Part shown: positions 1-64,000 of the stretch, piece by piece
How the letters are laid out: each line of letters starts with the position of its first letter
How positions within the stretch are numbered: position 1 is the first letter of the stretch
Position numbers and translations under genes: made by a program
The notes under the pieces: model-generated
The model's input: the letters and a program-made list of their open reading frames with translations, nothing else
Told to the model about the DNA's origin: nothing
Database searches by the model: none
Source of the DNA: Acidimicrobiia bacterium
GTDB lineage: Bacteria; Actinomycetota; Acidimicrobiia; Spongiisociales; ZC4RG35
NCBI GenBank assembly: GCA_965203555.1
Contig: CBDBCY010000004.1
Coordinates: 288,001-352,000, forward strand
Length of the DNA: 64,000 nt
Direction: 5' to 3'

Positions 1-2592
1 CATTCGATCGCCTACCGGGCCTTTTACGCTCTGCCGAAAGACCTGGCCACGTCCTCGGGACAGGTGACCAACGCGGTGTTCGGTTTCACCCGCATGCTCA
101 TCAGATTGCTGGCCGACGAGAATCCCGAAGCTCTGGCGGTGGTCTGGGATGTTTCCCGCCAGACCTTCCGCACGGAACTGTTTCCCTCCTACAAAGCCCA
201 ACGGTCCCGTACTCCCGATCTCCTCACCCCGCAGTTTTCCCTGCTGCAGGACTTTTTGGAGGCCCTGGAAGTGCCCCAACTCCGCAAGGAGGGTTTCGAG
301 GCTGACGATGTGATCGCTTCTCTGGCGGGACGGGCCACCGCCGGGGGATGGGAGGTGCTGGCTGTCACCGGTGACCGGGACGTGTTCCAGTTGGTGGACG
401 AGCACTTCCGGGTTCTGTACACCCGTCGAGGGGTCAGCGACACGGTGAAGGTGACGCCCGAGTGGGTGGAGAAACGTTATTCGGTGCCTGCATCGCGATA
501 TGTGGAGGTGGCGGCTCTGCGAGGAGACAATTCCGACAACCTGCCGGGGGTCCCGGGAGTGGGGGAGAAAACCGCCGCCAAGTTGATCAAGCAGTACGGG
601 GCGGTGGAGGAGGTCTTCGAAAACCTCGATGAACTGACCCCGAGGCTTCGCTCCAACCTTTCCCGGAACCGGGCGCAGGTGCTGCTCAACAAGCAACTGA
701 TCACGCTGCGCCGGGACGTGGAGCTGGAAGTGGAGATCCCCGAACTGGTACGCCGGGCCTGGGACGTCGAACGGGTCCGTGAACTGGTCACCTCGCTGGA
801 ATTCTTCAGTCTCTGGTCCGATCTTCAAAACGTGCGGGTGGGGGGATCCGAGCCCGAAGTGGGCAGGCCCGAGGTGGAGACCCGGGTCCTGAGGACGGAC
901 CAGGCGGTGGAGGCTCTGGGCGATCTCGATCACCTCTACCTGGAGATGGTGCGTGACGAGCACTTCCTGGGGTTGGCCGTGCGGGAAGGAGAAGACCGGG
1001 TCGCCCTGATCCCCGAGGACCTCCTGCACGCCATGGAGGGTATGCTGGCCGATCCGCGACTTCCCAAGACAACCCACGACGCCAAGCCCCTGATCCGCTG
1101 GCTGCGATCCCGGGGACTGGAGTTGGAGGGCCTGGAGTTTGACACGGCCCTGGCCGCCTATGTGGTCAACCCGGCCACCGGGCGGTACCAACTCGATGAG
1201 TTGGCCGAGCGGATGGTCGGCTTCTCGCTCACCGAGGACGTGCGGGAAGGGGATCGTCCCGCCCAGGGCAGCCTGGTGTTCGACCCGGGGCCCCGGTTCG
1301 AGCAGATCGGCCTGCGAGTGGAAGCCATCGCCCGGCTGGTGGATCCCCTGCGCTCCGAATTGGAGGAGCGGGAAGAAATGGAACTCTTCACCGAGGTGGA
1401 GCTTCCCCTGGTGGCGGTGCTGGCGGAGATGGAGGATGCCGGAATCGGCGTCGACCGTGAATACCTGTTGGAATTGAGCGGGAGACTGAGAGCGAACATA
1501 AAAAGACTGGAGGAGGGCATCTTCGAGTTTGCAGGGGGAGAATTCAACGTCAACTCCACCCTGCAGTTGCGGGAGGTGCTGTTCGGAACACTCGGCCTTC
1601 CGGTGATCAAGAAAACGGCCACCGGCAAACCCTCCACCGACGCCTCGGTGCTGGGCAAACTGCAACACCCCATGGTGGATCTGCTACTGGAGTTCCGGCA
1701 ACTGGAGAAGATCCGTTCATCCCACGTGGACGGTTACGTCTCGCTGATAGACGCCGATGGGCGGATTCATACCCGGTTCAACCAGATGGGCACCTCCACC
1801 GGTCGGGTTTCCTCGGAGAACCCCAACCTTCAGACCATTCCGATCCGCACCGAAGTGGGACGGACGGTGCGGCGGGCGTTTGTTGCGGCGCCGGGGCATT
1901 TGTTACTGGTGGCCGACTATTCGCAGATCGAACTGAGGGTGCTGTCGCACATGAGCCGGGATCCGCAGTTGGTGGAAGCCTTCTGGGCGGATGTGGACAT
2001 CCACACCGCCACCGCCGCCCGGGTATTCGACGTCGACTTCTCCGGCGTTACGGCCGACATGCGGAGACGGGCCAAGACCATCAACTTCGGTCTCCTGTAC
2101 GGCATGGAGGCATTCGGGCTGTCCCAGCGGCTGAACATCTCCCGGGAAGAGGCCGCCGAGCACATCGAGGCGTATTTTGCCCAGTTCCCGGCAGTCAAGT
2201 CATTCATGGACGGAATGGTGCTCGAAGCCCGCCGCAAGGGATACACCACCACGCTTTTCAAACGGCGCCGCTATCTGCCCGAATTGCGAAGCGACAATTT
2301 CCGGATCCGGCAGATGGGCGAACGGATGGCCCTGAACGCACCCGTACAGGGAACTGCGGCGGACATCATCAAGAAGGCGATGATCAGGCTCTCTCCTCAG
2401 CTTGGGGAGGTGAGTCCCGCCTGTCGGCTGCTGCTTCAGATCCACGATGAACTGGTCATAGAGACACCGGAGGAAGACCTTGCCGATGTGGCGGCTCTGA
2501 CGGTGGCGGTAATGGAGGGTGTGGCGGAACTGGCGGTACCGCTCAAAGTGGATGTAGCATCAGGGAGAAATCTGGGGGAATGCAAGGGCTGA
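1..2592 (+). CDS. polA: DNA polymerase I (5'-truncated by window edge)
   Basis: Frame is open from base 1 (HSIAYRAFYALP..GQVTNAV). 5'-3' exonuclease motifs (EADD, GDNSDNLPGVPGVGEKTA) and family-A polymerase motifs (ADYSQIELR, KTINFGLLYG, QIHDEL). Confidence 0.98.
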   Translation, partial: HSIAYRAFYALPKDLATSSGQVTNAVFGFTRMLIRLLADENPEALAVVWDVSRQTFRTELFPSYKAQRSRTPDLLTPQFSLLQDFLEALEVPQLRKEGFEADDVIASLAGRATAGGWEVLAVTGDRDVFQLVDEHFRVLYTRRGVSDTVKVTPEWVEKRYSVPASRYVEVAALRGDNSDNLPGVPGVGEKTAAKLIKQYGAVEEVFENLDELTPRLRSNLSRNRAQVLLNKQLITLRRDVELEVEIPELVRRAWDVERVRELVTSLEFFSLWSDLQNVRVGGSEPEVGRPEVETRVLRTDQAVEALGDLDHLYLEMVRDEHFLGLAVREGEDRVALIPEDLLHAMEGMLADPRLPKTTHDAKPLIRWLRSRGLELEGLEFDTALAAYVVNPATGRYQLDELAERMVGFSLTEDVREGDRPAQGSLVFDPGPRFEQIGLRVEAIARLVDPLRSELEEREEMELFTEVELPLVAVLAEMEDAGIGVDREYLLELSGRLRANIKRLEEGIFEFAGGEFNVNSTLQLREVLFGTLGLPVIKKTATGKPSTDASVLGKLQHPMVDLLLEFRQLEKIRSSHVDGYVSLIDADGRIHTRFNQMGTSTGRVSSENPNLQTIPIRTEVGRTVRRAFVAAPGHLLLVADYSQIELRVLSHMSRDPQLVEAFWADVDIHTATAARVFDVDFSGVTADMRRRAKTINFGLLYGMEAFGLSQRLNISREEAAEHIEAYFAQFPAVKSFMDGMVLEARRKGYTTTLFKRRRYLPELRSDNFRIRQMGERMALNAPVQGTAADIIKKAMIRLSPQLGEVSPACRLLLQIHDELVIETPEEDLADVAALTVAVMEGVAELAVPLKVDVASGRNLGECKG

Positions 2593-2707
2593 GGCATTTG
2601 CGGACCCGTTTTAATTTGCGGGCGGCAGTTGGCTGTGCCAAACTAAATAGTATTCCAGCGGTGTTTCCCGCGCCTTTGTATCAGAAAGGACTTATCCCTA
2701 CCCACTA

Positions 2708-4078
2708 ATGAACGAAGAAAATATAGACCTGCCCGTCGAGGAGGCGGCGGCGCCGGGTTCGACTCTGACTGCGGTCTTGGAGGAAGAGCCGAAGGCGGAA
2801 GTCCTCACCACGGAAAGTGGCGATTCCGATGATTCAGACGATAAAGCCGAATTGCTGGATGATGAAGCCATATTCGAACAGGCCCTGGGACGCAACATCA
2901 GGGTTTTCAAGGAGAACGAGTTGGTGGAGGGAACAGTTGTCAGCGTCGACATCGAAGGAGCGTTGGTCGACATCGGTTTCAAATCAGAGGGTTTGATACC
3001 GGCCAACGAGCTTTCCATCAGAAAGAATGTCGATCCCCGCAAAGTGGTGTCGGTGGGAGACAGAGTGGAGGGGATAGTGCTCACTCGCGAGGACGAGAAC
3101 GGCCGTCCCATCCTCTCCAAGAAGCGGGCTCAGTACAAGCGCGCCTGGAGCAAGGTGGAAGAGATCCACAAGAACGGCAAGTCCGTCAAAGGGACTGTCA
3201 TCGAGGTGGTCAAGGGGGGTCTCATCGTGGATATAGGGCTTCGAGGTTTCCTCCCGGCCTCGCTGGTCGGGTTGCGCAGGGTGTGCAACCTGCATCCCTT
3301 TGTGAACACCGACATAGAAGCCAAAGTCATCGAACTCGACCGCCAGCGTAACAACGTGGTCCTGTCCAGGCGGGCCTTCCTCGAAGAGGAGCAGGCGGAA
3401 GAGCGGGACAACTTCATGAACCAATTGGTGGAGGGTGAAACCCGCGAGGGGACCGTGTCTTCGGTGGTGCCTTTCGGCGCCTTTGTCGATCTGGGCAAGA
3501 TGGACGGATTGGTCCATGTCTCCGAACTGGCCTGGACCCACATCAGCCACCCGTCGGAGGTGGTGGAGGTGGGCGCCACGGTGACGGTCAAGGTGCTGGA
3601 GGTCGACCGGGAGCGTGAGCGTATCTCGCTGTCGATGCGCCAGACCCTCGAAGACCCGTGGTCGGTGTTCTCCCAGGCTCACGAGGTGGGAAACATCATC
3701 GAGGGCAAGGTCACCAAGACGGTGCCGTTCGGAGCTTTCGTCGCCATCGCCGACGGGGTGGAAGGGTTGGTGCATGTGTCGGAGATCGCCATGCACCGGG
3801 TGGAATCTCCCGAGATGGAGCTTTCCATCGGCCAGGTGATCAGAGTCAAGATCACCGAGTTGGACACCAACCGCCGGCGGGTGAGCCTGTCGGTGAAGCA
3901 GGCCCTTCCCGAATGGAAGACTCGCAAGCAAAAAGCCCGAACGTCCCGTCCCCGCCGTGAAGAACGGCCCCGTCCGGTCAGGGAGAAGCCCGAGAAGGAG
4001 CGCCGGGCGGTCAGGGTGGATTCTTCGCTGGAAGCGATTCTGGAAGAGCTCAAGAAACGGGGGATCGGGGGGAGATAG
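2708..4078 (+). CDS. rpsA: 30S ribosomal protein S1
   Basis: Four S1 repeats (VDIGFKSEG, GLRGFLPAS, FGAFVDLG..DGLVHVSEL, GVEGLVHVSEI); actinobacterial length; polA-rpsA-coaE-uvrB synteny. Confidence 0.97.
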   Translation: MNEENIDLPVEEAAAPGSTLTAVLEEEPKAEVLTTESGDSDDSDDKAELLDDEAIFEQALGRNIRVFKENELVEGTVVSVDIEGALVDIGFKSEGLIPANELSIRKNVDPRKVVSVGDRVEGIVLTREDENGRPILSKKRAQYKRAWSKVEEIHKNGKSVKGTVIEVVKGGLIVDIGLRGFLPASLVGLRRVCNLHPFVNTDIEAKVIELDRQRNNVVLSRRAFLEEEQAEERDNFMNQLVEGETREGTVSSVVPFGAFVDLGKMDGLVHVSELAWTHISHPSEVVEVGATVTVKVLEVDRERERISLSMRQTLEDPWSVFSQAHEVGNIIEGKVTKTVPFGAFVAIADGVEGLVHVSEIAMHRVESPEMELSIGQVIRVKITELDTNRRRVSLSVKQALPEWKTRKQKARTSRPRREERPRPVREKPEKERRAVRVDSSLEAILEELKKRGIGGR

Positions 4079-4100
4079 TCCTCCCCGGCCCGGCGGCAAG

Positions 4101-4691
4101 ATGAGCCGAACTCCCCCCCGGGTGGTGGTAACCGGCGCAATAGGGTCCGGCAAGAGCCTGCTCTGCTCCCTTCTCTCCGATTTGGGCGTGGTCGTCGTCG
4201 ATGCCGACCGTCTGGGTCACGCGGTGCTGGAGCCCGACGGTGAAGCCTTCCGACAGGTGTGCGAGCGTTGGCCGCAGGTGGTGTCGAAGGGCAGGATCGT
4301 CAGGTCCCGCCTGGGCGAGATCGTCTTTTCCGACCCGGCGCAACTCTCCGAACTGGTGGCGGTCACCCACCCTCACATCCGGTCGAGGATGATGGCAGAG
4401 GTCGACCGATATCCGAGCCGCCCGGTGGCGGTGGAGATCTCGGCGCCGTCGGAGAAGGTCCTGCCTGCGTGGCCGGTGCTGGTGGTGGACGCCGATCCCG
4501 TGACTGTTCACGGGCGTTTGCTGGGACGGGGAATGAGCGAGACCGATATCGCCGCAAGGAAAGCATCCCAGCGTTCCCGCCGGGAGTGGCTCGACATGGC
4601 CGATCAGGTGGTCCGCAATGACTCTGACGTGGTTGCATTGGCCAAACAGGCGCGCAGCGTTGCTCAAAGAATGGGCCTGTTGTCCCAGTAG
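4101..4691 (+). CDS. coaE: dephospho-CoA kinase
   Basis: ATG at 4101; [10 protein letters not shown]-loop, DAD motif, [13 protein letters not shown]; follows rpsA. Confidence 0.92.
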
Positions 4692-4713
4692 TCCGATACG
4701 ATTCGGCCCAAGC

Positions 4714-6723
<2,010 letters not shown>

Positions 6724-6828
6724 AAACAACTCTTAGGTGAGTTCGCTATTGGAATCTGACCCGATAGCAGTCCCGGATAGATAGCCTCGAAAAGCCGCAA
6801 TAGCCCGTTGTCACAGCAGGGAACTACA

Positions 6829-7083
6829 ATGACAGACGTGTGGTTTATGAATCTTGGCCTGCGGTGCTTGCGGATGGCTGGTATCTCGTTTCTCTACGGA
6901 GTAGCGATCATTGCAGGTTTGTGGGTCTTGTGGATATTGTTCAAGAGATCGCTCAATCCCCTCTTTGCACCACTGGGTATTGATCTACACAGCCTTGAGT
7001 GGCCTCGATTCCCTACGTGGACAATGGCAGCCGCGATCACAGGGTTAGTAGTGAATACTCTCACTGGCAAATCAACCAGATGA
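6829..7083 (+). CDS. small hypothetical membrane protein
   Basis: Visibly lower-GC ORF with two hydrophobic stretches filling the gap after uvrB; no recognised family; start uncertain (6808 or 6829). Confidence 0.45.
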   Translation: MTDVWFMNLGLRCLRMAGISFLYGVAIIAGLWVLWILFKRSLNPLFAPLGIDLHSLEWPRFPTWTMAAAITGLVVNTLTGKSTR

Positions 7084-7131
7084 TGGCCGCATTCGAATTG
7101 ACGTAGGGTCGCCCGAGGTCCTGTTACACCT

Positions 7132-8373
7132 TCAGGATGTTTCGAGCCTCCCTTCGGTGTCCTTGTAGACCCGGCCGCCTTTGATCACGGCCACGATCCG
7201 GTCGGGGTCGGCGAACAGTTCGATCTCATCCAGCGGTTTGCCTTCCACCAGGATGAGGTCGGCGTCCTTGCCCACCTCCACGGTGCCGATGCGGTCTTCC
7301 ATGTAGAACAGGTCGGCGTTGCCGGTGGTGGCGGTGGCGATGGCCTCGGCCGAACTCATGTACCTGGCCTTGTTGAGTAATTCTCTACCACGCTTGTCCT
7401 GGAGAGGGCCGACTATGTCGGAGCCCGAGCCCACCTTGACACCGGTCTCGCTCATGATCTCGATGCTGCGGTTCACCTCCGCCTTCACTGCTTTGAGTTT
7501 GGTGATCTGTGCCGGTGTCAGTCTTGCCGCTTCCGGGTCGGCCAGCAGGTCGTATTTGACCGACAGGGTCACCACCGCGAAGGCGTCTGAGTCAACGATC
7601 CGCTGAGCGGCGTCCTCGTCGAGAATGCTGGCGTGCTCGATCGAGCGGATGCCTGCCGACAATGCCCGGCGGATGGCGTCGGAGGTGTGGCAATGAGCCA
7701 GCACGTAGGTGTGCCAATCGGCCGCCGCCTCCACTGCCGCCCGAAGTTCGTCGTAACTGAACTGGAGGCTGTCGAACGGGTCGGTGGGGGAGAGGACCCC
7801 GCCGGAGCTGAACACCTTCAGTTGGGTGGCGCCCTTGCGCAGTTGCTCACGGGCCGCCCGGCGCACCTCGTCGACACCGTCCACTATCTCGGGAGTGGCC
7901 GAAAGTCCGGGAATGCTGCCCCGGGGATGCACGATGTGATGAGCGGGGCGCAGGTCGCCATGGCCGCCGGTCTGAGACAGCACCGAACCCGAGGGCAGTA
8001 TCCTGGGGCCGTCTATCACGCCCTGTTCCACCAGCCGCGCCCAATGGGGATCCAGACCTCCCGCGTCCCGGACGGTGGTAAAACCCTCCTGGAGGGTGTT
8101 CTCGATCACCCGCCGAACGGTGAACACGTAATCGATCCAGGGCAGGTCGCCGATCCCGCCCGCCGGGTCGACCAGACCCATGTGGACGTGGGCGTCGGTC
8201 AGCCCGGGCATCAGGGTCAGCCCGGTGGCGTCGATCACCTGGTCGGGGGAACTGGCCGCGCCGGCGCCGATGCCGCTGATAACTGAACCGGAGATCGCCA
8301 CATCCATGCTCGCCCGGGGGTCGGCGCCGGTGCAGTCCAGCAGTTCTGCGTTTCGTATTGCAAGGCTGGTCAT
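7132..8373 (-). CDS. metal-dependent amidohydrolase (Xaa-Pro dipeptidase-like subgroup)
   Basis: MPGLTDAHVH, GFTTVRDAGG, SQTGGHGD, AHCH, SIEHA, GSD motifs; start overlaps the stop of the upstream gene. Confidence 0.9.
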   Translation of the reverse strand: MTSLAIRNAELLDCTGADPRASMDVAISGSVISGIGAGAASSPDQVIDATGLTLMPGLTDAHVHMGLVDPAGGIGDLPWIDYVFTVRRVIENTLQEGFTTVRDAGGLDPHWARLVEQGVIDGPRILPSGSVLSQTGGHGDLRPAHHIVHPRGSIPGLSATPEIVDGVDEVRRAAREQLRKGATQLKVFSSGGVLSPTDPFDSLQFSYDELRAAVEAAADWHTYVLAHCHTSDAIRRALSAGIRSIEHASILDEDAAQRIVDSDAFAVVTLSVKYDLLADPEAARLTPAQITKLKAVKAEVNRSIEIMSETGVKVGSGSDIVGPLQDKRGRELLNKARYMSSAEAIATATTGNADLFYMEDRIGTVEVGKDADLILVEGKPLDEIELFADPDRIVAVIKGGRVYKDTEGRLETS

Positions 8374-9422
8374 CGGTCGCTTCCTTCCCGGTAGTCGAGT
8401 TGCAACTCGGGGATGACAAAGTTCCCCCGGTCGATGATCTGTTTGTCGTCGACCCAGATCGAGTGGTTGCGGGTGGGAATGTCAAAGTGGAAGGGCACCC
8501 GGTTTTCCCCGTCGAGGCCCCGCATGAAGTTGGAGCCGAATGCGATCAACATGTTTCCGTAGTAACTCTCCGTGTCCATCACTCCGCCCAATTCCCAAAA
8601 GCGCAACCCCATCGCGTTCCAGTCGGCGCGATGCTCGTATCCCCAGCCGATGTGGGATACCCCGTACGCCCGCTTGTCGCGGGGTAGCTCGAAGTAATCC
8701 TTGGTGAGTCGGGCATCGGCGCCGCCTTCCATCGAGACAATGTTTCCCTCCCGAAGTTCGATGCGGATGGGAGACATGATGTAGCGACCCAGGGGTATCA
8801 GGCAGTCGGCCTCGTCGAGCACGAGCGTTCCTTCCGCCGAGTGCTCCAAGGGGGCCACCGCCACCTGACCCGACGGCCAGTGATCCCAGCGGCCGGGGGT
8901 GTCGGAGTATCCGTACTGGATTCCAACCGGGCGTCCCTCGTAGCTGAGAGTCAGGTCGGTCCCCGCCTCGGATTGGATTCGCAAGGTGGTTCCCTCTTCC
9001 ATCAGCGCCTGACTGACCTCTGCCCGCCGGCGGATTTCGGGGGTGGGGAACATACGCCGGAGGATGTCCTCGGGTTCTTCGATCATCAGGGTGCGCGCTC
9101 CGGCGTCAAGAGCGGCGTTGTGGGCGTCGCTGTAAATCCATCCCGTGGTCACAGTCGCCACCACCAGGTCGGATCCGCTCCAGGCGTCGACGATCGCCCT
9201 CGACTTCATCCACTCCTCGTCACTGGCCACCACGATCTGGAAGAAGTTGGCGCCAAGCACCCGGGCGGCGCCGGCCAGCGCCGTGACGTAGGCTTCATTG
9301 CTCATAGTGTCGGTGAAGCCGAGCACTGTCTCGCCCGGTTGGACATTACACAGCTTCAAATGATCTCGGAAGAGAGGAACCAGTTCCGCTCCGGCTGCCG
9401 CGGTGGTCGGGACTCGACGCAT
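8370..9422 (-). CDS. NicX-like non-heme Fe(II) ring-cleavage dioxygenase (2,5-dihydroxypyridine dioxygenase / M29 peptidase fold)
   Basis: YGYSDTPGRWDHWPSG, SAEGTLVLD, YGVSHIGWG and HFDIP closely match NicX motifs; AAGGAG RBS before the ATG at 9422. Confidence 0.8.
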   Translation of the reverse strand: MRRVPTTAAAGAELVPLFRDHLKLCNVQPGETVLGFTDTMSNEAYVTALAGAARVLGANFFQIVVASDEEWMKSRAIVDAWSGSDLVVATVTTGWIYSDAHNAALDAGARTLMIEEPEDILRRMFPTPEIRRRAEVSQALMEEGTTLRIQSEAGTDLTLSYEGRPVGIQYGYSDTPGRWDHWPSGQVAVAPLEHSAEGTLVLDEADCLIPLGRYIMSPIRIELREGNIVSMEGGADARLTKDYFELPRDKRAYGVSHIGWGYEHRADWNAMGLRFWELGGVMDTESYYGNMLIAFGSNFMRGLDGENRVPFHFDIPTRNHSIWVDDKQIIDRGNFVIPELQLDYREGSDR

Positions 9423-9511
9423 GGGAATCTCCTTGTTGGGGATGCTCTGCGTATAGTAAAAACGATGTTCACGGCCGTTCGCCTTCACTCCGGTTCTTTC
9501 CCCCTCCGGCC

Positions 9512-10558
9512 ATGAGTCTGCGATTCGGTCTGATCGGCACGGGTGGGGGAGGTCACTTGTTTGCCGGGGCGCTGGCGATGCGGCCAGGCGGCGGCCGGTT
9601 GACGGCTGTTTGTTCCCGCAACCGGGAAAAAGCCACTGCCTTCGGTTCGACCTACGGCGTGACCCAAGTCTTCACCGACTGGCGTCAACTGATCGGGTCT
9701 GGCGGCATAGACGCGGTGTGTCTGGCTTCACCCACCGGCGATCACGCCCCCATGGCCATCGCAGCCGCCGGCCAGGGCTTGCATGTTCTCACCGAGAAGC
9801 CGATGGCCAACACCGTGGCGGACTGTGATCGGATGATCGAAGCCGCCGACCAGATGGGCGTGACGCTGGGATGCATCTACATGTACCGCTTCATGGATAC
9901 GGCCCTTCGGATGAAAGAGGCGGTGACCGGCGGTTTGATCGGGCAGCCCCTGATGGCGGAATGCACCGGATTCTCCTACCGCGACCAGCCCTATTACGAC
10001 TCGGGTGAATGGCGGGGCAAGTGGGAGAGCGAGGGAGGCGGGTCGTTGGTCACCCAGACCAGCCACACGCTCGATCTGATGATCTGGATGCTGGGCGACG
10101 TGGAGGCGGTGGCCGGGTTCTACACCACCTCCCCTCTCCATCGGATCGAGGTGGAGGACCAGACTTTCGGAGTCCTGCGGTTTGCCAACGGCGTGCTGGC
10201 CACCGTGGCGAGTACCACCGCGGCGGTCAATCCCCGGCCGCGCAGCCTCACCATCCGCGGAACCAGGGGAACTGTGGGTCTGGTTGACGATGATCTGGAG
10301 CAATGGGACGTGCCCGGCGGTCCTTCACCCGAGATCGAAGAGTTGATGAGCGCTGCTCCGGTCGACCGGGGGGACACTCTCACCATGTCCGGCTACGCCG
10401 ATCCCACCTTGCACTTCCGCCAGATGGAGGACTTCGTGACGGCGGCGGCCGAGGGAAGGGCGCCGTTGGTGGATGGTCTACAGGGTCGTCGCACCACCGC
10501 CGTGATGGAGGCCCTGTACGAGTCCTCCCGCAGGGGACAGGTGCTGAAGCCGGCGTAA
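9512..10558 (+). CDS. Gfo/Idh/MocA family oxidoreductase
   Basis: GLIGTG Rossmann start, HVLTEKPMA, WRG..ESEGGG, HTLDL. Confidence 0.92.
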   Translation: MSLRFGLIGTGGGGHLFAGALAMRPGGGRLTAVCSRNREKATAFGSTYGVTQVFTDWRQLIGSGGIDAVCLASPTGDHAPMAIAAAGQGLHVLTEKPMANTVADCDRMIEAADQMGVTLGCIYMYRFMDTALRMKEAVTGGLIGQPLMAECTGFSYRDQPYYDSGEWRGKWESEGGGSLVTQTSHTLDLMIWMLGDVEAVAGFYTTSPLHRIEVEDQTFGVLRFANGVLATVASTTAAVNPRPRSLTIRGTRGTVGLVDDDLEQWDVPGGPSPEIEELMSAAPVDRGDTLTMSGYADPTLHFRQMEDFVTAAAEGRAPLVDGLQGRRTTAVMEALYESSRRGQVLKPA

Positions 10559-10691
10559 CAAGCCTGGTGCAGGCTGTCGCGGTATACAGTCTCCGAATAC
10601 CCTGACACGGGCGAAGAGCAGCACAAACACACCTGGGCGGTGCTCCACGACGGTCTGACATTCGGTTCGGGCCGGTACGAGTAGACCGGTT

Positions 10692-11714
10692 TCAGCTTCC
10701 TCCGGCGGCGGGGATGAATATTCCTTCTCCCAGAGGGTCTTTCGGGTCGAGCACCAGTTGGTTGAATCCGGTCAGATAGGCCGATCCGGTGATGGTGGGG
10801 ATGATGGCCTTTCGTCCTGCGACCCTGGTCTCGGCTTTGACGGTTCCAGTGAACATGGTGTTGAGGACGCTCTCGTGGACGAAAGTGTCTCCCACTTCCA
10901 GTTCTCCCCTCCCGAAGTGCCAGGCCATGCGGGCGCAACTTCCCGTCCCGCACGGAGAGCGATCGAACCCCAGGCCGGTGGAGGTGGCCATGTTCTGGCC
11001 ATCGGCGCCCGGGCTGCTGGGAGGTCCGAAGAAGAGCAACTGGTCGACATGACCGGGCGTTCCCTCCGGCCAGTCGTCCCGTTCGGCAAGTATCCGGTTC
11101 AGGCCCAGGCGGATGCGATGACTGAGCGCCACCAGGTTGGGAATCGAGTCCACCGCAATCGGCAGGCCGGTCTGTTCCACGTCCACCAGGGCAAACCAGA
11201 TACCGCCGAAGGCGATGTCCGCCTTGAATATTCGCCCGTCAAGATTCACCTCAAGCCCGGTCGCGGCCACCCAGGAGGGAACTCCCTGGAAGGTGACCGA
11301 CGTCGCCTTGGTCCCTTCGACGGTGGCTTCCGCCGTCACCAGTCCGCTCAGGGTTTCTACCACCACCTTGGTCACCGGCTCCCTGGGCTCGATCTTGAAG
11401 GTTTCGAGCAAGGTGGTGACCGTACCGATCAGGGCATGCCCGCACATGGTGAGGGATCCGAGCGAGGAGAGGATCAGGATGGAGAGGTCCGCGTCGGGAT
11501 GGGATGCAGCTACGGGAAGGACCGCATGCCACGGAGCGTGACCCCGCGGCTCTCCCACCAGCATCTTGATCAGATCCGAATGGTTGGCCAGCAGATCCGC
11601 TTCCTTCTCTGCCAGGGTGGCGCCCTCCAGTGCGGGAAACCCGTCGGTCACCACCCGAGTCGGCTCTCCGACAGTGTGGGAGTCGATGACATGCAAACGG
11701 CGAATGAAGGCCAT
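10692..11714 (-). CDS. proline racemase / hydroxyproline epimerase family protein
   Basis: DSHTVGEPTR, EPRGH, MCGH and DRSPCGTG (both catalytic Cys present). Confidence 0.92.
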   Translation of the reverse strand: MAFIRRLHVIDSHTVGEPTRVVTDGFPALEGATLAEKEADLLANHSDLIKMLVGEPRGHAPWHAVLPVAASHPDADLSILILSSLGSLTMCGHALIGTVTTLLETFKIEPREPVTKVVVETLSGLVTAEATVEGTKATSVTFQGVPSWVAATGLEVNLDGRIFKADIAFGGIWFALVDVEQTGLPIAVDSIPNLVALSHRIRLGLNRILAERDDWPEGTPGHVDQLLFFGPPSSPGADGQNMATSTGLGFDRSPCGTGSCARMAWHFGRGELEVGDTFVHESVLNTMFTGTVKAETRVAGRKAIIPTITGSAYLTGFNQLVLDPKDPLGEGIFIPAAGGS

Positions 11715-11800
11715 AGGAGGATCCGTGGATTGGGGGAAGACTGTCCCATGCTAAATTTTAGGTTTGTCTTCCAGCAAATCGCACAAAGGGTAAAACAACC

Positions 11801-13357
11801 ATGGGAAAGATCACCTATGCCACCATGTCGGATGACGATCCGGCGCTCCACCAGGCTTACGAGGAGGGACTGGCTACCGCCAGCGAACAGATCGGGCAGA
11901 CTCATCCTCTCCTGATCAATGGTGATAGGCGGTACACCGAAGAAACTTATACAGAACGCTCTCCGATCGACTCGGAGTTGGTGGTGGGAGTCTACTCACA
12001 GGCCACCGATGACGACGTAGACGACGCGGTGGCCGCCGCACGGGCTTTCCAGGCGGAATGGGAGGCCACTGCTTGGCAGGAGAGAGTGGCGATCGTCCGC
12101 CGGGCGGCGGAGATCATGGAGGAGGAGACCCCCACTCTGGCAGGGTTCTTGAGTCTGGAGATCGGTAAGACCCGGCTCGAGGCTCTGGGCGACGTCTCCG
12201 AGGCCGTGGCTTTTGCCAACTACTACTGCGACCGGCTGGAGGAGGCAGGCGGTCTGGAGACTGCCATGGGCGACTACGGGATCGGGGACACCAACCGTTC
12301 GGTGCTGCGGCCCTGGGGAGTATGGGCGATCATCTCTCCCTTCAACTTCCCCATGGCCCTGGTGGCCAGCCCCACTTCGGCTGCTCTTCTCACCGGCAAC
12401 ACGGTGGTGCTCAAGCCCTCCAACACCGGGGCCTTGGGCGGCCTGTTGCTGGCTGATATCTTCTTCCGGGCCGGGCTTCCCTCCGGCGCCCTGCAGGTGA
12501 TAAGCGGCGGTGACGAGGCGGGTGACCGGCTCGCCCATCACGATCATGTCGACGGGGTCACCTTCACCGGCTCCTACGACGTGGGTATGTATCTGTACCG
12601 CACGGTGGCCAGCAGCCGCCCCAAGCCGGTGGTCTGCGAGATGGGTGGCAAGAACCCGGCGGTGGTCACTGCCTCCGCCGATCTCGACCTGGCCGCCGAG
12701 GGAGTGATGCGGGCCGCTTTCGGCCTGTCCGGACAGAAGTGCTCGGCCAACTCCCGTGTGTACGTGGAAAGACCTGCTTTCGAGGAATTCCTCGATCTGC
12801 TCACGCAGAAGACCGCCGAGATCGAGGTCGGAGATCCTCGCAACCGGGAGATCTTCCTGGGGCCGGTGATTGACCGGGAGGCGGTGGACCGTTTCCGCTC
12901 GGCGGTGGAAGCCGTCAGGGAAGCCGGGGGCGAGGTCCTGTCCGGAGGAGAAGTGGTGACCGAGGGCGACCTGGAGCGGGGCAACTTCGTGCAGCCCACC
13001 GTGGTTACGGCGCCGCAGGACACCTGGATCTGGGAGAAGGAATTGTTCGTTCCGTTCGTGGCGGTGACCGCGGTTGATTCTCTTGATGAGGGAATCGACA
13101 AGGCCAACGACAGCATCTTCGGACTCACCGCCGGGGTGTTTGCCGGCACCGACGAGGAAGTGAACCGGTTCTTTGAACGCATTCAGGTCGGCGTTGTCTA
13201 CGCCAACCGACGGGCGGGCTCCACCACCGGCGCCTGGCCCGACATCCAGCCCTTCGGAGGCTGGAAGGGTTCGGGCACCTCGGGCGCGGGAAGCGGTGGT
13301 CCGTGGTACATGCGATCCTACGTGCGGGAGCAGGCTCGGACGCTGATCCGGGAATGA
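11801..13357 (+). CDS. aldehyde dehydrogenase, delta-1-pyrroline-5-carboxylate dehydrogenase-like
   Basis: ISPFNFP, FTGS, EMGGKN, GQKCSANSR, ELFVP, TGA..QPFGGWKGSG. Confidence 0.88.
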   Translation: MGKITYATMSDDDPALHQAYEEGLATASEQIGQTHPLLINGDRRYTEETYTERSPIDSELVVGVYSQATDDDVDDAVAAARAFQAEWEATAWQERVAIVRRAAEIMEEETPTLAGFLSLEIGKTRLEALGDVSEAVAFANYYCDRLEEAGGLETAMGDYGIGDTNRSVLRPWGVWAIISPFNFPMALVASPTSAALLTGNTVVLKPSNTGALGGLLLADIFFRAGLPSGALQVISGGDEAGDRLAHHDHVDGVTFTGSYDVGMYLYRTVASSRPKPVVCEMGGKNPAVVTASADLDLAAEGVMRAAFGLSGQKCSANSRVYVERPAFEEFLDLLTQKTAEIEVGDPRNREIFLGPVIDREAVDRFRSAVEAVREAGGEVLSGGEVVTEGDLERGNFVQPTVVTAPQDTWIWEKELFVPFVAVTAVDSLDEGIDKANDSIFGLTAGVFAGTDEEVNRFFERIQVGVVYANRRAGSTTGAWPDIQPFGGWKGSGTSGAGSGGPWYMRSYVREQARTLIRE

Positions 13358-13358
13358 G

Positions 13359-14921
13359 TCAGCGGGTCGGCGGTTGGGAGTCGGCCAGGATCCGAAGAGC
13401 GGCGTTGCGGCCGCAGGCCGCGATGATGCTTCCTCCCGGGTGGGTGGAGGCGCCGCACAGGTAGACGCCATCCACCGGCGTGCGGTAGGGCATACGCTGG
13501 TCCCAGGCGTAGGCAGGCAGGTGATCACCCTGGAATATGTGCCCTCCGGTCAGCCCGGTCTTGGCCTCGATGTCGGGCGGTCCCACCACCTCGTGGTGCA
13601 GGATCGTGTCGGAGAACCCCGGTGACCACTCTTCGATCATGGAGATCACCCGCTGGCCGACCTTGTCCCGGTGGCGGTCCCAACTGTGACCGTCCGCCCA
13701 TGAGTAGGGAAGGTGCTGCACGAAGCAGGACAGCACATGGACTCCTTCCGGCGCCACGGTGGCGTCATATGCCGTCTGGGGATAGAGTTCGGCCCAGATC
13801 GGGCCCAGTTGCCCGCGGGTCGTGGCCCGGTGGGATTGATGGAGTCTCTCCATGCCGCTCCCGATGTCCACCATCGCCTTCGCCGAGTCGGCGAAGCCGT
13901 TGATAACCGGCAGGCGGGCGAGGGCGAAATTGACCTTTCCCACCGTTCCGACCATCGGCCAATTGGCCACCTTGTGGCCGAACCGCTCGGGTATGTGCGC
14001 ATCCACCATGGCAAAGGTCCGCCTCGGGTCGGCGCTGGAAGCCACCACCGGCGCTTTGATGCGTCGCCCGTCCTGCAGTTCGACGCCCTTTCCGGGAAGG
14101 ATGGCGCTTACCGTGGCGCCGGTGGCTATGGCGGCGCCGTGAGCGACTGCTGCGTTCCGGATGGCCTCGGCCACCCCGATCGTTCCGCCCCGGGGAAAGG
14201 CCCAGGTCATCACCGAAGGTCCGGCCAGCCCGCCCGAGGCGTGGTGGAATTTGACGAAGGCGGTGCCGGGGTCCCGGGGAGAGGCGTTGGTGCCGATGAT
14301 CCCGTTGGCGGCAATCGCATCCAGGACCCGCTCATCGGAGATGAAACCGCTCACCAGGTCTTCGAAGGACTGCTCGAACAGGGTGTGCATCACCCCCGGG
14401 TTGTTCCCCACCCGGTCGGCGATCATCTCCCGGGTGGGTGCTTCGTGCAGCCACAGGTCGTCGTCGTTGCTGGGTCGCAGCTTGGAGCGAATACCTTTGA
14501 GGTACTTGACCAGCGCTCCGAATCCTTTCACGTCCGAGGGTGCGGCCCACCGGCTCATCTCAGACCAGGTGCGATCCTCATCCAGGTAGTCGACGATCCC
14601 GATCCCCGGCTCGATCGGCACGTACAACTGCGGGTCGGGGAAAGTCAGATGCAGCCCCCGGGAGAAGAGGTCCAAGTCCTCGCAGATGCGAGGGTGGAGC
14701 AATCCCACCATGTAGGAGCAGGTGGAGATCGTCACCCCCGGCCAGGGCTCCTCGCTGCCGGTCGATCCTCCGATCCGGCGGCGCCTTTCCAGGACCACCA
14801 CCTTCTTGCCGGCCCGGGCCAGATAGGCGGCGGCAGTGAGCCCGTTGTGGCCGGCCCCCACCACTATCACGTCCCATTTGGTCTGATCCAAGCGCTCCGA
14901 GGAAGTGCCCGAATCTGCCAT
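13359..14921 (-). CDS. phytoene desaturase-family FAD-dependent oxidoreductase
   Basis: VVGAGHNGL.AA.YLA, ERR..IGG, GLTGGHIFQG, YLCGASTHPGG. Confidence 0.88.
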   Translation of the reverse strand: MADSGTSSERLDQTKWDVIVVGAGHNGLTAAAYLARAGKKVVVLERRRRIGGSTGSEEPWPGVTISTCSYMVGLLHPRICEDLDLFSRGLHLTFPDPQLYVPIEPGIGIVDYLDEDRTWSEMSRWAAPSDVKGFGALVKYLKGIRSKLRPSNDDDLWLHEAPTREMIADRVGNNPGVMHTLFEQSFEDLVSGFISDERVLDAIAANGIIGTNASPRDPGTAFVKFHHASGGLAGPSVMTWAFPRGGTIGVAEAIRNAAVAHGAAIATGATVSAILPGKGVELQDGRRIKAPVVASSADPRRTFAMVDAHIPERFGHKVANWPMVGTVGKVNFALARLPVINGFADSAKAMVDIGSGMERLHQSHRATTRGQLGPIWAELYPQTAYDATVAPEGVHVLSCFVQHLPYSWADGHSWDRHRDKVGQRVISMIEEWSPGFSDTILHHEVVGPPDIEAKTGLTGGHIFQGDHLPAYAWDQRMPYRTPVDGVYLCGASTHPGGSIIAACGRNAALRILADSQPPTR

Positions 14922-14985
14922 ACTGCCAGGATAGACAACCCCGCAGATCTGAGTCGGGTGCCTGAGGTATACTTCCCTGACCTTT

Positions 14986-15069
14986 GTCGGAGTGGCGGAA
15001 ATGGCAGACGCGCTAGGTTGAGGGCCTAGTCCTCCAAGGAGGGTGAGGGTTCAAGTCCCTCCTCCGACA
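14986..15069 (+). tRNA. tRNA-Leu(GAG)
   Basis: Acceptor GTCGGAG/CTCCGAC, anticodon stem CTAGG-TTGAGGG-CCTAG, long variable arm, T-loop TTCAAGT, discriminator A; CCA not encoded. Confidence 0.96.
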
Positions 15070-16402
15070 CCTTATCATGCTATGTTATCCCAGGTCAGAA
15101 GCCATATCGGCGTAGCAAGTATCAGTATCAGTGTACGAACGTGTTTTGTGATTTACGCCCCCGACCAAGTGGGCAAGTTGCTGCCTCCGTATCTGCTATT
15201 TGCTGGGGAGCAGGGTTAGGGAGGAGGTCCTTGGTTAGGGGTTGAGGCCTCGCTGGAATTAGGTGGTGTAAACAAAACCGCCTAGGAGGCTGCTGATTTA
15301 TTCGGGTGGTTGAGATGCTTGGTTTGGGGGGGGAGGGGTGGGTTGTGGGATAATTTTGGGGTATGTTGAGCGTTTTGATCGGGAGTTGTTGGACGCGATG
15401 GCGGTGTGCGGTGATCTGGTTCCGGAGGGGTCGGTTTACCGGTTTTTGGCCGAGCATCGGACTGGGGTGTTCCCGGATGGGTTGTTCGAGAATGTTGTTC
15501 GGCCCTCGGGGTCGTCCGTCGGTTCCGGGGTCGGTGGTGGTGATGGTGTTACAGGCTTTGGAGGGCCTGTCGGATCGGGAGGCGAATGGGTCGGTTGCGG
15601 TGTGATATTCGTTGGAAGGCCGCGGCGGGTTTGTCTCTGGTGGATGGGGGGTTTCATCCGACGGTGTTGACGCTGTGGCGGGCGAGACTACGCAAAAGTG
15701 AGACACCGGAGCGGATTTTCGACGCGGTTAGGAAGGTGGTGGACGAAACTGGGATATTGAGAGGTCGTCGCAGGCGGGTGTTGGACTCTACGATCTTGGA
15801 TGATGCGGTGGTCACCCAGGACACGGTGACGATGATCTGTGCCCAGATACGCAAGGTTCGCCGTGTGATATCCCGAGCGCGGCAGGTGGTGTTGTCTCGT
15901 GATCTGTGAACAGGCTGGTAAGCCGTCGTGTGATTGGTCGGATCCGCAGAGTCGTTCCAACCTGATCGACGGGTTGGTCACCGATGGGCAGGCGGTGTTG
16001 GACGCGGTCGGAGGTATCGATCTGGATGCTGGGCAGTCGGAGGCGGTGGGGTTGTTGGGGGTGGTGGTCGGCCAGGACGTGGAACCGGACCCCGACCGGG
16101 AGGGCAGATGGCGTATCGCTCGGCGGGTGGCTTCGGATCGGACGATCTCGGTGGTCGACTCGCAGGCTCGTCACGGACGCAAAACATCGTCGCAGCGTTT
16201 GCGACGGTTACAAGGCTCACATAGCGGCCGAACCGGAGACGGAGATCATCACCGTCGTTGAGGTCACCGCCGCCAATACCCCCGACGGGGAGACCGGTTT
16301 GAAGATGTTGGCGGGCGAACCGTCGGGCACAGAGGTCATCGCCGATTCTGCGTACGGATCAGGCAAGGTCCGCGCCCAGCTGAAAAAGAGCGGGCATACC
16401 GT

Positions 16403-17805
16403 GAGCCTGTATAAATGTTTGTGTGAGGTGGGTTCTCTGATTGCTTTGGCTGGTGAGAGTGCCGGCCGGAGAGGAGATTGAATGTCTGTTGATCATGTGA
16501 TACCGGAGCCGGCTGGTGTGGCTGCCGGGGTGGTGTCTGACGAGCTGGTGGATGCTGTGCTGGCTGATGCTGCTGCTGGTGGTGTGGATCTGCTTGGCCC
16601 TGACGGTGTGCTGCCCGAGTTGACCAAGCGGGTGCTGGAACGGGCCCTTTCTGAGGAGTTGACTGATCATTTGGGCTATGAGCACGGCGATCCGATCGGC
16701 CACGGCTCGGGTAACAGCCGCAACGGGACCACTCCCAAACAGGTCCTTACCGAGATCGGCGCGGTGGATCTGGACGTTCCCCGTGACCGCAACGCCACGT
16801 TCGAACCGAAGATCGTTCCGAAGGGCGCCCGGCGCCTGGAGGGTTTCAACGCCAATATCGTGGCCCTGTACGCCCGGGGTCTGTCCACCCGTGACATCCG
16901 TTCGGAGTTGAAGCGCATGTACGGTGTGGACGTGTCGCCGGCGCTGGTTTCGAAAGTAACGGATGGGATCGTCGAGGAGCTCACCGAGTGGCAGAACCGC
17001 CCGCTTGACCGCTGCTATCCCCTGCTGTACATAGACGCCATGGTGGTTAAGGTCCGAACCGACGGTACGGTCATCAACCGCCCAGCGTACATAGTGGTCG
17101 GGGTCGATGTGGAAGGAAGCAAACACGTCCTCGGTGTGTGGTTGGGCGACGGCAGCGAAGGCGCCAAGTACTGGCTGTCAGTGCTGACCGAGATACGCCA
17201 CCGAGGCCTGGAGGACGTGCTGATCGTGTGTTGTGACGGCCTGAAAGGACTCCCCGACGCGATTGAGGCCACCTGGCCTCAGGCGCTGGTCCAGACCTGT
17301 GTCATACACCTCCTGCGGGCCTCTATGCGGCTTTGCAGCTGGAAAGACCGCAAAATGGTGGTCAGAGGGTTACGGGCCGTGTACACGGCGGTGAACGCCG
17401 AGGCGGCCGCCCAGGCGTTGGACGAACTCGATGACCAGTGGGGAAACCGCTATCCCGGTGTGATACGAATATGGCAACGGGCGTGGGAAGAGTTCACCCC
17501 GTTCCTGCGGTTCCCTCCCGAGCTTCGCCGAGTGGTGTACACCACCAACCTGGTGGAAAGCGTTCACTACCAGTTGCGGAAAGTCACCAAAACCAGGGGC
17601 CATTTCCCCACCGACCAATCCGCTCTGAAGTTGCTGCGCCTGGCGGCTCGGAACATCGCCAACAAGAGAGGAGGAAACCTCGGCACCGGAACCCACGGCT
17701 GGAAACTAGCCCTCAACCAACTCGAAATCCACTTCCCCAACCGAATGAACTTAACCCACTAAAACCCATGAACCCACACCCTCACAAAGACAATTTGACA
17801 AGCCC
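16403..17805 (+). mobile_element. IS256-family insertion sequence, apparently intact
   Basis: Imperfect 26-bp TIRs (GAGCCTGTATAAATGTTTGTGTGAGG vs reverse complement GGGCTTGTCAAATTGTCTTTGTGAGG); perfect 8-bp target duplication CATACCGT at 16395-16402 and 17806-17813. Confidence 0.95.
16482..17762 (+). CDS. IS256 (Mutator-type) transposase
   Basis: SRNG..K, VPRDR..FEP, G.STRDI, LYIDA, CCDGLKG, QTCVIH, YTTN.VES; GGAG RBS. Confidence 0.96.
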   Translation: MSVDHVIPEPAGVAAGVVSDELVDAVLADAAAGGVDLLGPDGVLPELTKRVLERALSEELTDHLGYEHGDPIGHGSGNSRNGTTPKQVLTEIGAVDLDVPRDRNATFEPKIVPKGARRLEGFNANIVALYARGLSTRDIRSELKRMYGVDVSPALVSKVTDGIVEELTEWQNRPLDRCYPLLYIDAMVVKVRTDGTVINRPAYIVVGVDVEGSKHVLGVWLGDGSEGAKYWLSVLTEIRHRGLEDVLIVCCDGLKGLPDAIEATWPQALVQTCVIHLLRASMRLCSWKDRKMVVRGLRAVYTAVNAEAAAQALDELDDQWGNRYPGVIRIWQRAWEEFTPFLRFPPELRRVVYTTNLVESVHYQLRKVTKTRGHFPTDQSALKLLRLAARNIANKRGGNLGTGTHGWKLALNQLEIHFPNRMNLTH

Positions 17806-18608
17806 CATACCGTCACTGTCAAGCCCATACCCCAAAAGAGAAACCATCGGTTGGGTGTTGACCAGTTCACCCGTGACGATTTCGACGTGGATCACGACCG
17901 ACGGCAGGTGACCTGCCCGGCCGGGGTAACGGTGAATATCAGCCCGAAAGGACGGGTCCGGTTCGCAAAAGCCTGCACCGGTTGTGGTTTTCGGAGTCGT
18001 TGCACCACCAGCAAAAGAGGACGCCAAATGCTCATAGGTCCCCATGACCGTTTATTGGTGCTTGCCCGCCGAAAATGGAAAGATCCCCCACCAAACACCG
18101 GTAAACAAGTACCGGCCGACGGTCGAACGGCTGATCGCTTTGCTGGTCGCCAACGGCCACCGCAAACTCCGATACCGGGGAACAACCCGAAACCGACAAC
18201 AACTACACACCCGCGTAGCGGCGATCAACCTGCGCAGGCTCATCAACCTCAGACTGCACCCCACCACCACCGGATGGGCCACCAACCCCACTTAAACCCG
18301 GGGACCCCCACCAGAGAACAAGCAAACACTGGAGGACACCGGCCACCGCCCCCCGGAACCGGTGCGCCCACCGCTCCGCTCTTCGAGATCAAGCCCAGGA
18401 CCCACCACCACCCCAACACCAATACTCAGCAGCCTCCTAGGGGCTACCACGCCTCACAATTCCCGTTTCCGCATTGATCTATGGTCAGATGTCCTTCAAA
18501 ACATCCTGGTGCCAGAGGGATCATGGCCGAAAGGAGAGACAAACCGCCACCTCCTGTAAGCTAAGGTTAGGCGAGATGGTTCGGTTAGGTTAGATTGGGG
18601 GAAAGGTT

Positions 18609-19931
18609 GTGGGCCGTTATGTCTCTAGATATTGGCAGCCCCGGTTCGACGCTCCGGTAGCGAGAGAGAGACGCGGGGGACGCTATAAGGCGTTTGTGCC
18701 GGACTGTCTGGCTGGGTGGGCACCGCGGTTGTCGTTGGATGTGGTGGCGACTGCTGCGCAGGCCCAGGAGGCGTTAGCGGGATTGAACAGGCGGTACGCA
18801 GGGAGTGGCCCCCACCCGCTGGATACCTTCTCCCAGGTGCTGTTGCGGGTGGAAGCCGTTGCGTCGTCTCGGATAGAAGCCATTGAGCTTGCTCCTCGGC
18901 GGCTTCTCACAGCGGAGGCAGAACACCGCCAAGGGGGCCGGTCGTCGGATCAACGAGCGGTGGAGGTGTTGGCCAACATCGAAGCGATGGAAGAAGCGAT
19001 TCGCCTGGCGTCTTCGGGTGGGCCGCTACGGACCGATGATCTGTTAGAGGTGCACCGCCGGCTTTTGGCGCCGTCTATGCATCCCGGTTTGGGAGGCTGG
19101 GTTCGGGACATCCAGAACTGGATCGGCACGTCGGCCTACACGCCGGTGGGAGCGTCGTATGTTCCTCCGCCACCAGAGGAAGTTCCCACGCTCCTTGAGG
19201 ACCTTATGGCCTTTGTGAACCGAATGGATGTTCCGCCGCTGTTGCAGGCGGGAATAGCCCATGCACAGTTCGAGACCATTCATCCGTTCGCGGACGGCAA
19301 CGGCCGGGTTGGACGCGCGCTGATCCATGCCATCCTTCGGAGGAGGGGAGTCGCTCCTGAGTTCGTGCCCCCAGTTAGCGCGGTGTTGGCCAGATCCCGC
19401 GACGCCTACTTTGATGGCCTGTCAGCCTGGCGTCATGTGGGACCTGGTGACGACCCGGCGCGAGACCGCGGAGCAGAAGAATGGTTGGGTCTGTTCTTGG
19501 AGGCCACCCAAGATGCCTGCGGTGAGGCCCACGCCTACTTGCACGCTGTTTCCTCACTGGAGACAGACCTGCGCGCCCGAGCTGGGCCGGTTCGCAGAGG
19601 ATCGTCCACAGACCTCCTCCTGGGTGTGCTAGCGGCTTGTCCGATCTTCACCGTTAACTCGGCCGCTGAGATGATCCAACGATCTACAGTCGCTACCGGC
19701 CAGGCCGTGAATCAACTCGCCGAGTCCGGTGTGCTCAAAGCACGGATTGTCGGCAAAGCAAGGTACAGGGTGTTCGAAGCACCCGACGTCATCCGTCTCA
19801 TCACCCGGCTAGACAGAGACCTGTCGTTACAAAGCCCCGCCGGCCGGGAATCGCCGGCTCCGTTGGACGTTCCCAGCCAAGACCATCCCAAGCGGCCCTA
19901 CCGCTCCACAAGTTTCGATCTTGGCCTCTGA
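18609..19931 (+). CDS. Fic family protein
   Basis: Canonical Fic motif HPFADGNGRVGR preceded by HAQFETI; EAVASSRIE N-terminal motif; probable C-terminal HTH. Confidence 0.93.
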   Translation: MGRYVSRYWQPRFDAPVARERRGGRYKAFVPDCLAGWAPRLSLDVVATAAQAQEALAGLNRRYAGSGPHPLDTFSQVLLRVEAVASSRIEAIELAPRRLLTAEAEHRQGGRSSDQRAVEVLANIEAMEEAIRLASSGGPLRTDDLLEVHRRLLAPSMHPGLGGWVRDIQNWIGTSAYTPVGASYVPPPPEEVPTLLEDLMAFVNRMDVPPLLQAGIAHAQFETIHPFADGNGRVGRALIHAILRRRGVAPEFVPPVSAVLARSRDAYFDGLSAWRHVGPGDDPARDRGAEEWLGLFLEATQDACGEAHAYLHAVSSLETDLRARAGPVRRGSSTDLLLGVLAACPIFTVNSAAEMIQRSTVATGQAVNQLAESGVLKARIVGKARYRVFEAPDVIRLITRLDRDLSLQSPAGRESPAPLDVPSQDHPKRPYRSTSFDLGL

Positions 19932-19992
19932 GGTCTCCCAACTGAAACGAAGGGTCCAGACATTCCCCCGATTTGTGACCTAACCTGTCCGG

Positions 19993-21261
19993 TTACGGCC
20001 TTCCCACGGGGCCAGGACCGGGTGTGATCGATTCCTGGATGTCTTGCGGATCCGATGTTGACGGTGTTGCTATTGGGCTTTGTCTAATGATGGCATCGGC
20101 GATGTCGGAAGGGGCCAGGCCGGTGGTGTTGATGGTGAGGCGTTCTCCGCGCGGCGGTCGGTTTTCTTTAGGCGGGAATCGCCAATGGCCTGGTCGCTGT
20201 CGTAGCCGCTGATAACCCATCTCCGGGGGTATATCGAGTCGCACGGGAAAGAGATGGTGAGGTGACACCAATCGGGCGATCGTTTCTGTCCAGGGGGATA
20301 TGGAACTTAGCCATTCGGTGTCTAGGCCGGCCACTACCGTGTCGAACCCTTGGTCCATGAGTTCGGCAGCCAACAGCACTGCCGCTAGCGATGCAGAGGC
20401 TAAGGCTCCTTCCCACCTGTACCTGTTTTTGCCTTTTGCATCGTCTGATGGGACCGGGATGGTATCTGTTGGGGTGTGTTCAGGGAGGTGGTCTTGTGTG
20501 ATGCCTATGCCCCGTTTGATCGGGTCTGTGTCCACGACAGCGATTCCATGTTGACGGGCTAGGCATCTTGCCACCGTTGTCTTCCCGACAGCGGGTGGGC
20601 CTTGAAGGATGATCATGGTTCGCTTTCCCTTCCAGACCGAGTCTCGGCGCTGTTCAACGACTTGATACACCCAATCCTTCCAGCCAGTCCCAGTCACGTT
20701 GGGAGTAACCATATCCCAGGGGTGTGACATCCTCTCGACCGCTACCGAAGGTGAGGTGCATCTGGCCTCTTGGGCACCGGGGTCGGGTTCACCTGTGTCG
20801 AAAGGGCGGACCGGGTCACTAGGCCGACCTTTGGCCGGGGTCTGTTGGTTCTCCCGGGTGGTGATGGGTTTAACACTTCGTACGAGGCGCAATGCTGCCA
20901 GGTTGGCCTCGATGGGGATGATCTGTCCCGACGGGGGCGGACAGGTTGAGGCTGGCGGTTCGGCTAGTAGGGGGGCTTGGGTAGTTAACCGATTGATGGC
21001 AGTCATCAAGAAAAGCGAGGAACTCGTCGGTATCCAAGAAGACGCTGGTCCGACCCGATGCGAAGTCTCCAGTAGGATCAGGGTTTCTCCTGTGCTGGTG
21101 TCGAAATCCGCCACTGTCAGATGTTCGGTGTCCGCTTTGGTGGTGGGACTGGATTCCATGAGAGCTTTCCGAATCGTTCCCTCCTCCCCAATCATTATGT
21201 TCCCTCTCCCCCAATCGTTATATCGTTCCGGGGAAGACGGCGATCCTTCCGGGGAATTCAT
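19993..21261 (-). CDS. hypothetical protein with C-terminal P-loop kinase (AAA_33-like) domain
   Basis: IILQGPPAVGKTT..A..LA followed by VVDTD; N-terminal ~200 aa unrecognised; true start uncertain (possibly near 20616). Confidence 0.6.
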   Translation of the reverse strand: MNSPEGSPSSPERYNDWGRGNIMIGEEGTIRKALMESSPTTKADTEHLTVADFDTSTGETLILLETSHRVGPASSWIPTSSSLFLMTAINRLTTQAPLLAEPPASTCPPPSGQIIPIEANLAALRLVRSVKPITTRENQQTPAKGRPSDPVRPFDTGEPDPGAQEARCTSPSVAVERMSHPWDMVTPNVTGTGWKDWVYQVVEQRRDSVWKGKRTMIILQGPPAVGKTTVARCLARQHGIAVVDTDPIKRGIGITQDHLPEHTPTDTIPVPSDDAKGKNRYRWEGALASASLAAVLLAAELMDQGFDTVVAGLDTEWLSSISPWTETIARLVSPHHLFPVRLDIPPEMGYQRLRQRPGHWRFPPKENRPPRGERLTINTTGLAPSDIADAIIRQSPIATPSTSDPQDIQESITPGPGPVGRP

Positions 21262-21682
21262 GAACCCCTACAAGAAAATCCACGGTCGTCAGTTTGGTCC
21301 TGCCCTTGGACTCTCTTTCCCGCGCAAGCCGGTTTGCCTCTTCGTAGGCTTCGAGGTTGTTGACGCCTAAAGCGAAGTTCCGATAGTCCGACAGCCAGCC
21401 GTTGCGGACAGCCTCAACATAGCTTTTGCGGTACGACTCCACCCCGAACACCGTCTCGTCGTCCATGGTGCGGACAACGAAGTCCCCGGGCCGGTCCCTG
21501 CGACGATAGCTACTGTCGTAAATGCGGGGCGTAGTGGTCTGATACACCCGGTAGGTAGCAGAGCGTCCTTCTCCGATACCGAGGAAACAAGAGTTTCCCT
21601 GGTTACAGCGTGTTGCCGTCTGTCGGTTACCACCAGACCTACAGAAGAGGAGAGGTACTTTGACCGGCAGGTAGGGGATCAC
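21218..21682 (-). pseudogene. fragment of an SF2 helicase resembling type ISP restriction-modification enzymes
   Basis: RVYQTTTPRIY..MDDETVFG.E.YR.SY.EAV..GWLSDY resembles the TATPRIY..MDD..G..LSDY block of such helicases; no Walker A/B; both ends missing. Confidence 0.6.
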
Positions 21683-21773
21683 GATAGTTCACCACAGTCC
21701 ATTGGAACGTGGAGCGTGCCTCCTTTTGGTTGCAGAACACTGGCTAATACGAGTCTTGGAGAACCGAGGTTTG

Positions 21774-22997
21774 TTACGCGGTGGGGTCGGTCAGGCGGCC
21801 TATGAACAGCAGCGCGCCGGTTTCTTGGTGGATGATGGTCCATAGGAAGGGACGGTCGGCCACGATGGTGAGATCGGGCGGGGGAGGGGCGGATTCTTGG
21901 AAGGCCATGGCGGTGGCTGCTGCTGCTTCCGTGCCCTTTTCGTCCACGATTACTTTGGCGCCGTGGAGAGCGGCGGTGATGAAGATGCCGGGGGAGATGC
22001 CGTCGAATCCTGCACCGGCGCAGAACCCCTGGGGGCAGAGCCACTCGAACAGGTCGGTGGGTGGCAGGGTCTGTTCCCATTTGGGCATGGCCAGGTTGAC
22101 ATGCCCCTCTGTGGCGGTGTCTTGCATTGCGGTCAGTATGTCGGCGTCGAGGGATTCCTCGACTGCGGGGAGACCGTCGGGCTGGTGGGGGACGATGATC
22201 CACATGGCCAGCTTGCCGCCCTGGTAGGGCAGTTCGACGCCGTCGGCGTCCTGAAGTCGAACGTAACGACGAGGAACGGGTTCTCTGTCTCGCATGAACG
22301 GTACTGTCACGGACGATTGGGAGTGGGTGGTGAACTGACCGTCGCTGGTCAACTCCGCCAGGAACGGCCATGACCAGTCGGCTTTCAGGTACACAGTGTT
22401 GGCGAGGATCAACTGTTGGTCTTGTACCACGGCTTCGTTGACGATGCTCGGGATGAGACCGCGGGTCTTTTCGGACACCCATCGGTTGATGGTGTCGGCC
22501 GCGGCCGTGCCCTGGGCCGTGTCGACCGGTTGGATGGTCGTTCCGTAGTGTGCAGAGGCGGTGGCGAGGAATTCTTGCAGTGGTGAGAATTCGTCGTCCG
22601 GGAAGAGCCGGGTGGCCACTTCCAGGACGGTTGGTTCCGTCGAAGCTTGGGCCAGTGCAAGATCAACGGCGTTGGCGGCCTCGTGGAGACCTTCTTCGGG
22701 GAATCCGAAGATACTGTCGAGGACCATCCCGGAGTCGGCGGATGCTCCTGCCCGGCTCAGGCTGAAGGCGATGGCGATGCTGACGGGGCTTGAGACTGCG
22801 TTGCCCGCAAGGCGCCGATGAAAGTCCCAGCCCGCCGCGTTGACTCCGGAAACCCAATCACCGGCAGGCGCCTGCGGATCGGAAGGCGCCCGATCGGCCA
22901 CCGGTTCGAGAACTACCGTCGCTGAGGTTGTGCCAGAGGAATCGCATGCCATTGCCAGACAGGAGAGCAAGACCAGTAGGCCGACGAGCTTTGTCAT
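21774..22997 (-). CDS. serpin family lipoprotein
   Basis: Lipobox LAMA-C; NAVSSPVSI, INRWVSEKTRGLI, LANTVYLKADW..PF, VDEKGTEAAAAT hinge, ADRPFLW.I..LFIGR. Confidence 0.95.
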   Translation of the reverse strand: MTKLVGLLVLLSCLAMACDSSGTTSATVVLEPVADRAPSDPQAPAGDWVSGVNAAGWDFHRRLAGNAVSSPVSIAIAFSLSRAGASADSGMVLDSIFGFPEEGLHEAANAVDLALAQASTEPTVLEVATRLFPDDEFSPLQEFLATASAHYGTTIQPVDTAQGTAAADTINRWVSEKTRGLIPSIVNEAVVQDQQLILANTVYLKADWSWPFLAELTSDGQFTTHSQSSVTVPFMRDREPVPRRYVRLQDADGVELPYQGGKLAMWIIVPHQPDGLPAVEESLDADILTAMQDTATEGHVNLAMPKWEQTLPPTDLFEWLCPQGFCAGAGFDGISPGIFITAALHGAKVIVDEKGTEAAAATAMAFQESAPPPPDLTIVADRPFLWTIIHQETGALLFIGRLTDPTA

Positions 22998-23051
22998 ACC
23001 GATCGAATGAATTGTAATGCTTGGGACGGCCTTTCACAGCTGTTCAGCTGA

Positions 23052-23498
23052 TTGACGGTGACCGCGCTCCGGGGGGCGGTTGGAGCGGATCTGCCTGCCG
23101 AGAGGAAGGACTCTCTGGGAGGTGCGCTCCACGGGGTCAAGGTGCTTTTGGCGGACCTCGCGGGCGAGGAAGCGACCCAGGCATCGATTGATGTTGACTC
23201 GGAGTGGGATCCGTTTGAAGTTTTCAGGGAACAAGAAAGGTACTCCGCCGCGGAGTCGGCGCCGATGTCTGTGCCCCGTTTCTCCGACCTGCAACAGCTG
23301 GTCCTGGAACACAACGATCCGGATGAGGCCGATGTGAGCGCCATCAAAGCAGTCTCGCATCCTGGGGAGGCGCTGACTCGGTCGGCTATGGCGGACGGGC
23401 TAAAATGCGAAAGGCTTGATACGGCAGCTGTCGAGAACCCCCTCCAGGAACTCAGGATCGCGCTTGGAGAATCATATCCGAATTGTGCAAAGGACTAA
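23052..23498 (+). other. possible hypothetical ORF or gene remnant
   Basis: Protein-like acidic composition filling a gap; no recognisable motif or clear start. Confidence 0.3.
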
Positions 23499-23500
23499 CA

Positions 23501-24460
23501 ATGCCGCAGTCCGTTGCCGGTAGGAACACCGGTGAGACAAGATACAGAGTGGTGACGCTGCTGAGCCTGATTGCGGCTATTGCTCAGGTCACCCTGGGTG
23601 GGGTGGTCCGGGTCACGGGTTCCGGGGACGCGTGTCCTGATTGGCCGCTGTGTCACGGGCAGATAATCCCGCCGCTCGACTACCACATCTGGCTCGAATT
23701 CACCCATCGCCTGGCCGCAACCGCATTGGGCGTTCTGGTGGTGGCTTCACTGGTGCTGGCTTGGCGCCATATGCGGACGTCGAGAGCGGCGGTGGCTGCG
23801 ACCGCCGCAAGCACGGGGCTGGTCGTTGGCGCGGCGGTCCTCGGTGGTGTCACCGTGCTGAGCGAACTGTCGTGGTGGACGCGCCTGATCCACCTGGGGT
23901 TGGCAGAGCTGACCGTGGCCGGTCTCGCTATCGCCTGGCTGGCCGGTCACCCCGAAGATCGAAGCGGTGTTCCAAAAGACCTGGACATCACGGTTTCCAG
24001 AGAAAGCCGGATGACGACGTGGATGGGAGCGGGCGGTCTGCTGGTGGTGATTCTCTACGGTTCCTACATGGTGGGGATCGGCTACGGATCCATCTGTACC
24101 AGTTGGCCGCTGTGTGTCGGGTCTCGCATCCCAGGGGGTATGGGGTTCACGGTCAACATGGGTCACCGCTACATTGTGGCGATCGTGGCCGTGCTGGTCC
24201 TTCGCGCCTGCTATGTCGCTTGGAACCAGGGAGCGACTTTTAGGCAGCTGCGCTGGATGGCCGCTCTCACGGCCTGGTTCCTGGTGCTCGAGATAGGGGT
24301 GGGAGCATTCACAGCATTGCTGGGTTCATCCCCCCTCATGGCATCCCTCCACCTGACCTTTGCCACTCTGTCATTGGTGTCAATGGTCTTGATGGCCACG
24401 GTACAGCTCGATCCCGTCACGTTTCACGTGCGAACCCGACGCTCGCAGATCTCTGGTTGA
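23501..24460 (+). CDS. ctaA: heme A synthase (COX15/CtaA)
   Basis: GGVVRVTGSG.ACPDWPLC, EFTHR, second C..WPLC, HR and HL motifs; multiple TM helices. Confidence 0.92.
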   Translation: MPQSVAGRNTGETRYRVVTLLSLIAAIAQVTLGGVVRVTGSGDACPDWPLCHGQIIPPLDYHIWLEFTHRLAATALGVLVVASLVLAWRHMRTSRAAVAATAASTGLVVGAAVLGGVTVLSELSWWTRLIHLGLAELTVAGLAIAWLAGHPEDRSGVPKDLDITVSRESRMTTWMGAGGLLVVILYGSYMVGIGYGSICTSWPLCVGSRIPGGMGFTVNMGHRYIVAIVAVLVLRACYVAWNQGATFRQLRWMAALTAWFLVLEIGVGAFTALLGSSPLMASLHLTFATLSLVSMVLMATVQLDPVTFHVRTRRSQISG

Positions 24461-25359
24461 TGCGCGTTTCCGCCACTCGCCAGTACCCAGTCCTGCGCGA
24501 CTATGTCGAGCTCACCAAACCCCGAATCATCTCCCTGCTGCTGATCACCGCACTGGGCAGCATGTTTCTGGCCGCCCAGGGCTGGCCCGATCCCCTGTTG
24601 ACCGCCCTGGTTGTCGTCTCCGGCTACCTGGCGTCCGGCGGCGCCAACGCTCTCAATCACGGCTTGGAAGCTGACCTGGACCGGAAGATGCGCCGCACCC
24701 GCCGCCGCCCGGTTGCCAGCGGCAGAATATCGAAGAGGCGGGCTTTCGTCTTCGGGACCGTTCTCAACCTGGCCGCCTTCGCAATCCTGTCGGTCTTTGT
24801 GAACCTTCTCAGCGCCGTACTTGCCCTGAGCGGCACCCTCATATACATATTCGTCTACACCAAAGGCCTCAAGCGGACCACCCCCCAGAACATCGTCATC
24901 GGAGGCGCGGCAGGTGCAGTCCCGCCGCTGGTGGGATGGGCCGCTGTAACGGGAACGGTTGAATTGCCGGCCCTCTACCTCTTTGCCATCATTTTTATGT
25001 GGACGCCCCCGCACTTTTGGGCACTGTCTCTGTTGATCAAGGACGATTACGCCCGCGCCGGGATCCCGATGCTGCCGGTCGTCTCCACCCTGGCTGCCAC
25101 CAAACGTCAGATCCTGATCTACACGGTGGTGCTGGTTTGTGTCTCCCTGTTGCTTGCCACCACCGGGGCGGTTGGATGGATCTACCTGGTGGGCGCCTTC
25201 GCACTGGGTGCTGGGTTCATCATCCGGGCAATCCGGCTCGCAAGGGATGACGGAACCCAGACAGCCAGGGCGCTATATGTCTATTCGCTCGCATACCTGG
25301 CCCTGCTGTTTGGGGTCCTGATGGCTGACTCGGCGGTGGACCGCTACCTAATCGGCTGA
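24460..25359 (+). CDS. ctaB: heme O synthase (protoheme IX farnesyltransferase)
   Basis: LTKPRI, D..MRRT..RP, YT..LKR.TPQNIVIGG, WTPPHFWAL, DYARAGIPMLP; TGATG overlap with ctaA. Confidence 0.95.
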   Translation: MRVSATRQYPVLRDYVELTKPRIISLLLITALGSMFLAAQGWPDPLLTALVVVSGYLASGGANALNHGLEADLDRKMRRTRRRPVASGRISKRRAFVFGTVLNLAAFAILSVFVNLLSAVLALSGTLIYIFVYTKGLKRTTPQNIVIGGAAGAVPPLVGWAAVTGTVELPALYLFAIIFMWTPPHFWALSLLIKDDYARAGIPMLPVVSTLAATKRQILIYTVVLVCVSLLLATTGAVGWIYLVGAFALGAGFIIRAIRLARDDGTQTARALYVYSLAYLALLFGVLMADSAVDRYLIG

Positions 25360-25417
25360 ATCGATGCATAAGGGAGCATCACCGCACCGGAGAAAGGTGA
25401 AGCATACGTCCCGTCGG

Positions 25418-26671
25418 TCATCCGGCTCTCACGGGGACGCGGGTCGACAGATAGGCGGTCAGATGGTCGACCAGGTCGCGGGCGTCGTCTTCGGCGCCGT
25501 GGATGAAGCTCGACTTTCGTCGGCGCAGGAAATTCAACCCGATCCTGTACATGCCGGGCGCGCCGGTGACGACTCCGCCGTCGTGACGGAGGCGGCTCTT
25601 GTGGTCGAGCACCGGAACATCCAGCCAGGAGTAGTCCGGCCGGTACCCGGTGGCCCACACGACGGCCTTGATCTCCCCGCTTCGGAGGTCGAGACTCAGA
25701 GGCGGTGACTTCTCGACGCGGGTCCGCTCGTAGCGGTGGGGAGGGTCGTACTCGGCATCCAGGCCGTTCTCGGTGATCCACTCGTCGATAGTGAGAAGCA
25801 GCCTGCCCATCTTGAGGTCGGAGCGGTTGCACTTGTTGTGCAGTGACCCCGACAACTGGGCCATGCCGTCCCTGATGCCGGCCAGCCGGCCCACCATGCG
25901 CACTCCCTGGTCGGTCAGGGCGTTGAGGTCGAGCATCAGCCGCTGCGGCGTGCCCACCAACTGGGGGGAGGGGACCGTGCGGGCCCGCAGGATGTCATCC
26001 ACCTCGTCGTAGCGTTCGTCGGACAGGCCGGTGACCTCGAACCAATAGCGAATGTCCTTCCCGCGGTACACCCGGGGCATGCGGACGTGTTCGCCCACCG
26101 ACACCGTCACCGGTCGCCCGGAACGGTGGATCTCGTCGGCCAGTTGCACTCCGGTGGCGGATACTCCCACCACCAGTACACCGCCTTCCCGCAGGTCCGA
26201 CGGGCGCCGATAGTCGAGCGGGGTCACCGAGTCGATCGAGCCCGGGAGCGCCGCGGCGACGGGGGGGACCTTGGGTAGGTTGAACCCGCCGGTGGCTAGC
26301 ACCACCGTGCGGCACGACCACACCCCACGGTCGGTTAAGACCTGGTAGCCCTCGCCGTCCCTGCGCACCGAGGTGACGGTGGTATGGGTGTGGAGGGGCG
26401 GATCGACCATTCGGGCGTAACGGTCGAAGAAGTCGACGATCTCTGGCATGGTCATGAAGCCGTCGGGATCGTCTCCGTCGTAGGCGAAGCCGGGCAACCT
26501 GGTCTGCCAGTTGGGAGTGAGCAGACGAAGCGCATCCCAGCGCTCCGTCCGCCAAGTGTTGGCCACCTCCCCGCGCTCGAGGACCACATGGTCGATCGAG
26601 CGCTGGGAAAGGAGGCAGCTAACCGCCAGGCCGGTGTGCCCGGCCCCAATTACGACAGTGTCAACGCGCAC
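25418..26671 (-). CDS. flavin-dependent oxidoreductase / monooxygenase (CzcO-like)
   Basis: VIGAGHTG, LERG..ANTW..RWD.L.LLTPNW, ATG, VLVVG..ATG.Q.A.E, WATGYRPD. Confidence 0.85.
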   Translation of the reverse strand: MRVDTVVIGAGHTGLAVSCLLSQRSIDHVVLERGEVANTWRTERWDALRLLTPNWQTRLPGFAYDGDDPDGFMTMPEIVDFFDRYARMVDPPLHTHTTVTSVRRDGEGYQVLTDRGVWSCRTVVLATGGFNLPKVPPVAAALPGSIDSVTPLDYRRPSDLREGGVLVVGVSATGVQLADEIHRSGRPVTVSVGEHVRMPRVYRGKDIRYWFEVTGLSDERYDEVDDILRARTVPSPQLVGTPQRLMLDLNALTDQGVRMVGRLAGIRDGMAQLSGSLHNKCNRSDLKMGRLLLTIDEWITENGLDAEYDPPHRYERTRVEKSPPLSLDLRSGEIKAVVWATGYRPDYSWLDVPVLDHKSRLRHDGGVVTGAPGMYRIGLNFLRRRKSSFIHGAEDDARDLVDHLTAYLSTRVPVRAG

Positions 26672-26684
26672 CCTCCCTCGCCTG

Positions 26685-27239
26685 TTAGTTGACCTGCACG
26701 GTCACGTTAGTGGGGTTGGTCAGTATGTCGAACACGGCCGATATCTTTTGCGACTGGGCGACCAATGCCTCGACATCCGCCGCGCTGGTCTCGTCGGCGT
26801 TGATCTGGTAGCTGACCCGCACGTCGCTGAATCCGTTTCGCACCTCGGGATCTGCTCCGAGAATGCCTCCGATGTTCATATCGGCTTCCACCGTTGCCTT
26901 TACGGAACGAAGCTTGATCTCGCGATTCTCGGCCACGGCCGCCACGCCGGCGGTCAGGCAACTCGCCAGGCCCGCCAGAACGATCTCCACCGGAGTGGCG
27001 GCGTTGTCCTCGGCGTTGAACTCCAGAGGATGGTCGGCTTCCAGTTGGTAGGTCGACTTGTGGGCGCGCTCTTCACCCAGTCCGAAGTACCCGCCGATCT
27101 CCGTCTTGCTGTGGGTTCCGTGCACCCACTCGTTGGAGGCTCTCCACGTGTAGTCGCCCGCGGCCGGTGTCTCTCCGACCACTCCCCGGGCAAACAGCAG
27201 ATGCGCCGTGTCTACTCCGTTGATCTCACCTTTGCTCAT
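26685..27239 (-). CDS. OsmC family protein
   Basis: ADHP...D.A.TPVE.VL..LASCL, G.LG...VRNGF, SAVFD; AAGGAG RBS. Confidence 0.88.
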   Translation of the reverse strand: MSKGEINGVDTAHLLFARGVVGETPAAGDYTWRASNEWVHGTHSKTEIGGYFGLGEERAHKSTYQLEADHPLEFNAEDNAATPVEIVLAGLASCLTAGVAAVAENREIKLRSVKATVEADMNIGGILGADPEVRNGFSDVRVSYQINADETSAADVEALVAQSQKISAVFDILTNPTNVTVQVN

Positions 27240-27890
27240 TGGATTCTCCTTTGTCTTGTGTTGGCTGGTTCGATGTATGGGTTTCTTATGATCTGATCGT
27301 CATCCTATAGGATCGGGTCCCTGCTGTCGGAGTCTTGACCCTTGAACCAAGGACCTGTCCCGGTGGATGTGAAACTGACGCCGCGGCCGGGGGCCATATT
27401 CGGCTCCCGGGTGGTGGCGTCGTCTAAGGGCGGTAAACAGTCCCGCCCGGGTAAGCCACCCGGGAGCCGGGACAACCCATGTAGCCGCGCATATATGTGG
27501 CGGCAAAGAACAGGGTATCCATACGACTGTGCTCCTCTCGCCTGCGCGCCATTGGGAGGCTAGTCGGATACCTGCACATCTGGGAAGACACCATGTACAG
27601 GGACCATGATAGCCACACTTTTAGAAAAACGTGCGTCTTAGGTGGAGAATAGGACAGTCACCGGTGGGTCCAACTGGTCACGACACCACTCCCTGGTACC
27701 CACTGCGGTTGCTGAGATGGGGACAGGCGTCGACTCTCGGGGAGCCGGCTTGACTGGAAGGTACGCTGTGCGCAGATTGGCGTTCCCCAGGAACTGGATT
27801 GGGATTGCATGCTGTGGGACGGCGCCGGCAAGGCGCGCCTCTCAAATCCTTGGGCCGGTGGGATTTTTGCCCGTGTAGCCTTTGGAATTG

Positions 27891-28193
27891 ATGACCGACC
27901 ACAAAGAGTTGCCGCAGCAGGTTGCCGACCTGGTTGAGTTGACCAAGCAGTATCTGCGCCAGGAGACGGTGGACCCTCTGCGCAGGATCGGCCGTTCGGT
28001 GGCCACCGCCCTGATGGCAGCCTTGCTGGTGGGACTGGGAGTGGTGATGCTGTCCATGGGATTGCACCGATTTCTAACCGAAGTCCTGCCCGACGGCCAG
28101 TGGTGGACATCCGCCGCAGCCGCCCTCGTGGCAGTCGTGTTCGGCCTGGCGGCAGCGATAGTGGCCACAAGACTGAGGACCGGGAATGAATAG
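27891..28193 (+). CDS. small membrane protein (actinobacterial holin-X/DUF1469-like)
   Basis: DLVEL.KQYLRQETVDPL then two TM segments; overlaps the next ORF. Confidence 0.7.
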   Translation: MTDHKELPQQVADLVELTKQYLRQETVDPLRRIGRSVATALMAALLVGLGVVMLSMGLHRFLTEVLPDGQWWTSAAAALVAVVFGLAAAIVATRLRTGNE

Positions 28194-28407
28194 TGAACGC
28201 GCCTCGGTGGTGACCCGGGAGGATCTGGAGTTGAGAGCCCGGGAGATCGTGGACACTCTGAACGAAACGGGCGAGTCCATGAAGAGCCCCCTCTTCTTGA
28301 AAGGACTGGGAGCGGCGGCCGCCATGGGAATCGTCTACTGGGTGGGAAGGCGCCGCGGACGCAAACGAATCAGAAAGGCCATCTCCGAACTGGCCCGCAT
28401 GGTTTGA
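28186..28407 (+). CDS. small hypothetical protein
   Basis: VTREDLE..amphipathic helix, hydrophobic segment and basic YWVGRRRG tail; coupled to the upstream gene. Confidence 0.65.
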   Translation: MNSERASVVTREDLELRAREIVDTLNETGESMKSPLFLKGLGAAAAMGIVYWVGRRRGRKRIRKAISELARMV

Positions 28408-28666
28408 AGGGGCCGACCCGGCGGGATCGAAGCCGAGCGCCGCTCCACAGAACCTTGAGGCGCCCGTTCACGGAGGTCAGCCTCGCCGTCGTTGTCGCCT
28501 GGCCACCCAGCGCCACATCAACAGGCCGGCGGCCATCAGCCAGAAATCTCCGGTGCGCGCGCCGCCGAAAGCGTAGTTTCTCGCCAGGCGTTTGAGGTGG
28601 TTGCTTTTCACGACAGTGGGTATAAGGTAGTGATCTAAGGCTAGACACTTGGCGAAAGGAGTGGTC

Positions 28667-28762
28667 TTGATAGGCAACCGCATGCGAAGAGTCCTGGTGT
28701 GGATACTGGTGATGGCTCTGGTGCTGACCTTGCTGACCTCGGTGGTTTCGGTATTCCAATGA
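28667..28762 (+). CDS. 31-aa single-pass membrane peptide (Prli42/DUF4044-like architecture), not in ORF track
   Basis: AAAGGAG RBS 5 nt before TTG at 28667 (alternative ATG 28682); MIGNRMRRVLVWILVMALVLTLLTSVVSVFQ; stop overlaps the ttuB start (ATGA). Confidence 0.7.
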   Translation: MIGNRMRRVLVWILVMALVLTLLTSVVSVFQ

Positions 28763-28953
28763 AAGTGCTGATGCACCAGCCTCGCAGGGAGATCGACGTG
28801 AAGGGGCCCAGGACCGTCAGGGCTCTGCTCAACCGGCTTGACCTGCTGTCCGAGTCGGTGCTGGTCATCAGGGAAGACCAACTTCTCACCGACGAGGAGC
28901 GGGTTTATCCCGACGACACCATCGAGTTGCGCCCGGTCATCTCTGGGGGATGA
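28759..28953 (+). CDS. ttuB: ubiquitin-like sulfur carrier (MoaD/ThiS/TtuB family)
   Basis: 64 aa beta-grasp-like sequence ending PVISGG, directly upstream of TtuA. Confidence 0.85.
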   Translation: MKVLMHQPRREIDVKGPRTVRALLNRLDLLSESVLVIREDQLLTDEERVYPDDTIELRPVISGG

Positions 28954-28960
28954 CGAGGCA

Positions 28961-29878
28961 GTGAAATGCCGGGTGTGCCGGGAGCGGGCGGTGATCGCCG
29001 TCCGGCGTCACAACGCCGGGTTCTGCAGGGATCATTTCATCGCCCACATTCACCGCCAGGTGGAACGGACTATCTCCGACTACCACATGTTCGGCGACCA
29101 GGAGCGCCTGGTGCTGGGAGTGTCGGGAGGAAAGGACAGTCTGGCGCTGTGGGAGATCCTCACCGTGCTGGGATACCGGGTGGACGGCGTTTATCTGCAC
29201 CTGGGAATAGACGAATACAGTTCCGACGGACTGCGGTTCAGCCAGGAATTCGCCGCACGTCGCGACTTGTCGCTGGAGGTGGTGGATCTTGGGCGAGAAC
29301 ACGGGTTCTCGGTGCCCGAAGCCGGCCAGGTGACCAGCAGGGTGGCATGCGCGGCCTGCGGTCTTTCCAAGCGTTACCTGCTCAACCGGGTGGCCGCCCG
29401 CCGGGGCTATGCCGTGCTGGTGACGGGCCACAACCTCGACGACGAGGCGGCGGTGTTGTGGGGGAACGTTCTAAGGTGGCAGGTGGACTTCCTGGCCAGG
29501 CAACGACCGGTGCTTCCCGCCTCCGAGGAGGGACTGGTGCGAAAGGTGAAACCCCTGGTCAGGGTGGCGGAGCGGGAGACGGCGGCCTATGCGGTGCTCA
29601 GGGGGATCGAGTACGAGATAGATGAGTGCCCCATGGCGGCAGGCAACACTCTCAACCGCTACAAGGGGTGGCTGAACCTGTTGGAGGAGCAGTCTCCGGG
29701 TCTCAAAGCCCAGTTCCTGTTCGGGTTCCTCGACCGGGGGGCGGCATATTTTCCTCCCGACCCACCGGACCTGTCGCTATGCCGCCAATGCGGGCAGCCC
29801 ACTCCCGGGGAGGACTGCGCCTTCTGCCGGATGAAAAAGGTGACCGTGCTTCGCATAGCCGATCGTCGTTCGGCATGA
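28961..29878 (+). CDS. ttuA: tRNA 2-thiouridine synthetase TtuA/Ncs6 family
   Basis: N-terminal C..C..C..H zinc finger, PP-loop SGGKDS, CAAC, TGHNLDD, ECP, C-terminal C..C..C..C. Confidence 0.9.
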   Translation: MKCRVCRERAVIAVRRHNAGFCRDHFIAHIHRQVERTISDYHMFGDQERLVLGVSGGKDSLALWEILTVLGYRVDGVYLHLGIDEYSSDGLRFSQEFAARRDLSLEVVDLGREHGFSVPEAGQVTSRVACAACGLSKRYLLNRVAARRGYAVLVTGHNLDDEAAVLWGNVLRWQVDFLARQRPVLPASEEGLVRKVKPLVRVAERETAAYAVLRGIEYEIDECPMAAGNTLNRYKGWLNLLEEQSPGLKAQFLFGFLDRGAAYFPPDPPDLSLCRQCGQPTPGEDCAFCRMKKVTVLRIADRRSA

Positions 29879-30672
29879 CGGAGGAAACCACTGTCCACCG
29901 TCCCTTTCAGGAGGGGGAGACGGCCCTTCTGATCGACGGGAAGGGAAGGCGATTCTTGGTGCTGCTGCACCCGTCCCGGCGTTTCGAATACCACATGGGA
30001 GTGGTGCCGCACGCCGACATCATCGGACAGCCCGAGGGGAGGCTGCTGCGATCCTCTTCGGGGGCGCGGCTGCGGTTGCTTCGTCCCCGGCTGGCCGACT
30101 TCATCCTGAAGATGAAACGGGGCGCCCAAGTGGTGTATCCCAAGGACATCGGACCGATCCTGATGTGGGCGGACATCGCTCCGGGCATGACTGTGGTGGA
30201 GGGGGGAACCGGGTCGGGAGCGTTGGCCATGGCCCTGGCGCGGGCAGTGGGGGAGAGCGGCCAGGTGGTCTCGGCGGAGGTCCGGGCAAACCACGCCGCC
30301 CATGCCCGCAAGATGATCACACGGTGGTTCGGTGAAGTGCCCGCTCACTTGGAGCTTCGCCAGGGGCCGGTGGAGGAGGCCATCGCCCAGGTGGGGCCCG
30401 AACGGGTGGTGCTGGACATTCCCGAACCGTGGCATGCGGCGCAAGTGGCGGCCGCGTCACAGCCGCCGGGTAGCGTGTTCTGTTCCTACCTGCCCACCGT
30501 TCCGCAGGTGCAGAAGCTGGTGGAGGAGATGAAGTCCGGCGGTGGGTTCTGCGAAACCGAGATATTCGAAACTCTCCACCGGGAATGGAATGTGTACGGT
30601 CTCTCGGTCCGTCCCCGGCACCAGATGGTGGGCCATACCGGCTTCGTGGTGGTGTCTCGCACAAGAAGCTGA
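29875..30672 (+). CDS. trmI: tRNA (adenine-58-N1)-methyltransferase
   Basis: MKRGAQVVYPKD, EGGTGSGAL, VLDIPEPW, YLPT, RP.H.MVGHTGF; usual neighbour of arc in Actinobacteria. Confidence 0.95.
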   Translation: MTEETTVHRPFQEGETALLIDGKGRRFLVLLHPSRRFEYHMGVVPHADIIGQPEGRLLRSSSGARLRLLRPRLADFILKMKRGAQVVYPKDIGPILMWADIAPGMTVVEGGTGSGALAMALARAVGESGQVVSAEVRANHAAHARKMITRWFGEVPAHLELRQGPVEEAIAQVGPERVVLDIPEPWHAAQVAAASQPPGSVFCSYLPTVPQVQKLVEEMKSGGGFCETEIFETLHREWNVYGLSVRPRHQMVGHTGFVVVSRTRS

Positions 30673-31002
30673 GGACCGAACCCGGAAAGCTGTCGGCGCC
30701 CCCCCAAGCCGGAGGTCTCGGTAACCGGCCGCTTGCATCCTAAACCGCCGGCCCCGCCTGCAGCCGACGCTTGCGTTCCTGTCGATGTGGGGGGATCCGA
30801 TGACATACCGCCACAGGCAACGCCTGGCTTCTTGACGATTCGCTTCGCCAACCCGTCACGGACCCGGCCAAGGTCGCGCTGCAAATGGATGGAATCTATC
30901 CCGGCGCCATCCCGCTCTCGGAACAAGGAGACAATGGATGCGAGCAGCGCCCACCGCAGTGGTGAAATGTTGTGGAAAGGCGCCTGAGGCCGGTTTATTA
31001 AG

Positions 31003-31248
31003 TTAGGGCTCGATGAAGATGCACTCCCCGGGGCACTCCTCGGCGGACTCAATGGTGATGTCCTCCTGCCCGGCGGGGACCACAGCTAGACCTCCGGCGC
31101 CCTGATCGTGTCCTTCTTCTTCGGCGTAGATGGTGTCACCTTCCCGAACGTAGGCCAAGCCGTCGTCCAAGAGAACGAATACATCCGGGGCGATCTCTTC
31201 GCACAGGCCGTCACCCGTGCACAGATCCTGGTCGATCCATACCTTCAT
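31003..31248 (-). CDS. ferredoxin (single cluster, CxxDxxC type)
   Basis: IDQDLCTGDGLCEEIAPDVF..ECPGECI. Confidence 0.92.
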   Translation of the reverse strand: MKVWIDQDLCTGDGLCEEIAPDVFVLLDDGLAYVREGDTIYAEEEGHDQGAGGLAVVPAGQEDITIESAEECPGECIFIEP

Positions 31249-31369
31249 ATTTGCCCTTGTCTCACGCGGTCGCGATGCGTCACTTCAATAATAACAAGCA
31301 TGGTGTCCCAACATACAATCCAATTTCGTATACTGTCCCGCACAGCCCAAAATTTCCTGAGCAGGAACG

Positions 31370-33082
31370 ATGTTCGACAAACGCCGACCCGATTACTCTG
31401 ATCCCACCGCAGTCATCGCCCACCTGGAGGGCGAATTGGCCCGGTTGCGGTCGGAGACGCCCCGGCGAATGGACGCATTGCAGCACCAGTTGGACCAGAC
31501 CCGTCGGCAACTGGACCGGGTGCGAGACCAGAACGAGAAGCTGGGGGGTCTTCTCACCGAGGCCCGGGAGCAACTGGCCATGCTCCGCACGGAAATCGAG
31601 CGACTGACCAGCCCTCCCAACCCGTTCGGGACGGTATTGAAAGTCCACACCGACGGCAAGGTGGATCTGGTGACCGGGACCCGGAAACTGCGGGTGGACG
31701 CCCAGCCTTCCATCGAGGTGAAACTGCTCCAGCCCGGGCAGCAGGTGCTGTTGAACGAGGCCTACTCCATCATCGACGTTCGCGACTTCGACGGCGCCGG
31801 AGAGGTGATGGTGGTGAAGGATCGGCTGGGGCAGGACCGGTTGCTGGTACAGGCGCACGGAGACGAGAATCGGGTAGTGTGGGTGGCCGGGCCGCTCCAG
31901 GACGTTCCTCTTCGAATGGGTGACAACGTGCGGGTGGATGTGCAGGGCAGCATGGCGCTGGAGAGACTGGCCCGACCAGAGGTGGAGGAGTTGATCCTGG
32001 AGGAGGTGCCTGACATCACCTATATGCAGGTGGGAGGACTGAAGGCCCAGATCGAGATGATCCGCGACGCGGTGGAACTGCCGTACGTGCATCGCGAACT
32101 GTTCTCCTGCTACCACCTGAAGCCTCCCCAGGGAATCCTGCTGTACGGCCCTCCCGGATGCGGCAAGACACTGATCGCCAAGGCGGTGGCGAACAGCCTT
32201 GCCACGGCGGTGGCCGAGCGGACCGGACACCCCGACGCCCACTCCTACTTTCTCAACATCAAGGGCCCCGAGTTGCTGAGCAAGTGGGTGGGAGAGACCG
32301 AGCGTCAGATCCGTTTGATCTTCCAGCGGGCCAAGGAGAAGGCATCGGAGGGAGTCCCGGTGATTGTGTTCTTCGACGAGATGGACTCGCTGTTCCGGAC
32401 CAGGGGAACCGGTATCTCATCGGATGTCGAGTCGACCATAGTTCCGCAGTTGCTGTCGGAACTGGACGGGGTGGAGTCGCTGCGCAATGTGATAGTGATC
32501 GGCGCTTCCAACCGCGAAGATCTGATAGATCCGGCCATCCTTCGCCCCGGACGGTTGGACGTGAAGATCAAGATCTCTCGTCCCGACGAAGTGGCCGCCC
32601 GGGAGATCTTCGGGATATACCTGACATCTGATCTCCCCTACAACGCGGCGGAGGTGGCTGCGGCCCAGGGAGACACCGCCCAGATGCTGCAGGACCTGAT
32701 CTCCACGGTGGTGGATGACATGTACTCGGAGAAGAAAGAGAACCGTTTCCTGGAGGTCACCTACGCCAACGGCGACCGGGAGGTCCTGTTTTTCAAGGAC
32801 TTCTCAAGCGGCGCCATGATCGAGAACATCGTTCGCCGGTCCAAGAAGAGCGCTATCAAACGCTATCTGGGTGGGGGACAGACCGGTATCGGACGAGACG
32901 ACCTTCTGGCGGCGGTGCGTCGGGAATTCCGCGAACACGAGGACCTTCCCAACACCACCAACCCCGACGATTGGGCCAAGATCTCCGGGAAGAAGGGGGA
33001 GCGGATCGTATACGTCCGCACCCTGCTGGAAGACGGCGAGGGGCGGATGGTCGAGACGGTGACAACCGGCCAATACCTCTGA
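31370..33082 (+). CDS. arc: proteasome-associated AAA ATPase ARC/Mpa
   Basis: N-terminal coiled coil, OB domains, [15 protein letters not shown]-terminal GQYL docking motif. Confidence 0.97.
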
Positions 33083-33104
33083 ACACCGGGGGTCCTAACT
33101 CCTG

Positions 33105-34589
33105 ATGGCCGTTACCAAGGTACTCGGAACAGAGACCGAGTATGGCGTGATCATCCGGAACCGGAGTCACCAGCACCAGGCTCTGGCCGCGGCGGCGGTG
33201 ATCGACGGCTATCCGGGCGGTCAGGTGAGGGTGCAGTGGTCCTACGAGCATGAGTCTCCGGGCAGCGATTCACGGGGATTCGGCCACGAGAACTTCGGGA
33301 TACCGGAGCCGGAGTCGGCCCTGATCAATTCGGTTCTCACCAACGGCGCCCGCCTGTACGTGGACCACTCCCACCCCGAATACTCGGGTCCCGAATGCGT
33401 GGACCCCAAAGAGGCAGCCCTGTATGACAAGGTCGGAGAATTGGTTATGGCTCGGGCCGCCCGAGAGGTGCAGAAGACCCTGCCGCCCAACCAGCACATC
33501 CGCTTGTACAAGAACAACAGCGACGGCAAGAGCAGCAGCTACGGAGCGCATGAGAATTTCCTGCTTTCCCGTCGGACCCCGTTTGCCAAGGTGATCCGGT
33601 ATCTTCCCACATTCCTGGTTTCCCGCCAGATATTCACCGGGTCGGGAAAGGTGGGATCTGAGAATCACCGGCCAGCCTGTGCCTACCAGATAACCCAGCG
33701 GGCCGATTTCTTCGAGGAGGTGGTGGGTCTGGAGACCACCCTGAGGAGACCCATCGTCAACACCCGGGACGAGCCCCATGGTGATCCCACCCGATATCGC
33801 CGCCTGCATGTGATAATTGGCGACGCCAATCTCTCCGAAGTCCAGATTTTTCTGAAGCTGGGTGTCACCGCCCTGTTCCTCCATGCCCTGGAGGACGACT
33901 TCCTTCCGTCTCCGCTGGAGTTGGCCGATCCGGTAAAGGCCTGCTGGCAGATCAGTCACGATCTCGGCCTTTCCGAACCGGTGGAGATGGAGACCGGCGG
34001 CAGCGCCACCGCCCTGGAGTTGCAGTTACGGTACCTGGAGTGGCTCTCCGATTACGCCCGCGACCACCTGGAGGAACAAGTGTGGTCGCAGGTGCTGGAC
34101 GAGTGGGAAAAGGTACTGGTTGATCTGGAAGAAGATCCCGCCCTCACCTCCGACCGGCTGGACTGGACCGCCAAGTTGGGACTGCTGGAGGCGTACCGGG
34201 CCCGGCAGAACCTGAGTTGGTCACATCCCCGCTTGGCGGCCTTGGCCTTGCAATACCACGACGTGGAACCGGACCGCAGTATTTATCACCGGTTGGTGCG
34301 CAGTGGCGCCATCCGACGGCTGTTTACCGACGCCCAGATCGAACAGGCCGAACACCGTCCACCCGACGATACGCGGGCGTGGTTCAGGGGTTCCTGCGTC
34401 TCCAGGTTCGGCGCCTCCCTGGTGGCGGCCAACTGGGACTCTCTGCTGTTTGAAACGAGTCCCGGGGACTTGATAAAAGTGTCTATGATGGAACCTTTGA
34501 AGGGAAGCCGAGTCGGGGCCGGTCCGCTGCTGGATCGTGTCTCCGATCCGGCCGGGTTGATACGCGAACTGGGTAGAAAAAATGGCTGA
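33105..34589 (+). CDS. dop: depupylase/deamidase Dop
   Basis: [59 protein letters not shown]; located between arc and pup. Confidence 0.92.
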
Positions 34590-34779
34590 CCAAGAACAGG
34601 GCAAGCGCCGCCGCAGATCAAAGGGCGGACCGGCGCCCGCCGACGGTGACTTGGGAGGGTTGGGGATGGCCCAGGTTGATTCGCAGAAGATAGACGATCT
34701 GCTGGATGAGATCGACAGCGTGCTGGAAGAGAACGCCGAGGAGTTCGTGAAGAATTACGTACAGAAGGGCGGGGAGTGA
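34582..34779 (+). CDS. pup: prokaryotic ubiquitin-like protein Pup (C-terminal GGE)
   Basis: [28 protein letters not shown]. Confidence 0.97.
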
Positions 34780-35573
34780 CCGAACCGTCCAATTGGGGTC
34801 TGCCGCTTGGAGCCCCCTCCCCCGGCGCCAGTTTCTCCGATCTCCTGGAGTCGCTGGGATTGGCGCCCCGGTGGAACGTGCCCGACTCGCCGACCCGGAA
34901 CCTCCGTGCGCCGGAAGGCACTACCGTGCTGGCGTCCCGTTACCGGGACGGAGTGGTGCTGGGCGGAGACCGGCAGGCTACCGAGGGCCATCTGATCGCT
35001 CACCGCCGGATTCGGAAGGTCTATCCCTCCGACCGGATGTCGGCGATGGCGGTGGCGGGAACCGCCGGATTGGCCCTGGAGATGGTGCGATTGTTCAGCG
35101 TGGAATTGGAGCACTACGAGAAGATTGAAGGAGCGATGCTCAGCCTGGAGGGCAAGTCCAATTTCCTGGCGCGGCTGGTGAGAGCGCAATTGCCGCTGGC
35201 ATTCCAGGGTCTGGCGGTGGTGCCGTTGTTCGCCGGGTACGATCCGACCGCCGATCAGGGCAGGGTGTACACCTTCGACGTGGTGGGAGGGCGCTACGAA
35301 GAGCACGATTACGGCGCGGCCGGTTCGGGCGCCGTGCAGGCCCGTGCCTATCTGCGCACCGCCTGGAAGCCGGACATGATGGAGGACGAGGTGATCGAAA
35401 AGGTGATGGGCGCCCTGGTGGCCGCCGCCGACGTGGATGTCGCCACCGGCGGGCCCGATCTACGCAGGGGCATCCTGCCCAACCTGGTGGTAATCGACCG
35501 GGGCGGGGTCCGGGAAATCTCCGATGACCATCTGGCGGAGGTGGCAAGCGCCTCGATGAGGGAAGGCCAATGA
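34776..35573 (+). CDS. prcB: 20S proteasome beta subunit
   Basis: Propeptide then [30 protein letters not shown]. Confidence 0.96.
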
Positions 35574-36259
35574 ACCCCGGGTTTTATGTCACGCCCGAGC
35601 AACTGGTGCGAGATCGCGCCGAATTCGCTCGCAAGGGAATCGCCCGGGGGCGGTCCATCCTGGCCATGGAGTACGAAAAAGGCGTCTTGATGCTGGCTGA
35701 GAACCCGGGAGGGGCACTCCACAAGATCAGCGAGGTGTATGACCGGATCGCCTTCGCCGGGGTGGGGCGTTACAACGAATTCGAGACCCTTCGCAAAGCG
35801 GGCATCCGCCAGGCCGACGTGATGGGATACCTGTACAGTCGCGACGATGTGACCGCCCTGGGTCTGGCCACTGCTTTTTCCCAGACCCTGGGAGTGATCT
35901 TCTCTCACGAGACGAAGCCGTTCGAAGTGGAGCTTCTCATATGTGAGTTGGGGAAGAACGGACAGCCCAACCAGATGTTGCAGATCAGCTACGACGGGAC
36001 CCTGTTGGAAGGTCGCGGGGTGATGGCTATCGGAGGCAAGGCCGAAACCTTGGGGGCGGGCTTGCGGGAACGCTATCGGGATGGCTTGACGTTGAATGCG
36101 GCCTTGCAACTGGGGATGGAGGTGTTCGCCGAGACTGAACGCCGACCTCTGGACGGATGGGAAGCGGCGGTGCTGGAGCGGGGACCGGCCAGACGTTGTT
36201 TCCGCCGACTGGCCGGTCCCGAGTTGGAGAGGGCAACCGAGCAAGCCCTCTCCTCCTAA
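35570..36259 (+). CDS. prcA: 20S proteasome alpha subunit
   Basis: FYVTPEQ..RDRAEFARKGIARGRS, KISEVYDRI, KPFEVE. Confidence 0.96.
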   Translation: MNPGFYVTPEQLVRDRAEFARKGIARGRSILAMEYEKGVLMLAENPGGALHKISEVYDRIAFAGVGRYNEFETLRKAGIRQADVMGYLYSRDDVTALGLATAFSQTLGVIFSHETKPFEVELLICELGKNGQPNQMLQISYDGTLLEGRGVMAIGGKAETLGAGLRERYRDGLTLNAALQLGMEVFAETERRPLDGWEAAVLERGPARRCFRRLAGPELERATEQALSS

Positions 36260-36261
36260 GC

Positions 36262-37557
36262 TCAGGGAGTCAATGCTTCGGAGATGAGCCGAGCGTTGGT
36301 CACCAGCCACTTCGGATAAGTATCCGCCTCCGAGCCGGCGGGTCCCAGTGATCCGGTGTACAGTTCCACCACTCGCAGGGGAGGATCGAATTCGGCGGCA
36401 ACCGTTTCGGGAAGCCCGGTGCCGACGATGGTTTCGGTGAATATGGCCGTTACACCCTCCTCTCTGATCCGCTGGACCAGTTCCGCCAGATGGGCGGTGC
36501 CGGGTTGCGCCAGCGTGCTGCCACCCGAGAGAATGGTGTCCAGGATCTCGAAGTCGAAGAAGGCACCGAAGTAGGAGAAGGAGTCATGGTTGGTCACCAG
36601 TTTGCGGTGATCCGCAGGAACCGTTGACAGTAACTCTTCAGCCTCGGCGGTGGCGTCACGAATCCGAGCTATGTAGTCATCGGCTCTTTCGTTCCACTCT
36701 GAAGCTGAGGGACCCTTACCTATTTCGATCAGTTCCGCCGCAATGAGCTGCACTGCCGTTTCGACTCGGGAAGGATCGAACCAGAAGTGGGGATCGAACG
36801 CTCCGGCATGGGCGTGGGCGTGTTCGCCCTCTTCCTCGTGTTCACCTTCCTCGTGGGCGTGTTCGCCCTCTTCTTCGTGTTCACCTTCTTCGTGGGCGTG
36901 TTCGCCCTCTTCTTCGTGTTCACCTTCTTCGTGGGCGTGTTCGCCCTCTTCTTCGTGTTCACCTTCTTCGTGGGCGTGTTCGCCCTCTTCTTCGTGTTCA
37001 CCCTCTTCGTGGGCGTGTTCGCCCTCTTCTTCGTGTTCGCCCTCTTCGTGGGCGTGTTCGCCCTCTTCTTCGTGTTCACCCTCTTCCTCGTGTTCACCCT
37101 CTTCCTCGTGGGCGTGGCCGCCTCCGCCTTCGCCCCATTCCAGAGGATCAACAAAGTCGCCGACTTCCAGAATGCGGGCGCCGTCATCGCGAGCGGCATC
37201 GAACACCGCAATGAAACTCTCCTCCAACCCCAGACCGTTGGCCACCACAAGATCCGCCTCCCGGATCTTCACCCCGTCCTGGGATGACAACTGAAAGTCG
37301 TGAGGGTCGGCGCCGATCGGAAGCAATACCTCTACCGTGCCGTCCTCTCCGACCAGGCTCTTAACCAGATCACCCAGGATGGTGGTGGTAGCCACTACAT
37401 AGAGGGTGTCATCCGGTTCGACTGCGGTCGCCGATGGTTCCGCCGCCTCGGTAGAAGCTGTCTCGGAGGGAGCTTCCTCTCCGTTACCGCATGCGGCCGC
37501 CAACAACAACGTCGCCGCTAAGGCCGCCCACATCCTGACTTTTCCTGATTTTGGCAT
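36262..37557 (-). CDS. Zn/Mn ABC transporter substrate-binding lipoprotein (ZnuA/AdcA-like) with long His/Glu loop
   Basis: Lipobox LAAA-C, VVATTTILGD, GADPHDF, NGLGLE, DPHFW, HDSFSYF; start 37557 after an AGGGG RBS. Confidence 0.93.
   Translation of the reverse strand: MPKSGKVRMWAALAATLLLAAACGNGEEAPSETASTEAAEPSATAVEPDDTLYVVATTTILGDLVKSLVGEDGTVEVLLPIGADPHDFQLSSQDGVKIREADLVVANGLGLEESFIAVFDAARDDGARILEVGDFVDPLEWGEGGGGHAHEEEGEHEEEGEHEEEGEHAHEEGEHEEEGEHAHEEGEHEEEGEHAHEEGEHEEEGEHAHEEGEHEEEGEHAHEEGEHEEEGEHAHEEGEHEEEGEHAHAHAGAFDPHFWFDPSRVETAVQLIAAELIEIGKGPSASEWNERADDYIARIRDATAEAEELLSTVPADHRKLVTNHDSFSYFGAFFDFEILDTILSGGSTLAQPGTAHLAELVQRIREEGVTAIFTETIVGTGLPETVAAEFDPPLRVVELYTGSLGPAGSEADTYPKWLVTNARLISEALTP
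36808..37118 (-). repeat. intragenic tandem repeat: six 39-bp units (HAHEEGEHEEEGE) plus variant 18-bp-based units
   Basis: Unit GTGGGCGTGTTCGCCCTCTTCTTCGTGTTCACCTTCTTC repeated with synonymous variation on the + strand. Confidence 0.95.
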
Positions 37558-37571
37558 CTTTTTCCCCTGCG

Positions 37572-37595
37572 TAATAGTAATAATCATTATCGTAG
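37572..37595. promoter_or_regulatory. Fur-family (probably Zur) operator upstream of the ZnuA-like gene
   Basis: AT-rich TAATAGTAATAATCATTATCGTAG; 16/19 match to the Fur box GATAATGATAATCATTATC, about 15 nt before the start codon. Confidence 0.75.
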
Positions 37596-37689
37596 CACCC
37601 TCCAATCACAGCCGTCCACACATTCGAAGGGGCGTTTTGCGGTTGGTCTGTCAGAAAGGGCGGGTGACTTCTCGGCTGGGAAGCGTTTC

Positions 37690-37932
37690 CTATGTTTTCC
37701 GCCGAAGGGGTGGACCGTAGCGAGGAGCCACTTTGCGGGGAGGCAGGGAAGCCAGCAACCGGCCGGTGGATAGCGCTATCTGCGTCACCGCCTCATCGAT
37801 AGCTTCCCGTGTGACAGAAGAGATCTTCTGGACACCGCTCACTTTTCGCACGAATTGGAGGGCGGCCGCCTCGATCTCTTCTGCGCTGGCCGGCGGCTCG
37901 AGCCCGCGCAGGATCGTAATGTTCCGACACAT
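37690..37932 (-). CDS. DUF2277 family protein
   Basis: MCRNI..L...EPPA..EEI.AAALQFVRKVSG signature. Confidence 0.88.
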   Translation of the reverse strand: MCRNITILRGLEPPASAEEIEAAALQFVRKVSGVQKISSVTREAIDEAVTQIALSTGRLLASLPPRKVAPRYGPPLRRKT

Positions 37933-38489
37933 AGTCGGGATTCTATGGGGTTGGCGCCCAGCACGGGCCCACTGGTGCAGTGCCTGTCAAACAATCGGGG
38001 GGACCGGATCTGCATTTTCGACTGCTTTTCGCTCTCCTTGGTCACCCCACCCTTTGAGTCGACAGCACACTGGGTGGAGGTGAAGGCAAGGGGGATTCCA
38101 CCACCTGAGAACCAGGGCGGTGTCCGGCAGTGGCATGGGCAGCAACCGGGCGGTCGCGGCCATGGGGCCTGCCGCCCGAAATCCGCCTGATTCATTCTGA
38201 GTTTCCCTCCCGACCCGCCGCCGCCGTGCCGGTCGAACACCATGGAATGAACGCAGGGCTCATTCCCCTACCGAGAGGGTGGTCGGCTGAGACTCGTCTC
38301 CGGGGAGTCACCTGGGGCGGGTGGTCCCGGTCAGGTGACGAGACTTTTCCGTTGATCGAGGCGGTCCGGACCGCCTTGATGTTTGTACATACCAGTGTGA
38401 GCGGCCGGTGGGACATTGTCAAGGTCGTTCCCTGCGGTTTTCGGGAAACTTTGACACCTTGTGACTGCAGACACGGCTGAGGGGTCGTT

Positions 38490-39506
38490 TCAGGTTGGAG
38501 GAAAGGGAAGTTGCAGCCAGGACGGCCTGCTGGAGGTCTCGATCTCCACCACCCATTTCACCCACCAAAAGCCCCGGCGTCCGGGAGCGACCAGACGGAC
38601 CGGAAATCCGTGCCCGGGGCTGAGAGGGTTTCCTCCCAGCCGGTGAGCCAGCCACAGCCGGGAGAGATCGCTGACCGGGAAACGGCGCTGATAGCCGGTG
38701 GCGGACCTGACCACCACACTTCGCGCCTTACCGGGGTCCACCAGCCGATCGAGGCGAACCCCTTCCCATTCCTGCTTGGAATACCAGCCTCCGGTGCAGT
38801 CCAGGATGGCGCTGAACCGATCAGCGGGGAGGTCTTCCAGTTGGGCGAGGTTCATATCCTCTTCATCGACCGCCAGTTCCCAGGAGGCGCCGTCTATGCG
38901 GGGGGTGCGGTCGTCGAACCAGGAGGTGACCGGCATTGCCGCAGGGTTACCAGAGCCGCGCTCGTGAGAACCGGTGAAACGCCGGTCGGCGCCCCTCAAC
39001 CCGGTGGCGCGTACGGTCGATTCCCATCCCGCCCACACCACCGCGGCCATGCCCGCCAACCCCGCGCTGCGAAGAAAGGCCCGCCGGTCAAGATCGAGAC
39101 GCCGTACCCGCACCGGATGGGAACGGTAGTGCAGCCACACCATCACCAGCGCCGTCAACCCGCCCCCCACATGCACCTGCATGACAGTGAGCGGTCCGAT
39201 CCGGTCGGTCAGACCGGTGGCATGAAGCAGGCCGGACCCCAAGGTGATCACCACCAGGCTGCCCAACGCCACCGAAATCCAGCGGCTGGGCCGCCGCCGG
39301 GCCATTCCCCGCCTGACGACCGCCGACTTCCAAGGGGTCAACAAAGCCACCGCCAAGGCCACCACCGCGTGGATGGTGCTGGGGTCCACCAACCAATCGA
39401 CACCGATCGCGAAGGACAGCCCACCGGTCAACGCCGCCAGCGGCAGGAGCGCCGCCAGAGCAAGGTTGGTGCGCCGTCCCGAAGATCTGCGTGGCGACCG
39501 GGTCAT
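38490..39506 (-). CDS. membrane-anchored molybdopterin-dependent oxidoreductase (sulfite oxidase/MsrP-like)
   Basis: TM region with His residues, LDRRAFL, LDCTGGW, W.GV.L, HGFPVRLVAPGRRGFWWVKWV. Confidence 0.88.
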   Translation of the reverse strand: MTRSPRRSSGRRTNLALAALLPLAALTGGLSFAIGVDWLVDPSTIHAVVALAVALLTPWKSAVVRRGMARRRPSRWISVALGSLVVITLGSGLLHATGLTDRIGPLTVMQVHVGGGLTALVMVWLHYRSHPVRVRRLDLDRRAFLRSAGLAGMAAVVWAGWESTVRATGLRGADRRFTGSHERGSGNPAAMPVTSWFDDRTPRIDGASWELAVDEEDMNLAQLEDLPADRFSAILDCTGGWYSKQEWEGVRLDRLVDPGKARSVVVRSATGYQRRFPVSDLSRLWLAHRLGGNPLSPGHGFPVRLVAPGRRGFWWVKWVVEIETSSRPSWLQLPFPPT

Positions 39507-39517
39507 CTTCACGCTTC

Positions 39518-40186
39518 TCAGGTGGGGCAGTCCCAGGTCTGCCAACCCTCTCCCTCGTACACCAGGTAAGCGGCCACTGCCGTGTTGGCGACCGGATCGA
39601 AAGGATCGTAACCGCGGAACCCGGCCAGGTGGGCGTGGTCGGGCCAGAAAGAGGGATCGTGTTGGAAGAGACCCACCTGCCCGGTGAGCGGATCGATGGC
39701 TTGCGGATCGAACCTGGATAGACACCATGCCAGACGCAGCGCGCGAACCACATCATCGCCCAGAAAGTACTTGGATGTGATCTCCATCACGTCGGCGGAG
39801 GTGAGGGTCTTGCGCCTCAGGAAGGGAGCATCCTGCGGACCCGTTTCCACTGCGGTATTTGCGAGTTCTCCCAACCGGGGGTCTTCTTGTAACGGATCGG
39901 CCACCGGGTCGAGGTCGGACGCCAGTGAGTCTTGCTCGGGACTGAGGTCGGAGACCAGCAACTGGGCGGCAGCCTCGCCGGCGCTGCGACCGTGGACAAC
40001 GAAAGTCAGGCTTTCGCTGGGCGCCGCAACCTGAGGCTGGCGCCGGGAGAACAGATTGACCAGTCCCAGCACGGTTACCACCAGCACGAAGAACGAGATA
40101 CTCGACCAGACGGCCCGGCGGCGTCGCAGTTGATGCAGCCAGTCTCTCTCGGGCTGGTCGAAGGCTCGGCCGGAGGAGGAGGTCAT
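39518..40186 (-). CDS. membrane-anchored lytic transglycosylase (SLT)-like protein
   Basis: N-terminal TM; C-terminal AWCLSRFDP.A..GLFQ..W..FDPVAN..AAYL..GW..W.C. Confidence 0.7.
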   Translation of the reverse strand: MTSSSGRAFDQPERDWLHQLRRRRAVWSSISFFVLVVTVLGLVNLFSRRQPQVAAPSESLTFVVHGRSAGEAAAQLLVSDLSPEQDSLASDLDPVADPLQEDPRLGELANTAVETGPQDAPFLRRKTLTSADVMEITSKYFLGDDVVRALRLAWCLSRFDPQAIDPLTGQVGLFQHDPSFWPDHAHLAGFRGYDPFDPVANTAVAAYLVYEGEGWQTWDCPT

Positions 40187-41313
40187 GGCGGGAAGGCGGA
40201 GATGATCCCTTCCCGGGTCTGTGCCCACGCCCGGTGGTTGAGATCCAAAAAGCCCAGGTGTCCTCCCCGGTCGAGGATCAGGGTCTGGACCCGATCACCA
40301 GCCGCCGAAGCCTCCCTGGCGTAGCCGGTGGAATGCTCGGATGAGACGATGTCGTCGTTGACGGCGTGGATCATGAGCGTCTCGACGCCCAGGGGCAGCA
40401 GACGGCGGGGCGAACCCGCCGCCGGATCCTGGCCCCGCAGGTAGGCGCGATCCAGGTCACTGTCACGGCGCAGGACGGTGATGCCGGCCATCGACACCGC
40501 CAGCCTGGGAGCGTGGCCCCATCTGCGCCACCAAAGCGAGGCCATCAAAGCCAGATTCCCGCCCGCCGAGTGACCGACCAGCGCAACCCGGTCCGCATCC
40601 AATTCCGGACGTGACTCGATCAGGCGGCGAGCCTGTCGGGTCGTTTCGATGGTGACCGGAAACCGCCCGCCACGATGAGGCGGCAGGTACTCGAAGTTGT
40701 AGGTGGCGTATCCCCGAGCGGCCAGGTCCACCGCCATTGCGTCCAGTTGGTCCCGGCGCCACTGGCCCATCCATCCTCCACCGTGGAGCAGCACCACCAC
40801 CGGAAACCGTCCCGGACCCGGAGGCGCCCGCAGGTCGCCCACCGCGCCGGCATCACCCATGATTTGTTCAGGGTTGCCCAGGCGCCGGTAGTGGAGGTGC
40901 CGGATGCCCCACAAATACCCCTCGATTCCTCGCCCGTAGATGGTCCGTACGCATGATGACGACACCACCGAGCGCCGCCGCCAGGGTTCTCTCTCCATAA
41001 TGTTGGAGATGTGGACCTCCACAGTGGGGATCTCCACCGCGGCCACGGCATCGGCCAACGCTCGTGAGTAGTGGGTGAAGGCGCCCGGGTTGATCAGCAC
41101 CCCGTCGGTCTGTCCCCGCAGGCCGTGCAGGTGGTCGATGACGGCCCCTTCGTGGTTGGACTGGAAATGCGACATCTCGGCGCCCACCGCCCGTCCCCAG
41201 GCCGTCAGCAACCGCTCCAACCGCTCCAGGGTCGTATAACCGTAAACCTGTGGTTGACGGCGCCCCAGCAAGTTGAGGTTAGGCCCGTTTATCACCGCGA
41301 TGCGCATACTCAC
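40183..41313 (-). CDS. aroQ: type II 3-dehydroquinate dehydratase fused to an alpha/beta hydrolase
   Basis: N-terminal GPNLNLLG.R.P.VYG, QSNHEG, NPGAFTHYS, EVHISN; C-terminal HGGGW, GHSAG, D and H triad candidates. Confidence 0.9.
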   Translation of the reverse strand: MSMRIAVINGPNLNLLGRRQPQVYGYTTLERLERLLTAWGRAVGAEMSHFQSNHEGAVIDHLHGLRGQTDGVLINPGAFTHYSRALADAVAAVEIPTVEVHISNIMEREPWRRRSVVSSSCVRTIYGRGIEGYLWGIRHLHYRRLGNPEQIMGDAGAVGDLRAPPGPGRFPVVVLLHGGGWMGQWRRDQLDAMAVDLAARGYATYNFEYLPPHRGGRFPVTIETTRQARRLIESRPELDADRVALVGHSAGGNLALMASLWWRRWGHAPRLAVSMAGITVLRRDSDLDRAYLRGQDPAAGSPRRLLPLGVETLMIHAVNDDIVSSEHSTGYAREASAAGDRVQTLILDRGGHLGFLDLNHRAWAQTREGIISAFPP

Positions 41314-41324
41314 AGGTCCCGAGG

Positions 41325-42116
41325 CTACTCCACCGGGGTCGGCCGAGATGCAGGCAAGTGATCGGGCAGGAGACGATTAGCCAACCGTAGAGTCTGCGGG
41401 TCGAGGCTGCGATGGGAGAGGGCGGCGCGAGAGGCCAGTCGGGCCAGCAGCGACCTGCACACCTCAGCGGTAGTTACGTCTGGGCAGACCGAGTTGAGGG
41501 ACCCTGTGGCGGCCGGATCCCAGTCGAAGGAAAGCTCTCGATACACGGAGGAGAGCACCGCATTGATCGGCGCCCGCCCGAACACCACCACCACCCCTCC
41601 TACGTGAGCCACCCCCCGGCGCAGGCGCTGGCCCACTCCCATCACCTTGACGCGACCTCCCAGGTTCACGCTGTACCGTCCCGGGCAATACTCCCCGGGC
41701 ACTTCGCCCACCCGGGCGTCGAATCCCAGGTTGTGCAGGGCCTCGGTCACGATTCTGTCGATCTCGGTAAACCGCAGGGTGATGTCGCGGATGGGATCTG
41801 CGGTGGGGATCGCCCAAGAGAACGCCAGGGTGCCCTCGTGAAATACCGCCGCCCGGCCACCCGCCAATCTCTCCACAGCCTCGAAACCCTCCTTCCGGCA
41901 CGCCGCCACCGCGGCCCGGTAGCCCGGAGCCACCATGTCCTGACGCCCAAACGCTACCACCCTCCCCGGTGTGTAGAGGCGAAAGGTCTCACCCGCCCGC
42001 CCGGTGGACACCTCCTCCAAGATGGCGGCGGACACCGCAGTGTCAAGCGCCGGGTTGTCGGGATGGGAGTCCTCGATCACGGTGATGGAACGCCGGTGTG
42101 AGTTGTCAGCAGTCAT
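41325..42116 (-). CDS. lipoate-protein ligase family (LipL/LplA-like)
   Basis: FGRQD, RLAGGRAAV, GEVPGEYCPG.YSV, KVMGVGQR. Confidence 0.85.
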   Translation of the reverse strand: MTADNSHRRSITVIEDSHPDNPALDTAVSAAILEEVSTGRAGETFRLYTPGRVVAFGRQDMVAPGYRAAVAACRKEGFEAVERLAGGRAAVFHEGTLAFSWAIPTADPIRDITLRFTEIDRIVTEALHNLGFDARVGEVPGEYCPGRYSVNLGGRVKVMGVGQRLRRGVAHVGGVVVVFGRAPINAVLSSVYRELSFDWDPAATGSLNSVCPDVTTAEVCRSLLARLASRAALSHRSLDPQTLRLANRLLPDHLPASRPTPVE

Positions 42117-42326
42117 TGCCGACAGAAGTTAGAGGCACACATGCGGGAAAGAGGCCGCATTTGCCGGCGCTGCAACAAAGTGGGGGCGTTCAACCCCTTC
42201 CGACGACACGCAAGCTATTCCCCACAGCTTACGGACCTGCCGCCCGCAACCTTGAGATCCGGCACGGGCTCCGCGACGGCCGCGGCCCGGTTCCCATAGC
42301 TGCCAGGCCCCATTAATCTGGCCCTC

Positions 42327-44216
42327 ATGTGGCATGGTTGGTACGGGTACATGCGGAGCCTTGGAGAGTCTCCTCCTGCGGTAGATCGGAAGTTGTTGAG
42401 GAGGGTGGCAGGCTATGGGCGGCCCTACCTGACTCAACTGGTGGGGGTGCTGGTGACGGTAGTGGTCATCTCCGGGCTGTCGGTGGTTCCTCCCATCCTG
42501 ATACGGCTTCTGATCGACGAGGCGATACCGGAAGGAAATCTGGTGGCTCTCACCTGGCTGGGAGCGGGGATGGTGGCGGTCCCGGTGGTGAGCGCCGGGG
42601 TGGGCATCGTGCAGCGCTGGTGGTCCGCCCGGGCCGGAGAGGGCATCATCTTCGACCTGCGCCGGGGGCTCTACGCCCATCTGCAGCGCATGTCGCTGGG
42701 GTTTTTCACCAACACCCGCACCGGTGAACTCATTTCACGCATCCAAAGCGACGTAGTGGGCGCCCAGCACGCCATCACCGGCACCTTCGTCACCATCCTT
42801 TCCAATCTGGTGTCGGTGGCCGCCATCCTGACGGTGCTGATCGGCGCCGATTGGAGATTGACGCTGATGGCGGTGGCGGCGTTGCCGCTGTTCATCGCTC
42901 CCGCTCGACGGGTGGCGCGATCGCTGCGAGCGGTCACGGAACGCCAGATGAAACACAACGCCAACATGTCCTCCATCCTCCAGGAGACCTTCAACGTGTC
43001 GGGCGCCTTGCTGGTGAAGCTTTTCGACCGGGGCAGGCGCGAATTGGGGCGCTTTTCCGAGGAGGCGGCCGGGGTGCGGGACCTGGGCGTGAGAAGCGCT
43101 CTGATCGGTACCGGGTTCCAGGCCGCCATGGGAGCGATCAGCGCCCTGGGAACGGCGGCGGTGTTCTGGGTGGGTGGCTGGATGGTGATCGAAGGCCACA
43201 TCTCGCTGGGCACGGTGGTGATGTTCTCGACGCTTCTGGCCCAGCTCTACGGTCCGCTGACGGCTCTCTCCAACACACGGGTGGAGTTCGCCACCTCGCT
43301 GGTCTCCTTCGAGCGGGTATTCCAGGTTCTCGACATTGAACTGGATCTGCCCGAGGCTGCGGACGCACAGGATTTGAGCGATGTCTCCGGGGAACTCGAA
43401 TTCGACGGGGTGTGGTTCCAGTACCCCTCAGAACGGCTGGAGGGAATCGGCGCCGCCCGGCGCTTCACCCCCTGGGACACCCTGTCCCTGGAAGAGGACC
43501 TCGACGATCAGGGTCTGGTTTCCACACGGGAGTGGGCGCTTCGGGACATATCCTTTCGAGTTCCCCCCGGGGCGTTGGTGGCGGTGGTGGGACCGTCGGG
43601 CGCCGGCAAGACCACCCTGTCCTATCTGGTTCCCAGGCTGTACGAGGTGAACCGGGGAACGGTCAGCATCGACGGCCATGACGTGCGGGGTCTGACCTTC
43701 TCCGCCCTGGCCGCGGCGGTGGGAGAAGTGACACAGGAGACGTATCTGTTGCATGACACGATCGCCGCCAACCTGCGGTACGCGGCGCCCGAGGCCACCG
43801 ATGAGCAGTTGCTGGAGGCTTTGGAGACGGCCAATCTCACCGAACTGATCACCGCGCTGCCCAACGGCCTGGGCACTGTGGTGGGTGAACGGGGCTACCG
43901 GCTGTCGGGCGGCGAGAAACAGCGGGTGGCCATCGCCCGGGTGATCCTGAAGAACCCCGCCATCCTTATTCTCGACGAGGCCACCTCCCATCTCGACACC
44001 CGCTCCGAAGCCTTGATACAGGAGGCATTGGAACGCCTGATGAAGAAAAGAACCTCGCTGGTGATCGCCCATCGCCTCTCCACGGTCAAAGCGGCCGATC
44101 TGATCCTGGTGATCGACCGGGGACAGCTGGTGGAACACGGCACCCACCGCGAACTCCTTGATTTGGGGGGTCTGTACGCCACTCTCTATCAAACCCAGTT
44201 CCAGCCGGTCGGCTAG
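42327..44216 (+). CDS. ABC exporter, fused permease/ATPase
   Basis: TMD with FF...RTGEL.SR..D; GPSGAGKT, LSGGEKQR, ILDEATSHLD, IAHRLST. Confidence 0.95.
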   Translation: MWHGWYGYMRSLGESPPAVDRKLLRRVAGYGRPYLTQLVGVLVTVVVISGLSVVPPILIRLLIDEAIPEGNLVALTWLGAGMVAVPVVSAGVGIVQRWWSARAGEGIIFDLRRGLYAHLQRMSLGFFTNTRTGELISRIQSDVVGAQHAITGTFVTILSNLVSVAAILTVLIGADWRLTLMAVAALPLFIAPARRVARSLRAVTERQMKHNANMSSILQETFNVSGALLVKLFDRGRRELGRFSEEAAGVRDLGVRSALIGTGFQAAMGAISALGTAAVFWVGGWMVIEGHISLGTVVMFSTLLAQLYGPLTALSNTRVEFATSLVSFERVFQVLDIELDLPEAADAQDLSDVSGELEFDGVWFQYPSERLEGIGAARRFTPWDTLSLEEDLDDQGLVSTREWALRDISFRVPPGALVAVVGPSGAGKTTLSYLVPRLYEVNRGTVSIDGHDVRGLTFSALAAAVGEVTQETYLLHDTIAANLRYAAPEATDEQLLEALETANLTELITALPNGLGTVVGERGYRLSGGEKQRVAIARVILKNPAILILDEATSHLDTRSEALIQEALERLMKKRTSLVIAHRLSTVKAADLILVIDRGQLVEHGTHRELLDLGGLYATLYQTQFQPVG

Positions 44217-44295
44217 GGGATCGAAAAGAGCCTGACAGAAATGGCCCGCAGCCTGCCCGGCAGCCGTTGGGCGGCCAGGACGCCCCCGGGAGAGG

Positions 44296-45342
44296 CTAGT
44301 TGGCGAGTCGGCTCAGCGCGTCCGTGGCCGACCATGCCCGATCGTTCATTCTCCAATGTCGCCAATCGGAAGGGGAAACCGTCAGACCTGCCTCCACCGC
44401 CTGCCCGAGCACCGAGATGAACACCCGCAGTTGGCGGGGGAGCGGGAAGTACTCGTCCTCCTCGGTGATGTGGGCCGGCTCCACGCCGTGCCGGGGCGAC
44501 AGCCTTTCCACCACCTCCTGCACCAGATGTTCGGGCGCCGAAGCGCCGGCGGTGAGACCCACCGTTTCCGCGTCCCGCAACCACTCCTCCAAGATGTCCG
44601 ATGCCCGATCTATGCGGTACGCCACCGTTCCCATTTCGCCGGCCACTCGCACCAGCGCCTGGGTGTTGGAGGAATTCTCCGATCCCACCACCAGGATCAA
44701 GTCACAGTATTCGCTCATTTTCTGCACCACGGATTGGCGGTTGGTGGTGGCGTAGCACAAATCGGAGCGGCGAGCCGTCCACAGCTTGGGAAACCGCCCC
44801 GCTGCCTGGTCGTGCACGGTCCCCCACTCGTGCATCCCCAAGGTGGTCTGTGCCAACAAAGCCACCCGGTCGGGGTCCTTGGCTTGGAATTCCCCCAGTC
44901 CCTCCTCGGGAGTCACCAGGGTGATGGACTGCGGAGATACCGCCATGGTGCCCACCGCCTCATCGTGCTGGCGGTGTCCGATGTAGAGGATGTCGTAACC
45001 GTCCTTGGACATCCGCTTCACCTCGTGGTGGACCTTGGTGACCAGGGGGCAGACCGAGTCGATCACAACGGCAGCCCGGCCGTAGGCGGACTCCACCACC
45101 TGGGGCGCCGAACCGTGAGCCGACAGCATCACCGGCGACCCCGGGGGCACCTCGGAGACGTCGTTGACGAACACCACCCCCGCCATTTCGAACACCCGCA
45201 CCACCCACTCGTTGTGCACGATCTCGTGATAGCAGTAGACGGGTGGCTCGAAAATGCGCACCATCCAGATAAGCGCTTTGATGGCCATCTCGACTCCCGC
45301 GCAAAATCCGCGGGGTTCGGCCAACACCACACGTTCGACCAT
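44296..45342 (-). CDS. ispH: 4-hydroxy-3-methylbut-2-enyl diphosphate reductase
   Basis: PRGFCAGV, HEIVHN, SAHG, CPLVTKVH, QTT, CYATTNRQ, SSN, TAGASAPE. Confidence 0.96.
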   Translation of the reverse strand: MVERVVLAEPRGFCAGVEMAIKALIWMVRIFEPPVYCYHEIVHNEWVVRVFEMAGVVFVNDVSEVPPGSPVMLSAHGSAPQVVESAYGRAAVVIDSVCPLVTKVHHEVKRMSKDGYDILYIGHRQHDEAVGTMAVSPQSITLVTPEEGLGEFQAKDPDRVALLAQTTLGMHEWGTVHDQAAGRFPKLWTARRSDLCYATTNRQSVVQKMSEYCDLILVVGSENSSNTQALVRVAGEMGTVAYRIDRASDILEEWLRDAETVGLTAGASAPEHLVQEVVERLSPRHGVEPAHITEEDEYFPLPRQLRVFISVLGQAVEAGLTVSPSDWRHWRMNDRAWSATDALSRLAN

Positions 45343-45552
45343 ACGGGTTGATGTTAGACGCGTCCCGCCCGCGCAAGCCCGCACCGCCACGGCCTCGCCC
45401 GGGTGCTTCGTGGTCATTCGCCCCGGGGTGTTACACAGGCTCAAGCGCTCACTTCAGCCCGTTGACGCGAACCGAAGCACCATAGATTCAATGAACCTGG
45501 TCGGTTTTCCTGGCACAATCATTGCAATTCGAAGACCCGTAACCTTACGGTC

Positions 45553-46875
45553 ATGATTACAGAGAGGTCGGCCGTGGTGGCGGTGGTGGGCCGACCCAAC
45601 GTGGGCAAGTCCACCCTCATCAACCGGGTGATCGGTCGGCGAGAGGCTGTGGTCCAGTCCCAACCGGGTGTGACCCGTGATCGGCGGATCTTCCCGGCCA
45701 CCTGGGAGGACCGCCGGTTTCTTCTGGTGGACACCGGCGGCTGGGAGATGGATCCTTCCTCTCCCTTCTCGGGGGAGATACGCTTGCAGGCGGAGGCGGC
45801 GGTCAACGGAGCCGACGCGGTGTTGTTCGTGGTGGACGGCACGGCCGCTCTGGGAGATGATGACGAGGGTATGGCGGCGGTGGTCAAAAGAAGCGGGATC
45901 CCGGTGGTGGTGGCCGCCAACAAAATAGACAACCCCCACCGGGAGATGACCGTCTCCGACTACTGGACACTGGGGTTGGGAGAGCCCCATCCGGTCAGCG
46001 CCATTCACGGCAGAGGAGTGGGGGACCTGCTCGATCGGGTGCTGCAGGTCCTGCCCGACCAGGAGACCGCGCCACGGGACGAGCCTCCCCGGATCGCCAT
46101 CGTGGGACGTCCCAACACCGGCAAATCCACTCTGCTCAACCGTCTGTGCGGATCGCAACGGGTGATCGTCTCCAACGTACCCGGCACCACCCGCGACCCG
46201 GTGGACGTGGACGTGGATTTGGACGGAGTCACCTACCGCCTGGTGGACACCGCCGGAATCCGTCGTCGACCCAAGATAACCGAGGACGCCGACTACTACG
46301 CGGTGCTGAGAGCCCGGGACGCCTTGTCCCGCGCCGACGCGGCTCTGCTGGTGGTGGATTCCCTGGACGGCGCCACCTACCAGGACCAAAAGATCGCCAC
46401 TGCGGCGGTGGAGGCCGGAACCGCGGTGGTAGTGCTGCTCAACAAGTGGGACGCCATCGATCCCGAGCAGCGGGAACTCACCGAGAGATCCGTCCCAGCT
46501 CGCCTCGGATTCATCTCCTGGGCGCCGGTGCTGCGCATGTCCGCTCTGACGGGCGCCCGTGTGGGACGTCTGGGCGCAGCGGTGGAGATGGTGCTGGAGA
46601 ATGCCGAACAACGGGTCTCCACCGGAGAACTGAACCGGCTGGTAGCCGACTGGGTGGCCGCGCAACCACCCCCGCCCCGCAAGGGTCGTCGGTGCAGGAT
46701 CAGGTACGCGGTGCAAGTCGGAACCCGACCTCCCACCATCGTGCTGTTCACCGTGGGCGGGAAGCTGGCGCCCGAGTACATTCGATACTTGGAGAGGAAA
46801 CTTCGGGAACAATACGATCTGGTCGGCACCCCGGTCCGGTTCGTAACCCGCCGCAGAACGAGAGAATCGAAGTGA
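45553..46875 (+). CDS. der: ribosome biogenesis GTPase Der
   Basis: Two GTPase domains (GRPNVGKS..DTGG..NKID; GRPNTGKS..DTAG..NKWD) and a KH-like C-terminus. Confidence 0.97.
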   Translation: MITERSAVVAVVGRPNVGKSTLINRVIGRREAVVQSQPGVTRDRRIFPATWEDRRFLLVDTGGWEMDPSSPFSGEIRLQAEAAVNGADAVLFVVDGTAALGDDDEGMAAVVKRSGIPVVVAANKIDNPHREMTVSDYWTLGLGEPHPVSAIHGRGVGDLLDRVLQVLPDQETAPRDEPPRIAIVGRPNTGKSTLLNRLCGSQRVIVSNVPGTTRDPVDVDVDLDGVTYRLVDTAGIRRRPKITEDADYYAVLRARDALSRADAALLVVDSLDGATYQDQKIATAAVEAGTAVVVLLNKWDAIDPEQRELTERSVPARLGFISWAPVLRMSALTGARVGRLGAAVEMVLENAEQRVSTGELNRLVADWVAAQPPPPRKGRRCRIRYAVQVGTRPPTIVLFTVGGKLAPEYIRYLERKLREQYDLVGTPVRFVTRRRTRESK

Positions 46876-47033
46876 ACAGGAATGACCCTTATCTTCCCGA
46901 GGCGGACGGGCCACCCGAGGAAAAAGAGTCCTATCCGGTCGGATTCAAAATAGCGGTGGGATTGACCGCCATTTATCTTCTCTGGCGCTTGGCGCAGGGC
47001 GTCCTGTGGCTGATCTCCCGCATGTTCGGTTGA
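46872..47033 (+). CDS. 53-aa membrane peptide coupled to der
   Basis: GTGA overlap with the der stop; MNRNDPYLPEADGPPEEKESYPVGFKIAVGLTAIYLLWRLAQGVLWLISRMFG (acidic N-terminus plus TM). Confidence 0.65.
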   Translation: MNRNDPYLPEADGPPEEKESYPVGFKIAVGLTAIYLLWRLAQGVLWLISRMFG

Positions 47034-47093
47034 AATCATGCCGATCCGCCCGGTGAGACAGACCTCCTCCTTCACCAACACCGTGCTTTTGCC

Positions 47094-47597
47094 ATGGCTC
47101 TGATAGGTTCCAGGGAGAACCCAAAGCCGCGCCGCGCCGCTCGAATCCTGCTGCTCGACACTTCGGGAAAGCTGTTGCTGTTTCGCGTAGCACCTACCAC
47201 ACAGCCGGACCGCGTCTTCTGGTTAACCCCGGGTGGAGGACTGAAGCCGGGCGAAACATATCAAGAGGCAGCCTTGCGTGAGTTGTGGGAAGAGACCGGA
47301 TTGTCCGGAGTGAAACTGGGCCCCTGCATTTGGAGGAGGCAACACGTCTGGGAATGGGACTATGTCTGGTACGAGAACCGGGAGAGATTCTTCCTCCTCC
47401 AGGTTCCTCGATTTCAAGTCGTCCCGAATGCTCCGGACGAACTCTACGGAGAACCCATCCTGGATCACCGGTGGTGGAGCCTGGCTGAGATCAAGGCGGC
47501 GGTGGGCGTCAAGTTCTCACCCAGGCGTCTGGGCGACCTGGCGGCGCCCATCGTGGCCGGGAATCTTCCGCCCGCGCCGATCGACGTGGGCACTTGA
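47094..47597 (+). CDS. NUDIX hydrolase
   Basis: PGGGLKPGETYQEAALRELWEETG Nudix box. Confidence 0.93.
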   Translation: MALIGSRENPKPRRAARILLLDTSGKLLLFRVAPTTQPDRVFWLTPGGGLKPGETYQEAALRELWEETGLSGVKLGPCIWRRQHVWEWDYVWYENRERFFLLQVPRFQVVPNAPDELYGEPILDHRWWSLAEIKAAVGVKFSPRRLGDLAAPIVAGNLPPAPIDVGT

Positions 47598-47718
47598 CCA
47601 GTGGGTTCTCGCCCGATCCTGCGACAGTTCCAAGGAGGGTCCGACGTGCCCCGATCGCCGAGGTGCCCGTGAGTCGACACCCGGAGGTCGACTCCTACCA
47701 GAGATGAGGGAGCATCAG

Positions 47719-47792
47719 TCGGGCTGGCCGGATTTGAACCGGCGACCTCTTGACCCCCAGTCAAGCGCGCTGCCATGCTGCGCCACAGCCCG
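47719..47792 (-). tRNA. tRNA-Pro(GGG)
   Basis: Reverse complement CGGGCTGTGGCGCAGCATGGCAGCGCG-CTTGA-CTGGGGG-TCAAG..TTCAAAT..CAGCCCGA. Confidence 0.96.
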
Positions 47793-47853
47793 GACCCGCT
47801 AGATGCTAACAGGAGGGGAGAACCATCTCCTCACAGGTAAAATGAGCAGGCCG

Positions 47854-47927
47854 GGGCCCGTAGCTCAAGAGGTCAGAGCAGCGGACTCATAATCCGTTGG
47901 TTGCAGGTTCGAGTCCTGCCGGGCCCA
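47854..47927 (+). tRNA. tRNA with CAT anticodon, probably tRNA-Ile2 (lysidine-modified)
   Basis: GGGCCCG/CGGGCCC acceptor; GCGGA-CTCATAA-TCCGT; G1-C72 pair excludes initiator; resembles ileX-type tRNAs. Confidence 0.88.
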
Positions 47928-47997
47928 CACCGTTTCATCCCGTTTCCTGGGATTACAGGCATTACCAAACACCAGGGTCAGATGCGATATCTCTTGG

Positions 47998-48378
47998 TTG
48001 CGGCACGGGACCCTGGCCGGGCGGGCCGCAACCCAGGCAGAGGTTGCACAGGCCGAGGCGCGGCTGGCCGCGGCATGGACTCTGCTGCTTGACGCGATGG
48101 ATCACACCTTTCAGGACGCGCGGGCGGGACGGTCCTCGACCATGGACCAGAGACGCCGGATCCGGCTGGCGGCGACCCATGCCACCCAGACGGCGGCCGA
48201 TGTGGCGGCGTCGATGTTCAGGACCGCGGGCGGCGCCGCGGTGTATCGCACGAGCCCGATCCAGCGCTGCTTCCGGGACGCCGCGGTGGCGGCCCAGCAC
48301 GCCATGGTGGCACCGAGAACGATGGAGACCCTGGGCCGCATGCGCCTGGGTCTCGACACCGAAACGTCAACTCTGTGA
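47998..48378 (+). pseudogene. C-terminal fragment of an acyl-CoA dehydrogenase-fold flavin monooxygenase (HsaA-like)
   Basis: Q..VA.AEA.L.AA..RLAATHA..AGG.AVY..SPIQR.FRDA..AAQH; N-terminal two-thirds absent. Confidence 0.75.
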
Positions 48379-48471
48379 TCGGACAGTTACGCAGTCGCCG
48401 TCGGTGTGAGCGTCCCGTGGAGGCTGTGGGGTCCGGCTGCGAGCCTGGGGATGGTCAACCACCACCCGTGA

Positions 48472-48783
48472 TCAGCTTTCTCCCATGCTTCGTTTCACGG
48501 ATTCGGACGCCAACTCAGTAGCCAGGTCGGTAAGCCAGGTCCGGTAGCCATCCTTTTCCAGCATCATCCGCGCCTTGTTCCGATCGATGGAGTTGCGCTT
48601 GGCCCGAAGGAAGTCGTCCACCTGCAATCCCGGAATCTCCTCCGCCGCTTCGATGAGCCGGCTGGCGCCCTCGATAAGCCGGAACGAACCGTATATCGCC
48701 CTCTCATCGAGGCTGACACGGGCGGAGGTGATCAGATAGAGGACAAAGTCGAATAAAGGATCGTCGCGCTTGGCTTCGCTCAC
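48472..48783 (-). CDS. DUF6092-like protein
   Basis: LF.FVLYLITSAR..LDE..IYG.FRLIEGASRL; GTG start overlapping the nitroreductase stop. Confidence 0.7.
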   Translation of the reverse strand: MSEAKRDDPLFDFVLYLITSARVSLDERAIYGSFRLIEGASRLIEAAEEIPGLQVDDFLRAKRNSIDRNKARMMLEKDGYRTWLTDLATELASESVKRSMGES

Positions 48784-49361
48784 CGTGCCTCGCTCCAATC
48801 CTGCCCGTAGAGGTTGTGGTGGACAGTGGGGTGGAAACCCTTGACGGGCTTGGGGTGATTTGCTACGGGAATCCCGATCGCCATCAGGACTTCCGGCCTT
48901 ATGTGGTCCGGAAGGCCAAAGATGGCTTGGACCACCTCCTCTGTCCAACTCGTGACCTTGCATACACCGATCCCGAGCGTGGGAGCGGCGATAGTAATGT
49001 AGCCGGCCGCGGCGCCGGAGTCGAGCCGTGTGACGACCTCGACTCCTCGCGGACCCATGACTTCCGCAGCCTTTTCGAGGTCGCTGCAGATAACGATGAC
49101 CGCGGGTGCGTTGTTCACGAAGCCTGGACAGGCATGCCGTACCGTCCGTACCAGCCGCGGGTCGGTGACGACGATAAGATGCCGGATACCCGGGCGGGCT
49201 ACCTGAGCTCGGCCGGCCGCGTAGACAAGTCGATCGAGGACGTCGGTGCTCGGAGGTTCGGAAGTGAAAACGCGGTGCATCCGGCGAAGACGCATGGCCT
49301 CGAACACGGTATCCGCCGGGCTGCCACTCCTATCGGGTACGTTTTCGGTCACCGGCACCAT
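48780..49361 (-). CDS. nitroreductase family protein
   Basis: VFEAM..RR..R.F, NAPAVIVIC, LD.GAA, LGIG.C, LP..RP..L.AIG.P; start uncertain. Confidence 0.82.
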   Translation of the reverse strand: MVPVTENVPDRSGSPADTVFEAMRLRRMHRVFTSEPPSTDVLDRLVYAAGRAQVARPGIRHLIVVTDPRLVRTVRHACPGFVNNAPAVIVICSDLEKAAEVMGPRGVEVVTRLDSGAAAGYITIAAPTLGIGVCKVTSWTEEVVQAIFGLPDHIRPEVLMAIGIPVANHPKPVKGFHPTVHHNLYGQDWSEAR

Positions 49362-49633
49362 GCTACAACCATCCAAACGTCACCCACCTGACCTGACCTG
49401 GCAATGGCCGTTGGCGTTATGGCCGTCGGACAGGGGCGGGCCGCCATTGGATTCCCCACAACACCAAATCGGCCAGGTTCATGTCAATCTGCATGGGCGA
49501 GAATCCGCCCGGAATAGCGCCTGACTCAAGCTGTTTCCGATCACCCATTGGAGCACCTGCGTCACTCCCTGATGCCGGTTCATTCTCTGCTGGCGCCATC
49601 TTCTCAACACCTGTTATTGTGAAACGCTGAGCT

Positions 49634-50182
49634 ATGGCACGCATCAAGGTCATTCCCGATGACGCCTGGGACGGAGCACTCGGCGAACTCCATCCGCGGG
49701 TTGTCGATCCTGCATACGGCCGGGTCGACAACATCCTGGCCGTGCACTCGCTGAACCCCCGCGGCATGGCGGCGCATCAGGGTCTGTACGAATCGGCCAT
49801 GGCCGGCACCGCAACGCTCCGCAAGGTCGAGCGGGAGATCATCGCTCTGGTCGTGAGCCTTGAGAACGACTGCCACTATTGAGTCGTCCACCACCGGCGC
49901 GGTCTGCGTCGGCTGCTCCACGACGACCAACTCGCCGCCGCGATAGAACAGGACTGGACAACCGCAGCGCTGTCGTCAAAGCGGGTGGCGATGCTGAGGT
50001 TCGCGGTCAAACTGACGGTGACACCGAGCGCGATGAATGACGCCGATGTCAAAGCCCTGCGAACCGTCGGCTTCTCTGATCGTGACATACTCGACATAGT
50101 CGAAGTGGTCGGTTACTACGCCTACGCCAATCGGATCGCCGATGGTCTGGGCCTTGAGACCGAAACGTGGATCCCCGACTGA
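49634..50182 (+). CDS. AhpD/carboxymuconolactone decarboxylase-like peroxidase, predicted selenoprotein (CxxU), 182 aa
   Basis: ORFs 49634-49882 and 49985-50182 are in the same frame; only stop between them is TGA 49880-49882 in RE.IA.VVS..N.CHY*VVHH; SECIS-like hairpin follows; C-terminal FA.KLT..P..D...L...G.SD..I. Confidence 0.88.
49883..49912 (+). promoter_or_regulatory. bacterial SECIS element (candidate)
   Basis: TGA, 11-nt spacer GTCGTCCACCA, stem CCGGCGC / GCGTCGG (one G-U pair), loop GGTCT. Confidence 0.8.
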
Positions 50183-50383
50183 ACCACAAGGGTTGGGGGA
50201 GGATCGTTCCAGATGCGGCGCCCAGCGCGTCTGCGGTCAAGCGGGCACGAATAGGAATATCTGCGCCCATGAGGTCCGATTCTTGCGCTGTCTGACGCGT
50301 GGTGGGTGCGATGGCAGGGGCGCCTGAAAGACGATAGGGAAGGGGAGTCCGGGACTTTCCCACTGACGGTAATGTGCTGATCC

Positions 50384-50884
50384 ATGAGTGAGACTTACCG
50401 ACGCATCCTCGGCCTGCGGGCCATCCGCCAATACCAGGACCGCCCCGTCAGAGAGGAAGACCTCGACCGGGTGCTGGAAGCTGCCCGGTGGACGGGCAGT
50501 TCGAAGAACCGTCAGAACTGGTCGGTGGTCGTCATCCGCGACCGGGAGCAGATCGAGCGACTGGCCGGGTGCGGAGACTTCACCAGGCCTCTCGGGGCGG
50601 CGCCGGTGGCGCTGGCGCTCGTCCAGGAACCGCGGACCTATGAATTCGACACTGGACGCATGGCGCAGAATATCATGTTGGCGGCCGATGCTCTGGGCAT
50701 GGCCACCTGCCCCATCACCCTGCACCGGGACCATGACGCCGCCGCGGTCCTCGGGTTGCCGGCAGGTTGGCGCTGCCGTTACGCAATAGCGCTCGGATAC
50801 CCGGCCCCTTCCGCCCGCCCGGCCCGGTTCGGGGGTCGCAAACCGATTGGCGACATCCTCCATCAGGACACGTTCGGCCCATGA
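50384..50884 (+). CDS. nitroreductase family protein
   Basis: R.IRQY..RPV..EDL..VLEAARW.GSSKNRQNW, FD.GR.AQNIMLAA..LG, IALGYP. Confidence 0.9.
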   Translation: MSETYRRILGLRAIRQYQDRPVREEDLDRVLEAARWTGSSKNRQNWSVVVIRDREQIERLAGCGDFTRPLGAAPVALALVQEPRTYEFDTGRMAQNIMLAADALGMATCPITLHRDHDAAAVLGLPAGWRCRYAIALGYPAPSARPARFGGRKPIGDILHQDTFGP

Positions 50885-52560
50885 CTGCAGTCGCCCGCGC
50901 GCTGGCCGACGAGTACTGGCAGTTCCAACTCGAAAACCGCCACTTCGCCAACCTGGCCCGCGGGGAGTTGAGCCGCCTGGAACAGTGGGACGATCTCTCG
51001 GATGAAGGACGGTCGGCCTCCAGGGAAGCTTCACGCCGGTGCTCCCGCGATGCCGCCCGGATAACCGGTGAGGATGCCTCCGAGCGGATACTGGCACAGA
51101 CGGTGGCCGCAATCGCCTTCATGGATGCGACGGTGACAGTCTGGTGGCCGCAACTGCAGGCAGCCAATTCCCAGACCGGGCTGCTGAGCGCGATGCTTCC
51201 GGCGCTCCACTTCCAGCCCCTGGTCACCGCCGACCACGGCCGCCGGTATCTGGAAAAGCTGGGTCGTTTCCCGGCGATGATCGACCAGTTGGTGGACCGG
51301 TTGAAGGAAGGGGCCGCTGCCGGAGTGACACCCCTTACCCGCCACGTGCACCAGACCATGACGAAGCTCGACCAGGTCCTGGGTCGGCCATCGGTGGAAG
51401 ATCCGATCTCCACCCAACCAGCGCCCACCGAATTTTGCACGGTCGAGGCCAACCGGTGGCAGGCCGCGCTGGTGGAGGCGATCGAAAACGGCGTCCGGCC
51501 CGGCCTGGCCCGCTTCGAAGAGACACTTCGCCAGGTGACGCTTCCCGCCGGACGCCCCGACAACCGGGCCGGGCTGTGCCACCTTCCGGGTGGTGACGCG
51601 GTGTACCGCGACATGGTCCGGGGACACACGACCCTGGACTCCGAACCCGAGGCGATCCACCAGTTAGGCATGGAGAGAGTCGAGTTGCTGGAGGATGAAT
51701 ACCGGCGCATCGCCGGACCGCTACTCGACATCACTGATGTCTCTGACATCTACAGTCGCCTGCGTGACGATCCGCAACTGCGGTACGCCAACTCCGAGGA
51801 TCTGGTGAAGGACGCGCTCGGTTGCCTCGACAAAGCCACCGCCGCGATGGGAGAAAGGTTCGACCCGACCCCCAGGGCGCCCTGCCTGGCCGACCCGATC
51901 GATGTTGGCGCCATGGCCTACTACTACCCGCCCACCGCCGACGGAACAAGACCGGGCCGCTTCTTCTTCAACGTTGCCGACCCGACTGCCTGGACCACGT
52001 TTCAAGTTCCCGCCGTGGCCTACCACGAAGGCATACCTGGCCACCACCTCCAGATGGCCCTGGCTATCGAGAACACCGAGATCCACGACATACACCGCAA
52101 CTCCTACCTGCCGGCTTTCGGTGAAGGATGGGGTCTGTACAGCGAACGCCTCTCCGACGAGATGGGCCTGTACGCCGACGATTGGGAGAGGATCGGAATG
52201 CTCACCGCCGATTCGCTGCGCGCCGGGCGGCTGGTGGTGGACACCGGCATCCACGCGCTGGGCTGGTCACGCACCAAGGCAATCGAATTCATGGCCAACC
52301 ATTCGCCCATGTCTCTTCACGAGGTCACCGAGGAGATCGACCGGTACATCGCCTGCCCCGGCCAAGCACTCTCATACATGCTCGGACGCCTAGAGATCGA
52401 GTCCCTGCGCGCCGAGGCTGAATCACTGCTGGGGACGGCGTTCGACATCAAGGGGTTCCACAGAACGGTCCTCGGCAACGGCGCCGTTTCACTGAGCACT
52501 CTCCGTACCGTGGTCCGTGAGTGGGTGGACTCACACCGAGGAGTCCACAGGCGTGTTTAG
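50881..52560 (+). CDS. DUF885 family protein
   Basis: ATGA overlap with nitroreductase; AYHEGIPGHHLQ, EGWGLYSE, RA.RLVVDTG.H, EIDRY..PGQA.SY..G. Confidence 0.92.
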   Translation: MTAVARALADEYWQFQLENRHFANLARGELSRLEQWDDLSDEGRSASREASRRCSRDAARITGEDASERILAQTVAAIAFMDATVTVWWPQLQAANSQTGLLSAMLPALHFQPLVTADHGRRYLEKLGRFPAMIDQLVDRLKEGAAAGVTPLTRHVHQTMTKLDQVLGRPSVEDPISTQPAPTEFCTVEANRWQAALVEAIENGVRPGLARFEETLRQVTLPAGRPDNRAGLCHLPGGDAVYRDMVRGHTTLDSEPEAIHQLGMERVELLEDEYRRIAGPLLDITDVSDIYSRLRDDPQLRYANSEDLVKDALGCLDKATAAMGERFDPTPRAPCLADPIDVGAMAYYYPPTADGTRPGRFFFNVADPTAWTTFQVPAVAYHEGIPGHHLQMALAIENTEIHDIHRNSYLPAFGEGWGLYSERLSDEMGLYADDWERIGMLTADSLRAGRLVVDTGIHALGWSRTKAIEFMANHSPMSLHEVTEEIDRYIACPGQALSYMLGRLEIESLRAEAESLLGTAFDIKGFHRTVLGNGAVSLSTLRTVVREWVDSHRGVHRRV

Positions 52561-53543
52561 CTTTGCCTCAGCGCCTCCGGGTTTACTACGTTCTGGGGAC
52601 GGCCCTCCAAGAAAGCGATCACGTTGTCGACGGCGCCCTCATTCAGCAGATCGATCCCTTCCGGTGTTTGGTCGGCCATATGCGGCGTCAGCACCACCTG
52701 CTCGCACGACAGTATGGGATCGTCCGGGGGCAATGGCTCCACGTCGTAGACATCCAAACCCGCTCCCGCCAGATGGCCGGAGCGCAGGGCCCGCACGAGT
52801 GCCTCCTTTTGGACAAGGGATCCCCGGCCTCCGTTCACCAAAAGCGCTCCCGGCTTCATAAGCCCGATCTCGCGCTCGCCTATCATCCCGCGAGTTTCAT
52901 TGCTCAGTGCAACATGAAGGCTTATCACGTCCGCGGTGGTCAGAAGCTCTTCGAGTTCGACATAGCGGACTCCCAGCCGCCGGGCCCGCTCGTCCGACGG
53001 GTGGAATGTCCACGCCACCACCTCCATCCCCAGAGCAGTGGCCAGTCTTGCCATCTCCGAGCCTATGTTGCCGGTCCCGACCACGCCGAGGGTCTTGCCC
53101 TGCAGATAGATGTTTTCCCTGCGGGTCCAACGGCCGGACTTCAGTTCGATCGTCTGATAGGCGGCCCTCTTGGCTACAGCGAACATCAGGCCGAAAACGT
53201 GCTCGGCGACCACCCCGGCGGTCCGTCCCGGCTGGTTGCTCACGGCCACTCCCATATCCGTCGCCGTCGCCAGATCGATGTTGTCGGTCCCGATGGCGCA
53301 CACCGAAATGAGACGTAGTTTCGGCAGCGAGCGCAACGCCTCCGCGGGCCATGTAACCGCTCCGCGGGTGTTGATAATCACCTCGGCGTCCTCGGCGCGC
53401 TCCAGCTTTTGCTCATGGGTGGGGCGGTCAGCGTATACGATTACCTCCCCGAACGGCGTCAGTCGATCAAGGTGGGAAGAGCCTTGGATCTGTACCGGCT
53501 CGTCGCCGGGGACCACTATGGTCAGTCGTTCCTCGAAGGTCAA
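52557..53543 (-). CDS. D-isomer-specific 2-hydroxyacid dehydrogenase
   Basis: G.DNID, VAEH, GVVGTGNIG, MKPGA.LVN..RG, GLDVY..EP, TPHMA. Confidence 0.92.
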   Translation of the reverse strand: MTFEERLTIVVPGDEPVQIQGSSHLDRLTPFGEVIVYADRPTHEQKLERAEDAEVIINTRGAVTWPAEALRSLPKLRLISVCAIGTDNIDLATATDMGVAVSNQPGRTAGVVAEHVFGLMFAVAKRAAYQTIELKSGRWTRRENIYLQGKTLGVVGTGNIGSEMARLATALGMEVVAWTFHPSDERARRLGVRYVELEELLTTADVISLHVALSNETRGMIGEREIGLMKPGALLVNGGRGSLVQKEALVRALRSGHLAGAGLDVYDVEPLPPDDPILSCEQVVLTPHMADQTPEGIDLLNEGAVDNVIAFLEGRPQNVVNPEALRQS

Positions 53544-53722
53544 TTCCGTCCTCCGTTTGTGTTTTCATGTGCGAACACCAGCCGACGGGGTGGACTTGCG
53601 TTCCGACTTCCGATGGCAACATGCTAACGAAGCTTCTTCTCATTGCCCTTGTACATCGTCATTGCAGAAAGGCTGCAAGCAAGATCGATCCTGTAATCTG
53701 ACCGAGAAACTCGAGGAGAGAG

Positions 53723-54397
53723 ATGTCCCCTTCACACGACAGGTTTACCACTGTCAGGCTTGGTGAACTGGGCTTGCGGATAGGCTCATCCCTTGTCTCC
53801 GACGCACTGGATTCGGCCGGGTACCGCCACCAGACCCTGGCTCCGGGTTACACACCCCTGGTAGCCGACCAGGTGGTGGTGGGCTACGCCTTTCCGGTGC
53901 GCGTCGAGGCGACCGACCAGATACCGAACGTGCCCTACGTGGGACTACTGGCGGCCCTCGACGCTATCGGACCGGGGGAAGTTTGGGTGGGCGCATCGGG
54001 CGGATTCCGCAACGCCTCCCTGTGGGGAGAGTTGCTCTCGACGGCCTGCATGGCGACCGGCGCGGTCGGAGCGGTGGTGGAAGGCTGCGCCCGGGATCGC
54101 AACGCCATCCGCAGCCTGGGATTCCCGGTGCTGTGCCGCGGGGCCGATCCTCGCGATATCAACGGCAGGGGAGAGGTGGTGGCGCACCGGGTGACCGTCG
54201 TAGTGGACGGGGCCAGGATCGCTCCCGGAGACCTGGTGGTGGGCGACGACGACGGCGTGGCAATCGTACCCGAACCGCTCATCGACGAAGTGGTAACTGC
54301 TGCGTTGGAGAAGAGCCGCCTGGAAGACCACTTCCGCCAAGCGGTTCGCGACGGTGTGCCGCCCAGCGAGGCGTTCAAGCGCACCGGAGTTCTCTGA
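53723..54397 (+). CDS. RraA / HMG-CHA aldolase family protein
   Basis: VSDALD, WGELLST, GAVVEG..RD, PGDLVVGDDDGVA.VP. Confidence 0.88.
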   Translation: MSPSHDRFTTVRLGELGLRIGSSLVSDALDSAGYRHQTLAPGYTPLVADQVVVGYAFPVRVEATDQIPNVPYVGLLAALDAIGPGEVWVGASGGFRNASLWGELLSTACMATGAVGAVVEGCARDRNAIRSLGFPVLCRGADPRDINGRGEVVAHRVTVVVDGARIAPGDLVVGDDDGVAIVPEPLIDEVVTAALEKSRLEDHFRQAVRDGVPPSEAFKRTGVL

Positions 54398-54430
54398 GCT
54401 GAGAGGCAACCCGCAATCCTGCCTCGCCGT

Positions 54431-56110
54431 CTACTTTTCCCGCGCCCTCCGACGGATCTCGCTGAGGGTGGTGTGGGGGAGGATGGCTTCGGGGTCGACC
54501 TGCAGTTCCAGCACGGAAGGCACTCCCGCGGCGAGGGCCTGCTCGAATGCGGCGGGAAAGTCCTCGGTGCGCTCGACGGTGGCGCCGAATCCGCCGAATG
54601 CCCGGGCGTAGGCGGCGAAATCGGGGTTGAGGATACCGGTGCCGCTGGGCCGATCGGGATAGGTCTGCTCCTGGTGCATCCGGATCGTTGCAAACATACC
54701 GTTGTTGACCACCACGACGATGATCGCAGCGTCATATTGCACCGCGGTGGCCAGTTCCTGTCCGGTCATGAGAAAGTCCCCATCCCCGGAGAAAGCCACC
54801 ACCGGCGTATCGGGTCCGTGTAGCTTGGCGGCCACCGCAGCCGGAACGGCGTAGCCCATCGCGCCGCTCTGAGATCCCAACTGGGTACCGTATTGCTTGA
54901 AGCGGTAGTACCGCTGGGGCCACAGAGTGAAGTTGCCTGCGCCGTTGGTGAGGATCGACTCGGACGGCAGGCGCCTGTCCAGGTAGGTCATCACTTGTCC
55001 GAAATCCACCGGACCGGGCGCCGGAGGGGGTATCAGAGTGGCTTCGTAGTCAGCCCGGGCCGAAGCTGCCCACTCCCGCCATGGCCCAGCGTCCAAGGGC
55101 GGTTCGACAGAAAGGGCCGCCACGGTCTCCGGGGCGCCGGCGGCAACCCCCAGAGTGGGCCGGTAGACCCGCCCCAACTCTCTGCGGTCAGGATGGATGT
55201 GAACCAGCGTCTGGCGGGGATCGGGTGGTTGAAGCAGCGTATAGCCGCGGGTCGCGGTGTCGCTCAGGCGCGTTCCGATGGCGATGATCAGGTCGGCGTT
55301 GAGGATCCGGTCGGCCAGGCTCGTGGCGAGGCCCACTCCGGCCCAGCCCACGTAGCAGGGCGAGCGGTTGTCAAGATAGTCCTGGCGCCGGAAGGAGACC
55401 GCCACCGGTAGGTTGTTCCGTTCAGCCCACGAACTCAGCGCTCGCCCGGAGTCGGTGTCCCATGTTCCACCTCCGACAATCACCAAGGGTCGGCTGGATC
55501 TCGCCAGCAGGGAGCGCAACCCGGCCAGGTCCTGCGATCCCGGCCGCGGCCGTTCCGGTGATGGCGCCACCGCAGCGTCGGGCGCCGACACCGTTGCGGC
55601 CAGTATGTCCTCGGGTAACGACACGACCACCGGCCCGGCGCGTCCCTGGCGTGCGACGCGGGCGGCTTCGGCGGTTACCTCGCTCAGCAGTTCGGGCCGC
55701 GCCACCTCCACCGACCACTTCGCCAGTGGGGCAAACAGAGCCTCGAAGTCGACCTCCTGGAAAGCCCCCCGGCCGCGGTGCGCGGTGGGGACCTGTCCCA
55801 CGAACAGCAGCAGCGCTGTGCTGCTCTCGGTTGCGTTGTGTACCCCCACCGCGGCGTGCGTCGCTCCCGGGCCGCGGGTCACGAAGGCCACTCCCAGATC
55901 TCCACGCAGACGGGCATGCGCCTCCGCCATGATCGCTGCGCCGGACTCGTGGCGGCACACCACAGTGCGAATACCCTGCTCGTCGTAAAGGGCGTCCAGC
56001 ACGGCCAAGAAACTTTCTCCCGGCACCGTGAAGACAGTGTCCACGCCGTGGCGGCGAAGTTGGTCTACCAGCACCCGCCCACCGTGGCGCGCCGTCTGAT
56101 CCGAACCCAT
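54431..56110 (-). CDS. thiamine pyrophosphate-dependent enzyme (acetolactate synthase-like family)
   Basis: F.VPGES, RHE.GA..MA.A, TRGPG, FQEVD, GAMGY, GDGDF..NN TPP motif; start MGSDQ at 56110. Confidence 0.92.
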   Translation of the reverse strand: MGSDQTARHGGRVLVDQLRRHGVDTVFTVPGESFLAVLDALYDEQGIRTVVCRHESGAAIMAEAHARLRGDLGVAFVTRGPGATHAAVGVHNATESSTALLLFVGQVPTAHRGRGAFQEVDFEALFAPLAKWSVEVARPELLSEVTAEAARVARQGRAGPVVVSLPEDILAATVSAPDAAVAPSPERPRPGSQDLAGLRSLLARSSRPLVIVGGGTWDTDSGRALSSWAERNNLPVAVSFRRQDYLDNRSPCYVGWAGVGLATSLADRILNADLIIAIGTRLSDTATRGYTLLQPPDPRQTLVHIHPDRRELGRVYRPTLGVAAGAPETVAALSVEPPLDAGPWREWAASARADYEATLIPPPAPGPVDFGQVMTYLDRRLPSESILTNGAGNFTLWPQRYYRFKQYGTQLGSQSGAMGYAVPAAVAAKLHGPDTPVVAFSGDGDFLMTGQELATAVQYDAAIIVVVVNNGMFATIRMHQEQTYPDRPSGTGILNPDFAAYARAFGGFGATVERTEDFPAAFEQALAAGVPSVLELQVDPEAILPHTTLSEIRRRAREK

Positions 56111-56676
56111 CAAAGCAACCGTTCCTCGAGGAGAACGGTTGCCCTCTGGAGGGCGGGCCGCTGCGCGTCGAGCGGGTCGATGTAGCGGATCGTCCGCTTG
56201 CCGGCCCACTCGGCGGGCAGCAGCATCACCCTCACAAAAGCCGACGCTTCCGTCGCCGACGCTTGGGCGTACACCGGTTCGGGACCGCTCTCGAACCACG
56301 GGTCGCCCGGCGAATGGGCGGTCGTAACGCCGCCGGTCGTAACGGTCAACCCGCCGAACAACAGGCGCCGGATCCCAGGGCCGGGATGGACGTGCCGGTA
56401 AGCCACGGCCCCGGGAGGAAAGTCCACCCGGTCGCAGCGCATCAGCCACTGTTGGGACTCGTCCAGCGCTACAACCCTCGACAGAACTGTGTCGAGTTGG
56501 CCAGGACCTTTGCGGCAGTCGGGTCCCATCGGTGTCACCTCCCACCGAAGCGCCGCTCCGGACGCCGAGGCGCCGCCGAAATGGGCCCTGCCGGCTTCGA
56601 GATCGTAAATAACGCGGTTGCCCTGGCCCACCCCCACGCCCGCGGGATGCTCAAAGAGGGAGAGGAGAACTTCCAC
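56110..56676 (-). CDS. cupin-like protein
   Basis: RCDRVDFPPG.VAY.H.H.GPGIR.L..G, GD.WFE.GPEPV.A. Confidence 0.75.
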   Translation of the reverse strand: MEVLLSLFEHPAGVGVGQGNRVIYDLEAGRAHFGGASASGAALRWEVTPMGPDCRKGPGQLDTVLSRVVALDESQQWLMRCDRVDFPPGAVAYRHVHPGPGIRRLLFGGLTVTTGGVTTAHSPGDPWFESGPEPVYAQASATEASAFVRVMLLPAEWAGKRTIRYIDPLDAQRPALQRATVLLEERLL

Positions 56677-56697
56677 CGTGCGTTTCCGGCGGGCCGG

Positions 56698-57513
56698 TTA
56701 GTGGAAGTACTGGCCGCCGTCGATCACGATCGTCTGCCCCGTCACGAAAGCCGCGCCGGGACTGCACAAAAAGACCGCCGCGGCCACGATGTCCTCGGGG
56801 ATCTGGTCGCGCTTGATCGTGCGGGCGGCAACCGAGATGCGGCTGAGGAACTCGAAGTCCACTCCGGCAGGGTTCTCTCGCACGCCGTCGGAGATGGTGA
56901 ATCCGGGAGCGATGCAGTTCACCAGGATGCCGTCACCACCCAACTCCTTGGCAAGTGCCCTGGTCATCGCCAGCACGGCGCCCTTGCTGGAAACGTAGTG
57001 AAGAAGGTGCGGCACTCCCCGGAAAACCGTTCCCGAAGAGATGTTGAGGATTCTCCCTCCGCCGTTTGCGCGCATGTGCGGCGTCACAGCCCGGCACGCC
57101 AGCGCCAGGCCGATCACGTTGACTTCCAACACCCGGCGCCATTCATCGACCGGGATGTCCTCGAAAGGTCGCATCGGCAACGACGTGTAGATCCCGGCGT
57201 TGTTGACCAGGACGTCGACGCGTCCGCAAGCCGCAACCGCCGTGTCCACCATGGCAGTCACTTCATCGGGGTCGGACACGTCGACCGTGATCCCCACGCC
57301 GCCTGGATATGTGGCCGCAGCTTCCTGCGCTCCGGAGAGATCGGCGACAACGATCCGCGCCCCCGCCCGGGCGAAGCCGTCTGCGATGGCGCGCCCTATT
57401 CCCTTGGCGCCGCCGGTCACGATGGCGGTCTGACCGGCCAGGGAGAAGGCATCTCTGCCCGGAGCCGCGATCCCGGACTCCGGTCCGCCGATATTTTTCT
57501 GCGAGGCGTTCAT
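56698..57513 (-). CDS. SDR family oxidoreductase
   Basis: TGGAKGIG, VNNAG, NISS, YVSSKG, VTGQ.I.IDGG. Confidence 0.93.
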   Translation of the reverse strand: MNASQKNIGGPESGIAAPGRDAFSLAGQTAIVTGGAKGIGRAIADGFARAGARIVVADLSGAQEAAATYPGGVGITVDVSDPDEVTAMVDTAVAACGRVDVLVNNAGIYTSLPMRPFEDIPVDEWRRVLEVNVIGLALACRAVTPHMRANGGGRILNISSGTVFRGVPHLLHYVSSKGAVLAMTRALAKELGGDGILVNCIAPGFTISDGVRENPAGVDFEFLSRISVAARTIKRDQIPEDIVAAAVFLCSPGAAFVTGQTIVIDGGQYFH

Positions 57514-57824
57514 CGGATCGGAGAGAAGGCTGTTGGGACCACGATCCGGTTCTGCTGGGTGTGAATCAGCGGCTGGAGCTTGGGAAGGAAGGCCTGCCAG
57601 CGCTCGTCTGCACTGAGAATCGCCCGGCGTCTCTCCCGCTCGGCATAGTTCTCGTATCCCCATATTGCCGAGATGGACGACAAACCTCCCACGTCCACGG
57701 TGAACCAACCGATCAGGTTGCCAAGGATCTCCTTTTGGATGATGATGCCCTCTGACTGATAGAGCCTCAGCACCTCTTTCATCTTCCCGGTGTAGATGTG
57801 GTAGTCCCGCTGCTCGACAATCAT
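57510..57824 (-). CDS. NIPSNAP family protein
   Basis: EQR.Y.I..G, IG.F..D.G, IWGY...ER..RR, P..FSP.R. Confidence 0.9.
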   Translation of the reverse strand: MIVEQRDYHIYTGKMKEVLRLYQSEGIIIQKEILGNLIGWFTVDVGGLSSISAIWGYENYAERERRRAILSADERWQAFLPKLQPLIHTQQNRIVVPTAFSPIR

Positions 57825-58005
57825 CGTCTCCTCGCTGGTGTTTCGCCGACCGCCAATCCCGACAGGCCGGTCGCTCCGCAGGGTTGTCGACGGCCGACAA
57901 ATGTCAACGCGTCATGCTCCCACGGTCTGCGATCGATGGTAGCAAATCATCGCCGGCCGTTCAGTCCCTGATCCGGAAAGGTGAGAACAGGGGCTTTCTG
58001 ACGGC

Positions 58006-59205
58006 TTACCTGGAGGACCGTCTCCCACTCCATATCACACGAGGCAAGCGTTTCTGCTTGTCGACAAAGGGCAAAGTGTCAACGGTGGCTTGGTGCGGTG
58101 CGCCGTCGCGGTCAGATAAGAGGACCGTCTTGCCGAGCCAATCGCCAGCAGCCATAGGCCGATCGAAACGCACATAGCCGATTCCCGTGTCCAGGGTGGG
58201 CGACCACGTTCCGATTGTCATGTGCCCGACCGGGCGGTCGTCGAAATAGACCTGCATGCCGGCCTTCGGCGTAGCGGTGGGGCAGACCAGGCCGAACAAC
58301 AGTTGGCTGCGATCGGCTCGTTCCAATGCCGCCCGACCGATGAAGTCTTCTTTGTCGAGTCTGACGAATTGCCCCAGACCGGCGCCGAACGGCGTCAGAT
58401 CCGGCTCGATGTCGCTGCCGTTGTCAAGAATGCCGGACTCGATGCGTCGTATTCCCATCGATGAACCCGAACTGAACTCCATGCCAAAGTCTTCCCCGCA
58501 GGCGAACAGCCCTTCCCAGAGAGCATCATGGTCGGTGGGCTCCGGTCCGCTGTTGCAATAGATCTCGATACCCACTTCCCCCGTCCAACCGGTGCGCGAC
58601 ACCCACAATGTCTGGCCGCATACGTCAAAGAATCCGGCGTGGAAATATTTGAAATCGGCCGATAGGCCTCCGCCCGTCGCCGCGTCCAGCACGTCAAGCG
58701 ACTTGGGTCCCTGTATCTGGAGTACTCGTGAATCGGGATCGAAGACCTGCACATCGAGCCCGATGGCGTTCGCCTGCAGCCAGGTCTGGAACTCACCATT
58801 GGCTTTGACGTACCAGAAGCGATCCTGGGCCAGTCGCATTACCACGCCATCCATCAGAACGGCGCCGTCTTCATCGCAGGCAATGCCGTAGCGAGCCCGG
58901 CCCACCGGGAGTGTCCCGACTCGGCAGGCGAGGACTCTCTCGAGCAGTATGGCGGCATCCGGGCCGATGATTTCCAACGGCTTCTCCGGTACGTCGTACA
59001 ACAGGACGTCACGGCGCAACTTCCAGTACTTGGGAACGGGGTCCTCGTCCCAGGTGGTCTTGAGGGGATAGAGGCGACCGCAGTACAAGCCGAAAACCGT
59101 CTGATCAGTCACGTACCGGTGGGCGAAGGGGGACTGGCCGAGCCGATACGAACTCAAACGGATCGTGTCGAACGACTCGATATAAAAGTGTCTGTCCCCT
59201 GTCAT
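58006..59205 (-). CDS. GcvT-family aminomethyltransferase/demethylase (DmdA-like)
   Basis: Y..LR..V..YDV, EI.GPDA, DG, LQIQGPKS, SRTGWTGE.G.EIY, RRIESG, FIGR.AL. Confidence 0.85.
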   Translation of the reverse strand: MTGDRHFYIESFDTIRLSSYRLGQSPFAHRYVTDQTVFGLYCGRLYPLKTTWDEDPVPKYWKLRRDVLLYDVPEKPLEIIGPDAAILLERVLACRVGTLPVGRARYGIACDEDGAVLMDGVVMRLAQDRFWYVKANGEFQTWLQANAIGLDVQVFDPDSRVLQIQGPKSLDVLDAATGGGLSADFKYFHAGFFDVCGQTLWVSRTGWTGEVGIEIYCNSGPEPTDHDALWEGLFACGEDFGMEFSSGSSMGIRRIESGILDNGSDIEPDLTPFGAGLGQFVRLDKEDFIGRAALERADRSQLLFGLVCPTATPKAGMQVYFDDRPVGHMTIGTWSPTLDTGIGYVRFDRPMAAGDWLGKTVLLSDRDGAPHQATVDTLPFVDKQKRLPRVIWSGRRSSR

Positions 59206-59449
59206 CGGTACCTCAATAATGCCGGATGAGTGGCGGACTTATGGTAGCAGCGCCACCCTTGGAACATCCCGAGAACCCATGGCGCCTTGATCGACACTCC
59301 CGATAAAAAGACCTCGTGTTTCGCGACATCGGCACAGATTGGCGGGCTGTCCGCATCGGGCTTGCGAGGGAACCCGACAGGGTAGTGGCAAACTGCCTTC
59401 GGGGCAACGGTCAGTATCCAAGAATCCGGCTGCGGTACAATGGCTCGCC

Positions 59450-59962
59450 GTGGACCTTGAAAGACATATCCGCGCCGTTCCGGACTTCCCCAAGGATGGG
59501 ATCCTGTTTCGCGACATCACTCCGCTTTTGGGGGATCCGCCGGCGTTCCGGCACAGCATCGCCCAATTGGCGGTCCACGCCGGGGAAGTGAACGCGTCAA
59601 CGATCGTGGGTATCGAGTCGCGGGGGTTCCTGTTCGGGGCGCCGATGGCCGACCGCCTGGGACTGCCGTTCGTGCCGCTGCGCAAGCCCGGCAAGCTGCC
59701 GGCGGCTCGCATCTCGGTCCGGTATTCGCTGGAGTACGGCGACAGCCAACTCGACATTCACAAGGACGCTCTATCGGTGGGAAGGCGGGCATACATAGTG
59801 GATGACCTGCTGGCGACGGGGGGAACGGCGGCCGCCGCCACCAAGCTGGTGGAGTTGGCGGGGGGAGAAGTGGCGGGTTTGGGATTCGTGATCGAATTGG
59901 AGGAGTTGGGCGGCCGGGAGAGGATCGAGGGATACGATGCAATCAGCCTTGTCCGCTACTAG
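59450..59962 (+). CDS. apt: adenine phosphoribosyltransferase
   Basis: IR.VPDFPK.GILFRDITPL, ESRGF, RKPGKLP, LEYG, VDDLLATGGT; TACAAT -10 box 8 nt before GTG suggests a leaderless mRNA. Confidence 0.96.
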   Translation: MDLERHIRAVPDFPKDGILFRDITPLLGDPPAFRHSIAQLAVHAGEVNASTIVGIESRGFLFGAPMADRLGLPFVPLRKPGKLPAARISVRYSLEYGDSQLDIHKDALSVGRRAYIVDDLLATGGTAAAATKLVELAGGEVAGLGFVIELEELGGRERIEGYDAISLVRY

Positions 59963-60055
59963 CAGCGGCGCCGACCGCCGCCGTGGCCGGTCGACCCGCT
60001 GACCGCGGCAGTATTTGACCTCGGTCTCGATCCCCCTGGCGGAGGGCCTCGGTCA

Positions 60056-60667
60056 TCATGTCCGGCGCAGGGCGCGCCATCCGACATACCCGACCACACT
60101 CGCCGCCAACAGCACCAGGGTGACGTTCTGGTAAGGCTCAAGGAACCTACTTATGCGCTCCCAGTTCTCTCCCAGCAGCCGGCCCACGTAAGTCAGAAGC
60201 AGACTCCACACAGCGGTGCCCAGGGTGGTGAAGAAAAGGAAACGACCCGCCGGCATCCGCGTGTAACCCGCCGGAATGGAGATGATGCTGCGAACGATCG
60301 GTATGAGCCTCCCGAAGAAGATGACCGCCTCACCGTAGCGCTCGAACCACGCGGCCCCTCGGTCGAGATCCCGCTCCGAAATAAACAGGTATTTTCCATA
60401 GGCGGCCACCAGTCGCCGCACTCCCGCCTGCCTCGCGCCGTAGCCGACGGCATAAAGCGCCACGGCGCCGATCAACGACCCGGCCACACCGGCCGACACA
60501 ACCCCCCAGAACTCTAAGTCACCCTCGGCAGACAGAGCTCCGGCGAAGGGCAGCACCAGTTCGGAAGGGATTGGTGGAAAGATGTTCTCGACTGCCATGA
60601 CCAGGACGATTCCGGGATAACCAATGGTGACAATCACCTCTTGGATCCAGCCACCAAGCTGTTCCAT
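60056..60667 (-). CDS. DedA family membrane protein
   Basis: GY.GI...M..ENIFPPIPSE, F.RYG, GR.IP..RS.ISIPAG. Confidence 0.93.
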   Translation of the reverse strand: MEQLGGWIQEVIVTIGYPGIVLVMAVENIFPPIPSELVLPFAGALSAEGDLEFWGVVSAGVAGSLIGAVALYAVGYGARQAGVRRLVAAYGKYLFISERDLDRGAAWFERYGEAVIFFGRLIPIVRSIISIPAGYTRMPAGRFLFFTTLGTAVWSLLLTYVGRLLGENWERISRFLEPYQNVTLVLLAASVVGYVGWRALRRT

Positions 60668-60949
60668 GATGTATGTCACTGCGGGCGCCCCCCAGAATTG
60701 TGGCGGTCGGCGGCTCAGGAGAGTGTACAGCAAGACTTGTCACCGTTAGCGGTTAAGCCTTGGATCCATTCGCTTCCTTCCTAATTTAAAGGGCTTGGCG
60801 AGGTTTTTGTCCGGAGAAGAGACAAGGCACCTGAGGGACAGAATCGAACCGGAACCGGGGAGAGGCTCGGCTGCTTGGGAAAGTAGCTTGTGTTGCAGAA
60901 AGCGGAGAGACGCCATCTGGGGGATGCCATACCGATTATCGGACTCCCA

Positions 60950-61150
60950 GCGAGTGGTGACCATGTGACCCGCATCCGAGAGCAAGGCCAAGCTGCCCGA
61001 GAGTATGCCTCCGATCACTTCAGCCACCACAAGCCTCCGATCAGTACCAGGGCAATGTCAGACTGCGCTTGCCGGCACCCGCCAGTCATGGGAGTGGTCA
61101 TGGCCATCATGCTCGTGCCCGCTGCCGCCACGCAGCGGAAAGCATGTCAC
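60950..61150 (-). pseudogene. remnant of a CDF Zn/Co/Cd efflux transporter (CzcD/ZitB-like)
   Basis: His-rich HEHDGHDHSHD, then frameshifted, then VAEVIGGILSGSLALLSDAGHM; homology ends abruptly. Confidence 0.75.
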
Positions 61151-61656
61151 CTTTGTGCAGGGCAAGGTGCTTGAAAGACTCCGCCGCGTAATGCAAGGTC
61201 AAAAACTCCCCCTTCAGTCTCAGGCGTCGGGGCCGAGGCGTCCTTCTGGCAGGTCGTACCGGGTTATTGAATGTTTCTTCGTTCGATCGATGTCACAAGT
61301 GGAATTTGGCCCGGCGCGAGACTTCTTTCGAGTGTGTAGCGCACCTGTCACTCAACAACAGAGGATGACCTTCCACTCAAGGCAAATATCCGCGCCCAGG
61401 TCTTCAATCATTGGCCTCTCTTCAAAAATCGCCTCTTCCGTCCCGCTGTCACCACAAGTGAAGGGGCCGAGACCGGATCGACAACTGCCCCGGGACGGCA
61501 GGGACGGAGGCTGGCTCAATGACAGGCACAGCCAGAAAGAGTGGTATACAATCAAGCAAGCATCGCGTTCCCTGTTGACCGCTCTGTTATCATCAAACTA
61601 GGCGCTCTGCGCGGCAGGGCAGGGATGCCCTTCTAGCTAGAAAGGAAGAAAGATTC

Positions 61657-61995
61657 ATGGACATAACCAGCCAGCGCACAGATGGAGCGTTGATTGTTTC
61701 GGCTGAGGGTCGGGTCGACGGCGCCAATGCTCGCAAATTCCAAAAGGCAGTGGAGAATGTGATCAGCGACGGAGACAGCGCTGTGGTCCTGGACATGGAA
61801 AGCTTGAGCTATATAAGCAGTGCAGGACTGCGATCCATCCTTCTGATCGCCAAGGGACTTCAAAAGCGCAATTCCAAATTTGCCGTATGCTCCCTGCAGG
61901 ATCCCATCCGCGAAGTGTTCAGGATCGTCGGGTTCGACAAAATCGTGTCGATTTACGACTCGAAAGGGGATGCAGTAGCAGCGCTCGGCGGTTAA
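61657..61995 (+). CDS. STAS anti-anti-sigma factor (RsbV/SpoIIAA-like)
   Basis: GRVDG, VLDM..L.YISSAGLR (phospho-Ser motif), VF.I.GF; AAGGA RBS. Confidence 0.92.
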   Translation: MDITSQRTDGALIVSAEGRVDGANARKFQKAVENVISDGDSAVVLDMESLSYISSAGLRSILLIAKGLQKRNSKFAVCSLQDPIREVFRIVGFDKIVSIYDSKGDAVAALGG

Positions 61996-62007
61996 CCAAC
62001 CCGCGGC

Positions 62008-63177
62008 GTGAAAGCCATGGTGCGCCCATACAAAATCCTGGTGGTGGACGATGAACCGGATCTTGAGCCGCTCATGCTCCAGCGTATGCGCCGCCACATT
62101 CGCAAAGGTCGCTACACCTTTGTTTTCGCTCGCAATGGCGTGGAAGCACTGGAGCGACTGAATCAAGACGGAGACATCGACATGGTGCTCTCCGATATCA
62201 ATATGCCCCGGATGGACGGGCTCACCCTGCTGGAACAGATCCCGAAAGTGGACCCCAACATCCGGTCGGTGATCATCTCCGCCTACGGTGACATGAAGAA
62301 CATCCGCACCGCCATGAACCGGGGTGCCTTCGACTTCGTCACCAAGCCGGTGGATTTCAAGGACTTGCAGATCACTATCGAACGCACCTTGGCTCACATG
62401 CAAGAGTGGCGTGAAGCCCTTTCCTACCGCGACAAGCTGGTCTCTATCCAGAACGAACTGGAAGTGGCCAGCCGGATCCAACAATCCATCCTCCCGTCGG
62501 AATTCCCCGAGGACATGCGTTTTCAGGTGTACGGCAATATGGAGCCGGCACGGGACGTTGGAGGCGACTTCTTCGACATCCTGGACCTGGACAGGGAGCG
62601 CATGGGCCTGGCCATCGCGGACGTATCCGACAAGGGAGTACCGGCCGCACTCTTCATGATGTCATGCCGGACACTATTGAAAGGGGTGGCGATCGGCCTC
62701 TCCGAGCCCGGGCTGGTGCTGGGAGAAGTCAATCAACTGTTGCACGATGACAACGAGTCGTTCCTGTTCGTGACGGTGCTGTACGCAGTGTACGACCCCG
62801 GGAGCGGCGAGTTCACCTACGCCAGCGGCGGACACGACGCTCCCCTTCTGGTGCGCGCCGACGGAACCGCAGAACTGTTACCACTCACCGGCGGCATAGC
62901 TCTGGGGGTAGTCCCGGACTTGGAATACCGGCAGAACTCCATTGTATTGGAACCCGGAGACACCGTAGTCCTTTACACCGACGGAGTGACCGAAGCACAA
63001 AACACCATGGGAGAGGCATTCGAAGTGGAGGGGCTGCACAGGATTTTCGCCGGCTCCCTCGCATCCATAAACGCCCGAGAGGGTACCGACTCGGTCTTCC
63101 AGACCGTAAGGGACTTCATGGGGGAGGCTGCGCAGTTTGACGACATCACGTGTCTAACCCTTCACCGAGACGTATAA
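62008..63177 (+). CDS. response-regulator receiver + PP2C (SpoIIE/RsbU-type) phosphatase
   Basis: ILVVDDE, SDINMPRMDG, KP; VGGDFFD, IADVSDKG, YTDGVTEA, DDIT. Confidence 0.93.
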   Translation: MKAMVRPYKILVVDDEPDLEPLMLQRMRRHIRKGRYTFVFARNGVEALERLNQDGDIDMVLSDINMPRMDGLTLLEQIPKVDPNIRSVIISAYGDMKNIRTAMNRGAFDFVTKPVDFKDLQITIERTLAHMQEWREALSYRDKLVSIQNELEVASRIQQSILPSEFPEDMRFQVYGNMEPARDVGGDFFDILDLDRERMGLAIADVSDKGVPAALFMMSCRTLLKGVAIGLSEPGLVLGEVNQLLHDDNESFLFVTVLYAVYDPGSGEFTYASGGHDAPLLVRADGTAELLPLTGGIALGVVPDLEYRQNSIVLEPGDTVVLYTDGVTEAQNTMGEAFEVEGLHRIFAGSLASINAREGTDSVFQTVRDFMGEAAQFDDITCLTLHRDV

Positions 63178-63185
63178 GGAAAGTC

Positions 63186-63608
63186 ATGCTGGACATCTCG
63201 ACCTCCATTCGAATGGAACCGCAGGCGGACGAGTTGGACGCGGTCTTCGACGAGGTCCAGGACTTCGCCAACCAGGCCAACCTGCCCGAAGGCTTGGTCT
63301 TTCAGATCAAGTTGATTCTGGAGGAGTTGGCGCTCAACGTGATCAACTACGGAAACAAGGGAGGCACAGAACCCATCGAGATAGGGCTGTCGGCTAAAGG
63401 GGAGACCATAGTCCTTCAAATATCCGATGTGGGGCAGCCCTTCGATCCCATGAAGGACGCCCCGGCGCCTGACCTCACCTTGTCGCTTGAAGAGCGGCCG
63501 ATCGGAGGCTTGGGCCTCTACCTGGTGAAGACCATGGTGGACGAGATGCATTACCGGTGGGAAGACGGCCGCAATCACCTGACGCTAATAACCCGCGTTC
63601 TTGCATGA
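63186..63608 (+). CDS. anti-sigma factor Ser kinase (RsbW-like HATPase_c_2)
   Basis: L.LEEL..NVINYG, ISD.G.PFDP, GGLGLYLV..MVD. Confidence 0.9.
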   Translation: MLDISTSIRMEPQADELDAVFDEVQDFANQANLPEGLVFQIKLILEELALNVINYGNKGGTEPIEIGLSAKGETIVLQISDVGQPFDPMKDAPAPDLTLSLEERPIGGLGLYLVKTMVDEMHYRWEDGRNHLTLITRVLA

Positions 63609-64000
63609 GGCACAGGCTTTGCCTGCCCACAACACGACATCCGGCTTGGAGGCTTGTTTGCTCAGCGGTTCTTATAACCGTTTTGGGAAGCGCCTGTTCT
63701 TTGAGATCGGATCTAGATAGCACCCTCGCGCCTGCACCAGAATCTGAGTCTCTACTACCTGCGGACCTTGCTGAACAGATCGACGTGCTGTTCGGCACGG
63801 ACACCACATCCACCACCCTGGCGGAGACCGAAGAAGTCGTAGCGAGGGATGGTCCCGACGAGGGCGCAGTCCCCGGTGTCACTGATGAATACATCCTCTT
63901 CGGTCAGTCCGCCGCCTTCACCGGTCCTGCCGAGGAACTGGGCATCAACGTGCGTTATGGAATTCAGGCCGCTTTTGCCGAAGCCAATGAGGCGGGCGGG
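63605..64000 (+). CDS. ABC/periplasmic-binding-protein type I lipoprotein (LivK-like), truncated by window end
   Basis: ATGA overlap with the rsbW-like stop; lipobox LGSA-C; PGVTDEYILFGQSAAFTGPAEELG..GIQAAFAEANEAGG. Confidence 0.85.
   Translation, partial: MRHRLCLPTTRHPAWRLVCSAVLITVLGSACSLRSDLDSTLAPAPESESLLPADLAEQIDVLFGTDTTSTTLAETEEVVARDGPDEGAVPGVTDEYILFGQSAAFTGPAEELGINVRYGIQAAFAEANEAGG

Follow-up and report, generated by a model that had tools for sequence, protein, structure and literature searches.

Selenocysteine (Sec)-containing members of the AhpD-like family have been known since 2005. In that year, a study of the Sargasso Sea described AhpD-like proteins of COG2128 carrying a CxxU motif as a new selenoprotein family, comprising 27 sequences with predicted SECIS elements (PMC1088965). 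Under the name 'AhpD-like 1', 299 such selenoproteins are given in the GOS survey (PMC2398784), and an 'AhpD-like protein, TIGR01926, CxxU' is tabulated in a 2026 AEM review (PMC13188914). The use of Sec has also been reported for the class Acidimicrobiia. A 2026 preprint reports selA, a divergent selB, selC and selD in 84 of 84 genomes of Actinomarina, which belongs to this class, and a sponge-microbiome study observed SelA and SelB to be enriched in symbiont bins, those of Acidimicrobiia included (PMC5649159). For the phylum as a whole, a 2006 survey names the Actinobacteria as one of three phyla rich in selenoprotein families (PMC1794560). With the family known for so long and Sec use reported in Acidimicrobiia, the gene described here is a further, mis-annotated example of a kind of selenoprotein already known in marine bacteria. 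An earlier note on this DNA had announced it as a hidden selenoprotein and had taken Sec machinery to be uncommon in the phylum; as a claim of a new kind, the first falls to the published catalogues, and the second is doubtful in view of the 2006 survey and the Actinomarina genomes. A literature search found no paper linking the present clade with selenoproteins beyond those cited, and none under the name 'Poriferisodalis'.

The gene lies in a 64-kb stretch of DNA, the whole of which was analysed and is referred to here as the window. It is a segment of an actinobacterial chromosome that carries polA, rpsA, uvrB and ispH together with the genes of the proteasome ATPase, Dop and PrcB. The reading frame opens with the ATG at 49634 and encodes 82 residues, a TGA, a further 99 residues and then the terminal TGA, so that translation bears out the earlier description of one 182-codon frame with a single internal stop (Table 1). 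The residues around this codon read N-D-C-H-Y-TGA-V-V-H-H-R-R-G-L. Under translation table 11, the gene is split into two ORFs, 49634-49882 (82 aa) and 49985-50182 (65 aa), the second of which begins at the first in-frame start codon past the TGA, 34 codons on. The MARI... N-terminus is kept in relatives, with stops upstream of it. When 74 candidates for TGA read-through in the window were compared with Pfam, a domain was found to run across the TGA only in the AhpD-like gene, and no second selenoprotein was identified in the window.

Table 1. Coordinates of the features discussed, numbered from the first nucleotide of the window.
Feature	Position	Strand	Details
AhpD-like ('peroxidase-related enzyme') gene, complete, very probably of a selenoprotein	49634..50182	+	182 codons plus terminal TGA 50180-50182; TIGR01926, Pfam CMD, conserved MARI... 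start
Glu68 codon	49835..49837	+	12 residues before Cys80; Glu position of the AhpD proton relay; Glu in 83/83 copies
Cys80 codon	49871..49873	+	Putative partner of Sec83 in C-H-Y-U; Cys in 83/83 copies
In-frame UGA, very probably read as selenocysteine (residue 83)	49880..49882	+	TGA in 83/83 intact copies; in register with the second Cys of C-x-Y-C
His87 codon	49892..49894	+	Relay His position, four residues after Sec; His in 83/83 copies
SECIS-like hairpin, conserved	49895..49911	+	6-bp stem 49895-49900/49906-49911; loop GGTCT 49901-49905; RNAalifold consensus

Relatives of the gene are numerous in protein databases. A search of 5.8 billion proteins returned 563 of them, and a profile-free exhaustive search of 1.84 billion cluster representatives returned 4379 (E up to 0.001). 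They appear under the JGI name 'uncharacterized peroxidase-related enzyme', and some of the fragments as 'peroxidase-related enzyme' or 'hypothetical protein'. The best 120 of the 563 comprise 94 C-terminal halves whose first residue follows directly on the TGA column, four N-terminal halves that end in ...C-H-Y, two forms with an internal deletion, and full-length proteins in which the column is occupied by Cys (11), Trp (8) or Leu (1). A further 146 new cluster representatives gave C-x-x-C in 95, Trp at the column in five and Gly in eight. That ordinary annotation would yield fragments, as had been anticipated, is thus evident from the 98 halves, and Cys-containing homologues of the UGA form are present in both sets.

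The codon itself was followed by scanning species-representative genomes with 12 full-length rows as the query, whereby the best 80 of 510 relatives resolved to 79 loci at 68-92% amino acid identity. Nearly all of these belong to metagenome-assembled genomes of Acidimicrobiia/Acidimicrobiales, with Candidatus Poriferisodalis, Aldehydirespirator, Spongiisocius, Microthrix and Ilumatobacter among the taxa, and one is labelled Gammaproteobacteria. The 79 loci hold 82 intact copies and, together with that of the window, TGA was found at the UGA column in 83 of 83 by a codon-agnostic check; TGC, TGT or TGG occurred in none of these 83 copies, drawn from the best 80 of 510 relatives and the window. 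The TGA is therefore not unique to this assembly. Two AhpD-like copies lie within 20 kb of each other in each of three loci (L025, L028 and L053). Four further matches are partial and not intact: a tandem paralogue in L063, divergent in sequence, whose codon at the column is genuinely TGG (context S-G-Y-W), two C-terminal remnants of an AhpD-like gene in L026, and in L037 a copy with an internal deletion that has neither the motif nor the hairpin. Synteny with the window, at approximately 81% nucleotide identity, extends only to L018, L036, L005, L043 and L042 among the 79 loci. A nitroreductase-family ORF and an adjoining small ORF are conserved beside the gene in these five alone, and the neighbourhood consequently yields no functional partner.

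In the protein-level analyses, Sec was handled as Cys by the programs used. The translated frame scores 137.4 bits (cutoff 81.8) against NCBIfam TIGR01926, 'peroxidase-related enzyme', residues 25-175 falling on positions 23-174 of the 178-position profile, and the Pfam CMD domain (residues 45-121) bridges the TGA. Two other assignments were rejected: AhpD sensu stricto (TIGR00777, the Mycobacterium tuberculosis type) gave 16 bits with a cutoff of 191.95, and the NF041238 AhpD_rel_CFYUT family gave 35.7 bits with a cutoff of 175 and a partial match to the profile. Sequence relatives of known structure are 2pfx, 3c1l, 2oyo, 6k40 and 2prr (E = 4e-28 to 5e-18); in three alignments, the C-x-Y-C of 2pfx, 3c1l and 2oyo falls on C-H-Y-U with its second Cys on the UGA column, exactly where the earlier note had placed it. 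An AlphaFold model made with 12 sequences (pLDDT 90, pTM 0.86) is all-helical, with nine helices, and Foldseek superimposes it on 2pfx, 3c1l, 6k40, 2prr and 2oyo with TM values of 0.82-0.87. The modelled fold also matches that of the thiol-dependent debrominase Bmp8 (TM 0.80).

A proton relay of AhpD has been described for the M. tuberculosis enzyme and for PA0269 (PMC3141380). In the gene studied here, its positions would be filled by Glu68, Tyr82 and His87. Each of these residues, and likewise Cys80 and Sec83, is invariant in the 83 intact copies, and the spacing E-12-C-x-Y-C-x-x-x-H is that of Glu36/Cys48/Tyr50/Cys51/His55 in PA0269. In the model, Cys80 forms the N-cap and Sec83 lies in the first turn of helix 81-95, at the start of which the two would constitute a C-x-x-U redox pair. 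Sec83 we take to be the equivalent of the attacking Cys133 of M. tuberculosis AhpD. The best explanation of the product, drawn from sequence and model, is a 182-residue, all-helical AhpD-like protein (TIGR01926/COG2128) that would act as a putative thiol-selenol oxidoreductase. Most likely it would reduce a peroxiredoxin partner, or else a substrate that is a peroxide or a disulfide, via a selenenylsulfide.

Just downstream of the UGA lies a candidate SECIS element. In the window, the hairpin extends over 49894-49912, begins 11 nt past the TGA and consists of 7 bp, including one G-U, closing the loop GGTCT. It was described in this form in the earlier note, and the description stands for the window; the outermost pair (49894/49912) is not conserved among 72 distinct relatives. 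When 72 distinct 69-nt segments were folded together with RNAalifold, the sole consensus helix was that of six pairs listed in Table 1, and 97.9% of its cells are paired across these sequences. The nine unpaired cells of 432 occur in L005, L011, L019, L022, L045, L060, L072 and L076; at the fourth pair, 59 sequences have G-C, 11 have G-U and two are unpaired. Compensatory changes amount to three cells in two pairs (L059, L064 and L065), and two of them also alter amino acids. The check for covariation that had been proposed thus found the pairing kept but few compensatory events, and covariation support for the hairpin, taken alone, is weak. The consensus of the 72 sequences being a continuous 6-bp helix, the stem is predicted without a bulged U. 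An extended lower helix (49883-49888/49922-49927), which appears in the MFE fold of the window, was rejected, 78% of its cells being paired and one of its pairs being open in 41 of the 72 sequences.

Considered in one sequence only, the hairpin is not beyond chance, because the local fold of the window sequence (MFE -22 kcal/mol) is unexceptional for so G+C-rich a stretch (z = -0.53, with 59 of 200 shuffles folding as well), and because a crude scan of both strands of approximately 1.6 Mb for a TGA followed, in an open frame and after 15-21 nt, by a stem of at least 5 bp closing a GGTC(T) loop gave 13 chance-like matches while recovering 74 of the 83 AhpD-like copies. What exceeds chance is its conservation, along with its placement at the CxxC column. 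No SECIS or other relevant family of Rfam was matched at gathering thresholds in the whole window, and with the limit relaxed to E = 10, the region 49840-49980 gave two chance matches; the Rfam models of SECIS are likewise called uninformative for bacterial elements in the 2026 Actinomarina preprint.

Stronger evidence for the hairpin was provided by its synonymous sites. Entropies were calculated from the TGA-form copies only, for 57 columns of codons that are at least fourfold degenerate and encode an amino acid conserved to at least 90%. The lowest values of all 57 columns are those of four adjacent codons, +5 to +8 from the TGA, which cover the 5' arm, the loop and the opening base of the 3' arm of the hairpin. 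Arg at +5 is encoded by CGG in 80 of 81 copies, Arg at +6 by CGC in 76 of 78, Gly at +7 by GGT in all 83 and Leu at +8 by CTG in 82 of 83; in the other columns the median synonymous entropy is 1.41 bits, and elsewhere Gly is usually GGC. The peptide is itself under protein-level constraint, since a clade of Cys-containing forms (P0008-P0013) retains the identical HHRRGLRRL. Judged by codon usage, selection at the RNA level appears to act on the synonymous sites over the core of the hairpin.

Evidence of a Sec apparatus was sought in the window and in the related loci. Among 63 ORFs of the 64-kb window, no sel gene was recognized by NCBIfam, and the only tRNAs of the window (ARAGORN, Rfam) are those for Leu, Pro and Met. 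The 79 loci and the window were also searched by tblastn with SelA, SelB and SelD of E. coli and by aragorn; neither selA, selB nor a tRNA-Sec was found in the approximately 1.5 Mb of the 79 loci, a sample that at some 20 kb per genome is uninformative as to their presence. A partial SelD was detected by tblastn at L062:1-792, approximately 9 kb from the AhpD-like gene, and was confirmed with NCBIfam TIGR00476 (252.7 bits, cutoff 125). Its closest database relatives include four proteins that appear to share a contig with the TGA gene in L011, L051, L056 and L073. Those related SelD gene calls that were aligned (284-323 aa) start beyond the position of the Cys17/Lys20 active-site motif of the E. 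coli enzyme, a pattern that would be seen if SelD itself had an in-frame TGA. Moreover, five of the 79 loci possess a second TGA-interrupted gene, of a WAxxUGC Prx-like protein belonging to a known selenoprotein family, with an AhpC-TSA/Redoxin domain across the TGA and a GGTCT-loop hairpin 20 nt past it; its score of 263 bits against NF041054, 'ResA-like WAxxUGC motif-containing protein', is just under the cutoff of 300. Two unrelated redox genes that each have TGA in place of the catalytic Cys codon, and that share one loop sequence, argue for what would be a functioning Sec system in this lineage.

The invariance of the TGA in all intact copies, the Cys homologues, the continuation of the frame downstream, the frozen synonymous sites and the fdhF-like offset of the hairpin together support the central proposal of the earlier note, and 49634-50182(+) is very probably one AhpD-like gene in which codon 83, a UGA, specifies Sec. 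When the ribosome arrives at this codon, the hairpin that lies 12-29 nt farther along the mRNA (a 6-bp G+C stem with a GGUCU loop) would recruit SelB with Sec-tRNA(Sec), and Sec would be inserted in place of termination; we infer both this insertion and the binding of SelB at this particular hairpin from the features listed.

Read-through that requires no selenium has little chance of being the true explanation, but it fares best among the rivals. The UGA would then specify Trp or Gly in a variant code, or a tRNA for Trp, Cys or Arg, near-cognate to the codon, would read it with stimulation by the hairpin. Such decoding is what the Trp, Gly or Leu found after a first-position Cys in the database proteins counted above might reflect, and the TGG of the tandem paralogue in L063 could be viewed in the same light. 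However, among the 26 window ORFs that strongly match a family, 14 close with TGA, 6 with TAG and 6 with TAA, and because TGA terminates 14 of them, including this very gene, whose own terminal TGA has no hairpin of the kind at 49895..49911, a UGA-as-Trp/Gly code (code 4 or 25) is excluded. If Trp or Cys were tolerated at the column, drift would be expected among the 83 intact copies, yet none has TGG, TGC or TGT there. In addition, the column is that of a redox Cys, where pairs of Sec and Cys forms are the rule, and both SelD and the second selenoprotein gene occur in the lineage. The Trp and Gly forms, for their part, are represented here as protein sequences only, mostly from short contigs (943-2089 nt), and possibly arose from gene calling under another code.

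Slimmer still are the prospects of the TGA being a genuine stop, with the locus representing a pseudogene, or else a gene split in two so that it produces an 82-residue N-terminal fragment with or without a separately initiated C-terminal piece. The frame under table 11 does end at 49882, gene callers do emit two pieces, and decayed copies exist among the relatives, as seen with the deletion in L037 and the remnants in L026. Against this, the TGA is kept without exception at 68-92% identity and lands exactly on the column of the catalytic Cys, and the half downstream of it remains in frame: computed over 600 random pairs, pN/pS amounted to 0.23 in the 60 codons upstream of the TGA and to 0.335 in codons +10 to +95 beyond it, values by which both halves are under purifying selection in one frame. 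A piece initiated at 49985, moreover, would be devoid of His87 and of helix 81-95. A sequencing or assembly error that conceals a true TGC or TGT, which as a general possibility are one base away from TGA, has a practically negligible probability, since the 79 loci supply 82 further copies with TGA, each assembled independently and many of them on long-read complete chromosomes.

Decoding of the UGA as Sec has practical consequences, one of them for annotation. As gene calls cut the gene in half, neither the true protein nor its active site is represented in the proteomes of a widespread marine and host-associated class of actinobacteria. The AhpD-like TGA gene may serve as a cheap marker of Sec use in these genomes, and that use bears on their selenium demand and oxidative-stress biology. 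The closeness of the hairpin to that of fdhF also makes it a convenient test case for heterologous Sec insertion in E. coli. Existing knowledge of selenoprotein families and of Sec decoding is left unchanged.

A bolder interpretation, which is tentative and on balance doubtful, would regard this clade of Acidimicrobiia as special. Its SECIS core, nearly frozen in nucleotide sequence throughout the class, would be decodable by the SelB of E. coli and might even dictate the invariant peptide R-R-G-L-R that comes after the active site, and the gene, multiplied and turning over, would have a selenium-dependent redox role of major importance in Acidimicrobiia of marine and host-associated habitats, perhaps one other than peroxide detoxification. 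Direct decoding by a foreign SelB is conceivable because the core matches that of fdhF in loop sequence, offset and frame; the major role would follow from the multiplication of the gene within genomes together with its decayed copies, and a function apart from peroxide detoxification is conceivable because the fold matches that of Bmp8.

The comparison with fdhF was made on the DNA of E. coli K-12, and what the earlier note had stated of its stem, namely a start 11 nt after the UGA and a GGUCU sequence, proved correct. As in fdhF, where it is 17 nt long, the stem-loop here follows the TGA after 11 nt and presents GGTCT; in both, GGTCTG starts 19 nt past the UGA in the same frame and encodes Gly at +7 and Leu at +8, and the G+C stem has 6-7 bp. 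The predicted loop differs, being 5 nt (GGUCU) closed by C-G in the present hairpin and GGUC closed by A-U in fdhF. The candidate SECIS also differs from that of fdhF in having no predicted bulged U, and its lower helix is not conserved. A bulged U in the upper stem of an fdhF-type SECIS matters for the binding of SelB.

With respect to the protein, the solved Cys homologues 2pfx, 3c1l (Mlr4105), 2oyo, 2prr and 6k40 (Deinococcus radiodurans AhpD) share 30-33% identity with it over nearly the full length. Unlike the gene product described here, they have Cys rather than Sec, and they are mostly structural-genomics entries without a known substrate. M. tuberculosis AhpD (1gu9, 1lw1) has the same relay signature, Glu...Cys-x-x-Cys-x-x-x-His, with the same spacing, and residues 58-97 align to positions 108-147 of its profile (TIGR00777). 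Nevertheless, the two are not orthologues: the TM values to 1lw1 and 1gu9 are 0.50-0.54, the motif is located elsewhere in the chain, and His132 of the mycobacterial enzyme is replaced by Tyr, as it is in PA0269. The 'alkylhydroperoxidase-related (seleno)protein' of NF041238 AhpD_rel_CFYUT similarly combines an AhpD-type domain with a C-x-Y-U motif, but it represents a different, longer family, of whose 357-position profile only positions 211-337 are matched.

The closest counterpart is the catalogued AhpD-like CxxU family (COG2128/TIGR01926), which has Sec at the same position, widespread Cys homologues and a bacterial SECIS just downstream with guanosines in its apical loop. Compared by published descriptions, the two show no categorical difference, and the gene is set apart from that family by belonging to an Acidimicrobiia-specific clade, often with more than one copy per genome, and by its unusually invariant hairpin.

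The AhpD-like gene multiplies and turns over inside genomes. Among the 79 related loci (L handles), three (L025, L028 and L053) each carry two intact copies, and in some loci intact TGA copies lie in tandem or close together; the AhpD-like genes of L009 and L017 share one contig, separated by approximately 12 kb. Decayed and divergent copies were also found (see table), comprising C-terminal remnants in L026, a tandem paralogue in L063 and an internally deleted copy in L037, annotated as a 'hypothetical protein' (database protein P0015), in which neither the CxxU motif nor the hairpin is left.

Some full-length database relatives (P handles) with the first Cys intact were observed to have other residues at the Sec column, the alignment position of the TGA: Trp in P0002, P0004-P0007, P0016, P0017 and P0024, Leu in P0003, and Gly in P0259 and others. 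Since the Trp forms are found mostly on short contigs, it is possible that these residues reflect a gene caller applying another genetic code to TGA.

Five of the 79 loci possess a second gene broken by TGA, 4-9 kb away from the AhpD-like gene. Its TGA (W-TGA-G-C) lies inside an AhpC-TSA/Redoxin domain that extends on both sides, and 20 nt past it is a hairpin of 5-6 bp with a GGTCT loop. Against NF041054 ('ResA-like WAxxUGC motif-containing protein') the gene scored 263 bits, below the cutoff of 300. It probably encodes another selenoprotein, of a family already known. No such WAxxUGC-like gene was found in the 64-kb window.

A partial SelD in L062 adjoins katG at a distance of 9 kb from the AhpD-like gene. 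Among the database SelD relatives aligned (284-323 aa), every start is downstream of where E. coli SelD has its Cys17/Lys20 motif, as would be expected if an in-frame TGA within these selD genes had shortened the gene call.

Features of the window and of related loci
Feature	Sequence	Coordinates	Strand	Details
C-terminal remnants of AhpD-like gene	L026	11759-11845; 16334-16522		
Internally deleted AhpD-like copy	L037	427-546		
Divergent tandem paralogue of AhpD-like gene	L063	5461-5691		S-G-Y-W, real TGG
Second TGA-interrupted gene	L006	17933-19198	-	
Second TGA-interrupted gene	L010	16337-17488	-	
Second TGA-interrupted gene	L012	15071-16228	-	
Second TGA-interrupted gene	L016	6427-7578	-	
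Second TGA-interrupted gene	L045	13737-14888	-	
Partial SelD	L062	1-792	+	TIGR00476, 252.7 bits
IS256-family transposase gene	Window	16482-17759		393 bits
IS1182-family transposase, two pieces	Window	15984-16478; 17851-18474		
OsmC-like domain ORF	Window	26688-27506	-	Downstream of in-frame TGA

Elsewhere in the window, the OsmC-like ORF was rejected as a selenoprotein candidate; the TGA is codon 69 of the read-through and the domain (residues 166-270) lies entirely beyond it, and hence this is an ordinary gene start. The IS256-family gene is flanked on both sides by IS1182-family transposase pieces, and the region (15984-18474) looks like an insertion sequence within another.

Nearly all of the 79 loci are actinobacterial. 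The MAG that contains L076, whose copy of the TGA gene has 70% identity, is labelled Gammaproteobacteria; mis-binning or gene transfer may account for this exception.

In addition to AhpD-like structures, the predicted model of the AhpD-like gene product (window 49634-50182) resembles the thiol-dependent debrominase Bmp8 (6ohi/6ohj; 18% identity, TM 0.80), with a weaker resemblance to human Sestrin2, which illustrates that this fold supports chemistries beyond peroxide reduction.
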